The position numbers and the translations under genes were made by a program. A stretch of 61,162 nt of DNA from Collinsella sp. (lineage in GTDB: Bacteria > Actinomycetota > Coriobacteriia > Coriobacteriales > Coriobacteriaceae), in assembly GCA_022745215.1 (NCBI GenBank), contig JAIIWC010000001.1:1-61162 (forward strand), given 5' to 3'. This document shows, in pieces, positions 1-61,162 of this stretch. How positions within the stretch are numbered: position 1 is the first letter of the stretch; each line of letters opens with the position of its first letter. The notes under the pieces were generated by a model. The model did no database searches. It was given only the letters and a program-made list of their open reading frames with translations, and was not told where the DNA came from.

Positions 1-1273
1 AGCTAAAGACGATCACGACGACGACCCAAAAGAGCGCCACCGACGTATTGCCGCCCATCCATTCAAAGTAGATGGCGATGGGAATGGTCTGCGTAATGCC
101 GGCATAGTTGCCCGCGAAGAACAGCGTGCAGCCAAACTCGCCCATGGCGCGGGCAAAGGCGAGCACCGTGCCGGCGGCAATAGAGGGCCAGCCGAGGGGC
201 ATCATGAGCTTGGTAAAGATGCGTCGCTCGGACCAGCCCAGCGTGCGCGCTGCATCGAGCATCTGCGTGTCGAGGCTCTCGAAGGCGCCGAGTGCCGTAC
301 GATAGACGAGCGGGAACGACACCACCACGGCAGAGATCACCGCCGCGGGCCACGTAAAGACAATCGAGATGCCGTGCCCGATCAGCCACTGGCCCACCCC
401 GGTCGAGCGGCCGAACAGCATAAGCAGCAAAAAGCCGCAGACCGTGGGCGGCAGCACCATAGGGATGGTAAAGACCGAATCGAGCAGGCCCTTCACGCGG
501 CTCGTGGTGCCCATGGTCTTCCATGCGGCAAACAGGCCCAGCGCGAACGCGATCACCAAGGCGAGACCGCTCGTCTTGATGGACACCCAAAACGGTCGGT
601 AGTCGATACCGCCAAAGAAAGTCGCGGCGCGCTCCGCCAGCGAAGGCGGCTCCGTCGTCGAGACACTCGCATACGGCACCAAGGCGGCGTTATCGCTCCA
701 CAGGGCTCCGTCACCCAGATTGAGCCCGGCGTTTGCGGCATCCGCGGCATTCACGACGGTGTAGTAGTCACCGTCGCCGCCCTTCACCTTAAACTGATAG
801 CGATAATCGCCCTGTACCAGCTCATTGTCCGAGGTAAACACCCACTCGAGCTTGGAGTCCTCCAGCAGCGCGCCTCCCATGGAGTGAGACTTATCGAGCC
901 CCGCGAGCATCGTCTTGAGCGCCTTTTGGTCGGAGGCATTTGCGATATCGAGGCCCGCTTCCTTGGCGGCATGCGCATCGACCCACACCACGATGCTCGT
1001 AGGCGTGGTCACCGTTACGAGTGACGTCTTTTTGTAGATAGGAAAACGATAGCCCTCGGGCTGGTCGGCAAACGAGCGTGCCGTGCCCTTGGCGTTGCGC
1101 TCAAAGGCATTGAGGCCAAAATCGACACCATCGATAAGCGCGGAGTCCTCGGTCGCCTGGCGTCCGTCGGCAGTGGCGAAAAGCGCCTCGGCACAAGCAA
1201 CTCCGGGCAGCGAGGTAAACGCAAAGAGAACCGCCGCCAGCGCAGCGAGCAGGCGAATCGTTTTCCTTGACAC
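1..1273 (-). CDS. modB: Molybdate ABC transporter permease with an N-terminal ~220-aa signal-peptide-bearing extension; runs off the window start
   Basis: Hand-translated; absent from the ORF track because it has no stop in the window. GAGGAG then GTG at 1273, open frame MSRKTIRLLAALAAVLFAF... into DYRPFWVSIKTSG, PMVLPPTVCGF, DAARTLG, FARAMGEFG (ModB motifs). Downstream of modA. Confidence 0.9.
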   Translation of the reverse strand, partial: MSRKTIRLLAALAAVLFAFTSLPGVACAEALFATADGRQATEDSALIDGVDFGLNAFERNAKGTARSFADQPEGYRFPIYKKTSLVTVTTPTSIVVWVDAHAAKEAGLDIANASDQKALKTMLAGLDKSHSMGGALLEDSKLEWVFTSDNELVQGDYRYQFKVKGGDGDYYTVVNAADAANAGLNLGDGALWSDNAALVPYASVSTTEPPSLAERAATFFGGIDYRPFWVSIKTSGLALVIAFALGLFAAWKTMGTTSRVKGLLDSVFTIPMVLPPTVCGFLLLMLFGRSTGVGQWLIGHGISIVFTWPAAVISAVVVSFPLVYRTALGAFESLDTQMLDAARTLGWSERRIFTKLMMPLGWPSIAAGTVLAFARAMGEFGCTLFFAGNYAGITQTIPIAIYFEWMGGNTSVALFWVVVVIVFS

Positions 1274-1325
1274 AGGCGACTCCTCAAACAAAGGGTAACG
1301 ACGCGCGGGCACGCCGCTTCAATCT

Positions 1326-1360
1326 AAAAAGGGCGGACGATCGCAAGAACGCCCGCCCTC
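1326..1360 (-). terminator. Intrinsic terminator-like hairpin between modA and modB
   Basis: AGGGCGG...CCGCCCT stem followed by a T run on the minus strand. Confidence 0.55.
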
Positions 1361-1390
1361 AAGCATATCGTTATGCAGCGCTCTTCTGCA

Positions 1391-2272
1391 CTACTCGGAA
1401 AGCTCAAAGCCGTACTTAGCCCAAATCTTCTGCGCCTTCTTGTTAGACAGGCAGAAGTCGATGAACGCCTTGGCCTCGTCGGCATGCTCGGAGCTCTCGG
1501 CCACGGCACCCGGGTACACAATGGGCTTGTGCGAATCCTCGGGGCACACGAAGGCCTCCTCGATGCCGTCGTAGCGGTAGATGTCGGAGCTGTAGACAAA
1601 ACCTGCCACGCAGTCGCCCGTGGACACGTAGGCGGCAGCGGTGCCGACCTTATCGGCCAGCGCGACCTTGTCGGCAATCTCGGGCGCGTACTCGCCGTCG
1701 TCGCCCTCGGTGCCGGTGTAGAGGCCGACGGAGGCCAGCGCCTGGTTGGCGTACTTGCCGGCCGGAACGGTCTTGGCGTCGCCGATGGCGATCTTGCCGT
1801 CCAGGTTCGCGACGTCGGCGATGGCCTCGACCTTGGTGTCGGAGCCCTCGGCGCGAATGATCACGAGGTCGTTGACGAACATATCCTCACGCGTGTCGGT
1901 GTCGACGAGCCCGGCGGTCTCAGCGTCATCCATGGTGCCCTTGGAGGCCGTGATGAGCACGTCGACCGTGGCACCGGCACGCATCTGCTCAACGAGGTCG
2001 CCGGACGCCTTAAACTGCGTGTCGGCAAAGGTGGTACCGGTCTGCTCGGTGTAGAGCTTCTGAACCTCGGGCAAAGCCTTCTCGAGCGAGTTGGCAGCAA
2101 AGACCTGCAGCTCGACGGTTTCCTTCTTGGAAGAGGCCTTGGCGGAGCCGGCATCGGAACCGGTCGACTCAGGCTCCTTGTTGCCGGAGCAGCCGGCAAG
2201 CCCAAGGCCGGCAGCGGCGACAGCAGAAAGCGAGACGAATCCGCGGCGAGAAACCATATCGAACATGTTCAA
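1391..2272 (-). CDS. modA: Molybdate ABC transporter substrate-binding lipoprotein with Tat-like signal
   Basis: VFAANSL, ASG, VPAGKYA, FVYSSD, IVYPGA motifs; SRRGFV plus LAGC lipobox. Confidence 0.92.
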   Translation of the reverse strand: MNMFDMVSRRGFVSLSAVAAAGLGLAGCSGNKEPESTGSDAGSAKASSKKETVELQVFAANSLEKALPEVQKLYTEQTGTTFADTQFKASGDLVEQMRAGATVDVLITASKGTMDDAETAGLVDTDTREDMFVNDLVIIRAEGSDTKVEAIADVANLDGKIAIGDAKTVPAGKYANQALASVGLYTGTEGDDGEYAPEIADKVALADKVGTAAAYVSTGDCVAGFVYSSDIYRYDGIEEAFVCPEDSHKPIVYPGAVAESSEHADEAKAFIDFCLSNKKAQKIWAKYGFELSE

Positions 2273-2425
2273 CCCTTTCGGACCTTATGCCCGGGTACCC
2301 CACCGCGGGCTTTATTCTGTAATTAGATTATACTTCGGTGCGAATAATGATTATGAGAAATTATTTTCTTCTGAGAATATAGTTTCAGGCATGCCTGCAG
2401 AATGCCGTCCCCTTGGGCGCAAATA

Positions 2426-2457
2426 AAAGGCGGAGCAGCCGTTCAGGTCGCTCCGCC
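2426..2457 (-). terminator. Terminator after moeA-mog
   Basis: GGCGGAGC...GCTCCGCC stem then TTTT on the minus strand. Confidence 0.6.
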
Positions 2458-2470
2458 GCAGGCAAATCGC

Positions 2471-2950
2471 TTAGTTGGTATGTCCGCCGCCCGCTGTCAT
2501 CTGAGCCGCATGCTCCAGCTGGTCCGCTATGGCCTCCCAGCTTTCGCGGGCGGCCTTCGTAGAACCGGGAAAGTTTACGACAAGTGTATGACCTCGTTGC
2601 ATGCAAATAGCGCGCGAGAGCATGGCGCGGCGCGTCTTGGTCATCGAGTACGCACGGATCGCCTCGGCAATGCCCGGCACGTCGCGATCGCAGACGGCAC
2701 GCGTCGCCTCGGGCGTCACATCGCGCATCGAAAGCCCCGTGCCGCCGCAGGTGAGCACGACATTGGCGTGGCACTCATCGGCGGCTTCCACAATAGCATC
2801 ACCGATCTCGCTGACGTCGTCGCGCACGACCACATGTGAGACGACCGTCCAGCCCTGCGCCTCGATAAGTTCCTCGAGTGCGGCTCCAGCCTCGTCCTGG
2901 GCTAGATCGCGCGTATCCGAGCACGTCACGATCGATATCTTCAGCTCCAT
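2471..2950 (-). CDS. mog: Molybdopterin adenylyltransferase, MogA/MoaB family
   Basis: TCSD, TCGGTGLSMRDVTPEAT, NFPGS motifs; AGGAGG upstream of ATG 2950. Confidence 0.9.
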   Translation of the reverse strand: MELKISIVTCSDTRDLAQDEAGAALEELIEAQGWTVVSHVVVRDDVSEIGDAIVEAADECHANVVLTCGGTGLSMRDVTPEATRAVCDRDVPGIAEAIRAYSMTKTRRAMLSRAICMQRGHTLVVNFPGSTKAARESWEAIADQLEHAAQMTAGGGHTN

Positions 2951-2960
2951 AGCATTCCTC

Positions 2961-4223
2961 CTACAACACGGCGCCCTCGGGCAGGTCGACGCGAACAACG
3001 TCCACGACGTCGCCCGCCTTGAGGTCGCACGGCCCTTCTTCAATACGCAGTAGGCAGTTGGCCCGCTGCATCGTGCCGAGCAACGCCGAATTCTGCGTCT
3101 TGGCCTCGGTCACCAACAGCTCACCGGTCTCGGGGTCGCGCAAAACCGTGGCGCGATCGAAGAAGCGGCGATGCTGTCGCTTTTTCACGCCGTGCGTGAG
3201 CATCGCCTGCTGAACGGGACGTGCACCCTCGGCAAAGCCGCGCATCTTGCGAATCGCCGGGCGCGCGAGCACCTCAAAGCCCACGTAGGCCGCCGCCGGA
3301 TTGCCCGAAAGCCCCAGGTACGGCTTGCCGCCGAGCAGGCCAAACGTGATGGCCTTGCCGGGACGCATCGAGATGCGATCGAACAGGACCTCGCCCTCGC
3401 GCTGGACCAGCGCCGTCACGTAGTCGTAGTCGCCCGCCGAGGCCCCGCCGCTCGTAATGACAAAGTCGCACTCCCGTACGGCACGATGCACGAGTTCGGA
3501 TATCGCCTGCTCGTCGTCGGGCGCAATGCCATAGAAGACAGGCTCGGCACCGGCATCGAGTGCCTCGGCCATCAACGCCGAGGAGTTGGAATCGCGAATC
3601 TGGCCACGCGCCGGAAGCTCACTTGGAGCAACCAGCTCCGTGCCCAGCGAGATGATGCCCACGCGCGGTGCGGCGTGCACCTTCACGCTCGCGTACCCGG
3701 CGCTTGCCAGCAGGCCCGCACCAGCCGGCGCCACAACCTCACCGGCACGCATCACGACGTCGCCGGCACGGGCTTCTTCGGCAGCAGAGCGAACGTTCTG
3801 CCCCACCTTAGCCGGCGCCGAGAAGCGAACGTGCGAGCCCTCGTTGCCATCGCCGTCGAGCACGTCGACGATCTCGTACTTCACCACGGCATCGGCGCCC
3901 TCTGGCACCGGCGCGCCCGTCATAATGCGGACCGTCTCGCCCGCGCCGATCGTGCCCTCAAACACATGACCCGCTGCCTCGTGCCCGACAACGGAAAGCG
4001 TCACCGGCGTATCGGTTGACGCCGCGACAAGGTCGGCTGCGCGCACGGCATAGCCGTCCATGGCGCTGTTGGCAAATGGCGAGATGTCGATATCGGCCAC
4101 GGCTTCCTCGGCCAAGGGAAGACCCGCCGCCTGCCATACGGGAATCTCGACAACCCTGGTCGGACTCACATGTGACAAGACAATTGCCTGCGCGTCCTCC
4201 AACGGAATGAGCTTCTCTGCCAT
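2961..4223 (-). CDS. moeA: Molybdopterin molybdotransferase
   Basis: SAMDGYAV, RIMTGAPVP, IRDSN, SGGASAGDYD, MRPGK, LSGNP motifs. Confidence 0.95.
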   Translation of the reverse strand: MAEKLIPLEDAQAIVLSHVSPTRVVEIPVWQAAGLPLAEEAVADIDISPFANSAMDGYAVRAADLVAASTDTPVTLSVVGHEAAGHVFEGTIGAGETVRIMTGAPVPEGADAVVKYEIVDVLDGDGNEGSHVRFSAPAKVGQNVRSAAEEARAGDVVMRAGEVVAPAGAGLLASAGYASVKVHAAPRVGIISLGTELVAPSELPARGQIRDSNSSALMAEALDAGAEPVFYGIAPDDEQAISELVHRAVRECDFVITSGGASAGDYDYVTALVQREGEVLFDRISMRPGKAITFGLLGGKPYLGLSGNPAAAYVGFEVLARPAIRKMRGFAEGARPVQQAMLTHGVKKRQHRRFFDRATVLRDPETGELLVTEAKTQNSALLGTMQRANCLLRIEEGPCDLKAGDVVDVVRVDLPEGAVL

Positions 4224-4435
4224 ATGCACCTCTTACAGATCGCGGCGCGTAACAAGGGCGCCGATTCTTTATGTTTTATTCAGTATAATCCCCCGCCGCT
4301 CAACCGTGAGACGGCCTGCACTCGCGAATACGCCTGTCGGTTACAGGACACGAAACAGAACCGAAACCAACCCACCGGCTTGACACGTTTGTCACGCTCT
4401 ATAATGCTTGCGTTGCAACCAAAGAAGAGGACACC

Positions 4436-5857
4436 ATGGCTTTTACCGACACATCAGACAGCGAAAGCAAAGAGCAAGACAACACCCTGCCACTCGACGA
4501 GGGCGGCTTCTTCTCCCTGAACGATGTCATCATGGCCGGCAGGCAGCAGCTCACCCGCTCCGAGCATCTCTTGGCTGCCGACACGCGCCGCAACGCCCGC
4601 AATCTGCTTGCAAGCGCCAAGTTGCTCGCGCTCGTCGTGATTGTTTCGCTCGCCATGGGTGTTGCCGCCTGGGCGTTTTTGGCCTCGCTGAATATCGCGA
4701 CCGACTATCGCGAGCATCACGCGTGGATCTACGCACTGCTTCCCGCCGTGGGTGTCGCCACCGCATGGGTGTATAAGAACCACGGCCTTGCCGCCAAACG
4801 TGGCAACAACCTGGTCATCGACTCTGCCCTGGGCACCCGCCTCATCCATGCCCGCATGGCCGTCCTTACCTTCGTCTGCTCCACGCTTACGCACCTGACA
4901 GGCGGCTCGGCCGGACGCGAGGGCGCTGCCGTGCAGATCGGCGGTACCATCGCCAGCAACATCTCAAACCTGGCGCATCTTAAAAAGCACGACCATCACG
5001 ACCTCATGCTCGCCGGCATCTCGTCTGCCTTCGGCGCCGTGTTCGGCTCACCCCTCGCCGGCGCCTTCTTTGGCATGGAGATGTGCTTTATCGGCAAGAT
5101 CGACTACACCGCCGGCATCTACTGTCTCGTCGCCTCGTTTACCGGCTACTTTACGTCGCTTGCCCTGGGCACCGAGTACGAGGCGAACGTCATCGCCAGT
5201 GTCCCCGATATGACACCCCGAACGGTCGCCATCGTCGTCGTCAGCGCCATCGTGTTCGGTCTAACCGCACGCCTCTTCGCCTGGTCGGTTCGAACCGTCA
5301 AGAGCCTCTACGGCCGCTTTATTACCAACTATCTTGTTCGCGCCCTCGTGGGCGCACTCGTGGTACTCGCAGCTTACGCGGTGCTCGATGCCTGGAAGTA
5401 CGCCGGCCTTGCCACCTGGCTCTCGGGCGCCGGTTTCGCCGGCAATACGACCCTCGCCGACGCAGCCATCAAGTTGGTCGTGACGGCGCTCACCCTGGGT
5501 GCCGGCTTCCAGGGCGGCGAGGTCACACCGTTGTTTGGCATCGGAGCTGCGCTTGGCGGCTGGATCGGCTGCCTCGCCGGAATCGACCCCAGCTTTCTGG
5601 CGGCCCTCGGCATGCTCGGCGTGTTCTGCGCCGGCCTCAACGTGCCCATCACCACCTGTATGATGGCCATCGACCTGTTCCACGGCACAGCAGCCGGGTT
5701 CTTTGTCATCGTTGCTTTTATCAGCTATCTTGCCGGCGGCCACCGCGGCGTGTATCCCGCCCAGCGCATTATCTCGCCCAAGCGCCGTTCGCTCATTGTG
5801 GACGAGGGCGGCACGGTGGCAGAGGCTATCGAGCGCCACAACGACCTGATAGAGTAG
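4436..5857 (+). CDS. CLC-family anion/H+ antiporter, fluoride-specific CLC-F clade
   Basis: GNNLV, GREG and GEVTP signatures typical of CLC-F, rather than the GSGIP of canonical CLCs. Confidence 0.85.
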   Translation: MAFTDTSDSESKEQDNTLPLDEGGFFSLNDVIMAGRQQLTRSEHLLAADTRRNARNLLASAKLLALVVIVSLAMGVAAWAFLASLNIATDYREHHAWIYALLPAVGVATAWVYKNHGLAAKRGNNLVIDSALGTRLIHARMAVLTFVCSTLTHLTGGSAGREGAAVQIGGTIASNISNLAHLKKHDHHDLMLAGISSAFGAVFGSPLAGAFFGMEMCFIGKIDYTAGIYCLVASFTGYFTSLALGTEYEANVIASVPDMTPRTVAIVVVSAIVFGLTARLFAWSVRTVKSLYGRFITNYLVRALVGALVVLAAYAVLDAWKYAGLATWLSGAGFAGNTTLADAAIKLVVTALTLGAGFQGGEVTPLFGIGAALGGWIGCLAGIDPSFLAALGMLGVFCAGLNVPITTCMMAIDLFHGTAAGFFVIVAFISYLAGGHRGVYPAQRIISPKRRSLIVDEGGTVAEAIERHNDLIE

Positions 5858-5943
5858 ACGTAATAATCGCCGTGCAGCCACAATCGGGGGCAACGCAACC
5901 CGAGCGCGACCGCACCGTCACGCCATATGCCGGGAGTCGCCCC

Positions 5944-6906
5944 ATGCACGCAACAGATTTTGGTCGCACGCTGATCATCGCCAATCCCGCCGCCCAATCG
6001 GGCGCGGCACGCGAAGTTGCCGAACGCCTGCAGCGCTTCTTGGACATGACTGCGCGCTCATCCCAGTTTGACTTGGTGCTGACCGAGCACATGGGACACG
6101 CCAAAGAACTTGCCGCACAGGCCCAGAGCTACCGCACGGTTATCGCACTCGGCGGCGACGGCGTGATCCACGAGGTCGTCAACGGACTCATGGCGCAGGA
6201 AGAGGCTGCCCGACCGGCTCTTGCCGTCCTGCCCGTGGGCTCCGGCAACGATTTTGCCCAGACGCTCGGCATCGATGATTTTTCCGGTAAAGATTTTGGC
6301 GCCCTGCTCACCTGCGAGCTGCAGCGTCAGGACATCGGGCGCATTCGCTCGTGGAGCCCTGCAAGCGGCAGCGGCGAGGCGGCCGTCGAGTATTACGACC
6401 AGACGCTCTCCGTCGGCATTGACGCCGCCATCGGCCTGGGCACCACCGAGCTGCGCAAAAAGACGGGACTTACCGGCGCTCCGCTCTACACCCTTTCGGG
6501 CCTGGAGCAGTTTGGCCTGCGCTATCGCAACTACCCCATGACGGTTAGCTTTGACGGCGCGCCCGCCGAGCGCGTGCGGGCGATTATCATGGCCATCCAG
6601 CTGGGCCCCACCTATGGCTCGGGCTATCGTATCTGCCCCGACGCCGACCCCTGCGACGGTATCCTCGACGTTTGTTACGCATGCGGTCCCGTGCCCCGTG
6701 CAGTCGCCCTGCCCATGTTCCTTTCAGCCAAGGAAGGCCACCACACCAAGCTTCCGCCAGTGCGCATGCGCCGCTGCCGCCATGCCGAACTCACCTTCGA
6801 GGAGCCCGACTACCCCATCCAGGCTGACGGCGAAGCCATCGTCGCCTCGCGCATCGAGGTGGACATCCTGGCCGCCGCCCTCCAAGTCTGGCGCCCCACC
6901 CGCTAG
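5944..6906 (+). CDS. Diacylglycerol/lipid kinase family protein (YegS/BmrU-like)
   Basis: IIANPAA, GGDGVIHEVVNG, PVGSGNDFA, QADGE; RBS GGGAG before ATG 5944. Confidence 0.9.
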   Translation: MHATDFGRTLIIANPAAQSGAAREVAERLQRFLDMTARSSQFDLVLTEHMGHAKELAAQAQSYRTVIALGGDGVIHEVVNGLMAQEEAARPALAVLPVGSGNDFAQTLGIDDFSGKDFGALLTCELQRQDIGRIRSWSPASGSGEAAVEYYDQTLSVGIDAAIGLGTTELRKKTGLTGAPLYTLSGLEQFGLRYRNYPMTVSFDGAPAERVRAIIMAIQLGPTYGSGYRICPDADPCDGILDVCYACGPVPRAVALPMFLSAKEGHHTKLPPVRMRRCRHAELTFEEPDYPIQADGEAIVASRIEVDILAAALQVWRPTR

Positions 6907-6915
6907 CCCCACCTA

Positions 6916-6982
6916 AGTTGCGGTGAAATAGGGACTGTTTTGCGGCTCTGGCAGCCCAAACAATCCCTATTTCACCGCAACT
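6916..6982. repeat. Palindromic dispersed repeat family A, copy 1 (67 bp)
   Basis: AGTTGCGGTGAAATAGGGA...TCCCTATTTCACCGCAACT; related copies at 27766 and 28707. Confidence 0.85.
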
Positions 6983-6993
6983 AATTGAGGAGC

Positions 6994-7374
6994 CTACTCG
7001 TCACCGCCCGGTTTGCGGCGGTTGACCTTTTTGATGGCGTTGAAGTGCTTGTCGTTGAGCCTGCGCTGACGCGATCGCTGTGGCACTTTGGTCTTCACGC
7101 GACGACGCGGCGGACGACCGCGACGCTCGAGCTCGGCCTTCAGCTTGCGCAGGCAGCTCGCACGATTCTGAAACTGGCTACGGCTCTCGCGCGCCGTCAC
7201 GACTATCCCCGTAGGCACATGCTTCATGCGCACCGCCGAGTCCGTCGTGTTGACACCCTGGCCGCCCGGCCCCGTCGCGCGAAACACCTGCACCTCACAG
7301 TCGCGCGTCAGCTCCTCGGCCGACATCTCGGCATAGCGCGCATACTCGCGCCAGCCCATCTTGATCTCGTCCAT
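6994..7374 (-). CDS. arfB: Ribosome-rescue peptidyl-tRNA hydrolase, ArfB/YaeJ-like
   Basis: [15 protein letters not shown], basic tail [16 protein letters not shown]. Confidence 0.8.
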
Positions 7375-7399
7375 ACCAACACGTCCCTCCAAACAAAAA

Positions 7400-7430
7400 A
7401 TGTGACAAAGGGACCGTCCCTTTGTCACAT
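7400..7430. repeat. Perfect 15-bp inverted repeat, GGGAC/GTCCC type
   Basis: ATGTGACAAAGGGAC-C-GTCCCTTTGTCACAT. Confidence 0.75.
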
Positions 7431-7457
7431 CGCATGCAAATCGTATGTGCCGCGCGA

Positions 7458-8036
7458 TTAGGCGAAGGTGATCTCGCCGTTCTCGCAGTCCATATCGGCG
7501 ATACGGGCCAGGCTCTCAACGCGGAAACCGCGCTCGCGGAGCTTGTCGCCGCCGCCCTGGAAGCCCTTCTCCACGGCAATACCAATACCGGAAACCTCGG
7601 CGCCCGCAGCCTCGCAGATCTTGATAAGGCCCTCGAGCGCGCAACCGTTGGCCAGGAAGTCGTCGATGATCAGGACCTTGTCGCCCTCGGACAGGAAGCG
7701 CTTACCCACGATAACCGGATACTCTTTTTGCTTGGTAAAGGAGTAGATAGTCGTGGCATACTGCTCGCCGTCGAGGTTGATGGACTGGGCCTTCTTGGCA
7801 AAAACAACCGGCACGCCGCCAAAATGCTGGGCCGCGATGCAGGCCATGCCAATGCCCGAAGCCTCAATCGTCAGGATCTTGTTGATCTCGATACCCTCGA
7901 ACAGACGGACCCACTCGGCGCCCATGTGGTCGAACAGCTCAACGTCGCACTGGTGGTTGAGGAAGGCATCAACCTTAAGGACGTTACCGGCCTTTACGAT
8001 GCCGTCACGGCGAATACGATCCTCAAGCTCCTGCAT
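7458..8036 (-). CDS. xpt: Xanthine phosphoribosyltransferase
   Basis: [35 protein letters not shown]. Confidence 0.95.
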
Positions 8037-8196
8037 GGCGCAACCCCTTCTCGCGGCAACGATACCGCGCGATTAATAAACGTTGTTCGATAGTCTACCA
8101 CGGACCGACCCCCGCCCGCCCCACAAGCCGTATCGCACCATAAAGCTGCAAGACCAGTAGATAGGCCCGATTCGTGGCAGACAGCCTCCCAACACG

Positions 8197-9501
8197 CTAA
8201 TGCCGGGTGCGCGTCCTCACCAAACGTACCAATGTGAGCGCAAAGCCCACGGTAGCAACGGCCATCAGCACGTAGAATACCAAACGGAAGCCAAAGAGGA
8301 ACACATCCGGACGGCCCGCCACATAGCTCGTGACCGTCTTACCCATTACCGCGCTCGTCTGTCCATACAGGATGCGCGACGCCGCCGTAATACCCAGCGC
8401 TATGCCCGCATAGCGCGCCAAGCTGCTCAAGCTGCCCGCAAAGCCAAGCGCCTCACGCGGAGCCGAACCCATATACAGCGAATTATTGGGACTCTGGAAG
8501 ATCGACGTGCCGCACGACATAAACGCGACGCAGCACACGATCATCAAGATGGAAGAGTGCTCGTCAAGCGTGCTCACCGCAAAGAGACCGCACACGTACA
8601 CGCCCAGGCCAACGGCCGTGGGCGCTTCACAACCAACACGGTCGGACACCGAGCCCGAAAGCGGGCCCACAAAGGCATTCACGACCGGCATCGCCAAAAA
8701 CAACAGGCCGGAGATATCGGAGCTAAAGCCGCGGGCATCCTGAAAGTAGAACGGCAGCACAAACTCGGAGGCACCGATACCCACGAACACGATAAGCATG
8801 CAAGCCAGGTTAATCGTGAAAGCCGAGCTCGCAAAGCAGCGACGCGCCGCCTCTGTCAACGGCATAGGGCGTTCGCCAGCCTCCGGCTTGACATGCGGCA
8901 GCGTGTAGAGTCCCACGATAAACGAGATGACGCCAATGGGAAGGTTGATGAGGAAGATGCTCTCCCAGGGAAAACTTGCCACGAGTACGCCGCCGAGCAC
9001 GGGGCCGCACATCATGCCAAGAGCCACAAAGGTCGCCAGAATGCCCATGGCACGACCGCGCTCACGCGCCGGAAACGACTCGGTGATGATGCCCATATTG
9101 TTGGCCATCGCGGCGGCACAGCCAATGCCCTGCACGATACGCGCCAAGATAAGCACCTCGAGCGAAGCCGAAAGCCCGCAAAGCAGCGAGCCACCCGTAA
9201 AGACGATCACACCAAGCTGGAACACATTCACCTTGCCGCGCACATCGCCCAAGCGGCCAAACGGCAGCATGGCGACGCACGTCGCGAGCAGATACGCCGA
9301 GCTCACGAGCTGAATGCGGTCGAGACCCACACCCAGCTCCTTTTGCATCACCGGAAGCGCCACCGTCACGATGCTCGCATCCAGACACGCCATAAAGGTC
9401 ATGACGAGCACGGTGAACAGAATCGCCCATTTATTCTTACCGTGGGTGTCGCCCTCCAGGGCAATGTGTTCGCGGCGCAGCTGCTCGGCAGTTTTCTCCA
9501 T
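8197..9501 (-). CDS. MFS efflux transporter, DHA2/EmrB-like
   Basis: LDASIVTVALP, GRLGDVRG, ERGRAMG, IFLINLPIG motifs. Confidence 0.88.
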   Translation of the reverse strand: MEKTAEQLRREHIALEGDTHGKNKWAILFTVLVMTFMACLDASIVTVALPVMQKELGVGLDRIQLVSSAYLLATCVAMLPFGRLGDVRGKVNVFQLGVIVFTGGSLLCGLSASLEVLILARIVQGIGCAAAMANNMGIITESFPARERGRAMGILATFVALGMMCGPVLGGVLVASFPWESIFLINLPIGVISFIVGLYTLPHVKPEAGERPMPLTEAARRCFASSAFTINLACMLIVFVGIGASEFVLPFYFQDARGFSSDISGLLFLAMPVVNAFVGPLSGSVSDRVGCEAPTAVGLGVYVCGLFAVSTLDEHSSILMIVCCVAFMSCGTSIFQSPNNSLYMGSAPREALGFAGSLSSLARYAGIALGITAASRILYGQTSAVMGKTVTSYVAGRPDVFLFGFRLVFYVLMAVATVGFALTLVRLVRTRTRH

Positions 9502-9642
9502 ATATATCCTTTCTATCGTGCAACGCAAAAACGGGACCCCCATCGCCTACAAACGGTCACGATCGGGGTCCCGCCTACGGAATCGGAACTATGAGGACGT
9601 CGTCAGCCGAAAAGCCGTCCCACGCCTCGCACGCACGCTAGC

Positions 9643-10926
9643 CTAGCACTGCGCGAGCGCCTGCTCAAGGTCGGCAATCAGATCGGCCGTGTCCTCAAGG
9701 CCGCACGACAGGCGCACCATATCGGCGGAGATACCGCAGGCAATGAGCTCCTCATCGTTCATCTGGCGATGCGTGGCGTTTGCCGGATGCAGGCAGCAGG
9801 TGCGCGCATCGGCTACATGCGTGGCAATCTGGGCGAGCTTGAGGCTCTTCATAAAGGTCTCGGCCGCCGCACGACCACCGGTAAAGCCAAAGCTCACAAC
9901 GCCGCACGTACCGTTGGGCATGTACTTCTGAGCCATGTCGTAGTATTTGTCGCCTTCCAGGCCCGGATAGCTCACAAAGCGCACCTTGGGGTGGCTCTGC
10001 AGGAACTTGGCGACCGCCAGTCCGTTCTCGCAATGACGCGGCATGCGCACGTGCAGGCTCTCGAGCGAGCTGTTCAGGAAGAACGCCGCCTGCGGGTTCT
10101 GCATGGGGCCAAGGTCGCGCATAAGCTGCGCGGTGGCCTTGGTGATAAAGGCGCCCTCGCGGCCGAACTTCTCGGCATAGGTCACGCCGTGATAGCTCTC
10201 GTCGGGCGTGGTGAGGCCCGGGAACTTGTCCGCATGGGCCATCCAGTCAAACTGACCGTGATCGACAATCACGCCGCCCAGGTAGGCCGCGTGACCATCC
10301 ATGTACTTGGTGGTGGAGTGCGTGACGATGTCGGCGCCCCACTCAAAGGGACGGCACATCACGGGCGTCGGGAAGGTATTGTCGACCATCAGCGGCACGC
10401 CGTGGTCATGCGCGGCCTTGGCAAAGCGCTCAATATCGAGCACGGCAAGGGCAGGGTTGGCGATCGTCTCGCCAAAGACGAGCTTGGTATTGGGCTCAAA
10501 GGCTGCCTCCAGCTCCTCATCGGTGCAGTCGGGGGCGACGAACGTGCAAGTCACGCCCATGCGGCCCATGGTGTGGGCGAGCAGGTTATACGTACCGCCG
10601 TAGATAGCAGAGCTCGCGACCACGTGATCACCGGCACCGGCCACGTTAAAGATCGCGAGGAAGTTCGCAGCCATGCCCGAGCTCGTGAGCATCGCTGCGG
10701 TACCGCCCTCCATCTCGCAAATCTTGGCAGCAACCAGGTCACACGTGGGATTCTGCAGACGGCTGTAGAAGTAGCCCGACTCCTCCAGGTCAAACAGCTT
10801 GCCCATGTGCTCGGACGTGTCATACTTCCACGTGGTGGACTGGTAGATGGGCACCTGGCGCGGCTCCGCATCGCCCGGATGATAGCCGCCCTGAACGCAC
10901 GTGGTACCGATAGTCTGCTCGCACAT
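9643..10926 (-). CDS. metY: O-acetylhomoserine aminocarboxypropyltransferase/sulfhydrylase
   Basis: PIYQST, YSRLQNPT, VDNTF, HSTTKY (PLP lysine), RLSCGLE. Confidence 0.9.
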   Translation of the reverse strand: MCEQTIGTTCVQGGYHPGDAEPRQVPIYQSTTWKYDTSEHMGKLFDLEESGYFYSRLQNPTCDLVAAKICEMEGGTAAMLTSSGMAANFLAIFNVAGAGDHVVASSAIYGGTYNLLAHTMGRMGVTCTFVAPDCTDEELEAAFEPNTKLVFGETIANPALAVLDIERFAKAAHDHGVPLMVDNTFPTPVMCRPFEWGADIVTHSTTKYMDGHAAYLGGVIVDHGQFDWMAHADKFPGLTTPDESYHGVTYAEKFGREGAFITKATAQLMRDLGPMQNPQAAFFLNSSLESLHVRMPRHCENGLAVAKFLQSHPKVRFVSYPGLEGDKYYDMAQKYMPNGTCGVVSFGFTGGRAAAETFMKSLKLAQIATHVADARTCCLHPANATHRQMNDEELIACGISADMVRLSCGLEDTADLIADLEQALAQC

Positions 10927-11014
10927 ATCCAACTCCCTTACTTGGGTTTTGTTTTTATCCGGTTCACGATACCGCTACCCCGTACCCCTCTCAACCCATC
11001 CCGCCGATAGGTTA

Positions 11015-11054
11015 TGGGACAAATTAATCAGGTTTATTTGTCCCAAATCTTAAG
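11015..11054. repeat. 40-bp dispersed repeat family B, copy 1
   Basis: TGGGACAAATTAATCAG-GTTTA-TTTGTCCCAAATCTTAAG; second copy at 23350. Confidence 0.85.
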
Positions 11055-11160
11055 AAAGTGTTCGATGGCGAAAAACAATGAGACATGCACCGCGGTCTCG
11101 ATAAGCGAATGCGCCGGCAAGGTTACCATAGGCGGGTACACCGTGACCAAGGAGACAACG

Positions 11161-11607
11161 ATGAAGCAAATCGATACAGCCCAGCTCGACATCACCGCCT
11201 GCCAGGCTCAGGCTGCCGAATACCACGCCCGCGGCTTTAACTGCGCACAGGCAGTTGTTTGCACGCTCGCGCCCGCCGTGGGGCTCGACCCCCAGATCGC
11301 CTTTACCCTCACCGAGGGCTTTGGCGCCGGCATGGGCGGCATGACCGAGACCTGCGGCGCCATCTCGGGCGCCGTGGCCATCATGGGCTTTGTGATGAGC
11401 GACGGTATGGAAAACCCCAAGACCAAGGGCCAGACCTACAAGCTGTCGCGCGAGATCGCCAAACGTTTTGGCGAGAAGAACACGACGACCGTCTGCGGCA
11501 CGCTCAAGGGCATCGGCTCGGACCAGGGTCCGCTCCGCAGCTGCCCCGGCTGCATCGACGACGCCGTCGAGATCGCCTGCGATGTGCTAAAGCAGCTCGC
11601 CGAGTAA
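11161..11607 (+). CDS. C-GCAxxG-C-C family putative redox protein
   Basis: FNCAQAV, FGAGMG, TCGAISG, later VC and CPGC cysteines; AAGGAG RBS. Confidence 0.85.
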   Translation: MKQIDTAQLDITACQAQAAEYHARGFNCAQAVVCTLAPAVGLDPQIAFTLTEGFGAGMGGMTETCGAISGAVAIMGFVMSDGMENPKTKGQTYKLSREIAKRFGEKNTTTVCGTLKGIGSDQGPLRSCPGCIDDAVEIACDVLKQLAE

Positions 11608-11674
11608 ACGGCAGCAACATAAAACGACGGCCGGCGCGCTTGGGATCCATCCAAAAGCACGCCGGCCGTCGTCG

Positions 11675-12313
11675 TTAGAACTCGGCAAATTCGGGAGCGC
11701 CGACCTCGATCTCCTCGCGCCCCGCCATAAGCTCGCGCATCTTAGCGCAAAACGACTCCTGCTCCCCCGCCTTAAACACCAAATGAAGTGTCACGGCATC
11801 CGCGTACTCGGTATCCGCAACCTTGGCACCCGAATCCTGCGCCAAGCGAAGCACCTGCTCGTATTGCGGATAGGCCACACGCACATCAACCGGCACGACG
11901 CTCGTCATCTCAACGATCTGCCCGGCCTCCTGAGCCGCAGCCACCGCCGCCTGCGTCGCCGCGGTATAGGCGCGCACCAAGCCACCAGGCCCCAACAGCG
12001 TGCCACCAAAATAGCGCGTCACTACGCAGCAAACATTTTTGAGCCCCGCACCGCGCAGCACCTCGAGCGTCGGCATGCCGCTCGTACGGCTCGGCTCACC
12101 ATCATCGCTCTGGCGCTCACGTCCATCGACCAAAATCCACGCGGGAACATTGTGTCGAGCGTCGTAATGACGCTTGCGAATCATCTCGATAAAGGCATTC
12201 GCCTCATCCTCAGACTCAATATGGACCAGCTGAGCAATAAACCGGCTCTTGCGATCCACAAACTCGCCCGAAGCCTCAATATTCGATTGCAAAGTAAAAT
12301 AGCTGTCCAACAA
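11675..12313 (-). CDS. yigZ: YigZ/IMPACT family protein
   Basis: KSRFIA, ARHNVPAW, SDDGEP, VVTRYFGGTLLG.GGLVRAY. Confidence 0.92.
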   Translation of the reverse strand: MLDSYFTLQSNIEASGEFVDRKSRFIAQLVHIESEDEANAFIEMIRKRHYDARHNVPAWILVDGRERQSDDGEPSRTSGMPTLEVLRGAGLKNVCCVVTRYFGGTLLGPGGLVRAYTAATQAAVAAAQEAGQIVEMTSVVPVDVRVAYPQYEQVLRLAQDSGAKVADTEYADAVTLHLVFKAGEQESFCAKMRELMAGREEIEVGAPEFAEF

Positions 12314-12397
12314 AGCCCCTCAATCACAAGCAAAGCAATAAACAGCCTCAATAATACGGCAAACACCATATCGATTGTCAGGGTAACAAAAATGCCA

Positions 12398-12751
12398 AGT
12401 GGGCCTATAAGCCGGGTTCTGTCGTGAACGGTCATTTATCTTGTCTGCACGTTACCGCGCAGCTCCACGCACGCTACCCGAACGCGGACCGGGCCGGCCC
12501 ATAGCGTTCCTATTCGCGCTTGCTCCGGATGGGGCTTGCCAAGCCGCCGTGTTGCCACGACGCTGGTGGTCTCTTACACCACCGTTTCAGCTTTTCCCTT
12601 TACGCCTTGCGGCGCAGGTGGGAGTCTTCTTTTCTGCGGCGCTTTCCGTCGGATCACTCCGCCCGGCCGTTAGCCGGCATCCCGCCCTCTGGAGCCCGGA
12701 CTTTCCTCACGCGTGCTGCAAGCAGCACATCGCGCGACCGTCTGGCCCACT
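12398..12751 (-). ncRNA. rnpB: RNase P RNA, bacterial class A
   Basis: Minus strand has GAGGAAAGTCCGGGCTCC, TGAAACGG, GGAGCAAG and ACAGAACCCGGCTTATAG; P1 AGTGGGCC/GGCCCACT. Confidence 0.95.
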
Positions 12752-13019
12752 CAGCAGTGCAAGAGTGTAACACACCGTTGCCGCAGGCAACGGCACAACA
12801 CAAGCGCTCGCACGATAAACCAAGAACCGCCCATGCGCTACAATAGTCCCGTCGATGGGCAACGTCGTCAGTCGAGACACGACCGCGCTCCGCACCCCTC
12901 CGTCTACTCGGTGTGTTCCCGCCTCCACCCCGAGGCGGGATGTCGGCATTTTTCATGCACCGACAACCAAATAGCCTGTGGACAGCCCGGGCAGCATCAC
13001 GCACCTCAGCAGCAAATGC

Positions 13020-13053
13020 AAAAAGGGACCCGTCCATTGCGGACGGATCCCTT
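13020..13053 (-). terminator. rpsA terminator
   Basis: AAGGGA.CCGTCC...GGACGG.TCCCTT stem then T run on the minus strand. Confidence 0.65.
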
Positions 13054-13077
13054 AAAACAAGTGATCGTCAAACCGAT

Positions 13078-14244
13078 TTACTCGGCGTCGGTCTCCTCGT
13101 CCTTCTTCTCGGAAGGCAGCGGGGTAACCTCGATCTCGACGCCCAGAGTCTCAGCAGCAGACTTCATGGACAGGGAGATACGACGACGGTCGAGGTCGAT
13201 CTCCATGACCTTGACCTGAACCTTGTCGCCCACGTGGGTGACCTGAGAAGGCTGGTCGACGTGCTTGTTGGCCATCTCGGAGATGTGCACCAGGCCCTCG
13301 ATGCCCTCGCCCAGGTCGACGAAAGCGCCGAACGGGACAAGCTTGGTCACAGTGCCCTCGACGATAGCGCCGACGGGGTACTTCTTGACCAGTGCGCGCC
13401 ACGGATCCTCGGTGGTCTGCTTGAGACCCAGGGAGATGCGCTCGCGGTTGAGATCGACGTCGAGAACCTCGACCTCGACCTCCTGGCCGACCTTGACAAC
13501 CTCGGAAGGATGGTTGACGTGGTTCCAGGAGAGCTCGGAGATGTGGATGAGGCCGTCGATACCGCCGAGGTCGACGAAGGCGCCGAAGTCGACGATGGAG
13601 GAAACGGTGCCCTGGAGACGCATGCCAGACTTGAGCTTGGACAGGATCTCAGAGCGCTCGGCCTTACGGGACTCCTCGAGCACGACGCGACGGGAGAGGA
13701 CAACGTTGTTGCGGTTGCGGTCCATCTCGATGACGCGAGCCTCGATGCGGGTGCCCATGTAGGAGGTGAGGTCCTTGACACGACGGAGGTCGACGAGGGA
13801 AGCGGGCAGGAAGCCACGCAGGCCGATGTCGAGAATCAGGCCGCCCTTGACAACCTCGATAACCTCGCCCTCGACGTTCTCGCCGGAGTTGAACTTCTCC
13901 TCGATGCGGTTCCAAGCACGCTCGTACTCGGCACGCTTCTTGGACAGGACCAGACGACCGTCCTTGTCCTCCTTCTGGAGAACCAGAGCCTCGATGGGAT
14001 CACCGAGTGCAACGATGTCTGCAGGGTTAGCGTCCTTGCGGATGGACAGCTCGCGGACCGGGATAACGCCCTCGGACTTGAATCCGATGTCAACGAGCAC
14101 CTCGTCATGCTCGATCTTAACGACAGTGCCGTTAACGAGATCGCCCTCATCAAAGTCGGTAATCGTACCGTCGATGAGGTTGTTCATCTCCTCCTCGTTG
14201 ACATCGTCAAGAGAGAAAATGGACGAGTTCTGAATCTCACTCAA
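13078..14244 (-). CDS. rpsA: 30S ribosomal protein S1 (four S1 domains)
   Basis: DIGFKSEGVI, RGFLPASL, FGAFVDLG twice, GLIHISELSW; TTG start. Confidence 0.97.
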   Translation of the reverse strand: MSEIQNSSIFSLDDVNEEEMNNLIDGTITDFDEGDLVNGTVVKIEHDEVLVDIGFKSEGVIPVRELSIRKDANPADIVALGDPIEALVLQKEDKDGRLVLSKKRAEYERAWNRIEEKFNSGENVEGEVIEVVKGGLILDIGLRGFLPASLVDLRRVKDLTSYMGTRIEARVIEMDRNRNNVVLSRRVVLEESRKAERSEILSKLKSGMRLQGTVSSIVDFGAFVDLGGIDGLIHISELSWNHVNHPSEVVKVGQEVEVEVLDVDLNRERISLGLKQTTEDPWRALVKKYPVGAIVEGTVTKLVPFGAFVDLGEGIEGLVHISEMANKHVDQPSQVTHVGDKVQVKVMEIDLDRRRISLSMKSAAETLGVEIEVTPLPSEKKDEETDAE

Positions 14245-14559
14245 AGGTGGACCCCTTTCGAACTACGGGGCCCCGATTGCTAGGACCTACAGAAGGGTGC
14301 GACAAGCACACAACGTTTAGGAACACTCGGGAGCCGACAGATACTAATGTGACGCTTATGCAATCACGTTCGTATAGATTACGGGGAAATTGCTTCGATT
14401 TCAAGCGCGAACTGCGATTTTTTACTCGTATGGAGACTTTTTCGCAATCTTGTGGACGACCGTCTCCGTAAGTTGACGATAGGCCGTTAGGCATACGGCT
14501 TTGGGGTAAAGTATCCGGAACCAACGATTCTGGAACGTTATTTCGAGAAAGGCGCCCGC

Positions 14560-15318
14560 GTGCTCAAAGCAGTCGTTTTCGATATGGACGAGACGCTTCT
14601 TAGCATCAACCTCAACGCGTTCATCCTTCGCTATTTTAAGGATGTCTCGTCGATGCTCGCGGATATCGGGCGCCGCAGCCGCGGTGGCACGATGGCACGC
14701 CTCGGCACCATCCTGGTCGACCTCAACGCCAACCGCCGAAGCGGCACGGACAACCGCACCAATCTTGAGTTTTACCGCACCGAGGTCGAGCGCAGGTGCG
14801 GCATCTGCCTCTCCGATCCTATCATCTACGAGGCATTTACCTACTACGATCGCGAAGTTCTTCCATACAAGAACGACGACGTCATCAACGCCCACGCCAT
14901 GCCGGGCGCACACGCCGCGCTTCAGGCCGTACAGGACGCAGGGCTGCGCTGCGCGCTCTTCACCAACCCCAGCTTTCCGCAGGGGGCCATCGAGTGCCGC
15001 ATGGGTTGGGGCGACCTGGCCGACGCCCCCTTTGAGCTCGTCACGCACATGGGAAACACCACCCGCTGCAAGCCCGATGCCACCTACTATCTAGAGCAGC
15101 TTCAGGTGATGGGGCTCGAGCCGCACGAGGTCCTTATGGTGGGCAACGACCCCAAGCGTGACTTCCCCAGCCCCGCCTGCGGCATTCAGACTGCCTATGT
15201 TGGTCAGGGAAAACCCGGCCGAGCCACCTGGCGCGGAACCATGGAAGACTTCGCCCGCGACTTCAACGCCGTAGTAGAAGCCTTCTACGAACACCAAGTA
15301 GCCGACGAGCTGTCATAG
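14560..15318 (+). CDS. HAD-superfamily hydrolase
   Basis: VVFDMDETLL, FTNP.FP, CKP, LMVGND. Confidence 0.85.
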   Translation: MLKAVVFDMDETLLSINLNAFILRYFKDVSSMLADIGRRSRGGTMARLGTILVDLNANRRSGTDNRTNLEFYRTEVERRCGICLSDPIIYEAFTYYDREVLPYKNDDVINAHAMPGAHAALQAVQDAGLRCALFTNPSFPQGAIECRMGWGDLADAPFELVTHMGNTTRCKPDATYYLEQLQVMGLEPHEVLMVGNDPKRDFPSPACGIQTAYVGQGKPGRATWRGTMEDFARDFNAVVEAFYEHQVADELS

Positions 15319-15369
15319 GACCCCTCGCTCCAAACAAAATAACACCGCAGGTTGAGCATAAGTCAGCGA

Positions 15370-15467
15370 AAACGCCCCTAAGCGCGCAATGTGCCTTGAA
15401 AGAGGAGGGCATAGGCCTTCTGGCCATGCCCGACGATTGAAAGGCAGATTGCCGTTTAGGGGCGTTT
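15370..15467. repeat. Long imperfect palindrome between convergent genes
   Basis: AAACGCCCCTAA...CAAT.TGCCTT...AAGGCA.ATTG...TTAGGGGCGTTT with an inner GGGCAT/ATGCCC stem. Confidence 0.7.
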
Positions 15468-15518
15468 GCAGCGTCGGCCGGTCCGCCGTTCGGCAGAACG
15501 GCGGAACCTCAGGCGTAA

Positions 15519-16838
15519 CTAACACACCTGAGTTTTGCCGATCATGATGTTGAGGATCTCGACGTCGGTGTCCTTCATGCCCACGCGGCCCACGTAGCCC
15601 ATGCTGGCAATCGTCTGCTCGACGGTATCCTGGATCAAACCCTCGCCGGCACGGAAGCCACGCCCCTGCATGGCCATGTCATGTCCCAGAATCGCCGCAT
15701 CAACGGCAGCCGAAATCTTGGCGGCACAGCTCGCCTTGGCGCCATCGCACACGATACCGCCCACATTGCCGAGCGTATTGGAGACCGTCGCGCCAATCTG
15801 CTCGCGCGTGCCACCACACAGCCAGGTAATCGCGGCACCGGCACCGCACGCGGCGCAAATAGCACCGCAAAACGCCGAGAGCGCACCAATATAGCTCTTG
15901 ATATGCACGGCGATGAGATCGGACAGCATCACGGCGCGCACCAGGCGCTCGTGGTCGCAGCGCAGGTACTCGGCATACTCCATAACGGGCAAGGCGCAGG
16001 TAATGCCCTGATTGCCCGAGCCGCACACAATAGCGACCGGCAACGCACAGCCGTTCATGCGGGCATCGGACCCGGCGGCTGCACGGGCGCGGGCACGGCA
16101 GGCGACGTCATCGGCACGAGCGCCCAGCAGCGTGCGGCCAACCTCGGCGCCCCAAGCGTGCGCCAGACCCTCGTCGCTGATCGCGCCGTTTAGCTCAATC
16201 TGACGCTCAACGGCAGCGCGGGCGCCCTCGATGTCGCCGTCCTCGATAAAGTCGATGATGGACTCAATCGACATGGGCGTGTCGGCGTTATCTGCCGCTC
16301 GCTCGGCCACCACGCGCTCGGCGCAGGCGGCACACTCCCCCGCCGACTTGCCGCATACCGGAATACCGTCGAGCGTATGGCACGTGACATTGGTGTGGTG
16401 GTCGGTAATCTCGACGACCGCGGTATGGCCCCCGGCCGTGGCGGTCACCTTGATGTAGAGGTTGGGCACACCCTCGACAAGCGACACATCGCAGTAACCG
16501 GCATCGGCGAGGAGCTCGGTCACGCGAGCACGATCTTCGTCGTTAACGCTCTCGAGCACCTCGAGTGCGCTCTTGGCGTCACCGCCCACGGCACCCAGCA
16601 CGGCCGCAGCTTCAATACCGTGCATACCGCCCGAGTTGGGCACGGTCACGCTCTTAACGTTCTTGATTATGTTACCCGAGCAGGCAACATTCATATGATC
16701 GGGTTCGCAACCGAGCGTCTGGCTCGCCAGCGCCGCTGCATAGGCAACGGCAATGGGCTCGGTGCAGCCGAGTGCACAGACAAGCTCGCGGTTCAAAACA
16801 TCGCAAAACGCGGCATCACGGATGGAATCGGTAGGCAT
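15519..16838 (-). CDS. L-cysteine desulfidase-like protein (UPF0597, serine dehydratase alpha family)
   Basis: ALGCTEPIA, NIIKNVKSV.VP, SDARM.GC, GSGNQG, LSAFCG, CDGAKASCA.K. Confidence 0.88.
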   Translation of the reverse strand: MPTDSIRDAAFCDVLNRELVCALGCTEPIAVAYAAALASQTLGCEPDHMNVACSGNIIKNVKSVTVPNSGGMHGIEAAAVLGAVGGDAKSALEVLESVNDEDRARVTELLADAGYCDVSLVEGVPNLYIKVTATAGGHTAVVEITDHHTNVTCHTLDGIPVCGKSAGECAACAERVVAERAADNADTPMSIESIIDFIEDGDIEGARAAVERQIELNGAISDEGLAHAWGAEVGRTLLGARADDVACRARARAAAGSDARMNGCALPVAIVCGSGNQGITCALPVMEYAEYLRCDHERLVRAVMLSDLIAVHIKSYIGALSAFCGAICAACGAGAAITWLCGGTREQIGATVSNTLGNVGGIVCDGAKASCAAKISAAVDAAILGHDMAMQGRGFRAGEGLIQDTVEQTIASMGYVGRVGMKDTDVEILNIMIGKTQVC

Positions 16839-17108
16839 AGGTATCTCCTGCTTGCATAACGGGCTGGACTCTCAAAAAAGTTAGCTCCTTTATTTGATAA
16901 CAATGCATCAAAAACCGCAACCATGGTTCCGACGGACGGCGTTCAAGCGCAATCTGACGGCATTCATTCATGCGAAGCCGGTCTTGTCGCATGCTAAAGC
17001 GTTTGACCAAAAAACGCCCGAGCGTTTACGCAAAAGTCGCGCTATCATGCAGTCGAACGCGGTAAAACCTTTAGCAATCTCGCCGCACAGACCAGAGAGG
17101 AACCATCT

Positions 17109-17576
17109 ATGAAGATCGGTATCGGCAACGACCACGCCGCCGTCGAACTCAAGAACATCATCTCCGAGCACCTGAAGGAGCGCGGCTGCGAGGTCGTGAA
17201 CTTTGGCACCGACACCTCCGAGAGCTTTGACTACCCCATCGCCGGCTACAAGGTGGGTAAGGCCGTTGCCAACGGCGACGTCGACCTGGGCATCCTGATC
17301 TGCGGCACCGGTGTCGGGATTAGCCTGGCTGCCAACAAGGTCGAGGGCGTACGCGCCGTCGTATGCTCCGAACCCTTCAGCGCTAAGCTCTCGCGCATGC
17401 ACAACAATACCAACGTGCTCGCCTTTGGCGCCCGCGTCGTGGGCTCCGAGCTCGCCAAGATGATCGTCGACGAGTGGCTCGACGCCGAGTTTGAGGGCGG
17501 CCGCCACGAGCGTCGCGTTAACCTCCTCAACGAGATCGACCACACGCGCGGACTCAAGGTCGTCGACGAGGCCTAA
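17109..17576 (+). CDS. rpiB: Ribose-5-phosphate isomerase B
   Basis: GNDHA, DYP, CGTGVGISLAANK, HNNTNVL, FEGGRH. Confidence 0.95.
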   Translation: MKIGIGNDHAAVELKNIISEHLKERGCEVVNFGTDTSESFDYPIAGYKVGKAVANGDVDLGILICGTGVGISLAANKVEGVRAVVCSEPFSAKLSRMHNNTNVLAFGARVVGSELAKMIVDEWLDAEFEGGRHERRVNLLNEIDHTRGLKVVDEA

Positions 17577-17603
17577 AGACCTACAAAGCCATACGCTAAC
17601 GCC

Positions 17604-17715
17604 AGCCCCCGCCCGGAAGAAACATCCGGACGGGGGCTCTTTAGTAGATTTCTAAGCGGTTACCAAAAATCTACTGGAATAAAAAGGGCGCCGCGGATGG
17701 AATTCCGCGGCGCCC
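17604..17715. terminator. Paired terminators for convergent rpiB (+) and ndk (-)
   Basis: AGCCCCCG...CGGGGGCT-CTTT, and AAAAA-GGGCGCCGCGG...CCGCGGCGCCC. Confidence 0.65.
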
Positions 17716-17753
17716 AAGCCACACGCTAACAGCTTTAAGGAGTCAAAGCTGGT

Positions 17754-18158
17754 TTAGCCAAAGAAGCGCTTGATCTCGATCTCGGCGTTCTCCAGGCAGT
17801 CGGAGCCGTGAATCACGTTAGCGTTGACATCGACAGCGAAGTCGCCGCGAATGGTGCCGGGAGCAGCATCAAGCGGGTTGGTAGCACCCATAAGGGTGCG
17901 CATCTTGGAGACAGCGGAGAGACCGGAAACGACCATCTTGACGACCGGACCGCTCGTCATAAAGTCACAGAGACCGCCAAAGAAGGGCTTGTCGGCCAGA
18001 TGGGAGTAGTGCTCCTCGACGGTAGCGCGCTCGAGCGTGGTCATCTCCATGCGCTCGATGACAAGGCCGCTGCGCTCGATGCGAGCGACGATCTCGCCGA
18101 TCTTGCGATCGCGCACGGCGTCGGGCTTAATCATGATGAAGGTCTTCTCGATAGCCAT
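17754..18158 (-). CDS. ndk: Nucleoside diphosphate kinase
   Basis: MIKPDAV, GATNP..AAPGTIRGDF, NVIHGSD. Confidence 0.96.
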   Translation of the reverse strand: MAIEKTFIMIKPDAVRDRKIGEIVARIERSGLVIERMEMTTLERATVEEHYSHLADKPFFGGLCDFMTSGPVVKMVVSGLSAVSKMRTLMGATNPLDAAPGTIRGDFAVDVNANVIHGSDCLENAEIEIKRFFG

Positions 18159-18535
18159 AAGGTAGCCTTTCAAGTAGGTTCGCGCGTGCCCAAGTCCCAT
18201 TCCGGCACCCGCCTGGACTGCATCGTAACAGAGTTTTAGCTGCAGTTAAACAGAAAGCTGTTTTTTGAAACGTTACAATTAATTAAAGCGTTCCATTTGT
18301 GTCACTTCTGTTTTGAAGCCCGATTAGAGTACCATCCGACCGCACATCAACCGCATCGAACCGAGCGGACGGTCGGTTGCCGCCCGTGAACGTACCCCCT
18401 TCACAACCTGCCCAAAGGTCCTACAAAAGTTCTCGACAAGCTCCTTCCTTCCCTATAACAAAACGGGCGCCCACCGTAGCGAGCACCCGTAAAGGCAAGA
18501 TATGATAAACGCACCAGACAGACGCATCCTATAAG

Positions 18536-19966
18536 CTAATTAGCTCCGTGGCCCATCTCGACGACCTTGGTCAACGAGCCAAACACACCTTCGTCGGCAA
18601 CGAGTTGTGCCTCGGCACGCTGCAGCTGCACGGCAACCGCGGCAGGGGCAGTACCGCCCTCGGTCGTGCGCGCGGCGACAATCGACGGGATGTCGAGCGC
18701 CTCGGTAATATCGCGCTCAAAGAGCGGGCTTGCCTCCTGGAACACCTCAAACGGCAGGTCCTCAAGATTGCAGCCGCGCTTCTCACACATCAGGACCAGA
18801 TGGCCCACCACGGCATGCGCCTCACGGAACGGCAGGCCACGCTTGGCCAGGTAATCGGCAACATCGGTAGCGGCAAGGTGCCCCACGCCGCACTCACGCG
18901 CCATGGCATCCTCGTTGACGGTCCAAGTCGAAATCATACCGGTCATAACCGACAGGCACTGCATGAGCGTGTGGGCGGTATCGAGCGCGCCCTCCTTGTC
19001 CTCCTGCAAGTCCTTGTTATAGGCCAGCGGCAGGCCCTTCATGGTCACAAGCAGCTGCACCAGGTTGCCATAGACTCGGCCGCTCTTGCCGCGGATAAGC
19101 TCGGCAAAGTCGGGATTCTTCTTCTGCGGCATGATGGACGAGCCGGTGGAGTACGAGTCGGAAAGCGTAATAAAGCCAAACTCGGAGCTCGACCACAACA
19201 CGATCTCCTCGGAAAGACGCGACAGGTGCATGGCCATGACGGAGCCGGCGTAATGCAGATCGAGCAGGAAATCACGGTCGGAAACCGCATCGAGCGAGTT
19301 GGGAATCACACCCGCAAAGCCAAGCTCGGCAGCCGTCATCTGGCGATCGAGCGGATAGCTCGTACCGGCAAGCGCGGCAGCACCCAGCGGGCAGTTGTCG
19401 GCGGCATCAAAGGCGGCCTTCAGGCGTGTAAAGTCGCGCGCGAACATCCAGGAATACGCCAGCAGATGATGTGACAGCAGCACGGGCTGAGCATGCTGCA
19501 TGTGCGTGTAGCCCGGCAGAATCACCTTGTCGTACTTCTTGGCCGCATCCACCAGCACATGGCGCAACTCAAGATTGGCCTCCATGAGCTCCTTGGCCAA
19601 CGCCTTGACGCCCAGGCGCGTATCGGTCGCCACCTGGTCGTTGCGCGAACGCCCGGTATGCAAGCGCTTACCGGCCTCGCCGATACGGCGCGTCAGCTCG
19701 CTCTCGATGGACATATGAATGTCCTCATCGTTGATATCGAAGGTGAAGTTGCCGGCATCGATATCCTGTTCGATTCCGGTCAGGCCCTCGGCAATCCCCT
19801 GCTCGTCCTCGGCGCTGATGATGCCCTGGGCCGCCAGCATCTTAGCATGCGCCTTAGAACCGGCGATATCCTGCTTATAGAGATGTTTGTCGACCGGCAG
19901 CGACGCGCCAAACTCCTGCGTGACCTCGGCCACTCCCGCCTCAAAACGACCGCCCCAAAGAGCCAT
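18536..19966 (-). CDS. argH: Argininosuccinate lyase
   Basis: LWGGRF, EDIH, HTGRSRNDQ, GSSIMPQKKNPD, YNKDLQEDK. Confidence 0.97.
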   Translation of the reverse strand: MALWGGRFEAGVAEVTQEFGASLPVDKHLYKQDIAGSKAHAKMLAAQGIISAEDEQGIAEGLTGIEQDIDAGNFTFDINDEDIHMSIESELTRRIGEAGKRLHTGRSRNDQVATDTRLGVKALAKELMEANLELRHVLVDAAKKYDKVILPGYTHMQHAQPVLLSHHLLAYSWMFARDFTRLKAAFDAADNCPLGAAALAGTSYPLDRQMTAAELGFAGVIPNSLDAVSDRDFLLDLHYAGSVMAMHLSRLSEEIVLWSSSEFGFITLSDSYSTGSSIMPQKKNPDFAELIRGKSGRVYGNLVQLLVTMKGLPLAYNKDLQEDKEGALDTAHTLMQCLSVMTGMISTWTVNEDAMARECGVGHLAATDVADYLAKRGLPFREAHAVVGHLVLMCEKRGCNLEDLPFEVFQEASPLFERDITEALDIPSIVAARTTEGGTAPAAVAVQLQRAEAQLVADEGVFGSLTKVVEMGHGAN

Positions 19967-20084
19967 GGAACCGTCCCCTTTCATCAAATCCCAAAACAAG
20001 CGCCCAAAGCAATACGCCCTGTCGCTAAAGCGATTTTTCAACCGCTAGTTTTACACATTCCCCACCGTGCGCGGGGCCATGTAG

Positions 20085-20255
20085 CTAATTTGCAAAGAAG
20101 TGACGCACCAGGCACTTGGCGCCCAACGTCTCCCTCCGGATGTTGCCCTGCGAACCATCGATCCAGGCCTTCAGGCTCATAGGAACGTCCTCGACCTTTA
20201 CAGCATCGAACTCGGGCGCGAGGGAAAGTAAAGCATGCGCGACAGCATTGAACAT
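20085..20255 (-). CDS. Small hypothetical protein (56 aa)
   Basis: GAGGAG 8 nt before ATG; MFNAVAHALLSLAPEFDAVKVEDVPMSLKAWIDGSQGNIRRETLGAKCLVRHFFAN*. Confidence 0.55.
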   Translation of the reverse strand: MFNAVAHALLSLAPEFDAVKVEDVPMSLKAWIDGSQGNIRRETLGAKCLVRHFFAN

Positions 20256-20486
20256 AATGGATACTCCTCATATATATGGGCACAGAGTCGCCAAATTGAT
20301 AGAAGGAGCCCCGCCGGACAACCCCGGCGGGGCTCGGACTCAGCCGCAGACGCGGCATCATATATGCGGGCGGAACGTAGGGGCCACCGATGTTAAGAAG
20401 TGTCAGCAAGCATAACGAAAGGTAAGGACCCCGTGCGCCCGTTATGTATCACGCGGATGGGCCGCGCGGATACCAAGGAAAGGGCC

Positions 20487-21713
20487 TTAAGCCTGGGCGG
20501 CAGCAGAGCTGGGACCCTGGACCTTTGCCCACGTCTTGAGCGACAGCGTATCGATCTCGATAAAGCCGGCGCTGGCCTTCTCGTCAAACGTGGTGTCGCG
20601 ATCGTAGGTAGCCAGACCGTAGTCGTAGAGGCTGAAGGGGCTCTTGCGGCCGACGACATGGCAGTTGCCCTTAAAGAACTTCAGACGGACGGTACCGGTC
20701 ACGAACTTCTGGGTATCGGCCATAAAGGCATCGAGCGCGTTTTTGAGCGGGCTGTACCACTGGCCGTTGTACACGGCGGTGGCCCAATCCTGCTCGAGCT
20801 TGATCTTGGTCTTGAGCAGGTCGCCCTCGACGCAGATGTCCTCAAGCGCCTTGTGGGCGGTGATGAGCGTCAGGGCGCCGGGAACCTCATAGCACTCGCG
20901 GCTCTTAAGGCCCACCAGGCGATCCTCGACCAGATCGAGACGGCCAAAGCCATTGTCGCCGGAGATCTTGTTGAGGGCGATGACGATCTCGGAGAGCTTC
21001 ATCTTCTTGCCGTCGACGGCGACAGGCTTGCCGGCCTCAAACTCAATCTCGGTGTAGGTCGGAGTGTCCGGCGTGTCCTCGGGGTTCTTGGTCATAACCC
21101 AGGCGTCGTCGAGCGGCTCGTTCCAGGGATCCTCCAGGTGGCCGCACTCAATGGCACGACCCCACAGGTTGTCGTCGATGGAGTAGGGGTTGTCGTTGGC
21201 ACCCTCGGGAACCGGCACGTTGTGGGCGTGGGCGTAGGCGACCTCGTCGGGACGGCACTTCAGGTCCCACTCGCGAACCGGGGCGATAACCTTAAGCTCG
21301 GGGTCGAGGGCCTTGACGGCGGCCTCAAAACGGACCTGGTCGTTACCCTTGCCGGTGCAGCCGTGGGCGACGTAGGTCGCGCCAAACTCGTGGGCGACCT
21401 CAACAAGCTTCTTGGCAAGCAGCGGGCGAGACAGGGCGGAGAGCAGCGGATACTTGTTCTCGTACATGGAGTTTGCGGCGATGGCTTTGGTCAGGAACTC
21501 ATCGGAGAACTCGTCACGCAGGTCGAGCACCTGGCAATCAAGAACGCCCAGGTCGAGCGCCTTCTGCTTCTTGGCATCCAGGCCGGTCTCCTCCTGGCCC
21601 ACGTTGCCGCAGACGCAAACGACATCGAGATTCTTCTCGTCCTGGAGCCACTTGACACATACGGATGTATCAAGACCACCGGAATATGCGAGAACGACTT
21701 TTTCCTTGCTCAT
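20487..21713 (-). CDS. argG: Argininosuccinate synthase
   Basis: LAYSGGLDTS, HGCTGKGNDQVRF, YSIDDNLWG, KSRECYE. Confidence 0.97.
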   Translation of the reverse strand: MSKEKVVLAYSGGLDTSVCVKWLQDEKNLDVVCVCGNVGQEETGLDAKKQKALDLGVLDCQVLDLRDEFSDEFLTKAIAANSMYENKYPLLSALSRPLLAKKLVEVAHEFGATYVAHGCTGKGNDQVRFEAAVKALDPELKVIAPVREWDLKCRPDEVAYAHAHNVPVPEGANDNPYSIDDNLWGRAIECGHLEDPWNEPLDDAWVMTKNPEDTPDTPTYTEIEFEAGKPVAVDGKKMKLSEIVIALNKISGDNGFGRLDLVEDRLVGLKSRECYEVPGALTLITAHKALEDICVEGDLLKTKIKLEQDWATAVYNGQWYSPLKNALDAFMADTQKFVTGTVRLKFFKGNCHVVGRKSPFSLYDYGLATYDRDTTFDEKASAGFIEIDTLSLKTWAKVQGPSSAAAQA

Positions 21714-21917
21714 GGCTGTTTCCTTTCGCCCTTGGTAGCTAGTTAGAACATCGGTCAGTTGCAAGTCATTTCAAGGTCGAATACCGTGCAATATCAGGTT
21801 AAATAGCAAAAATCAGCACATACATGCCCTAGAAACATGCAGCAATATCGTGCTAAACCCAACGACCTCAAAATGACTCTGTTGAGGCAATTCGCCCCAT
21901 GGGAACAGAGACGATTG

Positions 21918-21992
21918 TTATCGTCGTCGGGAAATTGCGCGCTGGCGTCGGATGGCATTGTCTGCAGTAGTGATAATCTTTACGAACTGCAT
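21918..21992 (-). CDS. Putative Arg-rich leader peptide of argG (24 aa)
   Basis: GAAAGGAGAGG RBS, ATG at 21992, MQFVKIITTADNAIRRQRAISRRR*; ends CGA CGA CGA TAA. Confidence 0.75.
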   Translation of the reverse strand: MQFVKIITTADNAIRRQRAISRRR

Positions 21993-22266
21993 CTGCCTCT
22001 CCTTTCACCTATCGCCGGGCGCAATTCATATATCGTAAACGGTACCTTTTCCTCGGTAAGCGGTTGTTTTTCCGTCTCCGTTTTCGATGTTCGCTATATT
22101 ACGCTAAAGTGCCAGCAGCACAAGCGACAAATTCAAATTTCTGAAAAGTTTTTTCATTAGTTTGTGAATTGCAGTGCAAGTACGCACCATTCCTGCGAAA
22201 ATACGCTCGATTACATAGCAGAGGGTCATTACGCCCGAAACAATCTGGAAACGGAAAGGCGCATTT

Positions 22267-23094
22267 ATGCAGACTTATGAATCAGACGCCAACATCGGCA
22301 ACATTAAACTCATCGCCGTCGACATGGACAAGACGCTGCTCACCGACGAGCGCGTGTTGCCGCAGGGTCTTGATGAGCGTCTGGACAAGCTCGCCGACGC
22401 CGGCATCGTATTCTGCCCCGCCAGCGGACGTCCCGCTCCCAAGCTCGAGGAGATGTTCGAGGGCATCAAGAACCGCCTTGCTTTTTGTCCCGACAACGGA
22501 GCCTCCGTCATCTATCGCGGCAGCTATATCTATAAGAGCAACATCGATGTGGCGCTGTATCAGCAGGTGCTCGCTCGTGCCTCGGAGGACCCGCGCGCCG
22601 TTCCCGTCCTGTGCTGCTACGACGAGTTCTATGTGCTCGCCCGCGACCATCAATACCACGACGAGATCAGCGTCTACTACAACACGATCAACTACGTCGA
22701 CACCTTTGAGGGCATTGATATCGAGTCCAATAAGATCTCGATCTTTTTCCCTGCCTACGATGCCGAGCCGGCGTTTCGCGAGGACTACAACCCGGCATTC
22801 TCGGACCGACTCTACGTCACCAATGCGGGCCGTGAGTGGATCGACTTTATGAATCTGGGCGTCGACAAGGGGTCGGGCGTGGCTCATCTCTGCGAGCGCC
22901 TGGACATCGATATCGCCGACGCCGCTGCCGTGGGCGATACGTACAACGACATCCCCATGCTGGAGCGCGTCGGGCATAGCTTTATCGTGGACAATGCCGA
23001 GGAGCACATGAACGCGCATGCCAAGTGGCGTATTCCGAGCAACAACGACGGGGGCGTACTGACGCTCATCGACGCCATCTTGGCGGCTCGGTAG
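22267..23094 (+). CDS. Cof-type HAD-IIB hydrolase
   Basis: VDMDKTLL, ASGR, DNGA, VDKGSG, GDTYNDIPML. Confidence 0.92.
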   Translation: MQTYESDANIGNIKLIAVDMDKTLLTDERVLPQGLDERLDKLADAGIVFCPASGRPAPKLEEMFEGIKNRLAFCPDNGASVIYRGSYIYKSNIDVALYQQVLARASEDPRAVPVLCCYDEFYVLARDHQYHDEISVYYNTINYVDTFEGIDIESNKISIFFPAYDAEPAFREDYNPAFSDRLYVTNAGREWIDFMNLGVDKGSGVAHLCERLDIDIADAAAVGDTYNDIPMLERVGHSFIVDNAEEHMNAHAKWRIPSNNDGGVLTLIDAILAAR

Positions 23095-23274
23095 CCGTCC
23101 CATCGGGCCTGGCCGGGCGGCACGGGATAACTTTTCGCTCGGTCAGGTCCTGCGCAAGACGAAAGCCACATTAAGTGGCTTTCTTTGCGTGCGGAATCTA
23201 CGAAAAGTTAACCCGTGCCGCCCGGCCAGGCCCTAGGTTTACTTTCCTGCCGCCAAGATGGCGTCATGAGTGTC
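23061..23274. repeat. Giant nested inverted repeat (~214 nt)
   Basis: 22-bp perfect arms 23105-23126/23212-23233, 10-bp arms inside, and 17-bp perfect outer arms 23071-23087/23249-23265. Confidence 0.85.
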
Positions 23275-23349
23275 GAGATACTTAGCTGAAATGATTTGAG
23301 CAGAGGGGAGCTCCTTGTTGGAAGGGGCTCCCCTCTGTTTTGGTTACTG

Positions 23350-23389
23350 TGGGACAAATTAATCAGTAGTGTTTGTCCCAAATCTTAAG
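23350..23389. repeat. 40-bp dispersed repeat family B, copy 2
   Basis: TGGGACAAATTAATCAG-TAGTG-TTTGTCCCAAATCTTAAG. Confidence 0.85.
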
Positions 23390-23437
23390 TATGTGGGGGC
23401 TTGCGTCTTGGACGAGCTTGCCTTACGGAGTGCTTCC

Positions 23438-26188
23438 CTATTTCGCGTCGGCCCAGGTTATGCCGGTGCTGGCTTCGGCGATCAACGGTACGCGGAGGTC
23501 TACTACGTGTTCCATGACGTCGCGGACCATGGCGGTGAGGCGTTCGACTTCGTCGACGGGGCACTCAAAGTCCAGTTCGTCGTGTACTTGCAGAATCATG
23601 TGGGCGGCAAAGCCTTCTTCTTCCAAGCGACGGCTCACGCGGGCCATGGCAATCTTAATGATATCGGCCGCCGTACCCTGCATAGGGTGGTTCATGGCCG
23701 TGCGCTCACCAAAGCCGCGGAGCTGCGGGTTTTTGGCCTTGAGCTCAGGAATGTGACGGCGGCGGCCATACATGGTCTCGGCATACCCCGTCTGCTTGGC
23801 ACGCGCCACCACGTTGTCCAGGAATGTGCGCACGCCGGGGTAAGCCTCGTAGTAGCGATCGATCATATCGCGTGCCTCGGCCATCGAGATATGCAGCGAC
23901 TGCGACAGACCGTAGGCCTGCTGGCCATACACAATGCCAAAGTTCACGGCCTTGGCGCGGCTGCGCAGGTCGGGCGTTACCTCGGATACCTGGACGCCAA
24001 ATACGCGCGCGGCCGTCTCGGCATGGAAGTCCTCGCCCTCGTTAAAGGCGCGCACCAGGTGCTCGTCACCCGAAAGATGCGCGAGCAGGCGCAACTCGAT
24101 CTGCGAGTAGTCCACCGCCAAAAAGACGCTCCCCTCGCCCGCCGAAAACGCCGTCTTGACGGTACGGCCCAGCTCAGAGCGCGTCGGGATGTTCTGCAGG
24201 TTCGGGTCGCTCGAGGACAGACGTCCCGTTGCTGTGATGGTCTGGTTGTACGTGGTATGCACGCGGCCGTCGCCTCGACGCAGCGGGCCCAACGTGTCCA
24301 GATAGGTTGACTTGATCTTGGACTTCTCACGCCAGTCCAAAATCAAGCGCACGATCTCGTGGTCGCGGGCAAGATCGCTCAACACCTTGGCATTGGTCGA
24401 ATAATAGCCGCGCTTAGTCTTCTTGAGGCCCTTGGTCGGAAGCCCCATTACATCAAACAGCACATGCGAGAGCTGCATGGGGCTGCCGATGTTAAAGGTC
24501 TCGTCACCCGCCAGGTCGCGAATACTGCGCTCGACCTCGGTGATCTGGGTCGCCAGGCCCTCGGACAGGCTGCGAAGCCGATCGGGATCCACGAGCATAC
24601 CCGCGCGCTCCATCTTGGCAAGCACCGGCACGAGCGGCATCTCAATGCCGTCGAACACGTTGGCGGCGTTCTCACGGGCCATGCGATCGCGCAGCGGCGC
24701 CACGAGCGCCAGCGTCAGGGCCGCAGTACGGGCGGCAGGCGCGGGGGCGTCCTCGCCGGCACCCTCTGCACCGCGCGCCGCAGGCAGCGCCATCTGCAGA
24801 TAGGCATCGGCCAGATACACCTCGTCAAACTCGGAGCGGTCGGAATCCAACAGGTAGGCGGCAACCACGGTGTCGAAGATACGCGTGGAATCGACTGCCA
24901 GCGGATCCATGAGCTCGGTCTCAGAAGAATCGATGGGCGAAAGCTCATGCAGAAGCGCCTTCATATCCGGGCTCGCCGCACGGCCTTCCATAAACAGACG
25001 CGCGAGCACGCCGGCAATCACGCCGTGGGCGAAGTTGAAGCCCTCAACCTCAGCCGCCGCACCGCTGTCGCCCTCCTCGAGCGCGAACAGGCCCTTGGAC
25101 GTCGCCAACCACAGCGTGCGCGTCAGTCCAAAGAGCGCGCCCTCTTCCTTGTCGTCGTCCACCACGGCGGCGACCCACTCGCCGGCATCAATCGCGCGGG
25201 AAACCTCAGCCGCAACGGCACCAAGCGCGTCGGCATCGCCGGCGGCTGCGCGAACCATCGCAGGTATCTCAAACACACTGGAGGCAGCAGCAGCCCCGCC
25301 CTCGCCGCCGATCAGCGCCAAGAAACGGTTCTGCATGGCGGTGATACCAAGCGTGCCCAGCGCCGCGGACACTTCGTCGGCAGAAAACGCCGGGAAGGAC
25401 GTTTCGTCAAAGTCGAGCTCGACGGGCGCATCGGTGCGAATGGTTGCGACCTTGCGGCTCAGCAGCGCATCGTCGATGTGCGCACGCAGGTTCTCGCCCA
25501 TCTTGCCCTTGACCTCGTCGGCATGCGCGATGACCTCGTCCAAGCTGCCGTACTGTGCGATGAGCGCGCTCGCCTTTTTGGGGCCGATGCCCGGTACGCC
25601 GGGAATGTTGTCCGACGTATCGCCCTTTAGACCGTAAAAATCGGGCACGAGCGCCGGCGTAATGCCGTGATACAGGTCGTCCACGCTCTCGGGCGTCATG
25701 ATCGCCACGTCGGACAGGCCCTTGCGGGTCGAGACCACGTTGACGTGCTCGGTCACGAGTTGATACATGTCGCGGTCGCCGGTCACCAGCAGCATGTCAC
25801 AGCCGGCCTGCTCGCCCAGGCGCGCCATAGTACCCAGGATGTCATCGCCTTCCCAGCCCTCGGACTGCAGAATCGGCACGTTGAGCGCGGTGAGCAGCTC
25901 CTTAATCATAGGGAACTGCGCATGCAGATCGGGGTCCATGGGCGGGCGTTGCGCCTTATACTGCGGCAGCATCTCCATGCGCACGCGCGGCTTGCCCTTA
26001 TCAAACGCCACAACAACGCCGTCGGGGTTAAAGGCGTCGATCATCTTAAGAAACATGTTCAGAAAGCCAAAAATCGCGTTGGTGGGGCGACCGTCCGGCG
26101 CGTTCATGGTCGGCGGCACGGCGTGGAAGGCGCGATGCATGAGCGAGTTGCCGTCGATAACGGCAAAGGTGCGGCGCTTGTCAGACAT
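23438..26188 (-). CDS. polA: DNA polymerase I
   Basis: N-terminal 5'-3' exonuclease (IDGNS, GDTSDNIPGVPGIG); polymerase motifs TGRLSS, DYSQIELR, KAVNFGIVYG, QVHDEL. Confidence 0.98.
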   Translation of the reverse strand: MSDKRRTFAVIDGNSLMHRAFHAVPPTMNAPDGRPTNAIFGFLNMFLKMIDAFNPDGVVVAFDKGKPRVRMEMLPQYKAQRPPMDPDLHAQFPMIKELLTALNVPILQSEGWEGDDILGTMARLGEQAGCDMLLVTGDRDMYQLVTEHVNVVSTRKGLSDVAIMTPESVDDLYHGITPALVPDFYGLKGDTSDNIPGVPGIGPKKASALIAQYGSLDEVIAHADEVKGKMGENLRAHIDDALLSRKVATIRTDAPVELDFDETSFPAFSADEVSAALGTLGITAMQNRFLALIGGEGGAAAASSVFEIPAMVRAAAGDADALGAVAAEVSRAIDAGEWVAAVVDDDKEEGALFGLTRTLWLATSKGLFALEEGDSGAAAEVEGFNFAHGVIAGVLARLFMEGRAASPDMKALLHELSPIDSSETELMDPLAVDSTRIFDTVVAAYLLDSDRSEFDEVYLADAYLQMALPAARGAEGAGEDAPAPAARTAALTLALVAPLRDRMARENAANVFDGIEMPLVPVLAKMERAGMLVDPDRLRSLSEGLATQITEVERSIRDLAGDETFNIGSPMQLSHVLFDVMGLPTKGLKKTKRGYYSTNAKVLSDLARDHEIVRLILDWREKSKIKSTYLDTLGPLRRGDGRVHTTYNQTITATGRLSSSDPNLQNIPTRSELGRTVKTAFSAGEGSVFLAVDYSQIELRLLAHLSGDEHLVRAFNEGEDFHAETAARVFGVQVSEVTPDLRSRAKAVNFGIVYGQQAYGLSQSLHISMAEARDMIDRYYEAYPGVRTFLDNVVARAKQTGYAETMYGRRRHIPELKAKNPQLRGFGERTAMNHPMQGTAADIIKIAMARVSRRLEEEGFAAHMILQVHDELDFECPVDEVERLTAMVRDVMEHVVDLRVPLIAEASTGITWADAK

Positions 26189-26354
26189 ATTGAATACCTC
26201 GCTTTGGGCTGGGCACGGTTTGCTTACTCCAGTTTACACGCTCCCCGCCCCGCGGCCACCGCACATCAAGCTCCCCCGCCACCGCGAGCCCGCGCGTGAT
26301 ACGATGGCTCACGGTACATCAACCAGCACGATCGATCCGAAAGGAGCCTGCGTC

Positions 26355-27752
26355 ATGGAGCGTCCCTGCGCATGGAAAAAGTACACGCCACAGCAAGTCG
26401 AGGAGCTCGAGGAGCTTTGCCGCGGCTATAAGCAGTTTTTGAGCGAGAACAAGACCGAGCGCCTGTGCGTCAAGACCGGCATCAAGATGGCCGAGGAGGC
26501 GGGATACGTCGACCTGGAGACCGTGATTGCCGAGGGCCGCACGCTCAAGGCCGGCGACAAGGTGTACGCCGCCAATCACGGCAAAGACCTCATGCTCGTC
26601 AACCTGGGCACCGCCCCGCTCGAGCAGGGCTTTAACATCCTGGGTGCTCACGTGGACTCGCCGCGCCTGGACCTTAAGCAGAATCCCGCCTTCGAGGCCG
26701 GCGACATGGCCTACCTCGACACGCACTACTACGGCGGCGTCAAGAGCTACCACTGGGTGGCCTCCCCGCTTGCACTCGTGGGCGTCATCTGCAAAAAGGA
26801 CGGCACCACCGTCGACATCAACATCGGCGACAAGGCAGACGATCCGGTCTTTACCATCTCCGACCTGCTGATCCACCTCTCGAGCGAGCAGATGTCCAAG
26901 CCCGCCAAGGACGCCGTCGACGCCGAGATCCTCGACGTGATCGTGGGCGGCCGTCCCGTCAAGTTTGACGAGGACGACAAGGACGCTCCCAAGGAGCCCG
27001 TCAAGCAGATGTTCCTGGACATCCTCAAGGAGCAGTACGGCGTCGAGGAGGAGGACTTCCTCTCCGCCGAGATCGAGGTCGTGCCCGCCGGTCCCGCCCG
27101 CGACATGGGCCTCGACCGCTCCATGATTTTGGGCTATGGCCACGACGATCGTGTCTGCGCCTATCCGTCCATGCTCGCCCAGATCGACGTCGCCAACGTG
27201 GAGCGCACGAGCATCACGCTCATCGTCGATAAGGAGGAGATCGGCTCCGTGGGTGCCACCGGTATGACGAGCCGCTTCTTCGAGAACACCGTCGCCGAGA
27301 TCATGACGCTCGCCGGCGAGGATAGCCCGCTGGCCCTGCGCCGCGCGCTCGCCCGCAGCCGCATGCTCTCCTCCGACGTGTCCGCCGGTTTCGACCCGGG
27401 CTATGCCGGCAAGTTCGAGACCAAGAACGCGGCCTTTATGGGTCGCGGCCTGTGCTTTAACAAGTACACGGGCAGCCGCGGCAAGGGCGGCTCCAACGAC
27501 GCCGATGCCGAGTACGTGGCCCTCGTCCGCGACATCATGGACGAGGCCGGCGTGGACTTCCAGACCTGTGAGCTCGGTCGCGTCAACGCGGGCGGCGGCG
27601 GCACCATCGCCTACATCATGGCCAAGTACGGTATGAACGTCATCGACTCCGGCGTTGCCGTCCTGTCCATGCACGCCCTGTGGGAGGTCGCCAACAAGGC
27701 CGATATCTACGAGGCCTATCGCGGCTACAAAGCCTTCCTCGAGCGCGCCTAA
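26355..27752 (+). CDS. M18 family aminopeptidase
   Basis: GAHVDSP, HYYGG.K, DDRVC, DKEEIGS, GGGTI, LSMH; AAGGAG RBS. Confidence 0.92.
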   Translation: MERPCAWKKYTPQQVEELEELCRGYKQFLSENKTERLCVKTGIKMAEEAGYVDLETVIAEGRTLKAGDKVYAANHGKDLMLVNLGTAPLEQGFNILGAHVDSPRLDLKQNPAFEAGDMAYLDTHYYGGVKSYHWVASPLALVGVICKKDGTTVDINIGDKADDPVFTISDLLIHLSSEQMSKPAKDAVDAEILDVIVGGRPVKFDEDDKDAPKEPVKQMFLDILKEQYGVEEEDFLSAEIEVVPAGPARDMGLDRSMILGYGHDDRVCAYPSMLAQIDVANVERTSITLIVDKEEIGSVGATGMTSRFFENTVAEIMTLAGEDSPLALRRALARSRMLSSDVSAGFDPGYAGKFETKNAAFMGRGLCFNKYTGSRGKGGSNDADAEYVALVRDIMDEAGVDFQTCELGRVNAGGGGTIAYIMAKYGMNVIDSGVAVLSMHALWEVANKADIYEAYRGYKAFLERA

Positions 27753-27765
27753 CCAACCCTTCATC

Positions 27766-27832
27766 AGTTGCGGTGAAATACGGACTAAACTGGCCCATCA
27801 ACGGCCAAAACAGACCGTATTCCACCGCAACT
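27766..27832. repeat. Palindromic repeat family A, copy 2 (67 bp)
   Basis: AGTTGCGGTGAAATACGG...CCGTATTCCACCGCAACT. Confidence 0.85.
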
Positions 27833-27855
27833 TCCTTTTTGGCAGAGGAGAGTTC

Positions 27856-28665
27856 ATGCTGCAGGTCATCATTTCGCCCGCCAAGCAGATGCGCGCGGCC
27901 CAAGATGCTTTTGAAGTCTTGGGCATACCGCCTTTTGCGCACGAAACGGCTCGCCTCCACCGCGCACTGCTAGATATCGAGCAGAATGAAGGCAGCGGCG
28001 GTCTGCAGGCGCTATGGAACGTGAGTGACAAACTGCTGGGGCCTTGCCTCGACACCCTGCATGAGTTCGGGCCCATCTTGGGAAACGGCAATCTCGACAA
28101 TCCCGCACTCGCCCGTCACCTCTCCCCTGCCGTCATGTCCTATCACGGCATTCAATACCAGAGCATGGCGCCCGAGGTGATGGATTCCGCGCAGCTCGCA
28201 TGGCTGCAAGACCATCTGTGGATCCTCTCGGGCCTTTACGGATGCGTACGCCCCTTTCATGCCGTTGAACCGTATCGGCTGGAGATGGGCGCGAAGCTTG
28301 CCGTCGACGATGCCCGAGACCTCTACGCGTTTTGGGGCGACAAGCTCGCACGGGTCATCGCTCCGGCGGGCTCCAACGCTACGATCGTCAACCTCGCCAG
28401 CGCGGAATACGCCAAAGCCGTTCTGCCCCGCCTCACCACCGATGCCGCGGTCGTCACATGTCTCTTTGGCGAAGGCATCCGCAACGGCAAGCCCATCCAG
28501 CGCTCGACCGCCAGCAAAAAGGCGCGCGGCTCCATGGTGCATTGGATGGCAGAAAACAAGCTCGAGGATGCAAGCGAACTTACCGCGTTCAACATCGGCT
28601 ATCGGCACATCCCCGAGCTTTCATACCTAGGCACCCTCGTGTTCATCAACGAACAGATGCTCTAG
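27856..28665 (+). CDS. yaaA: Peroxide stress protein YaaA (DUF328)
   Basis: IISPAKQM, ILSGLYG, PYRLEMG, VNLAS.EY, KKARG. Confidence 0.9.
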   Translation: MLQVIISPAKQMRAAQDAFEVLGIPPFAHETARLHRALLDIEQNEGSGGLQALWNVSDKLLGPCLDTLHEFGPILGNGNLDNPALARHLSPAVMSYHGIQYQSMAPEVMDSAQLAWLQDHLWILSGLYGCVRPFHAVEPYRLEMGAKLAVDDARDLYAFWGDKLARVIAPAGSNATIVNLASAEYAKAVLPRLTTDAAVVTCLFGEGIRNGKPIQRSTASKKARGSMVHWMAENKLEDASELTAFNIGYRHIPELSYLGTLVFINEQML

Positions 28666-28706
28666 AGCCGGCACCCAACACTGACCCGCTCAGCCTTCTC
28701 TATATA

Positions 28707-28771
28707 ACTTGCGGTGGAATAATTCCTATTTGAGCCTTTTTCGCACAATCAGGAACTATTCCACCGCAACT
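28707..28771. repeat. Palindromic repeat family A, copy 3 (65 bp)
   Basis: ACTTGCGGTGGAATA.TTCCT...AGGAA.TATTCCACCGCAACT. Confidence 0.8.
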
Positions 28772-28799
28772 TTTATGAATTGGCTGCTAGGCTCGACAC

Positions 28800-29321
28800 C
28801 TATTCTGCTAGACCGTCGGCCTTTGCAATCCCGTTTGTCGAACCGTCCTGATAGACAATCTTGACGTGCTCGACCTCGGACACCGCAACACCCGACGGGG
28901 GCTCCAGGCGCCATTCCGTCAGCGCGATATCCATCGTCGTGGGCACATCCCCTTGATCTTTGAGCTTCACCGTCAACGTTTTGAACGTCGCATCATACGT
29001 CACGCGTTCGATTTCCTCACCAGGAATAGACCCACCACTCAGCTGCAACTGCACAAACTCATCGCACGGGTACCAATAATCGCCCGGAACGGCGAGCGTA
29101 TTGGCATTACCGCCAGTACTCCTCACCGTCATAATCGGTAGGCTATCATCAGCCTCGAACTCCCATGCAGCGCCGCCGCGACCACCAAACGTCCAGATAC
29201 AAAAGGCAATCACCAGCACGGCAAGCACCGCAAAGCCAATCGCGACAAGGCCATGGTGCGCACGGCTTTCCTCGGCCGATACATCCCATTGCGTCTCTCG
29301 ATATAGATGCTTGTCTTCCAT
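28800..29321 (-). CDS. Hypothetical single-pass membrane protein with extracytoplasmic domain
   Basis: GGAGG RBS, ATG 29321; hydrophobic GLVAIGFAVLAVLVIAFCIW segment. Confidence 0.7.
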   Translation of the reverse strand: MEDKHLYRETQWDVSAEESRAHHGLVAIGFAVLAVLVIAFCIWTFGGRGGAAWEFEADDSLPIMTVRSTGGNANTLAVPGDYWYPCDEFVQLQLSGGSIPGEEIERVTYDATFKTLTVKLKDQGDVPTTMDIALTEWRLEPPSGVAVSEVEHVKIVYQDGSTNGIAKADGLAE

Positions 29322-29389
29322 GTTCGCCTCCCCACAGGCACGCTCGTTGGCCCAATCGTACCCATTCAGGCTATACTTGAGCCCACCAC

Positions 29390-29488
29390 ATAAACGGGGA
29401 GCTTGCAGGACAAGACGGCAGGCTGAGACTGGGCGCGCCCGCCCTGACCCGCAAACCTGATATGGGTAATGCCAACGAAGGGAGCCGT
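29390..29488 (+). promoter_or_regulatory. TPP riboswitch
   Basis: GGGGAGC...GCTGAGA...TGACCCG..AACCTGAT..GGTAATGCC..CGAAGGGA directly upstream of thiC; the aptamer 3' end overlaps the SD; TATACT -10 at 29372. Confidence 0.93.
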
Positions 29489-29492
29489 GCCA

Positions 29493-30827
29493 ATGAGCAC
29501 ACAGACCGAGCCCAAGCTCGTCACGCAAATCGACTTCGCCCGCGCCGGGCAGATCACACCGCAGATGAAGGAAGTCGCCGAGCGCGAGCATCGCGACCCC
29601 GAGTACATCCGCGAGCGCGTGGCCGACGGCCGCATCGCCATTCCCGCCAACATCGTGCACATCAAAAAGGGCATGCGCGCCTTTGGCGTCGGTGAGGGCC
29701 TGTCCACCAAGGTCAACGTCAACTTGGGCATCTCGGGCGATAAGGCCGATGCCGCCGAAGAGTGGAAGAAGGTCAAGATCGCCGAGGACTTTGGCGCCGA
29801 CGCCATCATGGACCTCTCCAACTCGGGCAAGACGCGCCAGTTCCGCCAGCAGCTCATCGACGAGACGCCACTCATGGTGGGCACCGTCCCCATGTACGAC
29901 GCCATCGGCTACATGGAAAAGCCGCTGGTCAAGCTTACCAAGGATGACCTGTTCGAGGTCGTGCGCGCGCACGCCGAGGACGGTGTGGACTTTATGACCA
30001 TCCACTGCGGCATCAACAAGTCGGTCACCAAGACCTTTAAGGAGACCGGCCGCTTGATGAACATCGTGAGCCGCGGCGGCTCGCTGCTGTTTGGCTGGAT
30101 GGAGGTCACCGGCAACGAAAACCCCTTCTACGAGTACTTTGACGAGCTGCTCGAGATTTGCCACGAGTACGACGTGACGATTTCGCTCGGCGACTCCTGC
30201 CGCCCGGGCTGCCTCTACGACTCCAACGACGCCACCGAGACCGCTGAGATGATCGAGCTGGGCAAGCTGTGCAAGCGCGCTTGGGCTGCCGGCGTCCAGG
30301 TCATGGTCGAGGGCCCGGGTCACATGGCGCTCGACGAGATCGCCGCCAACATGAAACTGCAGAAGCGCCTGTGCCACAACGCCCCGTTCTATGTGCTCGG
30401 GCCGCTGGTGACCGATATCGGCGTGGGCTACGACCACATCACCGCTGCCATCGGCGGCGCTATCTCCGCCAGCTCCGGTGCCGACTTCCTGTGCTACGTG
30501 ACACCGGCCGAGCACCTGTGCCTGCCTAACGCCCAGGATGTGCTCGACGGCCTCATGGCCACCAAGATCGCCGCACACGCCGCCGATATCGCCAAAAAGG
30601 TGCCGCACGCCCGCGACATGGACGACAAGATGGGCCAGGCACGCCGCAAGCTCGACTGGGATGCCATGTGGGAGTGTGCTCTCGACCCGGTCACCGGTAA
30701 GAAGCGCTACGAGGAGTCCCCCGCCGCCACCGAGGGCACCTGCACCATGTGTGGCAAGATGTGCGCCGTCCGCACCGTTAACAAGGTGTTCGAAGGCACG
30801 ACGATCGACCTCGGCATGGAGGACTAA
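29493..30827 (+). CDS. thiC: Phosphomethylpyrimidine synthase
   Basis: MDLS, GTVPMY, SRGGS, EGPGH, YVTPAEHL, CTMCGKMC. Confidence 0.95.
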   Translation: MSTQTEPKLVTQIDFARAGQITPQMKEVAEREHRDPEYIRERVADGRIAIPANIVHIKKGMRAFGVGEGLSTKVNVNLGISGDKADAAEEWKKVKIAEDFGADAIMDLSNSGKTRQFRQQLIDETPLMVGTVPMYDAIGYMEKPLVKLTKDDLFEVVRAHAEDGVDFMTIHCGINKSVTKTFKETGRLMNIVSRGGSLLFGWMEVTGNENPFYEYFDELLEICHEYDVTISLGDSCRPGCLYDSNDATETAEMIELGKLCKRAWAAGVQVMVEGPGHMALDEIAANMKLQKRLCHNAPFYVLGPLVTDIGVGYDHITAAIGGAISASSGADFLCYVTPAEHLCLPNAQDVLDGLMATKIAAHAADIAKKVPHARDMDDKMGQARRKLDWDAMWECALDPVTGKKRYEESPAATEGTCTMCGKMCAVRTVNKVFEGTTIDLGMED

Positions 30828-31005
30828 CTCGTCACCGGAGCCACAATCGGTAACATGGTGTTCGTCAATTGTTGACGTGTGAACATTTGCTTACATTTGC
30901 GTAAAGATTGCATCGCCCGCCCGGGTTCGACATAGAGTCGGCCCGGGCATCTTTATAATGCTGGCTTAAAGACCCATTTGATTCCGACCGAACAAGGGAG
31001 CAAAC

Positions 31006-31836
31006 ATGGATCGCAGTAAGGTACCTGCCGTTCTATCCATCGCAGGATCCGATTCCAGCGGTGGCGCCGGCATTCAGGCCGACATCAAGACCATCGCGGC
31101 GCACCGCCTGTATGCCGAGACGGCCATCACCGCCATCACCGCACAAAACACGCTCGGTGTCACCGCCGTGCAGAATATCTCCCCTGATATCGTCGCTGCG
31201 CAGATCGACGCCGTATTTGACGATATCCGCCCCAGCGCCGTCAAGATCGGCATGGTTTCCTCTGCCGAGATTATCGAGGTTATCGCCGACCGCCTGAGCG
31301 CCTGGAACGCGACAAACGTGGTCGTCGACCCCGTCATGGTAGCCACCTCGGGCGCACGGCTGATTGCCGAAGATGCCGCCGAGGCGCTCACCCGCCGCCT
31401 GTTCCCACTAGCAACCGTCATCACGCCCAATATTCCCGAGGCCATGGCCCTGCTTGACTACGAGGTCGACTCCGAGCGCACACAGCAAAATGCTGCCATG
31501 CTCCTCACCCGCCGCTTTGGTTGCGCATCCCTCGTTAAGGGCGGGCATTTTGTCAACGAGGCCAACGATGTGCTCGCAGAGCCCGCGCCGCTCGATGACG
31601 AGGGTAACCACCTGGGCGATCCGCTCACCACGTGGTTCCGCCACAAGCGCATCGAGACCGGCAACACGCATGGCACCGGCTGCACGCTCTCATCCGCCAT
31701 CGCCTGCGCGCTGGCCCAGGGCATGGAACTTGCCGACGCCATCAACGCCGGCAAGGCCTACCTGACCGGCGCTCTCGCCGCCGGCTTTGACATGGGCAAA
31801 GGTTCCGGCCCCGTCAACCACATGTGGCAGTATTAA
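31006..31836 (+). CDS. thiD: Hydroxymethylpyrimidine/phosphomethylpyrimidine kinase
   Basis: AGSDSSGGAGIQAD, VDPVM, TPNIPEA, KGGH, HGTGCTLS. Confidence 0.95.
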   Translation: MDRSKVPAVLSIAGSDSSGGAGIQADIKTIAAHRLYAETAITAITAQNTLGVTAVQNISPDIVAAQIDAVFDDIRPSAVKIGMVSSAEIIEVIADRLSAWNATNVVVDPVMVATSGARLIAEDAAEALTRRLFPLATVITPNIPEAMALLDYEVDSERTQQNAAMLLTRRFGCASLVKGGHFVNEANDVLAEPAPLDDEGNHLGDPLTTWFRHKRIETGNTHGTGCTLSSAIACALAQGMELADAINAGKAYLTGALAAGFDMGKGSGPVNHMWQY

Positions 31837-31852
31837 GATTCGCAGCCCAAAA

Positions 31853-31885
31853 CCGCCGCAAAGGGGACAGGCACCTTTGCGGTGG
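31853..31885. repeat. Hairpin with GGACAGGCA loop after thiD
   Basis: CCGCCGCAAAGG-GGACAGGCA-CCTTTGCGGTGG. Confidence 0.6.
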
Positions 31886-31897
31886 CTCCCACAAACA

Positions 31898-32040
31898 TCT
31901 CGATCTGTAACAGTAACTCGGCAAAATCGACCCTAGATGTTACAGATCAAGACAAACAGTCGATATCGACCTAAATAATCTTAATCTGTAACATCTAGCC
32001 CGTTTTCGGCCTTGGAACTGTTACAGATCAAGACAAACAA
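31898..32040. repeat. Alternating inverted-repeat array: four ATCTGTAACA motifs, 81-bp period
   Basis: Forward copies at 31902 and 31983; reverse copies TGTTACAGATCAAGACAAACA at 31938 and 32019. Confidence 0.85.
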
Positions 32041-32088
32041 ACGAAACAAGCCCCCGCAAGGGGAACTCTGTGGTGGTTTGGGGCCGTG

Positions 32089-32748
32089 CTACTCACCGAG
32101 CATCTCTTGGAGCTTGGCTGCCACGGCATGTCCCAAGCTCTCGTGGCTTTCGGGCATCATATGCAGATAGTCGATATCGCCCGGCTCGGCAAACTCGGCG
32201 GCATTCAAAAAGTCGCAGCCAAACTGCTCGGCCACGTGCGCATAGTACTCGCCAAAATGTTCAGATGCCTCGACGGAACGCTCGTCAAAATCGGTCATAT
32301 ATACATCGGCGATCTGCGGCTTGATCTTGATAGGAGCCATCAGCAGGATGCGCGGGCAAGGCGCAGCGTCGGTCCACGGAAACGCGCGGACGGCGCGAAT
32401 CAGCGCCATGGCGCCACGGGCGATATCGGAAGCTGTCACGTTAAAGACCGTCTTACAGTCGTTGGTGCCCAGCATGATCACAATGGCGTCCAGCGGCTTA
32501 TGGGCCTCGAGCAGCATCGGAAGCGCGCGAATGCCGTTGAGGTTAGTGTCCAGATGGCACATGTCGTCGCGTACCGTCGTGCGGCCGTTGAGGCCTTCTT
32601 CAATTACATGCCAGCCCTCGCCTAAGTCACGTTGGACCACGCCACACCAGCGCACATCCTGCGCATAGCGCACCGCGGTACCGTCGCGCATGCCCGCCGG
32701 ATCGTAACCATAGGTGTTGCTGTCACCAAAGCACAGAACGTTTTTCAT
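32089..32748 (-). CDS. SGNH/GDSL hydrolase
   Basis: CFGDSNTYG, EEGLNGRT, MLGTND, DYLH. Confidence 0.92.
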   Translation of the reverse strand: MKNVLCFGDSNTYGYDPAGMRDGTAVRYAQDVRWCGVVQRDLGEGWHVIEEGLNGRTTVRDDMCHLDTNLNGIRALPMLLEAHKPLDAIVIMLGTNDCKTVFNVTASDIARGAMALIRAVRAFPWTDAAPCPRILLMAPIKIKPQIADVYMTDFDERSVEASEHFGEYYAHVAEQFGCDFLNAAEFAEPGDIDYLHMMPESHESLGHAVAAKLQEMLGE

Positions 32749-32826
32749 CGTAAGCTCCCCACTCAATAAAAAGCCGACAGGAGCAGCCTCTCCCGTCGGC
32801 TCGGCATATCGCATCACGAGCACCGT

Positions 32827-33960
32827 TTACAGGTACTTGCGCCAGTCGTCGTCATCCTCGTCATCCTCGGCAGCGGCCTGAGCCTGCTCGGCGGCACGGG
32901 CGGCTGCGGCGCGGGCGGCAACCTGAGCATAGGACTCCTCGTTTCGCTCGGGGAAGTTTGCCAGCACGTGCTCGAATTTGGCGAAGTCCTCGTCCCAGCG
33001 CGTAGAGGGCACGGCAAAGAAGACCTGCTTGACCTTGAAGTCGCCCGATGCGAGCTCCTTGCGGAAGAGCTCGGCCACGGCCTCGGCATCAAAGCCGTTG
33101 TTGTCGCAGCCCCATGCGCCCAGCACGAGCTTCTCGCGACCCAACTCGTCGCAGATGGCGAGCACAAAGCGAATGCGGTCGCGCAGGGCATCCAGCAGAG
33201 CATCGTCGCTCACGCGATACTCCTGGCGGGCGCGCTTAACGTTGGGCGCGGCGGCCACGATCACGTCGGCGTATGCATGCACGTGGTTGCGGTCGAAGCG
33301 CACCGCAGGCACCACTAGGGCACGGTTACGATAGAGCTCGCAGTTGATGTTGCGGCGACGGTTCTCGCCGTACCACTTACGCTGCCTATCGAGAACGTTG
33401 TACAGATACGAATCGGCGCACAGCGTGGCCTCCTGGCCCAGATAACCCTGAATATATCCACCGCCCGGATTGGTAAACGAGGCAAAGGCGAGCACGGCCA
33501 TGTCGCAGAACTGCGCATAGCCGCGACCGTTATCGAGGATTGCCTGCGTGGCGGAGGCATCAAGCACAGTGACCTCGGGCAGGACCGGAGCGGGCTCCTC
33601 AGCAGGCGCGGACTCAGCTTCGGCGATTTCCTCGGCAGGCTCCTCGACGGGCTCGGGCGCCGCCTCGGTCTCGGGCGCTGCCTCGACCTCGGCAGTCTCC
33701 GCGTTCTCGACGTCCTCGGCGACCTGCTCTTCGGGGGCCACAGCACTCTGAACCTTGGCCTTCATCGCCGCGACAAAGCCGGCAGGCATACCGTCAAACT
33801 CGCGAACACCGGCAAGCGAACGCTCGATATCCTTGGCGCACGCTTCGGACACAGTTGCCACGTGACGCTCGGCGGCCTTGGCACGGGCCTCGCGCTTGGG
33901 ATTGGGCTGACCCGCTCGGTTGGACCTGCGGTTACGGTTCCTGTTGTCGACGTCTGCCAT
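32827..33960 (-). CDS. TIGR02452/DUF2263 bacterial PARG-type macrodomain protein
   Basis: LAFAS..NPGGGY..G..GQEATLC..S.LY, AAAPN, LVLGAWGC; acidic low-complexity linker and tail. Confidence 0.82.
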   Translation of the reverse strand: MADVDNRNRNRRSNRAGQPNPKREARAKAAERHVATVSEACAKDIERSLAGVREFDGMPAGFVAAMKAKVQSAVAPEEQVAEDVENAETAEVEAAPETEAAPEPVEEPAEEIAEAESAPAEEPAPVLPEVTVLDASATQAILDNGRGYAQFCDMAVLAFASFTNPGGGYIQGYLGQEATLCADSYLYNVLDRQRKWYGENRRRNINCELYRNRALVVPAVRFDRNHVHAYADVIVAAAPNVKRARQEYRVSDDALLDALRDRIRFVLAICDELGREKLVLGAWGCDNNGFDAEAVAELFRKELASGDFKVKQVFFAVPSTRWDEDFAKFEHVLANFPERNEESYAQVAARAAAARAAEQAQAAAEDDEDDDDWRKYL

Positions 33961-34100
33961 ACGTGGCCACCTTTCCTGTCGCTGCCGCTATCGGCTTTTC
34001 CCATCCATGATACCCCGCCGCGCACAAAAAAGACGGCCCCGAAGGACCGCCTTTCGCATCGTTTTACCGTGTCCGGCAGGAAGCATCGCAATGCCGCGCT

Positions 34101-34796
34101 TTAATCGCGACGGCCGAGGATGTTCAGAATGCGCAGGAACACGTTGATAATGTCCACGAACAGGCTGGATGCCATGAGCACGGCGTTGGGCAGCGTGGGC
34201 GGCACCGTCGTTGCCACATAGGTGTCGTAGCCGATGAAGCCGGCGAACACCACGATCACGATCAGGTCGGTGATGGACTGCGAAACGCCCATGAACATCA
34301 GCACGATCTCGACCAGAATCGTGGCAAGCAGGATGCCAAAACCAATGCCATACACACGCTGGAAGAACTTGGGGAAGGTCACGCCCAGCGCACCAAAGAC
34401 AAAGGTGATGGCGGCCGTGGCGATAAAGGCGGTGTTAATGGTAGGCAGGTCGTAGTTGGCAAGACCAAACGACGCCGTCAGGCCAAAGGTGCTCGCAAAG
34501 ACCACGTAGCCCACGAGTGACAGGCCCACGGACTGTTTGCTGGCAGCAGCCGACATCATGACCATGCCGACGATGGTCAAAATAAATGAGCCAAAGACCA
34601 GCGGCAAAGCGGCGCCGCTCATCATCATGCGCGCAAACGACATGGTGCTCGTAAAGTAAACACCGGCGCCCATGGCGCAAAAGCCCAAAAAGATCAGAGC
34701 AGACATGACAAGGTTGTACGCGCGCGGCGACATCTCCTTGGCACGGCTTGCGCCGGTCTCGATGGGGCCATTCTGATAGCCCTGGATATCGTTCAT
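34101..34796 (-). CDS. Bax inhibitor-1/YccA family membrane protein
   Basis: About 7 TM segments; AFIATA..F, F.GFIGYDT, ASSLFVDIINVFL.IL. Confidence 0.88.
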   Translation of the reverse strand: MNDIQGYQNGPIETGASRAKEMSPRAYNLVMSALIFLGFCAMGAGVYFTSTMSFARMMMSGAALPLVFGSFILTIVGMVMMSAAASKQSVGLSLVGYVVFASTFGLTASFGLANYDLPTINTAFIATAAITFVFGALGVTFPKFFQRVYGIGFGILLATILVEIVLMFMGVSQSITDLIVIVVFAGFIGYDTYVATTVPPTLPNAVLMASSLFVDIINVFLRILNILGRRD

Positions 34797-34876
34797 AATT
34801 TCGTCCTTTCAAAAAGCACCGCGACGGCGCCGTAGCTGACAAGTTTCCTGCCATTGTACCCGAACGCCACGCGTTC

Positions 34877-35215
34877 TTACCTGCGGCGCTCGCTCTCGAG
34901 TGTTCGGTCGAACGCCCACACCCACCAACGCATCACGTGTGCCTGCGAGCCGTCCGCCCGCTCGCGCGTCTGGTCCTCCAGATACAACTCGGTCGCGTGC
35001 CCGCCAAAACGCACCTTATAGGTTGCCGTACGAATGCCGTGAACCGTCAGGCCAAACCCAGTGGTCGAGACAATCTCGTCAATCGTAAAGCAACGACCGT
35101 CGACCCAGCAGACGGTGACCGGCACGACCTGTCCGCCCGCGAGGATGCGAGCCACGACGTCCACATACTGCTTGTGCACGCGCCGAGTTTTGCCATCTGT
35201 CTGTCGATATTCCAT
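34877..35215 (-). CDS. Small conserved-looking hypothetical protein preceded by an SOS box
   Basis: AGGAGG immediately before ATG 35215; KQYVDV...G...P....W.DGR.F.ID pattern. Confidence 0.7.
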   Translation of the reverse strand: MEYRQTDGKTRRVHKQYVDVVARILAGGQVVPVTVCWVDGRCFTIDEIVSTTGFGLTVHGIRTATYKVRFGGHATELYLEDQTRERADGSQAHVMRWWVWAFDRTLESERRR

Positions 35216-35227
35216 GCCTCCTATTAT

Positions 35228-35241
35228 CGAACGCATGTTTG
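35228..35241. promoter_or_regulatory. LexA/SOS box (Gram-positive type)
   Basis: CGAAC-GCAT-GTTTG versus consensus CGAAC-N4-GTTCG; lies in the spacer of a minus-strand TTTACA-N18-GATAAT promoter. Confidence 0.7.
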
Positions 35242-35465
35242 CATGTTGTAAAGCGAACAGGCTGTGGTTTTGGGGTGTTGGGGCGCGCGCACGTGTCCTC
35301 ATGGTGTGTTAGCAAAAAGAACACCCACGGTCAACAGGGCTAATATTCATTTTTAGTGCCAAAAAATTCACTGCTCCCATCAGAACTCGGTAAAGAAACC
35401 CGCAGGAGGTGATACGATTTATCATGTTTCTGTAACGTGCCTGCAAACTTCGAGAAAGCCCATAT

Positions 35466-36515
35466 ATGGACGTAACGTTCTCAACCTTCCTCGGCCAACT
35501 TGTGTCGAACCCAGTCCTTGCCGTCACCGTGATCCTCGCGCTCGGCGCCATCTTCGTCAATGGATGGACCGACGCACCCAACGCCATCGCGACCTGCGTC
35601 ACTACGCGTTGCATGCCCGCCCGCGCCGCTATTCTCATGAGTGCCGCATTCAACTTCCTTGGCGTGCTCATCATGACGCACTTTAACGCGAGCGTCGCCA
35701 ACACCATCTCCCATATTGTCGACTTTGGCGGAAACAGCACCATGGCGCTCGCCTGTCTGTGCGCGGCGCTGTTCTCCATCGTCGTCTACGGCGCCACAGC
35801 GTCGCGTTTTGGCATCCCCACCTCGCAAAGCCACAGCCTTATCGCCGGCCTGACCGGTGCCGCCATCGCCCTCGGCGGTGCGAGCAGCGTCAACGTCCAC
35901 GAGTGGATGAAGGTCATCTACGGCCTGGCGCTCTCCATCGGTCTGGGCTTTGTCATGGGCTGGGTCCTGTGCAAGCTCGTCTCGATTCTTTTCGCCGCCG
36001 CCAACAGGCGACGTGCCAATGTCTTCTTTAAATACGCTCAGATCGCGAGCGCTGCGGCCATGAGCTTTATGCACGGCGCGCAGGATGGACAGAAGTTCAT
36101 CGGCGTGCTCTTTTTAGGCGTGGCCTTTGCCAGCGGCCAGACGAGCGTCGGCGATGCCGGCATCCCCATCTGGATTATGCTGCTATGCTCGGCCACCATG
36201 GGCATCGGCACCAGCGTGGGCGGCGAGCGCATCATCAAGTCCGTTGGCCAGAGCATGGTCAAGCTCGAAAAGTACCAGGGCTTCTCCGCCGACCTGGCGG
36301 GCGCCGCGAACCTGCTGCTTGCCACCCTTACCGGCATCCCCGTGTCCTCCACGCACATCAAGACCTGCGCCATCATGGGCGTCGGTGCCGTCAAACGCCT
36401 CTCGGCCATCAACTTCGGCGTCGTCAAGGACATGATGTTCACCTGGTTCTTCACCTTCCCCGCCTGCGGACTCATCAGCTTTGTCATGGCCAAGCTGTTC
36501 ATGATGTTCCTCTAG
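35466..36515 (+). CDS. pit: Inorganic phosphate transporter, PiT family
   Basis: NGWTDAPNAIAT, GIPTS.SH, HGAQDGQK, GIPVSSTH. Confidence 0.93.
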   Translation: MDVTFSTFLGQLVSNPVLAVTVILALGAIFVNGWTDAPNAIATCVTTRCMPARAAILMSAAFNFLGVLIMTHFNASVANTISHIVDFGGNSTMALACLCAALFSIVVYGATASRFGIPTSQSHSLIAGLTGAAIALGGASSVNVHEWMKVIYGLALSIGLGFVMGWVLCKLVSILFAAANRRRANVFFKYAQIASAAAMSFMHGAQDGQKFIGVLFLGVAFASGQTSVGDAGIPIWIMLLCSATMGIGTSVGGERIIKSVGQSMVKLEKYQGFSADLAGAANLLLATLTGIPVSSTHIKTCAIMGVGAVKRLSAINFGVVKDMMFTWFFTFPACGLISFVMAKLFMMFL

Positions 36516-36582
36516 TCAAACCGAACGTCCATCCGGACCGTAACACCTCGCCCACCCGTCTTCGCCTCGAAAGGACCCACTC

Positions 36583-37206
36583 ATGGCAAAGAAACCCGAT
36601 TCGTTCTACTTTGACAACTACGTCGCCTGCGCCGACCTCGCCGTCCAGGCCGCCGAGCTGCTTACCAAGATTTTCGAGAACTTCGATCCCGCAAAGATTC
36701 ACGATATGCTCGACAAGATGCATGCGATCGAGCATGCGGCCGACAAGAAGCACCATGAGCTTGAGGACGCCCTGCTCACCGCCTTTATCACCCCGCTTGA
36801 GCGCGAGGATCTGGACCTGATGAGCTGCTCGCTCGACACCGTGCTCGACCGCATCGAGGGCGTCGTGCAGCGCGTCTACTTCACCAACATCCAGAGCATC
36901 CATCCCGATGCCATCGTGATCGCCCACAAGGTGACCGACGCCTGCCGCGCCATGAAAGACCTGATGGTCGAGCTGCCTAACTACCGCAAGTCCAAAACGC
37001 TGCGCGAGCTCGTCATCCAGATCAACACCATCGAGTCCGAGGCCGACGAGCTCTATATCAACGCCATGCGTAACCTGCACGTTAACGGCAAGGACCCGCT
37101 CGAGGTCATCGCTTGGCGTGACGTGTACGCCTTCCTGGAGTACTGCGCCGACTGCTGCGAGAATGTAGCCGATGTTGTGGATTCGATTGTCATGAAGAAC
37201 AGTTAA
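36583..37206 (+). CDS. DUF47 family phosphate transport regulator
   Basis: EHAAD, FITPLEREDL, ESEAD, D.CENVAD; adjacent to pit. Confidence 0.9.
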   Translation: MAKKPDSFYFDNYVACADLAVQAAELLTKIFENFDPAKIHDMLDKMHAIEHAADKKHHELEDALLTAFITPLEREDLDLMSCSLDTVLDRIEGVVQRVYFTNIQSIHPDAIVIAHKVTDACRAMKDLMVELPNYRKSKTLRELVIQINTIESEADELYINAMRNLHVNGKDPLEVIAWRDVYAFLEYCADCCENVADVVDSIVMKNS

Positions 37207-37211
37207 TTGGG

Positions 37212-37320
37212 GGTACGTATCCCACCGGTCGCGGGCCCGACCACTAATACCTTTTTCACTCCGGCTGCAAGCAGAGTCGTTCAAAAGGTATTAGTGGTCG
37301 GGCCCGCTCCCTTACGTACC
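37212..37320. repeat. Long inverted repeat with 25-bp perfect arms
   Basis: GCGGGCCCGACCACTAATACCTTTT (37231-37255) and its complement (37283-37307); outer GGTACGTA/TACGTACC. Confidence 0.85.
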
Positions 37321-37490
37321 ACCATTGGGAACTTTGGCTGATAGGTTTAGCGCAATGGGGGTTTGGCTGAAGGGACCTTTGGTATCCATTCGGACACTTT
37401 GGCTCTTGATGAGCGATTGGCTGATTGCTGCTTTGGGTACTGTTTGGGTTACTTTGGGTTTGTTTGATTATTAATTGTTGGAGGGCTTGT

Positions 37491-38021
37491 ATGTCGTATT
37501 TGGATCTGGCTCGGTCTCGGTATTCTTGTCGTTTGTTTGAGGATCGTCCTGTTGAGCAGGCTGTGGTGGACGCCATTGTTGAGGCTGGGCGTATTGCTCC
37601 TTCTGCTTGTAATAATCATCCAGCCCGTGTGATGGTGCTGGATACGCCTGAGCTGTTGGAGAAGGCTGCTGCTTGTCAGCCTCGGTTTGCTCGTGATGGG
37701 TCTATCTTTGGAGCTCCGCTTGTCTTCCTTATTTGCAGCGTTACCGATGATGCTTGGGTGCGCCCGTATGACCAGATGAATTCCAGTGAAATCGATACGT
37801 CCATCGTGTGCGACCAGATGATGATGGAGGCCACCGAGCAGGGCCTGGGAACGTGCTGGGTATGCCATTTTAAGCCTGAGGTGGCACAGGAGCAGTTCAA
37901 TCTGCCCAAGGGCGTCTATTCCTATCACATGCTCGTCTGTGGCTATCCCGCCGACCACATCGCCGATCCCGAGCATCGCGAGGCCCGCACTATTCCCCTC
38001 TCCAACTTCCTCCTCAAGTAG
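37491..38021 (+). CDS. Nitroreductase family protein
   Basis: RYSCR.F, AGRIAPSACN, GLGTCWV, GYP. Confidence 0.9.
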   Translation: MSYLDLARSRYSCRLFEDRPVEQAVVDAIVEAGRIAPSACNNHPARVMVLDTPELLEKAAACQPRFARDGSIFGAPLVFLICSVTDDAWVRPYDQMNSSEIDTSIVCDQMMMEATEQGLGTCWVCHFKPEVAQEQFNLPKGVYSYHMLVCGYPADHIADPEHREARTIPLSNFLLK

Positions 38022-38186
38022 TTTTTAGACATACCTTAAAATCTACCTTTTACCACGCGCCCTTCGCCGAGTTCTGTCCTATCGCATGCAGAGCTCGGCG
38101 TTTTGTTTCCCAACCCGTATACAGCCACAAAAAAGGAGCCCGCAGGTGCGAGCTCCTCTTAAGGACACTAGATTGTAGCTCTGATG

Positions 38187-38861
38187 CTAGTCCAGGTCGT
38201 CGGCGGCAAAGTTGTCGATCGGGGCGAAGGGATCGGCCACGGGGACAACCGGGTCAGCGACGGGCAGCGGCTCGGCGGGAACAGTCACCGCAGGAGAAGC
38301 GGCAGAACCGACCGGCGTGGAGGCCATGAGGTCGGCCGGGAAGGAGTTCTGGGCATCGTCCATGAAGTGCTGGATGAGCTTGAGGTACTCGGCCTTGAAC
38401 TCCTCGCGGGAAGCCTTGAGACGATCGATTTCCTCGAGCTCGGCCTGCTTCTCGGTCAGAGCCTGGCGGATAACCTCGCGTGCCTTAGCGTCAGCCTCGT
38501 TGCGGATACGCTCGGCGTTCTCGTTGGCATCGTTGACGATGGTCTCAGCGGTCTGCTGGGCAGCGATCAGGGCAGCGGAAATCTGGCGCTCCTGAGCGGA
38601 GAAGTCAGGGGCGGGAGCAGCCACGGGGGCGGCAGGAACGGCTTGGGCGGTGGCATCCTGAGCCTGGGCAAGCTGAGCCTGCGCATCGGCAAGCTGCTGC
38701 TCGGTAGCAGTCAGGCGACCCTTAAGGTCGACGATCTTAGCGAGCATAGCGTCAACCTCGGAGGACAGCGTCTCCAAGAAGACGTCGACCTCGGCGGGAT
38801 CGTAGCCACGCTTGGCCTCAGAGAAAGTCTGAGCCTGGATGTCTGCAGGGGTAATAGCCAT
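38187..38861 (-). CDS. divIVA: DivIVA domain protein
   Basis: ITPADI...F...RGYDPAEVDVFL followed by a coiled coil; end of the ylm cluster. Confidence 0.92.
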   Translation of the reverse strand: MAITPADIQAQTFSEAKRGYDPAEVDVFLETLSSEVDAMLAKIVDLKGRLTATEQQLADAQAQLAQAQDATAQAVPAAPVAAPAPDFSAQERQISAALIAAQQTAETIVNDANENAERIRNEADAKAREVIRQALTEKQAELEEIDRLKASREEFKAEYLKLIQHFMDDAQNSFPADLMASTPVGSAASPAVTVPAEPLPVADPVVPVADPFAPIDNFAADDLD

Positions 38862-38922
38862 AACAAGTCTCCTTTTTCATCGCCTCGGCGCTACACGCCC
38901 GACGTAAGTTACTAAGTCAGTT

Positions 38923-39204
38923 CTATACGAGTATACCTATAAGAAGCTGCAGAACCAGCCTCTGCACCAACTGCAACGCAATAATCGCAACGACCGGCGA
39001 AAAATCGATACCGCCCATCGGCGGGATGAAACGACGGAACAGGTTGAGCCACGGACCGCACACGCTATCGAGCACCGCAGCAATATCCTGAAGCAAACCA
39101 CCCTGCTTCATGGGAATCCACGTCATAAAGCAGTAGACGACAATGAGCGTGGAATAGAAGTTGAACAGCGTGTTGACCAGCTGGACGATAGTGTAGATGT
39201 TGAT
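38923..39204 (-). CDS. yggT: YggT/YlmG family membrane protein, apparent ATC start
   Basis: WIP, P.LNLFRRFIP, GGIDFSPVVA; the N-terminal TM segment lies upstream of the first ATG and GAGGAG sits 6 nt before ATC 39204. Confidence 0.8.
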   Translation of the reverse strand: MNIYTIVQLVNTLFNFYSTLIVVYCFMTWIPMKQGGLLQDIAAVLDSVCGPWLNLFRRFIPPMGGIDFSPVVAIIALQLVQRLVLQLLIGILV

Positions 39205-39225
39205 GGGAATCTCCTCGTCTTGTCT

Positions 39226-39948
39226 TTACTTAAGGTAGCCGTCGGCACGAAGCTTCTTGAGATCGGAATCTTTGACCTCGCAGCCGGCGGGCAGCACCAT
39301 GAACACGCGGTCGCCCACCTCCTTGACCGTGGCACCCAGACCGCAGGCAAAGCCGTAAGAGAAGTCCAAGACGCGCTTAGCAACTTCGGTGCGTACGCCC
39401 ACAAAAATCAGTGCGACAGGCTGCTTGGTGCGAACGCGGCGCACCACGGTCTCCACGTCGTCATAGCTCTCGGGGCGCAGGACATAGGCCGGCAGCTGCG
39501 GCGTGGCGTTGATGATATTGCTCGCATAGGCCGAGGCATCACTCGGTGCAGGCGCGGGCGCAGCGGCGGCACGGGCGCGGGTGTTCTCGGCGTAGCTCGA
39601 CGGCGTGTCATAGGCACCAGGACGATAACCGCTCGCAACACTGTCCTGCGAGCGCGAAGGCGGGTTATACGTCGTGGCATGGCGGGAGTCATCGCCGACC
39701 AGCTGACCGGAGCGCGTATACACGGCAACCGACTCAGCTTCACCGCGGCGCGTCTGACCAAGCAGGCCGTTGCTCGGCTCGTCTTGGGTGTAGAAGCCCT
39801 CGCCCGAAGCACCGCCGTAGCCGTTGCCCTGATAACTATCGTCATAGCCGTCATCGTAGCCGTAGTCGTCGTCCTGGCCATAACCCTGGTCGTAACCCTG
39901 CTGGCCGCCCAGGTGCATCTTATTTTTAATCTCGTCAAGGAAGCCCAT
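39226..39948 (-). CDS. sepF: Cell division protein SepF
   Basis: P.SYDD, AKRVLDF..G, VFMVLP; between yggS and yggT. Confidence 0.9.
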   Translation of the reverse strand: MGFLDEIKNKMHLGGQQGYDQGYGQDDDYGYDDGYDDSYQGNGYGGASGEGFYTQDEPSNGLLGQTRRGEAESVAVYTRSGQLVGDDSRHATTYNPPSRSQDSVASGYRPGAYDTPSSYAENTRARAAAAPAPAPSDASAYASNIINATPQLPAYVLRPESYDDVETVVRRVRTKQPVALIFVGVRTEVAKRVLDFSYGFACGLGATVKEVGDRVFMVLPAGCEVKDSDLKKLRADGYLK

Positions 39949-40008
39949 GGTTGTGTCCTCTCGCGGTTTAGTGCAGGCGCCCCGATAATCAGTGCGCACT
40001 TCAGAGCC

Positions 40009-40746
40009 TTATTTTACTGCAAACTCCGGGCTAAATACTACCCTGCCCAGGCGAACGAGCGTAGAGCCCTCCTCAAGGGCAGGCTCAAAGTCCTCGCTCA
40101 TGCCGCAGGAAAGCTCAGGCAGGTTCAAATCGGGATGCGCAGCCTCCAGCTCATCCCTCAGCTCACGAAGCCCCGCAAAGGTGCGGCGTGCCACATCCTT
40201 ATTCCCCCGGGGCGCCATAGTCATAAGCCCCTGTACGCAAATTCCCTCAAGTTCCGCAAGCTCACCCGCGGCGGCGCGAATCTCATCGGGCGAAAAGCCT
40301 CCCTTCGACTCCTCACCACTCACATTGACCTCGATGAGCACACGCTGGGGGCCGGCGAGCTCGCCTGCCTCAATCTTGCGGACAGCACGGCTCGAGATCG
40401 CCTGTGCCAGATGCAGCGAACCCACCGAGTGAATCAGCTCGGCTGAGCCCAGCACCGCATTGATCTTATTGGTCTGCAGGTTGCCGATCATATCGAAGCG
40501 CACCTCGGGCAGCTCCGGATGCTCCGCCAGACCCGTGAGCTTGTGAACCAGCTCCTGCGGGCGGTTCTCGGCAAAATGGCGATACCCCGCCTGGATGGCA
40601 GCAACAGTCTCATCGACACCAACGGTCTTGGACACGGCAATGAGGCGCGCGGCGTCGTGGGGGCGGCCCGCGCGATCGAGCGCCGCATAAAAACGTTCCA
40701 GAATCTGCTCGCGGCGAGCGCGCATCAAATCCAAATAGTTATCCAT
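40009..40746 (-). CDS. yggS: PLP homeostasis protein YggS/YlmE
   Basis: LIAVSKT, ENRPQE, IGNLQTNK, GLMTMAP, GMSEDF, VRLG. Confidence 0.93.
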   Translation of the reverse strand: MDNYLDLMRARREQILERFYAALDRAGRPHDAARLIAVSKTVGVDETVAAIQAGYRHFAENRPQELVHKLTGLAEHPELPEVRFDMIGNLQTNKINAVLGSAELIHSVGSLHLAQAISSRAVRKIEAGELAGPQRVLIEVNVSGEESKGGFSPDEIRAAAGELAELEGICVQGLMTMAPRGNKDVARRTFAGLRELRDELEAAHPDLNLPELSCGMSEDFEPALEEGSTLVRLGRVVFSPEFAVK

Positions 40747-40865
40747 TGCCAATCGCCTCCGCTGACAGCCAAACAAGTAGTCCCATGCTAACGCAAGAGC
40801 GCGGCCCCGCATGTGCAAGGCCGCGCTCACTTAGGTATTTACAATCTTTCGACGAACGGGGCTAC

Positions 40866-41723
40866 TTACTCCTCGTCGTCCTCGCCATCGTCCTCGTCCT
40901 CAAGATGATCGAGCAGGTAGCGAAGACCCTCGCTGACCTCGTTGGCGGGCACCTTGGCAACGTAGCGCGCGTCGACGGCGGGCCTCATGATAACACCCTC
41001 GCCCGAAGGCACGCGCATGCTCTCGAGCTCGTCCTCATCAGTGCGGGCGATATCGCCGGCGTTCATACGCTGACCAGTCAACAGGAAGGTCAGACGGCAA
41101 GCGGCATCGATGGAAATGGAAGCGATGCGATCGAGGTAGCGCGAAACCATGATGGCGCGGCGCAGGTCGTCATAGTTGCTGTCGTCGTCCATAAAGTCGC
41201 CTGTATCCATACGGTTAAAGGTGCGGAAGAACTTCTCGTAGGCGGCGTGCACTGGCTCGTCCTCGACGGCCAGGTTGCAGATGATGGACATGTCATTGGT
41301 GACGAGCGCAGAAAGCGAAGAGCCCAGCACCTGGTAAACAGCTTCGGCCTCGGCCTCAACCGTACCGACGAGCTCCTGGGGCAGCGAGATGTCGGCCTTG
41401 ATCATATGACGCGTGGCACGGCAGATCTGACGGACCTTATCGGTCATGCGCTGCAGGTTAAAGTCGACGTAGATGATCGTCTGAAGCAGGCGGAAGTCGG
41501 AGGCGACCGGTGACTGCGTGGCGATCAGGTTGTAGCAGACGGCCTCCAGGTTGGCGCAGCGCGCGTCAATCGAAAGCGTACGTTTCTTGGTCTTGGTGGC
41601 GAGCTTGCGGTCGTCGGTCACATAGGCCTTCACGGCATCGTGGAGAGCCAGATCGACGGCCTCATAGATGCTCAGCATCTCGTGACGGGCCTCGACGAGC
41701 TGACGGGAAAACAGTTTGCGCAT
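40866..41723 (-). CDS. phoU: Phosphate signalling regulator PhoU
   Basis: QSPVASDFR, L.RM.D, RYLDRI; follows pstB. Confidence 0.88.
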   Translation of the reverse strand: MRKLFSRQLVEARHEMLSIYEAVDLALHDAVKAYVTDDRKLATKTKKRTLSIDARCANLEAVCYNLIATQSPVASDFRLLQTIIYVDFNLQRMTDKVRQICRATRHMIKADISLPQELVGTVEAEAEAVYQVLGSSLSALVTNDMSIICNLAVEDEPVHAAYEKFFRTFNRMDTGDFMDDDSNYDDLRRAIMVSRYLDRIASISIDAACRLTFLLTGQRMNAGDIARTDEDELESMRVPSGEGVIMRPAVDARYVAKVPANEVSEGLRYLLDHLEDEDDGEDDEE

Positions 41724-41815
41724 GGTTCACTCCAATCAGTTGGGTGCGGTCATGCAGCCCGCACAGTGAATACGCACCGGACCAGGTCCGATCGGCTTGG
41801 GACTAGTCGCACCGA

Positions 41816-42619
<804 letters not shown>

Positions 42620-42631
42620 GGGACTCCTTAA

Positions 42632-43537
42632 CTAGCGACGCTTGCGCGACAGGAAGCGCGCAAACAGGTTGAAGGCCAGAATGATCACCATCAGCAAGAG
42701 CGCGGTGCCGTAGGCTGCGTTCATGTTGATGCCGTCGTTGGCAAGCAGGTACAGGTGAACGGTCATGGGGCGGCCGGAATCGAGCGGCGAGATAGGTAGA
42801 TTGATGGCCTGGCCCATGGTGTAGAGCACCACGGCGGTCTCGCCAATGGCACGGCCGATGGCAAGGACAATGCCCGTGGCAATACGGCCAAAGGCAGAAG
42901 GAAGCACGATCTTGGAGACAACCTGCCACTTGGTGGCGCCCAGGCCATACGCGCCCCAACGGATATAGCGCGGAACGGCGCGAATGGCCTCTTCGGTGGT
43001 GCGCATGACGATGGGAAGCATCAAGAGCGCGAGCGCCAGAGCGGCCGAGACCATCGAAAGGCCCAGACCCATAGCCTCGACAAACAAGGCGTAGCCAAAC
43101 AGGCCCATAACGATGGAGGGCACCGAGGCCAAAGCGTCAGCAGCGTAGCGAATGAGCTCGACGATCTTGCCCTGCTTGGCGTACTCGGCCAGATAGACGG
43201 CTGCCAGCACAGCGATCGGCGTGCAGATAAGCATGGCGAGCGCCGTCACATAGACGGTCGAGACGATCGTGGGCCAAATACCGCCCTCGGCGTTGACGCC
43301 CTGGGGCCAACCGAAGATAAAGTCGAGCGAGATGTGTGGCAGGCCGTTGATGACCACGTAGGCGATGATAGCGACCAGCACCAGCGTGGTGATGTATGCC
43401 GCGGCACGGAACACGCCAAGCATGATCTTGTTGGACAGGTCCTTGTTGATGCGGCCCTTCTTGCCGTGGGAAAGGGCACGCTTGATGCGCTCGCGCGACG
43501 AGGTCGTATCGACCGTCGTGTCAACGGAATCGGACAT
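42632..43537 (-). CDS. pstA: Phosphate ABC transporter permease
   Basis: GGI.P.I, YLAEY, VPSIV.GLF, TEEAI.AVP, RAIGETA. Confidence 0.94.
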   Translation of the reverse strand: MSDSVDTTVDTTSSRERIKRALSHGKKGRINKDLSNKIMLGVFRAAAYITTLVLVAIIAYVVINGLPHISLDFIFGWPQGVNAEGGIWPTIVSTVYVTALAMLICTPIAVLAAVYLAEYAKQGKIVELIRYAADALASVPSIVMGLFGYALFVEAMGLGLSMVSAALALALLMLPIVMRTTEEAIRAVPRYIRWGAYGLGATKWQVVSKIVLPSAFGRIATGIVLAIGRAIGETAVVLYTMGQAINLPISPLDSGRPMTVHLYLLANDGINMNAAYGTALLLMVIILAFNLFARFLSRKRR

Positions 43538-43540
43538 AGC

Positions 43541-44467
43541 CTACCCCCTCTTCTTCTTGGAAACCAGACGGACGACGCCCACCAGCGTGGCGGAAATGAT
43601 AAACAGGACCACGCCCATGCCGAACAGCGCCGAGCGATGCAGACCCGAGGAATAGCTCATGTCGAGCGCAATCTGGCTCGTGAGCGTCGAGATGGGGCTC
43701 GCAATGCTGTCGGGAATAACCGGGGCGTTACCCACGACCATGAGCACGGCCATGGTCTCGCCGATGGCACGGCCCATACCCAGCACGATGGCATCCACGA
43801 TACCCAGCTTGGCGGCAGGTAACACGACCTTATAGATAGTCTGCCACTTGGTGGCGCCCATGGCATACGATGCCTCGCGAATGCCCATGGGAATGGAATT
43901 GAGAGCATCGATGGTAAGCGTCGTGATGGTGGGCACGATCATAATGGCGAGCACGAACCACGCCGTCAGCGCGCCAAAACCAAGACCGCCGGTCAGTTGT
44001 GCGATAAACGGGCGGATGATGATCATGCCAAAGAAGCCATAGATGATAGAAGGGATGCCGGCCAACAGGTCAACGGCAGGGCTGATGAGCTTGCGCACGC
44101 GCTTGCTGGCGATCTCGACCAGATACACGGCCGTGCCCACGCCTAGGGGCACACCCATGGCGAGCGCACCGACGGTCACCAGACCCGAGCCAGCAAGCAG
44201 CGACACGATGCCGTAGTGACCCTCAGAGGGCGCCCACGTAAAGCTAAAGAAGTCCGCCAGACCGATGTCGGTAAAGACGGGCAGCGCCGAGTACGTGGTA
44301 AAGACAAAAATCAGGATGACGGTAACAACCGCCAAGAACGCGCAGGCAAAGAAAATCCACTGCAGCGCCTTCTCCTTGATATAGGTGCTGCGCGATACGA
44401 GCGCCAGCTCGCGCTTCTTGGGCGCCTGAGCATTCTGCTCAGTCTGGGAGTTTTCCTGTGCTTCCAT
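43541..44467 (-). CDS. pstC: Phosphate ABC transporter permease
   Basis: LAGIPSIIYG, REASYAMGAT.WQ, GRAIGETMAV.MV.GN. Confidence 0.94.
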   Translation of the reverse strand: MEAQENSQTEQNAQAPKKRELALVSRSTYIKEKALQWIFFACAFLAVVTVILIFVFTTYSALPVFTDIGLADFFSFTWAPSEGHYGIVSLLAGSGLVTVGALAMGVPLGVGTAVYLVEIASKRVRKLISPAVDLLAGIPSIIYGFFGMIIIRPFIAQLTGGLGFGALTAWFVLAIMIVPTITTLTIDALNSIPMGIREASYAMGATKWQTIYKVVLPAAKLGIVDAIVLGMGRAIGETMAVLMVVGNAPVIPDSIASPISTLTSQIALDMSYSSGLHRSALFGMGVVLFIISATLVGVVRLVSKKKRG

Positions 44468-44468
44468 G

Positions 44469-45305
44469 CTACTCACTCCCCTTCTCGTCGTTGGTGACGG
44501 GAATAAAGCCCGCCTCGCGAATCTGCTTGTCCATCTTTTCGGACGTCACGTAGTCGATGTAATCCTGCGCCTGCTGCGAAGGCGCACCCTTCACAAAGAA
44601 GTAAAGGTCGCGCGAGATGGGATAGCCGCCACTCGCGACCGTCTTCTCGGACGCCTCAACATGATTGACCGAGACGGCCTTGACCGAGGTCTTGGCGTTG
44701 AGGCTATCGACGAAGCCCAGCGAAATGTAGCCGATAGCCCCGCGCGAACGAGATACCACGTCGCGCACCTGGCCCGTGCCCGAAAGAACGGCGGAGCGGC
44801 GATCGAACGGGGTGCCGTCCATCACGATGGTGCGGAAGGCTTCACGCGTGCCAGACGCCTCATCTCGGTTGATAACCTGAATCCTCAGGTCCTCGCCACC
44901 GACTTCTTTCCAGTTGGTGATCTTGCCGGCATAGATATCGCGGAGCTGCTCGGTCGAGAGGTTATCGACGGGGTTGTCTTCGTTCACGATGACCGCGATA
45001 CCGTCGTGGGCAATGACGATGGGAGTCAGGCCCAGATCCCGTTCGTCGGCATTGAGTCCACGGGAGGAGCTGGCGATATCGGCCGTGCCAGCGCTGACGG
45101 CTTCGATGCCAGCGGAAGAGCCCAAACCGGAAACGAGCACGTCGATGCCGGTCTCCTCCTTAAAGCCCTCTGCCGCAATCTCGGCGATAGGAAGGCAGGT
45201 CGTGGAGCCGGCCACGGTAATGGAAGAGGTAGAAGATCCCGAAGAACAGGCGCACAGCGTAAGCGTAAGCACAGCGGCGCTCAGGACCGATACGATCTTT
45301 CTCAT
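44469..45305 (-). CDS. pstS: Phosphate ABC transporter binding lipoprotein
   Basis: LCAC lipobox; GSTT, GSSAGI, SSR, R..ASGTR, YPISR. Confidence 0.93.
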   Translation of the reverse strand: MRKIVSVLSAAVLTLTLCACSSGSSTSSITVAGSTTCLPIAEIAAEGFKEETGIDVLVSGLGSSAGIEAVSAGTADIASSSRGLNADERDLGLTPIVIAHDGIAVIVNEDNPVDNLSTEQLRDIYAGKITNWKEVGGEDLRIQVINRDEASGTREAFRTIVMDGTPFDRRSAVLSGTGQVRDVVSRSRGAIGYISLGFVDSLNAKTSVKAVSVNHVEASEKTVASGGYPISRDLYFFVKGAPSQQAQDYIDYVTSEKMDKQIREAGFIPVTNDEKGSE

Positions 45306-46102
45306 AGCATCACGCCGATCGCGGCATGGCGCCCACAGGTGCCGTCCTCGTTACGGTAGGAATAAAAGCGGTCGTTCTGACGCACGGTCGAAAGCTGGGT
45401 ATTCACGATATTATCCGCGTCGACACCGACATCTACCAGCGCCTCGCAAATGGCAGCGGAAAGATCGAGCATGCGAGAGGCACTCGCATCGATGCAAGAG
45501 AACTCGGCGGCAAAGCGATCCATGAGCTCCTGGGAAACCTCGTACTCGTCACCCAGGATATGGGGCCCGATATAGGCGGAAACGTCGCTCGCATCGCAGC
45601 CGGCAGCATCGCAAAGCGCCTGGCACGCCTTGGCAGAAATACGTGCAATCGTGCCCTTCCAACCGGAGTGCACCACGGCAAATCCGCCGGGGGCCACCAG
45701 CACCACGGGAACGCAGTCGGCAAAGCAGAGCAGCACGGGCACGTCATGGGCCGTACAGACGATGGCATCGCAGCCCTCGGCAATCTGCTCGCGAACAGCC
45801 TCAAGATCGTCGGCGCCGTTCGAAGTCACCGTAACGATATGGTCACCATGTACCTGATTGGGCACGAGCAGATTATGCTCGCACTCAGTGGCACCCATAG
45901 CTTCGAGCGCTCGACGACGATTTTCTTGAACAGCAAAGGGGTCATCGCCTACATGCGAGCCCAGGTTGAGCGAGGAGTACGCATCTTCAGAAACGCCACC
46001 GGTGCGCTCGGTAAAGGCAAAACGGACATCGGATGTCGCGCCCTCCACCAACGTAACTCCATCATGGTCGACACGCGAAACCCTGTCCGCACGTGCTGCC
46101 AT
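45302..46102 (-). CDS. pgeF: Peptidoglycan editing factor PgeF/YlmD (laccase-like domain)
   Basis: FTERTGG.S, LNLG, QVHG, ADCVP, HSGWKG, FYSYR. Confidence 0.92.
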   Translation of the reverse strand: MAARADRVSRVDHDGVTLVEGATSDVRFAFTERTGGVSEDAYSSLNLGSHVGDDPFAVQENRRRALEAMGATECEHNLLVPNQVHGDHIVTVTSNGADDLEAVREQIAEGCDAIVCTAHDVPVLLCFADCVPVVLVAPGGFAVVHSGWKGTIARISAKACQALCDAAGCDASDVSAYIGPHILGDEYEVSQELMDRFAAEFSCIDASASRMLDLSAAICEALVDVGVDADNIVNTQLSTVRQNDRFYSYRNEDGTCGRHAAIGVML

Positions 46103-46257
46103 ACTAAAGCCTCCTAATAACACAAGTACCGCGGCGTCGCCGCGCAGTCCGCGTTTATACGGCTGTCATACTTCCTTAAAAGGATACCCGCAGCGGTAGG
46201 GACCAAACGTAAAGGGAACGTAAGGAGATTGGAGGCTTTCGTTTACAAACGAGAAAC

Positions 46258-46290
46258 AAAACGGGGTGCATCCAAATGGACACACCCCGT
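46258..46290 (-). terminator. ftsZ terminator
   Basis: ACGGGGTG...CACCCCGT then TTTGTTT on the minus strand. Confidence 0.65.
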
Positions 46291-46312
46291 GCAGGTCGTT
46301 GAGAAAAACGAA

Positions 46313-47467
46313 CTAGAAGCTACCGCGCTTTAGGAAGTCGGGAAGCTCGAACTGGTCGTTGCCAAAGTTGGGCAGCTCGGTACCACCGACGTTGCGGGTC
46401 GGAGCGGCCTGAGCCGGGCTGGCAGCCGGAGCGGTGCGCTGCGGCTCAGCGGAGGCAGCGGCCTTGCTCTGAGACTGCTGAGCAGCAAAGAGCTCGTCCT
46501 GACGGTTGACGTTGGAATCGGAGAAGCCCGTAGCGATGACGGTGATACGCACCTGATCGCCCAGGGACTCGTCGACAACGGTACCGAAGATGATGTTGGC
46601 CTCGGGGTCGACGGCGTTGGCGACAACGTCGGCGGCGTCGCTGATCTCCTGGATGCCCAGGTCCTTGGAACCGGCGATGGAGAGCAGCACGCGCGTGGCA
46701 CCATCGATGGAGCTCTCGAGCAGCGGGCTGGAGATGGCCTGCTGGGCAGCGTCGACGGCACGAGTATCCCCAGAAGAGGTACCGATACCCATCATGGCGG
46801 TACCGGCCTGCTTCATGATGGTCTTAACATCGGCGAAGTCCAGGTTGATGATACCGGGGACGGTGATGAGGTCGGTGATGCCCTGGGTGCCCTGGGAAAG
46901 GACGCCATCGGCAATCGCGAAGGCCTCGAGCATGGTGGTCTTCTTCTCGGCGATGTCGAGCAGCTTATCGTTAGGGATGACGATCATGGTGTCGACGCAA
47001 TCGGAGAGGGTCTTGATGCCCTCCTCGGCGCTCTTCTTGCGCTTGCGGCCCTCGAAGGTGAAGGGCTTGGTCACGACGGCGACGGTCAGTGCGCCGACCT
47101 CGTTCATCGCGATATCGGCAACGATGGGAGCAGCGCCGGTACCGGTGCCGCCGCCCTCACCGCAGGTGATAAACACCATGTCGGCGCCAGCGAGCGCCTC
47201 GGCAATGTCGTCGCGGGACTCATCGGCAGCCTTGCGGCCAACCTCGGGGTTGGCGCCGGCGCCCAAGCCGCGGGTAAGGTCGGTGCCGATGTGCACCTTG
47301 ATATCGGCATCAGAGATCGCGAGTGCCTGAGCATCGGTGTTGATGGCAACAAACTCGACGCCGCGGATGCCCTCTTCGATCATTCGATTGACCGCGTTGG
47401 TACCGCCGCCGCCGACGCCGACCACCTTAATGACGGCAAGGTAGTTGTTGATCTCTGTCTCGTGCAT
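46313..47467 (-). CDS. ftsZ: Cell division protein FtsZ
   Basis: GVGGGG.NA, GGGTGTG, NLDFAD, C-terminal LPDFLK. Confidence 0.98.
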
Positions 47468-47666
47468 GTCGGTCCTCCGAACAAAGGTTATAGCCATAGC
47501 ATGGGTCGACCCCTGCGCACATTAACCTTCAGGTTGAAAGTAAATGCAAAGGTAAACCGTATTATGTTTGCACATTATGAACGTATCAGTCAAATAATTG
47601 ACCGTGAAAACCAAACAAACCAGATAAACGGCGTGGTATGGCCCCTCAACAAAGCATCAACCAGCG

Positions 47667-48923
47667 CTACGAGGTCGGAGCATTCCTAAATGTGTAGTTG
47701 CCCGGAGAGCGCACATTGATATACGTTACGCCCTCTACCTGCGAAAGCAACTTGGTGACTACGCGTTCCTTCTTGGCGATATCGTCCGAATCGCCCAGCG
47801 ACACCTCGATGCCGTTATTGAGGTTTGCCGAGATGGCTTCGACCGAAGGCGTGGAAATATCCTTGACTTGTCCCAAGAACTCGCTCGAAAAACCACGCAC
47901 ATAATCCAGGCCGGCCTTAACGGCTTTGGAGTTAACCGCCTGGCCGGAAACCGGAGCGACATCCGCCGAGACATCAGTCAACAACACCGCGCCATAATGC
48001 TTGGCGAGCGCCAGCGCGGCATCGATTCCGGTCAAGGTATTTGAGCCCTGCCCTGTCGTGATGACGTTGCCCTGGTCGTCCACTTCGACCGACGTCGACA
48101 GCGGGGCGATCCAGGTGTCATCGTCTCCGATAGCCCAGGCAAGGTCGTCGGAGCTGATATACGCAATGGCGATAACTTTACGCTCCGTCGGCGTGATGAT
48201 AAGCGTATGGGGAAACTGGCGCTGGACATCCACGCCCGAAACCCACGGGTTCTGCTTGAGATCCTCGGTAATCTGGTCGGGATCGACGTTAAAAAGCGAC
48301 GTTCCCTCGGGCAAGTCGATCAGCTGGATAGCATCGTGCTTCGTCACATGCTCGCTGCCTTGAATCTGAATATCAGTGGCAGTAAACAGTCCAGAGTTGA
48401 TCACCACGATGGCAACGACGACGAGCACGGCCAAGACGGCCAGAACGCCGCCCACGATTTTGCCTTTGCCTGTAACGACAGAAGCGGCGTCTGATGTTTT
48501 ATTTGCCATCGCTACAAGTGAAGATAACGGGTTGAAACCTTTTTTACTCGAAGGCTTCTTGGCGGTAGCCGGCACCGATGTCAGCGAGCGCGGTTTCGAT
48601 GCGCCCAGCGTGCGACCTGGACGCGCCGCTTTAGTTCCCGTCGAGGGCTTGGGAGCTGCCATGGGACGGGCAGGCTTGGCGCCCATAACAGGCTTTGACG
48701 TCACCGAGGGACGCGAGGACTTTTTTGCGGCCGGACGATTACCGAGCTGCGAGCCGACGACCGGACGACTGGTCTGTCGAGCATGCCCGACAGACTTAGA
48801 GTGCGCGACGGTATTGCGTTGAGGTTTGGCAGGCGCGCCGGAACGCCCTCCGGCGCGGCGGAAGGTGGGTTTCGATGCTCTAGAAGCCGAGGAATTTAAC
48901 TTCCGGTCTGAGCTCGATGCCAT
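47667..48923 (-). CDS. ftsQ: Cell division protein FtsQ/DivIB
   Basis: Basic disordered N-terminus, one TM segment, POTRA-like (PWV..V.V.R.FP); located between murB and ftsZ. Confidence 0.85.
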   Translation of the reverse strand: MASSSDRKLNSSASRASKPTFRRAGGRSGAPAKPQRNTVAHSKSVGHARQTSRPVVGSQLGNRPAAKKSSRPSVTSKPVMGAKPARPMAAPKPSTGTKAARPGRTLGASKPRSLTSVPATAKKPSSKKGFNPLSSLVAMANKTSDAASVVTGKGKIVGGVLAVLAVLVVVAIVVINSGLFTATDIQIQGSEHVTKHDAIQLIDLPEGTSLFNVDPDQITEDLKQNPWVSGVDVQRQFPHTLIITPTERKVIAIAYISSDDLAWAIGDDDTWIAPLSTSVEVDDQGNVITTGQGSNTLTGIDAALALAKHYGAVLLTDVSADVAPVSGQAVNSKAVKAGLDYVRGFSSEFLGQVKDISTPSVEAISANLNNGIEVSLGDSDDIAKKERVVTKLLSQVEGVTYINVRSPGNYTFRNAPTS

Positions 48924-49791
48924 ACGCCTCCCTCACCTTTCCGTGCACATGTCTAATAACCGCGGCAACGTCATCGGCCGAGGCAGTTCCGTTATTAACG
49001 ATAAAATTAGCGTGAACGGGCGAAACTTCCGCGCCGCCAATCGAAAAACCCTTTAATCCACAATCCTCGATAAGCTTGCCCACACTCGCATCGGGCGGGT
49101 TGCGAAAGACAGACCCGCAGGATGCGCGACCCATGGGCTGCGTACGCTTGCGCCTTGTAAGGTACCGCTCCATGCGCTCGCGAATGTCGGCCTTGGGCGC
49201 CGGTTTAAGCTTGAGCACGCACTCGAGGATGATCTCATTGCGGGGAAGGCTACATTCGCGGTAGCCCCAAGTGATCTCGGACCCCGCATAATGCTTGATA
49301 CCGGATGCCGGGTCAAACGTTACGACATCCTCAACCAGCGAGCCAATCCACTCGGTCCGTGTGCCGGCATTCATAGATATCGCACCGCCGACCGAACCAG
49401 GGATGCCAACGGCAAACTCAAGGCCCGAAAGGCTACGCGACAGGGCATCGTTGACCAGGCGCGCAAACATCACGCCCGCACCGACCGTCAGCGTACAACC
49501 GTCGTCGGCAACAACCGTGCGCTGAAACTCACGTCCGAGCGAAATGACGGCACCGCGATAACCGCCATCGGCAACCAGCAGATTGGAGCCCTTGCCGATG
49601 ATGACCCACGGCACCTGCTCGCGATCGAGCACCGCCACGGCGCGACGGAGGGCATGATAGCTATGGCACGTCACAAAGAGGTCGGCCTTGCCGCCGATAC
49701 GATAGCTCGTATGACGCGCAAGGCGCTCGTCCTCGATCACATCCGTGTCGATCATGCCCGAGAGCGCCATGACGGCGTTAAACAGACCCAT
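48880..49791 (-). CDS. murB: UDP-N-acetylenolpyruvoylglucosamine reductase
   Basis: RIGG.A, GSNLL..D.G, GIPGSVGGA..MNAG, GSVFRNP, HANF. Confidence 0.96.
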   Translation of the reverse strand: MGLFNAVMALSGMIDTDVIEDERLARHTSYRIGGKADLFVTCHSYHALRRAVAVLDREQVPWVIIGKGSNLLVADGGYRGAVISLGREFQRTVVADDGCTLTVGAGVMFARLVNDALSRSLSGLEFAVGIPGSVGGAISMNAGTRTEWIGSLVEDVVTFDPASGIKHYAGSEITWGYRECSLPRNEIILECVLKLKPAPKADIRERMERYLTRRKRTQPMGRASCGSVFRNPPDASVGKLIEDCGLKGFSIGGAEVSPVHANFIVNNGTASADDVAAVIRHVHGKVREAYGIELRPEVKFLGF

Positions 49792-49796
49792 TAGAC

Positions 49797-51215
49797 TTAA
49801 GCGTCTTTCTTGGCAGTCAGATACTCAATGAACTCGGGACCGACGGTCGTAACGTCGCCGGCACCCATGGTGAGCAGCAGGTCGCCCTCGCCCACCATCT
49901 GCTCGAGCTCCTGATTGAGCTCAAGACGGCTGGAGCAGTACACGACCTCCTTGCCAGGATGCTTGGCGCGCACGGTATCGGCGAGCATCTTAGAGGTGAC
50001 ACCCGGAATGGGCATTTCGCCAGCCGAGAACACATCAATCAGCAGCAGTTTATCGGCATTGGCAAATGCATCGGCAAAGTCGTCGCACAGGGCCTGCAGG
50101 CGCGAATAGCGGTGCGGCTGGAACACGACGTCGACGTGCTTGTAGCCCAGCGACGAAGCGGCGGCAAGCGTCGCCTTGATCTCGGTGGGGTGATGGCCGT
50201 AATCATCGACCACGGTGATGCCATCGATATCGCCCACGTGGGTAAAGCGACGGCGGACGCCCTCAAAGCTCGAGAGCGCCTTGGCGGCGGCGTCGATGTC
50301 AAGGCCCAGGACATGGGCGACGGTAAGCACGGCCGTGGCGTTGAGCATGTTGTGGCGACCGGGATTGCTCTTGATCTCCACAGCGTGCTCAGTGCCGTCC
50401 TCAAAGCGAACGATAAAGTCACTCTGGATGCCCTTGACATCCGGGTGCACGCAGACGATGTCGTTGCTCTCGGCAAAACCGTAGGAAAGCACGTGACGGC
50501 CCGTCGACTTGGCGAGCTCGACCAGATGCGGGTCCTCGCCGCAGACGATGACGGTGCCGTCCTCGCCCACCAGGCTCATGAATTTGGCGAAAGTTGCCTC
50601 GATCTCCTCGATACCCGAGTAGTGATCGAGGTGGTCGGCCTCGACGTTGGTCACAATGACCACGTTGGGGTTCAGGAACAGGAAGGAGCTGTCGGACTCG
50701 TCGGCCTCGGCGACAAAGTAGTCTCCCGAGCCGTTCTTGCCGTTCGTGTCATAGCCCTCGACGATGCCGCCGATCAAGAAGCTCGGATCCAGACCCATGC
50801 GGTCGAGCATGGTGGCGCACATCGAAGACGTGGTGGTCTTGCCATGCGTGCCGGCAACAGCGACGGTAGTGTAGCCGTGGCCCAAAGCAGAGAGCATCTT
50901 GGCACGGGGCCACACGGGAATGCCCAGCTCGCGAGCGCGCACGAGCTCAGGGTTGGACTCCGGAATAGCGGTGGAGACAACAACCACGTCGGGCTTGACC
51001 TCGTCGATCGTGGCTGCCTCATGGCCCACATGCACCTTCACACCAGCGCGTGTAAGCTGGCGGATATAACGTGACGTCTTAAGGTCGGAGCCGGTAACGG
51101 CATAACCGCGCTCGTGCAGAACGAGGGCGATGCCGCTCATGCCGGCGCCGCCGATACCGATAAAGTGGGCGCTCTTAAACTCGGGCGCGGAGGTTGCAGT
51201 CTGGGAATCAGCCAT
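49797..51215 (-). CDS. murC: UDP-N-acetylmuramate--L-alanine ligase
   Basis: HFIGIGGAGMSG, GTHGKTTT, EADESD, DDYGHHPTEI, FQPHRYSR. Confidence 0.97.
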   Translation of the reverse strand: MADSQTATSAPEFKSAHFIGIGGAGMSGIALVLHERGYAVTGSDLKTSRYIRQLTRAGVKVHVGHEAATIDEVKPDVVVVSTAIPESNPELVRARELGIPVWPRAKMLSALGHGYTTVAVAGTHGKTTTSSMCATMLDRMGLDPSFLIGGIVEGYDTNGKNGSGDYFVAEADESDSSFLFLNPNVVIVTNVEADHLDHYSGIEEIEATFAKFMSLVGEDGTVIVCGEDPHLVELAKSTGRHVLSYGFAESNDIVCVHPDVKGIQSDFIVRFEDGTEHAVEIKSNPGRHNMLNATAVLTVAHVLGLDIDAAAKALSSFEGVRRRFTHVGDIDGITVVDDYGHHPTEIKATLAAASSLGYKHVDVVFQPHRYSRLQALCDDFADAFANADKLLLIDVFSAGEMPIPGVTSKMLADTVRAKHPGKEVVYCSSRLELNQELEQMVGEGDLLLTMGAGDVTTVGPEFIEYLTAKKDA

Positions 51216-51312
51216 GTGCTCGTGTACTCCTTGCGTAAACACTGCCTGTAACCCGTTAACTGTACCGCACCTACCGCATCAGCGCGAGGGCGACCGACGA
51301 TATCCCGTCTAA

Positions 51313-52428
51313 CTAACGCAAACCCTCTACCGCATCGGCCAGAAGAGCGGCGGCCCTATCCTGAGCCAGACCACGCGCCGCCTGACGCATGACGTCGCGC
51401 TCTGCCGCGTCATCGACCAGGTGCAGCAGCTCATCGGCAAAGGCAGAACCGTCGATATCGGCATCGGCACAGAGCACGCCGGCCCCGGCGTCGACCAGAT
51501 AACGGGCATTGGTGGTTTGGTGGTCGGCCGTCGCATGCGGATACGGCACGAGTATCGAGGGCACGGCGAGCGCAGCGATCTCGGCCACGCTCGATGCACC
51601 CGAACGCGAGAGCACCAAATCGGCAGCAGCCAGCATATCGCCCATGTTGTCGATGTAAGGCTGGACGCGGTAACGCTTCGCCTCCTCGGGCGTCAGCGCC
51701 AAAGCGCGCTCGGTCTCCTCAAAGCCGTCGGCACCCGTCGAATGCAACACATAGAGGCTCTTGCGCGAAAGCAGCTCGTTTTTGAGCGAAGCCACGCGCT
51801 CGTTGAGGTGCTGAGCGCCAAGTGAACCGCCAAAGACGAGCAGCAGCGTAGCGTCCTCGGGAACGCCAAGTGCCTTGCGGCCGCGAGCGCGATCGCCCTC
51901 GATCACCGAGCGACGTACGGGGTTGCCGGTCATGAGTACGTGGTCAGGGTCACCTTCGCGCTCAAAGACCGCGCGCGCTGCCGGCACCGAGATGCACACG
52001 CGGGCGGCGTGGGAGTTCATCATCTTGTTGGCCAGGCCCGGAACAGAGTTCTGCTCATGCAGCAGATACGGAACGCCCGCGCCCTTGCACCACCCCAGCA
52101 GCGGAACCTCGACATAGGCACCAAAACCGATGGCGGCATCGGGCTTGCCGACCTTTGAGAAATGACTGGCGAGCGCACGCTTGGCCTTGTTGACACGCCA
52201 CAGCGAGGTCAGCGCCGTCCAAGGACGGGAGCGGTCGAAGCCCGTAACCGTAATGGGCACAAAATCAAACCCAGCCTCGGGGACCAGACGACCCTCGAGC
52301 TTGCGCGACTGGCCCACGAACACAACGTGGTGGCCACGGTCACGCAGCTCTTCGGCCAAGGCGAGCGCGGGGTTGATATGCCCTGCCGTACCGCCGGCTG
52401 CGATAGCAACGGTCATCTTATCGGTCAT
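51313..52428 (-). CDS. murG: Lipid II GlcNAc transferase
   Basis: GGTAGHINP, HEQN, GNPVR, GGSLGA, RSGAS, DHQ..NA. Confidence 0.96.
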   Translation of the reverse strand: MTDKMTVAIAAGGTAGHINPALALAEELRDRGHHVVFVGQSRKLEGRLVPEAGFDFVPITVTGFDRSRPWTALTSLWRVNKAKRALASHFSKVGKPDAAIGFGAYVEVPLLGWCKGAGVPYLLHEQNSVPGLANKMMNSHAARVCISVPAARAVFEREGDPDHVLMTGNPVRRSVIEGDRARGRKALGVPEDATLLLVFGGSLGAQHLNERVASLKNELLSRKSLYVLHSTGADGFEETERALALTPEEAKRYRVQPYIDNMGDMLAAADLVLSRSGASSVAEIAALAVPSILVPYPHATADHQTTNARYLVDAGAGVLCADADIDGSAFADELLHLVDDAAERDVMRQAARGLAQDRAAALLADAVEGLR

Positions 52429-53944
52429 GGTAGTCCCTTCGTACACGCGGTCCCTGGTCGTCGGTGCGCAAACGCGCCGACGGGTCCGAGTTCAAATCGA
52501 TTCGATTATATCCGCCGCCCGCATTGCGAGGGGTTGGGCGCTGCGGACGACCTTGCGGCGCCGTTCGCTGACGCGGACGGGCTGCCGGCTCGGTCGCAGA
52601 GCCATCCAGAACGGTAAAGCCGTTACGCGAAGATCGCTCGCCGCGCACGTGGGGCACGCCGGCGGTACTCTCATCCATAACGGCAAAGCTCTCGCGGCGA
52701 CGGTCGTACTCATCGCGACGCGCGCTCTCGTACGAAACGCGCAGGATCAGACCGGCAAGCATAAGCGACACAATAATCGACGAACCGCCGTAGCTAATAA
52801 ACGGCAACGGTTTGCCCGTCATGGGAAACACGTTGAGGATGCCCAACGCATTGATCAAAAACTGCACCGCGAGAATGACCGCGGAGCCAGACGCCATGAG
52901 CGCGCCCCGACGATCGGTCGCCTGCTCGGCAATGCGAAACGCCGAGTAGATCAGCATCGCAAACACCAAGAAGAGCAGCACGGTTCCGACAAAACCGACT
53001 TCCTCGCCAATGATGGCCAGGATGTAGTCATTGTGCGCCTCGGGCAGATACGAGTACTTCATGGTTGAGTTGCCGATGCCACGGCCGAACAGACCGCCCG
53101 AGGCAAAGGCCATGATGGCAAGCGTGGCCTGATAGCCATCTCCGTACTCATCGGCCCAGGGATTCCATGCAACCTCGACACGCGTCATACGATACGGCTC
53201 GGCGATAAGGGCGATTGCAATAACAACGATGCCACCGGCAATCGTCCAAACGATGTATTTGGGGTCCAATCCCGCAAACAACGCCATGCACACCAGCGTC
53301 AACAAAATGATCAGAATGGTGCCAAAGTCGGGCTGGATAAAAATCAGAAGAATCGAAGGGCCCAAACAGATACCCATCTTGCTAAGGAACTCGTTGATGT
53401 TACCACCGGGCGAAAAGAAGCGATCGAGCATAATGGCCGAGTACGCAATGGCAAATGGCTTCAAAAACTCGGAGGGCTGGAACTGAATGCCGGCGATGTT
53501 GAGCCAGCGCGTGGCGCCACGACTGCCGCTGCCCACTAAGAACACCAACAGCAGCAAGAACATCATGACGAACAGGAAGATCCTGAGCACATCCTCCCCA
53601 AACCAGCTGTCCGGCAAATAGCGGGCAATGGCAACCATGGCCAGCACGCCAACCCCGGCAAACGCGGCCTGTCGAAACAGGAAGAACGTCGCCGAACCGT
53701 TCTCGTGCAGCGCCTCGACCGAAGATGCCGAGTACACCATCAACAAGCCAAAGCACACCAGCGAAAACAAGCAGGCCAAAAATACCAATCGGGGGCGCAT
53801 GATGCGAGCGGGAACGCCGGCAATATAGCGTTCGCTGAACGTTTGCCCACCGCGGCCAGAACGCGGCGTGCTGCGCCGTGAGGAAGCACGGTCCGAGTCG
53901 GGCCTCCTCATGCTTTGTCGGGGGCTCTCCTCTCTCACCGGCAA
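52418..53944 (-). CDS. ftsW: SEDS peptidoglycan polymerase FtsW (start uncertain, 53911-53944)
   Basis: GATRW, QPSEF.K, QPDFG, GYQ, LPEAHND, GEE.G, LPFISYGGS. Confidence 0.94.
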   Translation of the reverse strand: MPVREESPRQSMRRPDSDRASSRRSTPRSGRGGQTFSERYIAGVPARIMRPRLVFLACLFSLVCFGLLMVYSASSVEALHENGSATFFLFRQAAFAGVGVLAMVAIARYLPDSWFGEDVLRIFLFVMMFLLLLVFLVGSGSRGATRWLNIAGIQFQPSEFLKPFAIAYSAIMLDRFFSPGGNINEFLSKMGICLGPSILLIFIQPDFGTILIILLTLVCMALFAGLDPKYIVWTIAGGIVVIAIALIAEPYRMTRVEVAWNPWADEYGDGYQATLAIMAFASGGLFGRGIGNSTMKYSYLPEAHNDYILAIIGEEVGFVGTVLLFLVFAMLIYSAFRIAEQATDRRGALMASGSAVILAVQFLINALGILNVFPMTGKPLPFISYGGSSIIVSLMLAGLILRVSYESARRDEYDRRRESFAVMDESTAGVPHVRGERSSRNGFTVLDGSATEPAARPRQRTAPQGRPQRPTPRNAGGGYNRIDLNSDPSARLRTDDQGPRVRRDYHDR

Positions 53945-53947
53945 CCC

Positions 53948-55354
53948 CTATTCCGTTTGCGATTTCGCCGCGGCGGCAAGCTGGGCCACATAGTCCTTGA
54001 ACACGCGGCCGCGCTCCTCGTAGCCCGAGAACTCGTCAAACGAAGAGCAAGCGGGCGAAAGCAGAACCACGTCGCCACGGCTCGAAAGCGAGCGGGCAAC
54101 GTCCACGGCGTCGCGCAGGTCATCGGCCTGCGCGATATCCACGTCGCCATCGACATCTGCCTCGTCCATAGCGGCGGTAAAACGCTCGCGCGCATCGCCA
54201 AAGCAGACGACCGAGCGCACGTTATCCATAACAACGCGGGCAAAGTCAGCGAGCGGCGTTCCCTTGTCATGGCCACCGAGCAGCAAAATCACGTCATCAT
54301 CGGGAAACGCCGTCAGGGCCTTCTCGACGGCGTCGGTGTTCGTCGCCTTGGAGTCGTTGACATAGCGTACGCCATCGATCTCGCCGCAGGGCTCCACGCG
54401 GTGCTCGAGCGGCTGAAACGTGGTCAGGCCACGACAGATACCATCGGCATCGGCACCGACGGCCAGGGCTGCCGTAGCGGCGCACAGGGCATTGATGACA
54501 TTGTGATGGCCCGAGATCTTGAGCTCGGACGTAGCGATGAGCGGGGTCTCGACACCCTTCAGGCGCACGATCATCTTCCCGTCGCGCACAAAGGCAGCGT
54601 CCTCACCCTCAGGCTCATCAAAGGCGACCTTGCAGATGCGGCGACCCGGCGTGTAGATGTACTCATCGAACTCATGGATGCCGGCATCCTCGACGTCGAT
54701 AACCACCAAGTCGTCGTCGATCATGTTCTCGAACAACTTGATCTTGGCAAGTGCATAGTTCTTATGACTCTTGTGCCAGCCCAAATGATCGGGCGTGATG
54801 TTAAGCAGCACCGCCACACGAGGATGGAGCTCGGAGCTCGTAGCAATCTGGTAGCTCGAAAGCTCCGCCACAAACCACTCATTATGCGCGCGTCCATCGA
54901 CCTCATTGACCGGCGGCTCGCCGATGTTGCCGACGGCTACGCTGGCCTCTCCGGCTGCCTTGAGCAGATAATCGGTCAAAGACGTGGTGGTCGTCTTGCC
55001 ATTGGTGCCCGTGATGGCAATCCAATTTTGGGGAGACAGGCGATAGGCAAACTCAGGCTCGCCCATAATTTGGGCGGCGTGCTCGCGCCCGGCCTTGAAG
55101 AAGGCCGAAAACTCCGAGATGCCCGGGCACGTCACGCACACATCGTAAACGCCCTCAACCTGCTCGGTACCATAGACAAACGATGCGCCGGCAGCCTCAA
55201 GCGAACGCGTGGCGTCATTGGGCTCGGAGGTACCGCCGCCATAGACGGTAACGGCGCTCACACGCTCGGGATGTGCCAGCGCCCAGCGGGCAACATCGAG
55301 GCCGGACTTGCCCTGACCCAAAACGAGCAGGCTAAAGGAATCTGCAAGAGGCAT
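53948..55354 (-). CDS. murD: UDP-MurNAc-L-Ala--D-glutamate ligase
   Basis: GTNGKTTT, ELSSYQ, NDSKATN, LSPACSSFD.F..YEERG. Confidence 0.96.
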   Translation of the reverse strand: MPLADSFSLLVLGQGKSGLDVARWALAHPERVSAVTVYGGGTSEPNDATRSLEAAGASFVYGTEQVEGVYDVCVTCPGISEFSAFFKAGREHAAQIMGEPEFAYRLSPQNWIAITGTNGKTTTTSLTDYLLKAAGEASVAVGNIGEPPVNEVDGRAHNEWFVAELSSYQIATSSELHPRVAVLLNITPDHLGWHKSHKNYALAKIKLFENMIDDDLVVIDVEDAGIHEFDEYIYTPGRRICKVAFDEPEGEDAAFVRDGKMIVRLKGVETPLIATSELKISGHHNVINALCAATAALAVGADADGICRGLTTFQPLEHRVEPCGEIDGVRYVNDSKATNTDAVEKALTAFPDDDVILLLGGHDKGTPLADFARVVMDNVRSVVCFGDARERFTAAMDEADVDGDVDIAQADDLRDAVDVARSLSSRGDVVLLSPACSSFDEFSGYEERGRVFKDYVAQLAAAAKSQTE

Positions 55355-55363
55355 AAATGACCA

Positions 55364-56383
55364 CTATCCCAACTGGAAGAACAGAGCAAGGCCAACGGCG
55401 CCAAAGGCCGCAGCGATAATCCAAAAACGAATAACGACCTTGGTCTCGGCCCAGCCCTTCTTTTCGAAATGATGATGGATGGGCGCCATAAGGAAGACGC
55501 GCTTGTGCGTAAAGTGGAAGTAGACGACCTGGATCATGACCGACAGGGTCTCCATGATAAACAGACCGCCGATGATGAGGGAGACGACCTCGGTGTTGGT
55601 CATGATGGACGTGCAGGCAAACGCGGCGCCCAGGGCAAGCGAACCGGTGTCGCCCATAAAGATGCTCGCCGGATAGCAGTTGAACCAAAGGAAGCCCAGG
55701 CAGGCGCCGGCGCACGCGGTGCAGAAGATGGACAGGTTCACGTCGCCATGCAAAAACGCCATGGCGGCCATGGCGAGCATGGCGATCATGGAAGTGCCGC
55801 CGGCAAGGCCGTCCAGGCCGTCGGTCAGGTTCACGGCATTGGAAAGGCCGGCGATCATCAGCCAGCAAAAGACGATGTAGAGCCACGGGAAGGCAAACCC
55901 GCCGATGGTAGTCGAAAGAACGCCGAGGTCGATCGTCAGGCCACCGGGAAAACGAATCTCGGGGGCGACGCCGCACCAGTTGACAGCAAGCACCGTAAAC
56001 GTGACGCAAATGATGGTCAGGCCGATCATCTTGGCGTGAGGCGTCAGGCCGAGCGAGCGCCCGTGCGTGACGGAGGTCAGATCGTCGATCAGGCCCAGTA
56101 CGCCGGTCGCCAGCGTGGCGAGCAGCACGAGCACGAGCTCGGTGGTGAGCTTGCCCATCAGCAGGCAAGTCAGCGAGATCGCGACGAGGATAACGACACC
56201 GCCCATAGTGGGCGTACCCTGCTTAATCAGATGGCGCTTGGGGCCATCGGCACGAACCTGCTGGCCGATACCCTCGACCTTGAGCAGCTTGATCCACCAC
56301 GGCATGAGCAGCAGCGCAATGGCGGCAGCGATGCCAAGCCCCAAAAAGGCCTGATACGTAGGATACGAGGGATTGCCGAACAT
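55364..56383 (-). CDS. mraY: Phospho-MurNAc-pentapeptide transferase
   Basis: GTPTMGG, NAVNLTDGLDGL, FMGDTGSL, APIHHHFE. Confidence 0.97.
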   Translation of the reverse strand: MFGNPSYPTYQAFLGLGIAAAIALLLMPWWIKLLKVEGIGQQVRADGPKRHLIKQGTPTMGGVVILVAISLTCLLMGKLTTELVLVLLATLATGVLGLIDDLTSVTHGRSLGLTPHAKMIGLTIICVTFTVLAVNWCGVAPEIRFPGGLTIDLGVLSTTIGGFAFPWLYIVFCWLMIAGLSNAVNLTDGLDGLAGGTSMIAMLAMAAMAFLHGDVNLSIFCTACAGACLGFLWFNCYPASIFMGDTGSLALGAAFACTSIMTNTEVVSLIIGGLFIMETLSVMIQVVYFHFTHKRVFLMAPIHHHFEKKGWAETKVVIRFWIIAAAFGAVGLALFFQLG

Positions 56384-56386
56384 GGG

Positions 56387-57811
56387 CTAGCACACACCTT
56401 CCACAAAGCGGTCGAGCTCAACAAAACGGGAACCCTTGACCAGTACAACATCATGATTTTCGAGTGCGCCGCCCATGCGGTCGAGCACCTGCTGATAATT
56501 GGAAAACACCTGAATGCGGTCCTCGTCCATGCCCATCATGCGCGCGGCATCGGCCATAAGCTGAGCCAGCTCGCCGCCCACACACACCAGCATGTCGAGC
56601 TTCTTGGCGGCGGCATAGGCACCCACGAGTTCATGCATGCGGGGAGCCTCGTCGCCCATCTCGCCCATCTCGCCCAGGACCGCCATGCGCGAGCCTTTGC
56701 AGATAAGTGAGCACAGCAGATCGAGGCCGGCAGCCATGGATTCGGCACTGGCGTTATAGGAATCATCGATGATGCGGGCGCCGCTCTTGGCGCGCTTGAT
56801 CTCCTGACGGTGCCCGGTGATCGTGAGGCCCCTAAAGGCAGCATCGATCTGCTCGGGCGTCACGCCCAGGCGATAGGCAACTGCGGCGGCCTTAACGGCA
56901 TTTGGGACGGACTGCACGCCGGGGATGGCAAGCATGGTATCGGTCGTCTCACCCTGGCCAAAATCGAGCGTAAAGACCGGACGGCCCTCGTCATCAACAC
57001 GAATGTCGCGGGCACGGACCTCATCATCGTCCGAGACGCCGGCCAGCATCACATCGATACCAGCAGGCTGGGCGAACGTATCGCGAATGAACGGCGTAAA
57101 GTCGTCCTCGCCGCCCAAAACCAGCAGCGGCAAATAGTCGCCGGCGGCGCACATACCCTGGACAATCTCGGCCTTAGCGCGGGCGATGTTCTCGCGGCTG
57201 CCCAAAATGCCGATATGAGAGGTACCGATCTTGCTCACGATGGCAAGGTTGGGATTGGCGGACTGGGACAGGCGCTCAATCTCGTGGAAATGGTTCATGC
57301 CCATCTCGAGCACCAGAACCTCGGTATCGGCCGGAGCGGAAAGCACCGTGAGCGGCATGCCGATCAGGTTATTGAAATTGCCCTTGGTGGCCCAAACGCG
57401 ATAGCGCTTGGCGAGCACAGCGGCGAGCACGTCCTTGGTCGTCGTCTTGCCGATGGAACCGGTAATGCCAACGACCAGGCAGCCAAGCTCCAGGCGATAC
57501 GCGTGCGCCAAACGCAGCAGAAACTCCTCGGGATCATCGGTCAGCAAGATGGCACAGCCCTTGTCCTGTGCCAGCGAGACCAGCTCGGCCTCGGGCTCAC
57601 GCGTCATCACGACGGCGCCGGCACCCGACTGGACGGCACGGGAAGCAAAATCATTGCCGTCGACGTTTTCACCGGGAAAGGCGACGAAAATCGTCCCTTC
57701 CTCGACCTGGCGCGAGTCGATAACGCACCCGCGGCATACCCGATCGGCTTCTCCCGTCACGGTTCGGGCCCCTGTTGCGGCCGCGAGGTTGTTGACGGCG
57801 ATCTCTATCAT
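56387..57811 (-). CDS. murF: UDP-MurNAc-tripeptide--D-Ala-D-Ala ligase
   Basis: DSR, GS.GKTTTK, N.NN.IG.P, EMGM, DSYNA, KGSR. Confidence 0.95.
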   Translation of the reverse strand: MIEIAVNNLAAATGARTVTGEADRVCRGCVIDSRQVEEGTIFVAFPGENVDGNDFASRAVQSGAGAVVMTREPEAELVSLAQDKGCAILLTDDPEEFLLRLAHAYRLELGCLVVGITGSIGKTTTKDVLAAVLAKRYRVWATKGNFNNLIGMPLTVLSAPADTEVLVLEMGMNHFHEIERLSQSANPNLAIVSKIGTSHIGILGSRENIARAKAEIVQGMCAAGDYLPLLVLGGEDDFTPFIRDTFAQPAGIDVMLAGVSDDDEVRARDIRVDDEGRPVFTLDFGQGETTDTMLAIPGVQSVPNAVKAAAVAYRLGVTPEQIDAAFRGLTITGHRQEIKRAKSGARIIDDSYNASAESMAAGLDLLCSLICKGSRMAVLGEMGEMGDEAPRMHELVGAYAAAKKLDMLVCVGGELAQLMADAARMMGMDEDRIQVFSNYQQVLDRMGGALENHDVVLVKGSRFVELDRFVEGVC

Positions 57812-57938
57812 TGCAGCTCCCCTGTAAACCTAATAATGCTATCGGCGTATTGTATCCCAGCGCCGCGCATGCGTGGTGCAGGGCATGTGAACACCCCTCA
57901 TATGGGACAACAAACCACGCCCCAAAGATTGTAACCCC

Positions 57939-59804
57939 CTACTTCGTGTGCGGGATACCCAGCACGTCGAGCGCGTTGGCCATAATGGACTGGAACGGAA
58001 CCGCAGCGGCATCTGAGCCGCTCGGCGTTCCGTCGAGCGTGATATAGCACAGCACCTTGGGCGATTGTGCCGGTGCAAAGCCCATAAAGGACGACATGTA
58101 GTTCTCCTTGAGGTAGCCGCCGTTCTCGTCGGCACGTTCGGCCGTACCGGTCTTACCCGCCACGTCATAGCCGTCAACCGCGCCGCCAACGCCCGTTCCC
58201 TCGGACACAACCGTCTGCATGCACGATGTCACCTGGGATGCGGCGTCCTCCGAAATCGCGCGCTCGCCTTCGCCCCAGTCCTTCTCGTCGCCTTTGCTGG
58301 ACTTATAGAAGTGCGGGGTCATCATCACGCCGCCGTTGGCGATGCCGCCCACGGCACGTGCGACCTCAATCGGCGAGACAGACAGCGCCTGTCCAAAGCT
58401 CATCGATCCCAGCGTGGCGCCGTCATACTGGTCACGCTCCTTGACGATGCCCAGGCTCTCGCCCGGAAAATCGACACCAGAGCTGTGACCGATGCCCCAC
58501 TTGTCCACATAGGCGGCAAAGTCGTCGGCACCGATCTTGCGCCCCACCAGGACAAATCCCACGTTGGACGAACGGCGCATCATCTCGCGCACATCCATGG
58601 TCATGGCGTAGTCGCGCTTGTCGGCATCGGTGACGGTATCGTCGCCCACCTTGATGCTCGCCGGCACCTCAAACGACGTACTCGACCGCACGACACCCAA
58701 GTCGAAGCCGGCGCCCGCCACGAGCGTCTTAAAGACCGAGCCGGGCTCGTAGGCGTCGGTGACCAGGCGCAGGTTCATATCCTCGGTCTTGGCGTTCTCC
58801 AGATCGGTCTGGTCGTAGGTCGGGTACGAGCAGGCGGCGAGAATTTCACCGGTCGTGGGGTCGGTGACCAAAGCCGAGCCGTTCTTGGCCTTTGTCTTCT
58901 CGACAGCCTCTGCCAGGGCATCCTCGGCCGCTCGCTGGATATTGACGTCGAGCGTCGTCACGATGTCAACGCCGTCGACCGCAGCCACCTTTTTATAGGC
59001 ACCGCCCGCGATATAGCTGCCGTCCCTCGCGCGCTCGCGCACGAGGGAACCGTTCGTGCCGGTCAGAAGCTTGTTGTATTGCTTTTCGAGACCAGTCAAG
59101 CCGTCGTTGTCTACATTCACTACACCCAGCACCTGCGATGCCAGATTGCCGTATGGATATACGCGCTTCATGGCCTGCTCAAAAAGCACGCCGGGCAGGT
59201 TCTTCTTCTCCAGCGCCGCAGCATCGTCTTCGTCCACCTGGCGCTTGATATACACCCAGGTGCCATCGGACTCGACGAGCTTGCGGCAGGTCTTTTTATC
59301 GATTCCAGTTGCCTTGACCAGCGCCGACACCGTCTTGTCAACATCCTCGACAAGCTGCGGGTTCACGGCGATGTTGCGACATTCGACCGACGACGCCAGC
59401 ACGTTACCGTTGCGGTCGTAGATGGTGCCGCGTTTGGCATAGAGGGTCTGTGCAAGAAGGCGGCGCGCATCGGCACGCTCGCGCAGTTTATCGGCTTCGA
59501 CAATTTGATAGTCGGCAAGGCGAAAGACGCCCAAGCCCAAACCAAGCCCGATGAAGCCCATGACGGCTTTGCGGCGAGGCAGAGGCGTGCCTGTGAGCCA
59601 TTCGGTCGACGAACTCTTGCGCGACCTGGTGTTATGCATTTGAGGGCCGTCCGAGCCGCGAAGTCGCGACGCCGGGTCGTTGCCACGGGACTGCCCGGCG
59701 TTGTAAGATTGCCGACCCGTTCCTTGATAACCAGAACGTCCCCGCGACGAGGGACGTCCAGAACCGCGGCCCCCATCGGAACCGCGGCGATAGTCATTTG
59801 TCAT
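57939..59804 (-). CDS. ftsI: Class B penicillin-binding protein FtsI (no PASTA tail seen)
   Basis: RG.I.DRNG, R.YP.G, EPGSVFK, SSN, KTGT. Confidence 0.93.
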   Translation of the reverse strand: MTNDYRRGSDGGRGSGRPSSRGRSGYQGTGRQSYNAGQSRGNDPASRLRGSDGPQMHNTRSRKSSSTEWLTGTPLPRRKAVMGFIGLGLGLGVFRLADYQIVEADKLRERADARRLLAQTLYAKRGTIYDRNGNVLASSVECRNIAVNPQLVEDVDKTVSALVKATGIDKKTCRKLVESDGTWVYIKRQVDEDDAAALEKKNLPGVLFEQAMKRVYPYGNLASQVLGVVNVDNDGLTGLEKQYNKLLTGTNGSLVRERARDGSYIAGGAYKKVAAVDGVDIVTTLDVNIQRAAEDALAEAVEKTKAKNGSALVTDPTTGEILAACSYPTYDQTDLENAKTEDMNLRLVTDAYEPGSVFKTLVAGAGFDLGVVRSSTSFEVPASIKVGDDTVTDADKRDYAMTMDVREMMRRSSNVGFVLVGRKIGADDFAAYVDKWGIGHSSGVDFPGESLGIVKERDQYDGATLGSMSFGQALSVSPIEVARAVGGIANGGVMMTPHFYKSSKGDEKDWGEGERAISEDAASQVTSCMQTVVSEGTGVGGAVDGYDVAGKTGTAERADENGGYLKENYMSSFMGFAPAQSPKVLCYITLDGTPSGSDAAAVPFQSIMANALDVLGIPHTK

Positions 59805-59821
59805 ACTCAGCTACCGTCTTG

Positions 59822-60292
59822 CTACTGAGCGGTCGCGGTCGCGTTGGCGCCCGCGGCTGCATCCTGCGAAAAGTCAAGTGTAACGCTCTCGCTGGGCTCC
59901 ACCATGCCATAAGCGCCCGCAAGGTCGCGAATGCGCGTGTCGGCGCCATAGACCGAATGCATGACCTCCAGGTCGGAGCTCTCATCGGTCGCCTTTTCGA
60001 GCGTGTTGGTAAGCTCGGCGTTGCTGTTGAGCACCTGGGCCGTAACGCCGGCGAGTGCCACGCGGGCGACGCCGATCGTCATGAAGATAGCCGCAATGAT
60101 GCAAAACGTTTTAAGAACGCTCATGAAAACCGGGCTTACCGCCTGGTTTGCCTGACGGCCCGCGCCCGTGTAGACATCAAAGCGCGGCGTGCGCTGCTCG
60201 CGGGGAGCAACGGGGGCCTGCGGTGCCTCACGATAGGCGGGCATGGCGTTCATATCATAGGCGAGTGCTGCGTTTGAGGTGTTATAGCCCAT
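59822..60292 (-). CDS. ftsL: Cell division protein FtsL-like
   Basis: One TM segment plus coiled coil, RI...A...GM; located between rsmH and ftsI. Confidence 0.7.
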   Translation of the reverse strand: MGYNTSNAALAYDMNAMPAYREAPQAPVAPREQRTPRFDVYTGAGRQANQAVSPVFMSVLKTFCIIAAIFMTIGVARVALAGVTAQVLNSNAELTNTLEKATDESSDLEVMHSVYGADTRIRDLAGAYGMVEPSESVTLDFSQDAAAGANATATAQ

Positions 60293-60382
60293 GATATGCC
60301 GCCTCCCATCCCGAGTACGTTGGTAGTGTGTTTAAGCTTCGTTTATAGTGCGAGCGGGAGGTCCAATATCGCGCGGACACGC

Positions 60383-61162
60383 CTACAGGCGCTGCGCCAC
60401 GCGGATCTTGGCTGATCTCGCCCGAGGGTTGCGCTCAACCTCATCAGGTTGGGCAACCAAGGGTTTGCGGGTGATGACCTTGAGTATCGGCACGTTGCCG
60501 CACACGCACACCGGAATTTCCGGCGGACACGTGCACCCCTGGCTCATCTCCTTAAAGTGATTCTTTACGATACGGTCCTCGAGCGAGTGATACGAGATGA
60601 CGCAGATACGTCCGCCCGGGTTGAGCCACCTGGTGGCGGCGTCAAGCCCTCGTTCGAGCACATCGAGCTCGTGATTGACCTCGATGCGAATGGCCTGGAA
60701 ACTCTTTTTGGCCGGATGACCACCATGCCGACGAGCGGCAGCCGGTATTCCAGCCTTGATGATCTCGACAAACTGGCCGGTGGTTTCGATCGGTTCTTGC
60801 TCGCGGCGGCGCACGATCTCGCGCGCAATCTGCGAGGCGAACTTCTCTTCGCCGTAGACGCGTAGAATCCGGGCGAGGTCGTGTTCGTTATAGGTGTTGA
60901 TGACCTCAGCTGCGTTTAAGGTGTTGTTACCCGGATCCATCCGCATGTCCAATGGGGCGTCCTCGTTATACGAAAAGCCCCTGCCAGGGATATCGAGTTG
61001 CGGTGACGAAACGCCCAAGTCAAACAGGAAGCCATCGACCCCGGGCACCTCGGCCGAGCAAAGCAGCTCGTCCAAGTCGCCGAAGTTGCCCTTCAGCAGC
61101 TGGTGCGGTACGCCGGGAACCTCGCGGTCCAGACGGGCGCCAGCGGCCTCGAGGGCCATGTC
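60383..61162 (-). CDS. rsmH: 16S rRNA m4C1402 methyltransferase (5'-truncated by the window end)
   Basis: DLGVSS.Q.D, RGFS, PLDMRM, FQAIRI.VN.EL, HSLEDR, NPRARSAK. Confidence 0.96.
   Translation of the reverse strand, partial: DMALEAAGARLDREVPGVPHQLLKGNFGDLDELLCSAEVPGVDGFLFDLGVSSPQLDIPGRGFSYNEDAPLDMRMDPGNNTLNAAEVINTYNEHDLARILRVYGEEKFASQIAREIVRRREQEPIETTGQFVEIIKAGIPAAARRHGGHPAKKSFQAIRIEVNHELDVLERGLDAATRWLNPGGRICVISYHSLEDRIVKNHFKEMSQGCTCPPEIPVCVCGNVPILKVITRKPLVAQPDEVERNPRARSAKIRVAQRL

Follow-up and report, generated by a model that had tools for sequence, protein, structure and literature searches.

The window, i.e., the entire stretch of 61,162 nucleotides of Collinsella DNA analysed here, carries argG and argH on its minus strand. 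The original prediction had placed an arginine-sensing leader upstream of argG. The Pfam domains identify the gene as argG, as named there, with argH next, and the Shine-Dalgarno (SD) sequence, the 24-codon open reading frame and its arginine-rich end all lie where they had been described. The promoter, transcript and coding features are as follows.

22123-22096, minus strand: putative promoter read by eye, −35 at 22123-22118 and −10 at 22101-22096
22073-22072, minus strand: accumulation of RNA 5′ ends (RNA-seq, close strain)
22006-21996, minus strand: SD of the leader ORF (from the sequence)
21992-21918, minus strand: leader ORF of 24 codons (P0001; from the ORF list, conserved among relatives)
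21950-21939, minus strand: first Arg cluster, codons 15-18 of the leader ORF (from the sequence)
21929-21921, minus strand: three terminal CGA codons of the leader ORF (from the sequence)
21727-21718, minus strand: SD of argG (from the sequence)
21713-20487, minus strand: argG, argininosuccinate synthase (Pfam PF00764 and PF20979)
19966-18536, minus strand: argH, argininosuccinate lyase, downstream of argG (Pfam PF00206 and PF14698)

Six of the last ten leader codons specify Arg, four of them as CGA, and the ORF terminates in CGA-CGA-CGA-stop. The leader is an SD-led short ORF enriched in codons for the amino acid of the pathway, as is characteristic of classical attenuators. Its stop codon lies 204 nt from the argG ATG (21713), in agreement with the ~205 nt predicted. 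The claimed rarity of CGA also held up: across 647 long ORFs of the window's genome, ~3% of the Arg codons are CGA, and only one of these 647 ORFs has a three-Arg terminus. Within the same genome, five of 548 genes, argG among them, are preceded by a short SD-led ORF that contains two CGA-Arg pairs. Searching the whole window with Rfam at gathering thresholds returned no family in the leader and no T-box or riboswitch; the sole match was a class A RNase P RNA at 12392-12753. A promoter/terminator scanner likewise made no call in the leader.

Transcription was assessed from three stranded RNA-seq runs of a single study, employing a strain ~96% alike. The 5′ ends at 22072-22073 comprise 25, 50 and 39 molecules in the three runs, at a depth of 116-128 that drops to ≤31 upstream, and the true transcript start may lie ~15 nt further upstream. 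The putative promoter is absent from the list of the consensus scanner. Just 5′ of its predicted −10, a block at 22110-22102 has similar counterparts before the leader in many relatives and is possibly a factor site or an extended promoter element. From ~22073, minus-strand coverage runs unbroken through the leader ORF into argG in all three runs; in the close strain, the leader ORF is thus part of the argG mRNA. Depth was ~184-280 in the leader versus ~118-258 over the initial 385 nt of argG (ratio ~1.2), and the leader showed neither a clear step nor a 3′-end pile-up. As a standard library possibly loses short RNAs and the medium is unknown, these data neither show nor exclude termination. 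Two other stretches stood out. The 520-nt gap between argG and argH (19967-20486) had an RNA depth of ~50-70 versus 100-200, possibly reflecting an internal terminator, a second promoter or a degenerate gene, and the window differs strongly from the RNA-seq strain at 23090-23433 (skips, loose ends).

Aligning the argG upstream regions, a check named in the original prediction, revealed that the leader ORF and its terminal Arg/CGA run are conserved in relatives. Among 61 near-identical loci, in which some genomes are counted twice, frame and stop are kept in 60 and one reads through. Across the Coriobacteriaceae, the family of the window, the Arg/CGA end is conserved down to 59% ArgG identity, and in distant members the ORF is 37 codons long, differs at the N-terminus and has an identical end. 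All 17 aligned loci of this family share the pattern of the last ten codons: the CGA positions are invariant, four neighboring codons vary synonymously, and the amino acids between both Arg clusters are retained despite the synonymous changes. The motif occurs in 56 of 63 genomes of the family, many of which are near-identical, while a reversed control pattern matched about one third of them, so that the position of the motif matters; 26 of the 30 returned motif loci lie 120-400 nt before argG. Two loci with a close ArgG, L064 and L075, have no leader upstream of argG. Both carry a stretch resembling an ARG box near the argG promoter and possibly represent a switch to control by ArgR only. In the window's genome, ArgR is encoded elsewhere and lacks the Arg tail described below.

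The leader RNA was further analysed for its potential to fold, which yielded the following elements.

21925-21910, minus strand: hairpin A2:B spanning the final Arg codons plus the stop, 21925-21920 with 21915-21910 (consensus structure)
21910-21877, minus strand: helix C:D with an inner hairpin, 21910-21904 with 21883-21877 (folding models)
21879-21863, minus strand: segment E, 5′ arm of a long-range helix (17 contiguous pairs)
21866-21858, minus strand: segment X, complementary to 21931-21923, i.e., the Ser codon and the first CGA codons (consensus structure)
21855-21808, minus strand: inner stem plus T-run of the original prediction (from the sequence)
21779-21763, minus strand: segment F, which forms the long-range helix as its 3′ arm or pairs alternatively with the argG start region (pairing analysis)

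All of the competing helices that had been claimed are present, the long-range one (E:F) forming the 17 contiguous pairs. E:F shows covariation, being retained in 17/17 Coriobacteriaceae loci with several pair types, and in 14 of them the own pairing outscores every cross-group pairing. The argG start region is an alternative partner for F in each of the 17 loci, at −7.5 to −14.5 kcal/mol as calculated without a shuffle control. In the consensus fold, the CGA run takes part in two pairings, with X through its 5′ part and with B through its 3′ part. The A2:B hairpin is paired in 14-17 of 17 loci per column, with no two-sided changes, and the pairing of X shows a two-sided change at one pair in three of the 17 loci. 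The inner stem followed by TTTTT exists as predicted; its T-run is retained in 42 of the 61 near-identical loci, among which some genomes occur twice, and could not be aligned with more distant relatives. For lack of conservation we rejected this stem, which is probably not the regulatory terminator. The trp-like terminator implied for the window thus finds no support, and the RNA-seq of the close strain shows no step or 3′ pile-up that would reveal one. Clear intrinsic terminators other than this stem are present in six of the 17 aligned loci.

Related leaders were found in two further families. In the sister family, which we infer to be the Atopobiaceae, an SD-led ORF bearing two CGA-Arg pairs occurs at 23 of 30 argG loci, compared to the five of 548 genes in the window's genome. 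Under a looser rule, 24 leaders were obtained, two of them doubtful picks, and a hairpin-plus-T terminator was called in 19 of the 24. The Eggerthellaceae present a different arrangement. Among 28 argG loci chosen by ArgG match, 14 have a full-length ArgR that ends in CGA-CGA-CGN-stop ~150-310 nt before argG, usually with a hairpin over the stop; eight have a stand-alone ORF, one a 457-aa gene and five none of these. The ArgR-tail loci are L096, L099, L101-L103, L108, L109, L112-L115, L118, L121 and L123, together with 45 of L202-L270. In the body of the tail-type ArgRs, CGA makes up 43 of 535 Arg codons. Where ArgR lies directly before argG in three other families (n = 9; gaps of 33-220 nt), there is no tail. 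Seven ArgRs encoded away from argG comprise five without a tail and two that have three Arg but a single CGA and no hairpin. The 457-aa gene, located at L097 (genome G257) 274 nt before argG, has three terminal CGA codons and is putatively citrate synthase-like, judging from its motifs. A second short Arg-rich ORF at this locus lies nearer to argG. ArgR was not found in the G257 genome.

A metagenome scan, which fixed the last codons by its pattern and is therefore informative on start and frame only, showed an SD-led start in 115 of 118 loci with start and frame kept. A tail-codon count from a different search (110/135 CGA) was discarded, as it is largely forced by the search pattern; the loci chosen by ArgG match provide the count free of this constraint. 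A phylum-wide 17-mer search, which divergent members would escape, matched six of 401 genomes, four of them Eggerthellaceae and two chance-like. Moreover, 19 of 53 Eggerthellaceae-type leaders have a conserved multi-hairpin RNA 3′ of the stop. It includes two pairings that are long-range or between loops, and one of them shows a two-sided change in one sequence.

These comparisons bear on whether the Arg frame matters at all. If the element acted purely as RNA, i.e., as a hairpin, pause or terminator, the Arg frame would be incidental and argG would be under ArgR alone. Most bases of the CGA run are indeed paired in the consensus structure, and the window's genome does have an ArgR. However, across unrelated contexts the run remains in frame after an SD and a start codon, even at loci with a shifted hairpin or none (L070, L097, L100, L119, L121), and ArgR was not found in seven of ten Eggerthellaceae genomes picked for having a non-ArgR leader. 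We therefore regard an RNA-only element as very improbable.

Scanning 185,579 genomes for an exact 20-mer produced 69 matches: 45 ArgR tails with argG, eight leaders with argG, ten in Micromonospora and six others that look like chance. The Micromonospora matches (L221, L223, L229, L238, L249-L252, L267 and L270) are SD-led, Arg-rich ORFs of 14-16 codons with the same end and hairpin, and they precede the gene for arginyl-tRNA synthetase (ArgRS), as judged from a HIGH-like motif in nine of ten and Pfam in both of the two that were scanned. As all ten come from one genus, we count them as one lineage. That the motif also heads another arginine gene, argS, in another class provides the best evidence for charged tRNA-Arg as the presumed signal.

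Taken together, the core of the original prediction, an Arg-codon leader controlling argG via ribosome stalling, appears strongly supported by conservation, by the intrinsic terminators of the sister family and by the same motif before argS; the part that did not stand is the trp-like terminator in the window. Our verdict from these comparisons is that the leader is a real, conserved regulatory element that would work like a ribosome-mediated attenuator. We do not class it as a classical transcription attenuator, because the lineage of the window lacks a conserved terminator. Probably, the conserved CGA-ended leader is a hungry-codon sensor that switches argG on when charged tRNA-Arg falls. 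According to this model, scarcity of charged tRNA-Arg would stall the ribosome on the terminal CGA run (A), which would remove the A:X and A:B pairings, leave the E/X region free to pair with F and thereby free the argG start. Arg codons that are not being translated would instead keep the E/X region occupied by pairing with X, and F, when paired with the argG start region, would block it. We infer translation of the leader, stalling and the direction of control; the ON state at low arginine follows from the logic of the pathway, the terminators of the sister family and the argS case. CGA is probably read by wobble from a tRNA with an ACG anticodon. No tRNA-Arg(UCG) was present among 40 tRNAs of the 85%-complete assembly, and a tRNA pattern search of five near-complete genomes, too strict to decide the matter, gave one match (ACG). 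A TadA-like deaminase domain is present in all five of these genomes.

Stalling could also be brought about by the nascent peptide itself, which would arrest the ribosome at high free arginine (or ornithine/citrulline) and turn argG off, in the manner of metabolite-sensing arrest peptides such as SpeFL, TnaC and the fungal arginine attenuator peptide. Such an arrest peptide would explain why the residues between the Arg clusters are kept amid synonymous changes, and it fits the sign of the short-transcript folding described below, in which a stall is predicted to hold E and leave F to block the start. The upstream peptides nevertheless range from 14-codon ORFs to a full ArgR and a 457-aa enzyme, and the rare codon is the feature that they share; the end of the leader peptide is conserved within the Coriobacteriaceae, not between families. 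Because the peptide varies while the codon is kept, and with ArgRS control fitting the sensing of uncharged tRNA and a stall in the sister family predicted to oppose the terminator, we consider an arrest peptide unlikely.

Equilibrium folding with a positioned ribosome was used to model the sensor in its two states. Accessibility of the ribosome-binding site (RBS) showed no consistent switch with ribosome position, neither in 42 loci nor in the 17 aligned loci. For full leaders of the Coriobacteriaceae, the opening energy of the argG RBS upon stalling was lower in six and higher in four of 17 loci, while E:F went up in five and down in one. In the leader of the window, E:F remained essentially unchanged upon stalling (0.72 to 0.65) and the RBS became slightly harder to open. 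In short transcripts, a stall favored C:D, with a mean shift of 0.34 versus 0.08 in shuffles (12 loci); in these models the C:D helix would hold segment E while the ribosome occupies the CGA run. E was held more upon stalling than with the ribosome at the stop position in 13 of 17 loci. Under a translational model, this preference for C:D would point to argG being OFF upon stalling. For the sister family, moving the modelled ribosome from the stop to the first Arg left the 5′ arm of the terminator more held in 14 of 19 leaders and less held in three, as computed without a shuffle control; the full-length terminator had a probability of ~1 at every ribosome position in seven of the 19, and several others showed no classical shift. 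Thus, the support that these models may lend to the direction of control is weak and partly contrary.

With charged tRNA-Arg as the probable signal, the output in the lineage of the window is most likely the argG start site, i.e., translational control, which is a guess about evenly balanced against termination. In the latter case, the same sensor would act by premature termination, through loading of Rho after ribosome release or through the A:X helix and a pyrimidine tract serving as a weak terminator. This output is favored by the clear intrinsic terminators that the sister family and the six aligned Coriobacteriaceae loci possess, by a Rho domain in 29 of 29 Coriobacteriaceae genomes and by the C-rich, G-poor tract (C 0.39, G 0.17) located 15-50 nt after the hairpin in the 53 Eggerthellaceae-type loci. 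The absence of Rho from the window's genome was rejected as an argument, being a gap of the 85%-complete assembly. Against termination, the window sequence 3′ of the stop is not C-rich, its T-tailed stem is not conserved, and the leader/argG depth ratio came without a 3′-end pile-up in the three runs of one study, with the reservations on short RNAs and medium given above. Termination is thus a nearly equal alternative output; it shares its sensor with our best explanation and takes up roughly half of that explanation's weight.

For the wider family, we propose that sister-family leaders of this type finish with an intrinsic terminator and that sensing falls to the final argR codons in the Eggerthellaceae. 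More tentatively, an attenuator family spread across several Actinomycetota lineages might control argG and ArgRS, with the argR of Eggerthellaceae doubling as a leader: ribosomes completing ArgR would be halted at its three terminal Arg codons and thereby turn on the gene that follows. The stand-alone leaders, that of the window included, would perhaps be remnants of the argR 3′ end. In two of the Eggerthellaceae genomes without a detected ArgR, the leader occupies the place that argR has in relatives. Once the last three Arg were removed, local alignment of the leader peptide with the ArgR C-terminus was not significant (279/1000 permutations), and hhalign was negative. An ungapped sliding test, applied post hoc and strongest for one clade, gave 6/5000 for tail-type ArgRs and 947/5000 for other ArgRs. 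A relationship between leader peptide and the C-terminus of tail-type ArgR is thus only suggestive as judged from the sequences.

Leader-peptide control is textbook knowledge for Trp, His, Leu, Ile/Val, Thr and Phe. The original prediction knew of no described Arg-codon attenuator for argG in this lineage, and our full-text search of openly accessible papers, covering main texts, found no leader-peptide control of argG, argS or arginine synthesis; large surveys of attenuators and RNA motifs (Lopatovskaya 2010, Weinberg 2017) could list such elements. The available text of an Actinobacteria survey reports no conserved RNA element before arginine operons and names T-boxes as arginine control (PMC1262725), and the main text of PMC8632094 and PMC4833913, in the portions available, makes no mention of argG or of the Coriobacteriia names searched. 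ArgR operators and T-boxes are known means of arg control; unlike arginine T-boxes, the argG leader has no Rfam match.

The mechanism of classical attenuation is described, in the available text, for the Mycobacterium tuberculosis ilvB1 leader (PMC13236596) and in theory (PMC1183508). Like the trpL, hisL, leuL, thrL and ilvB1 leaders, the element combines an SD-led short ORF, pathway codons and competing helices before biosynthetic or synthetase genes, and in the sister family it also has the intrinsic terminator. It differs from them in having codons for arginine, which lie right next to the stop, in lacking a conserved U-tailed terminator in the lineage of the window, and in that the codons in Eggerthellaceae belong to a full-length repressor gene. 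A parallel in rare Arg codons is rbfL of Staphylococcus aureus, an upstream ORF that, according to the available text, responds to charged tRNA-Arg and influences how the following gene is translated; it employs AGA/AGG, overlaps the downstream RBS, represses upon stalling and controls a biofilm regulator (PMC13009471). In contrast, the argG leader has CGA codons, lies those 204 nt upstream and precedes arginine synthesis. The SpeFL peptide reportedly has a role in ornithine arrest. In the Salmonella speF leader, consecutive Arg codons in the upstream ORF (orf34/SpeFL) alter leader folding, with Rho and RBS sequestration involved, and unlike the argG leader the target is ornithine decarboxylase, as stated in the available text (PMC6386406).

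The argG leader would add arginine synthesis to the pathways under leader-peptide control, in a lineage with culturable Eggerthellaceae members, which makes the proposal directly testable. If the ArgR tail is a sensor, a full-length repressor gene also serves as the leader of its neighbor, which would illustrate one way in which leader peptides arise. With differing predicted outputs, i.e., a terminator, an RBS switch and a possible Rho site, this one leader family may offer a natural series for studying how attenuators change.
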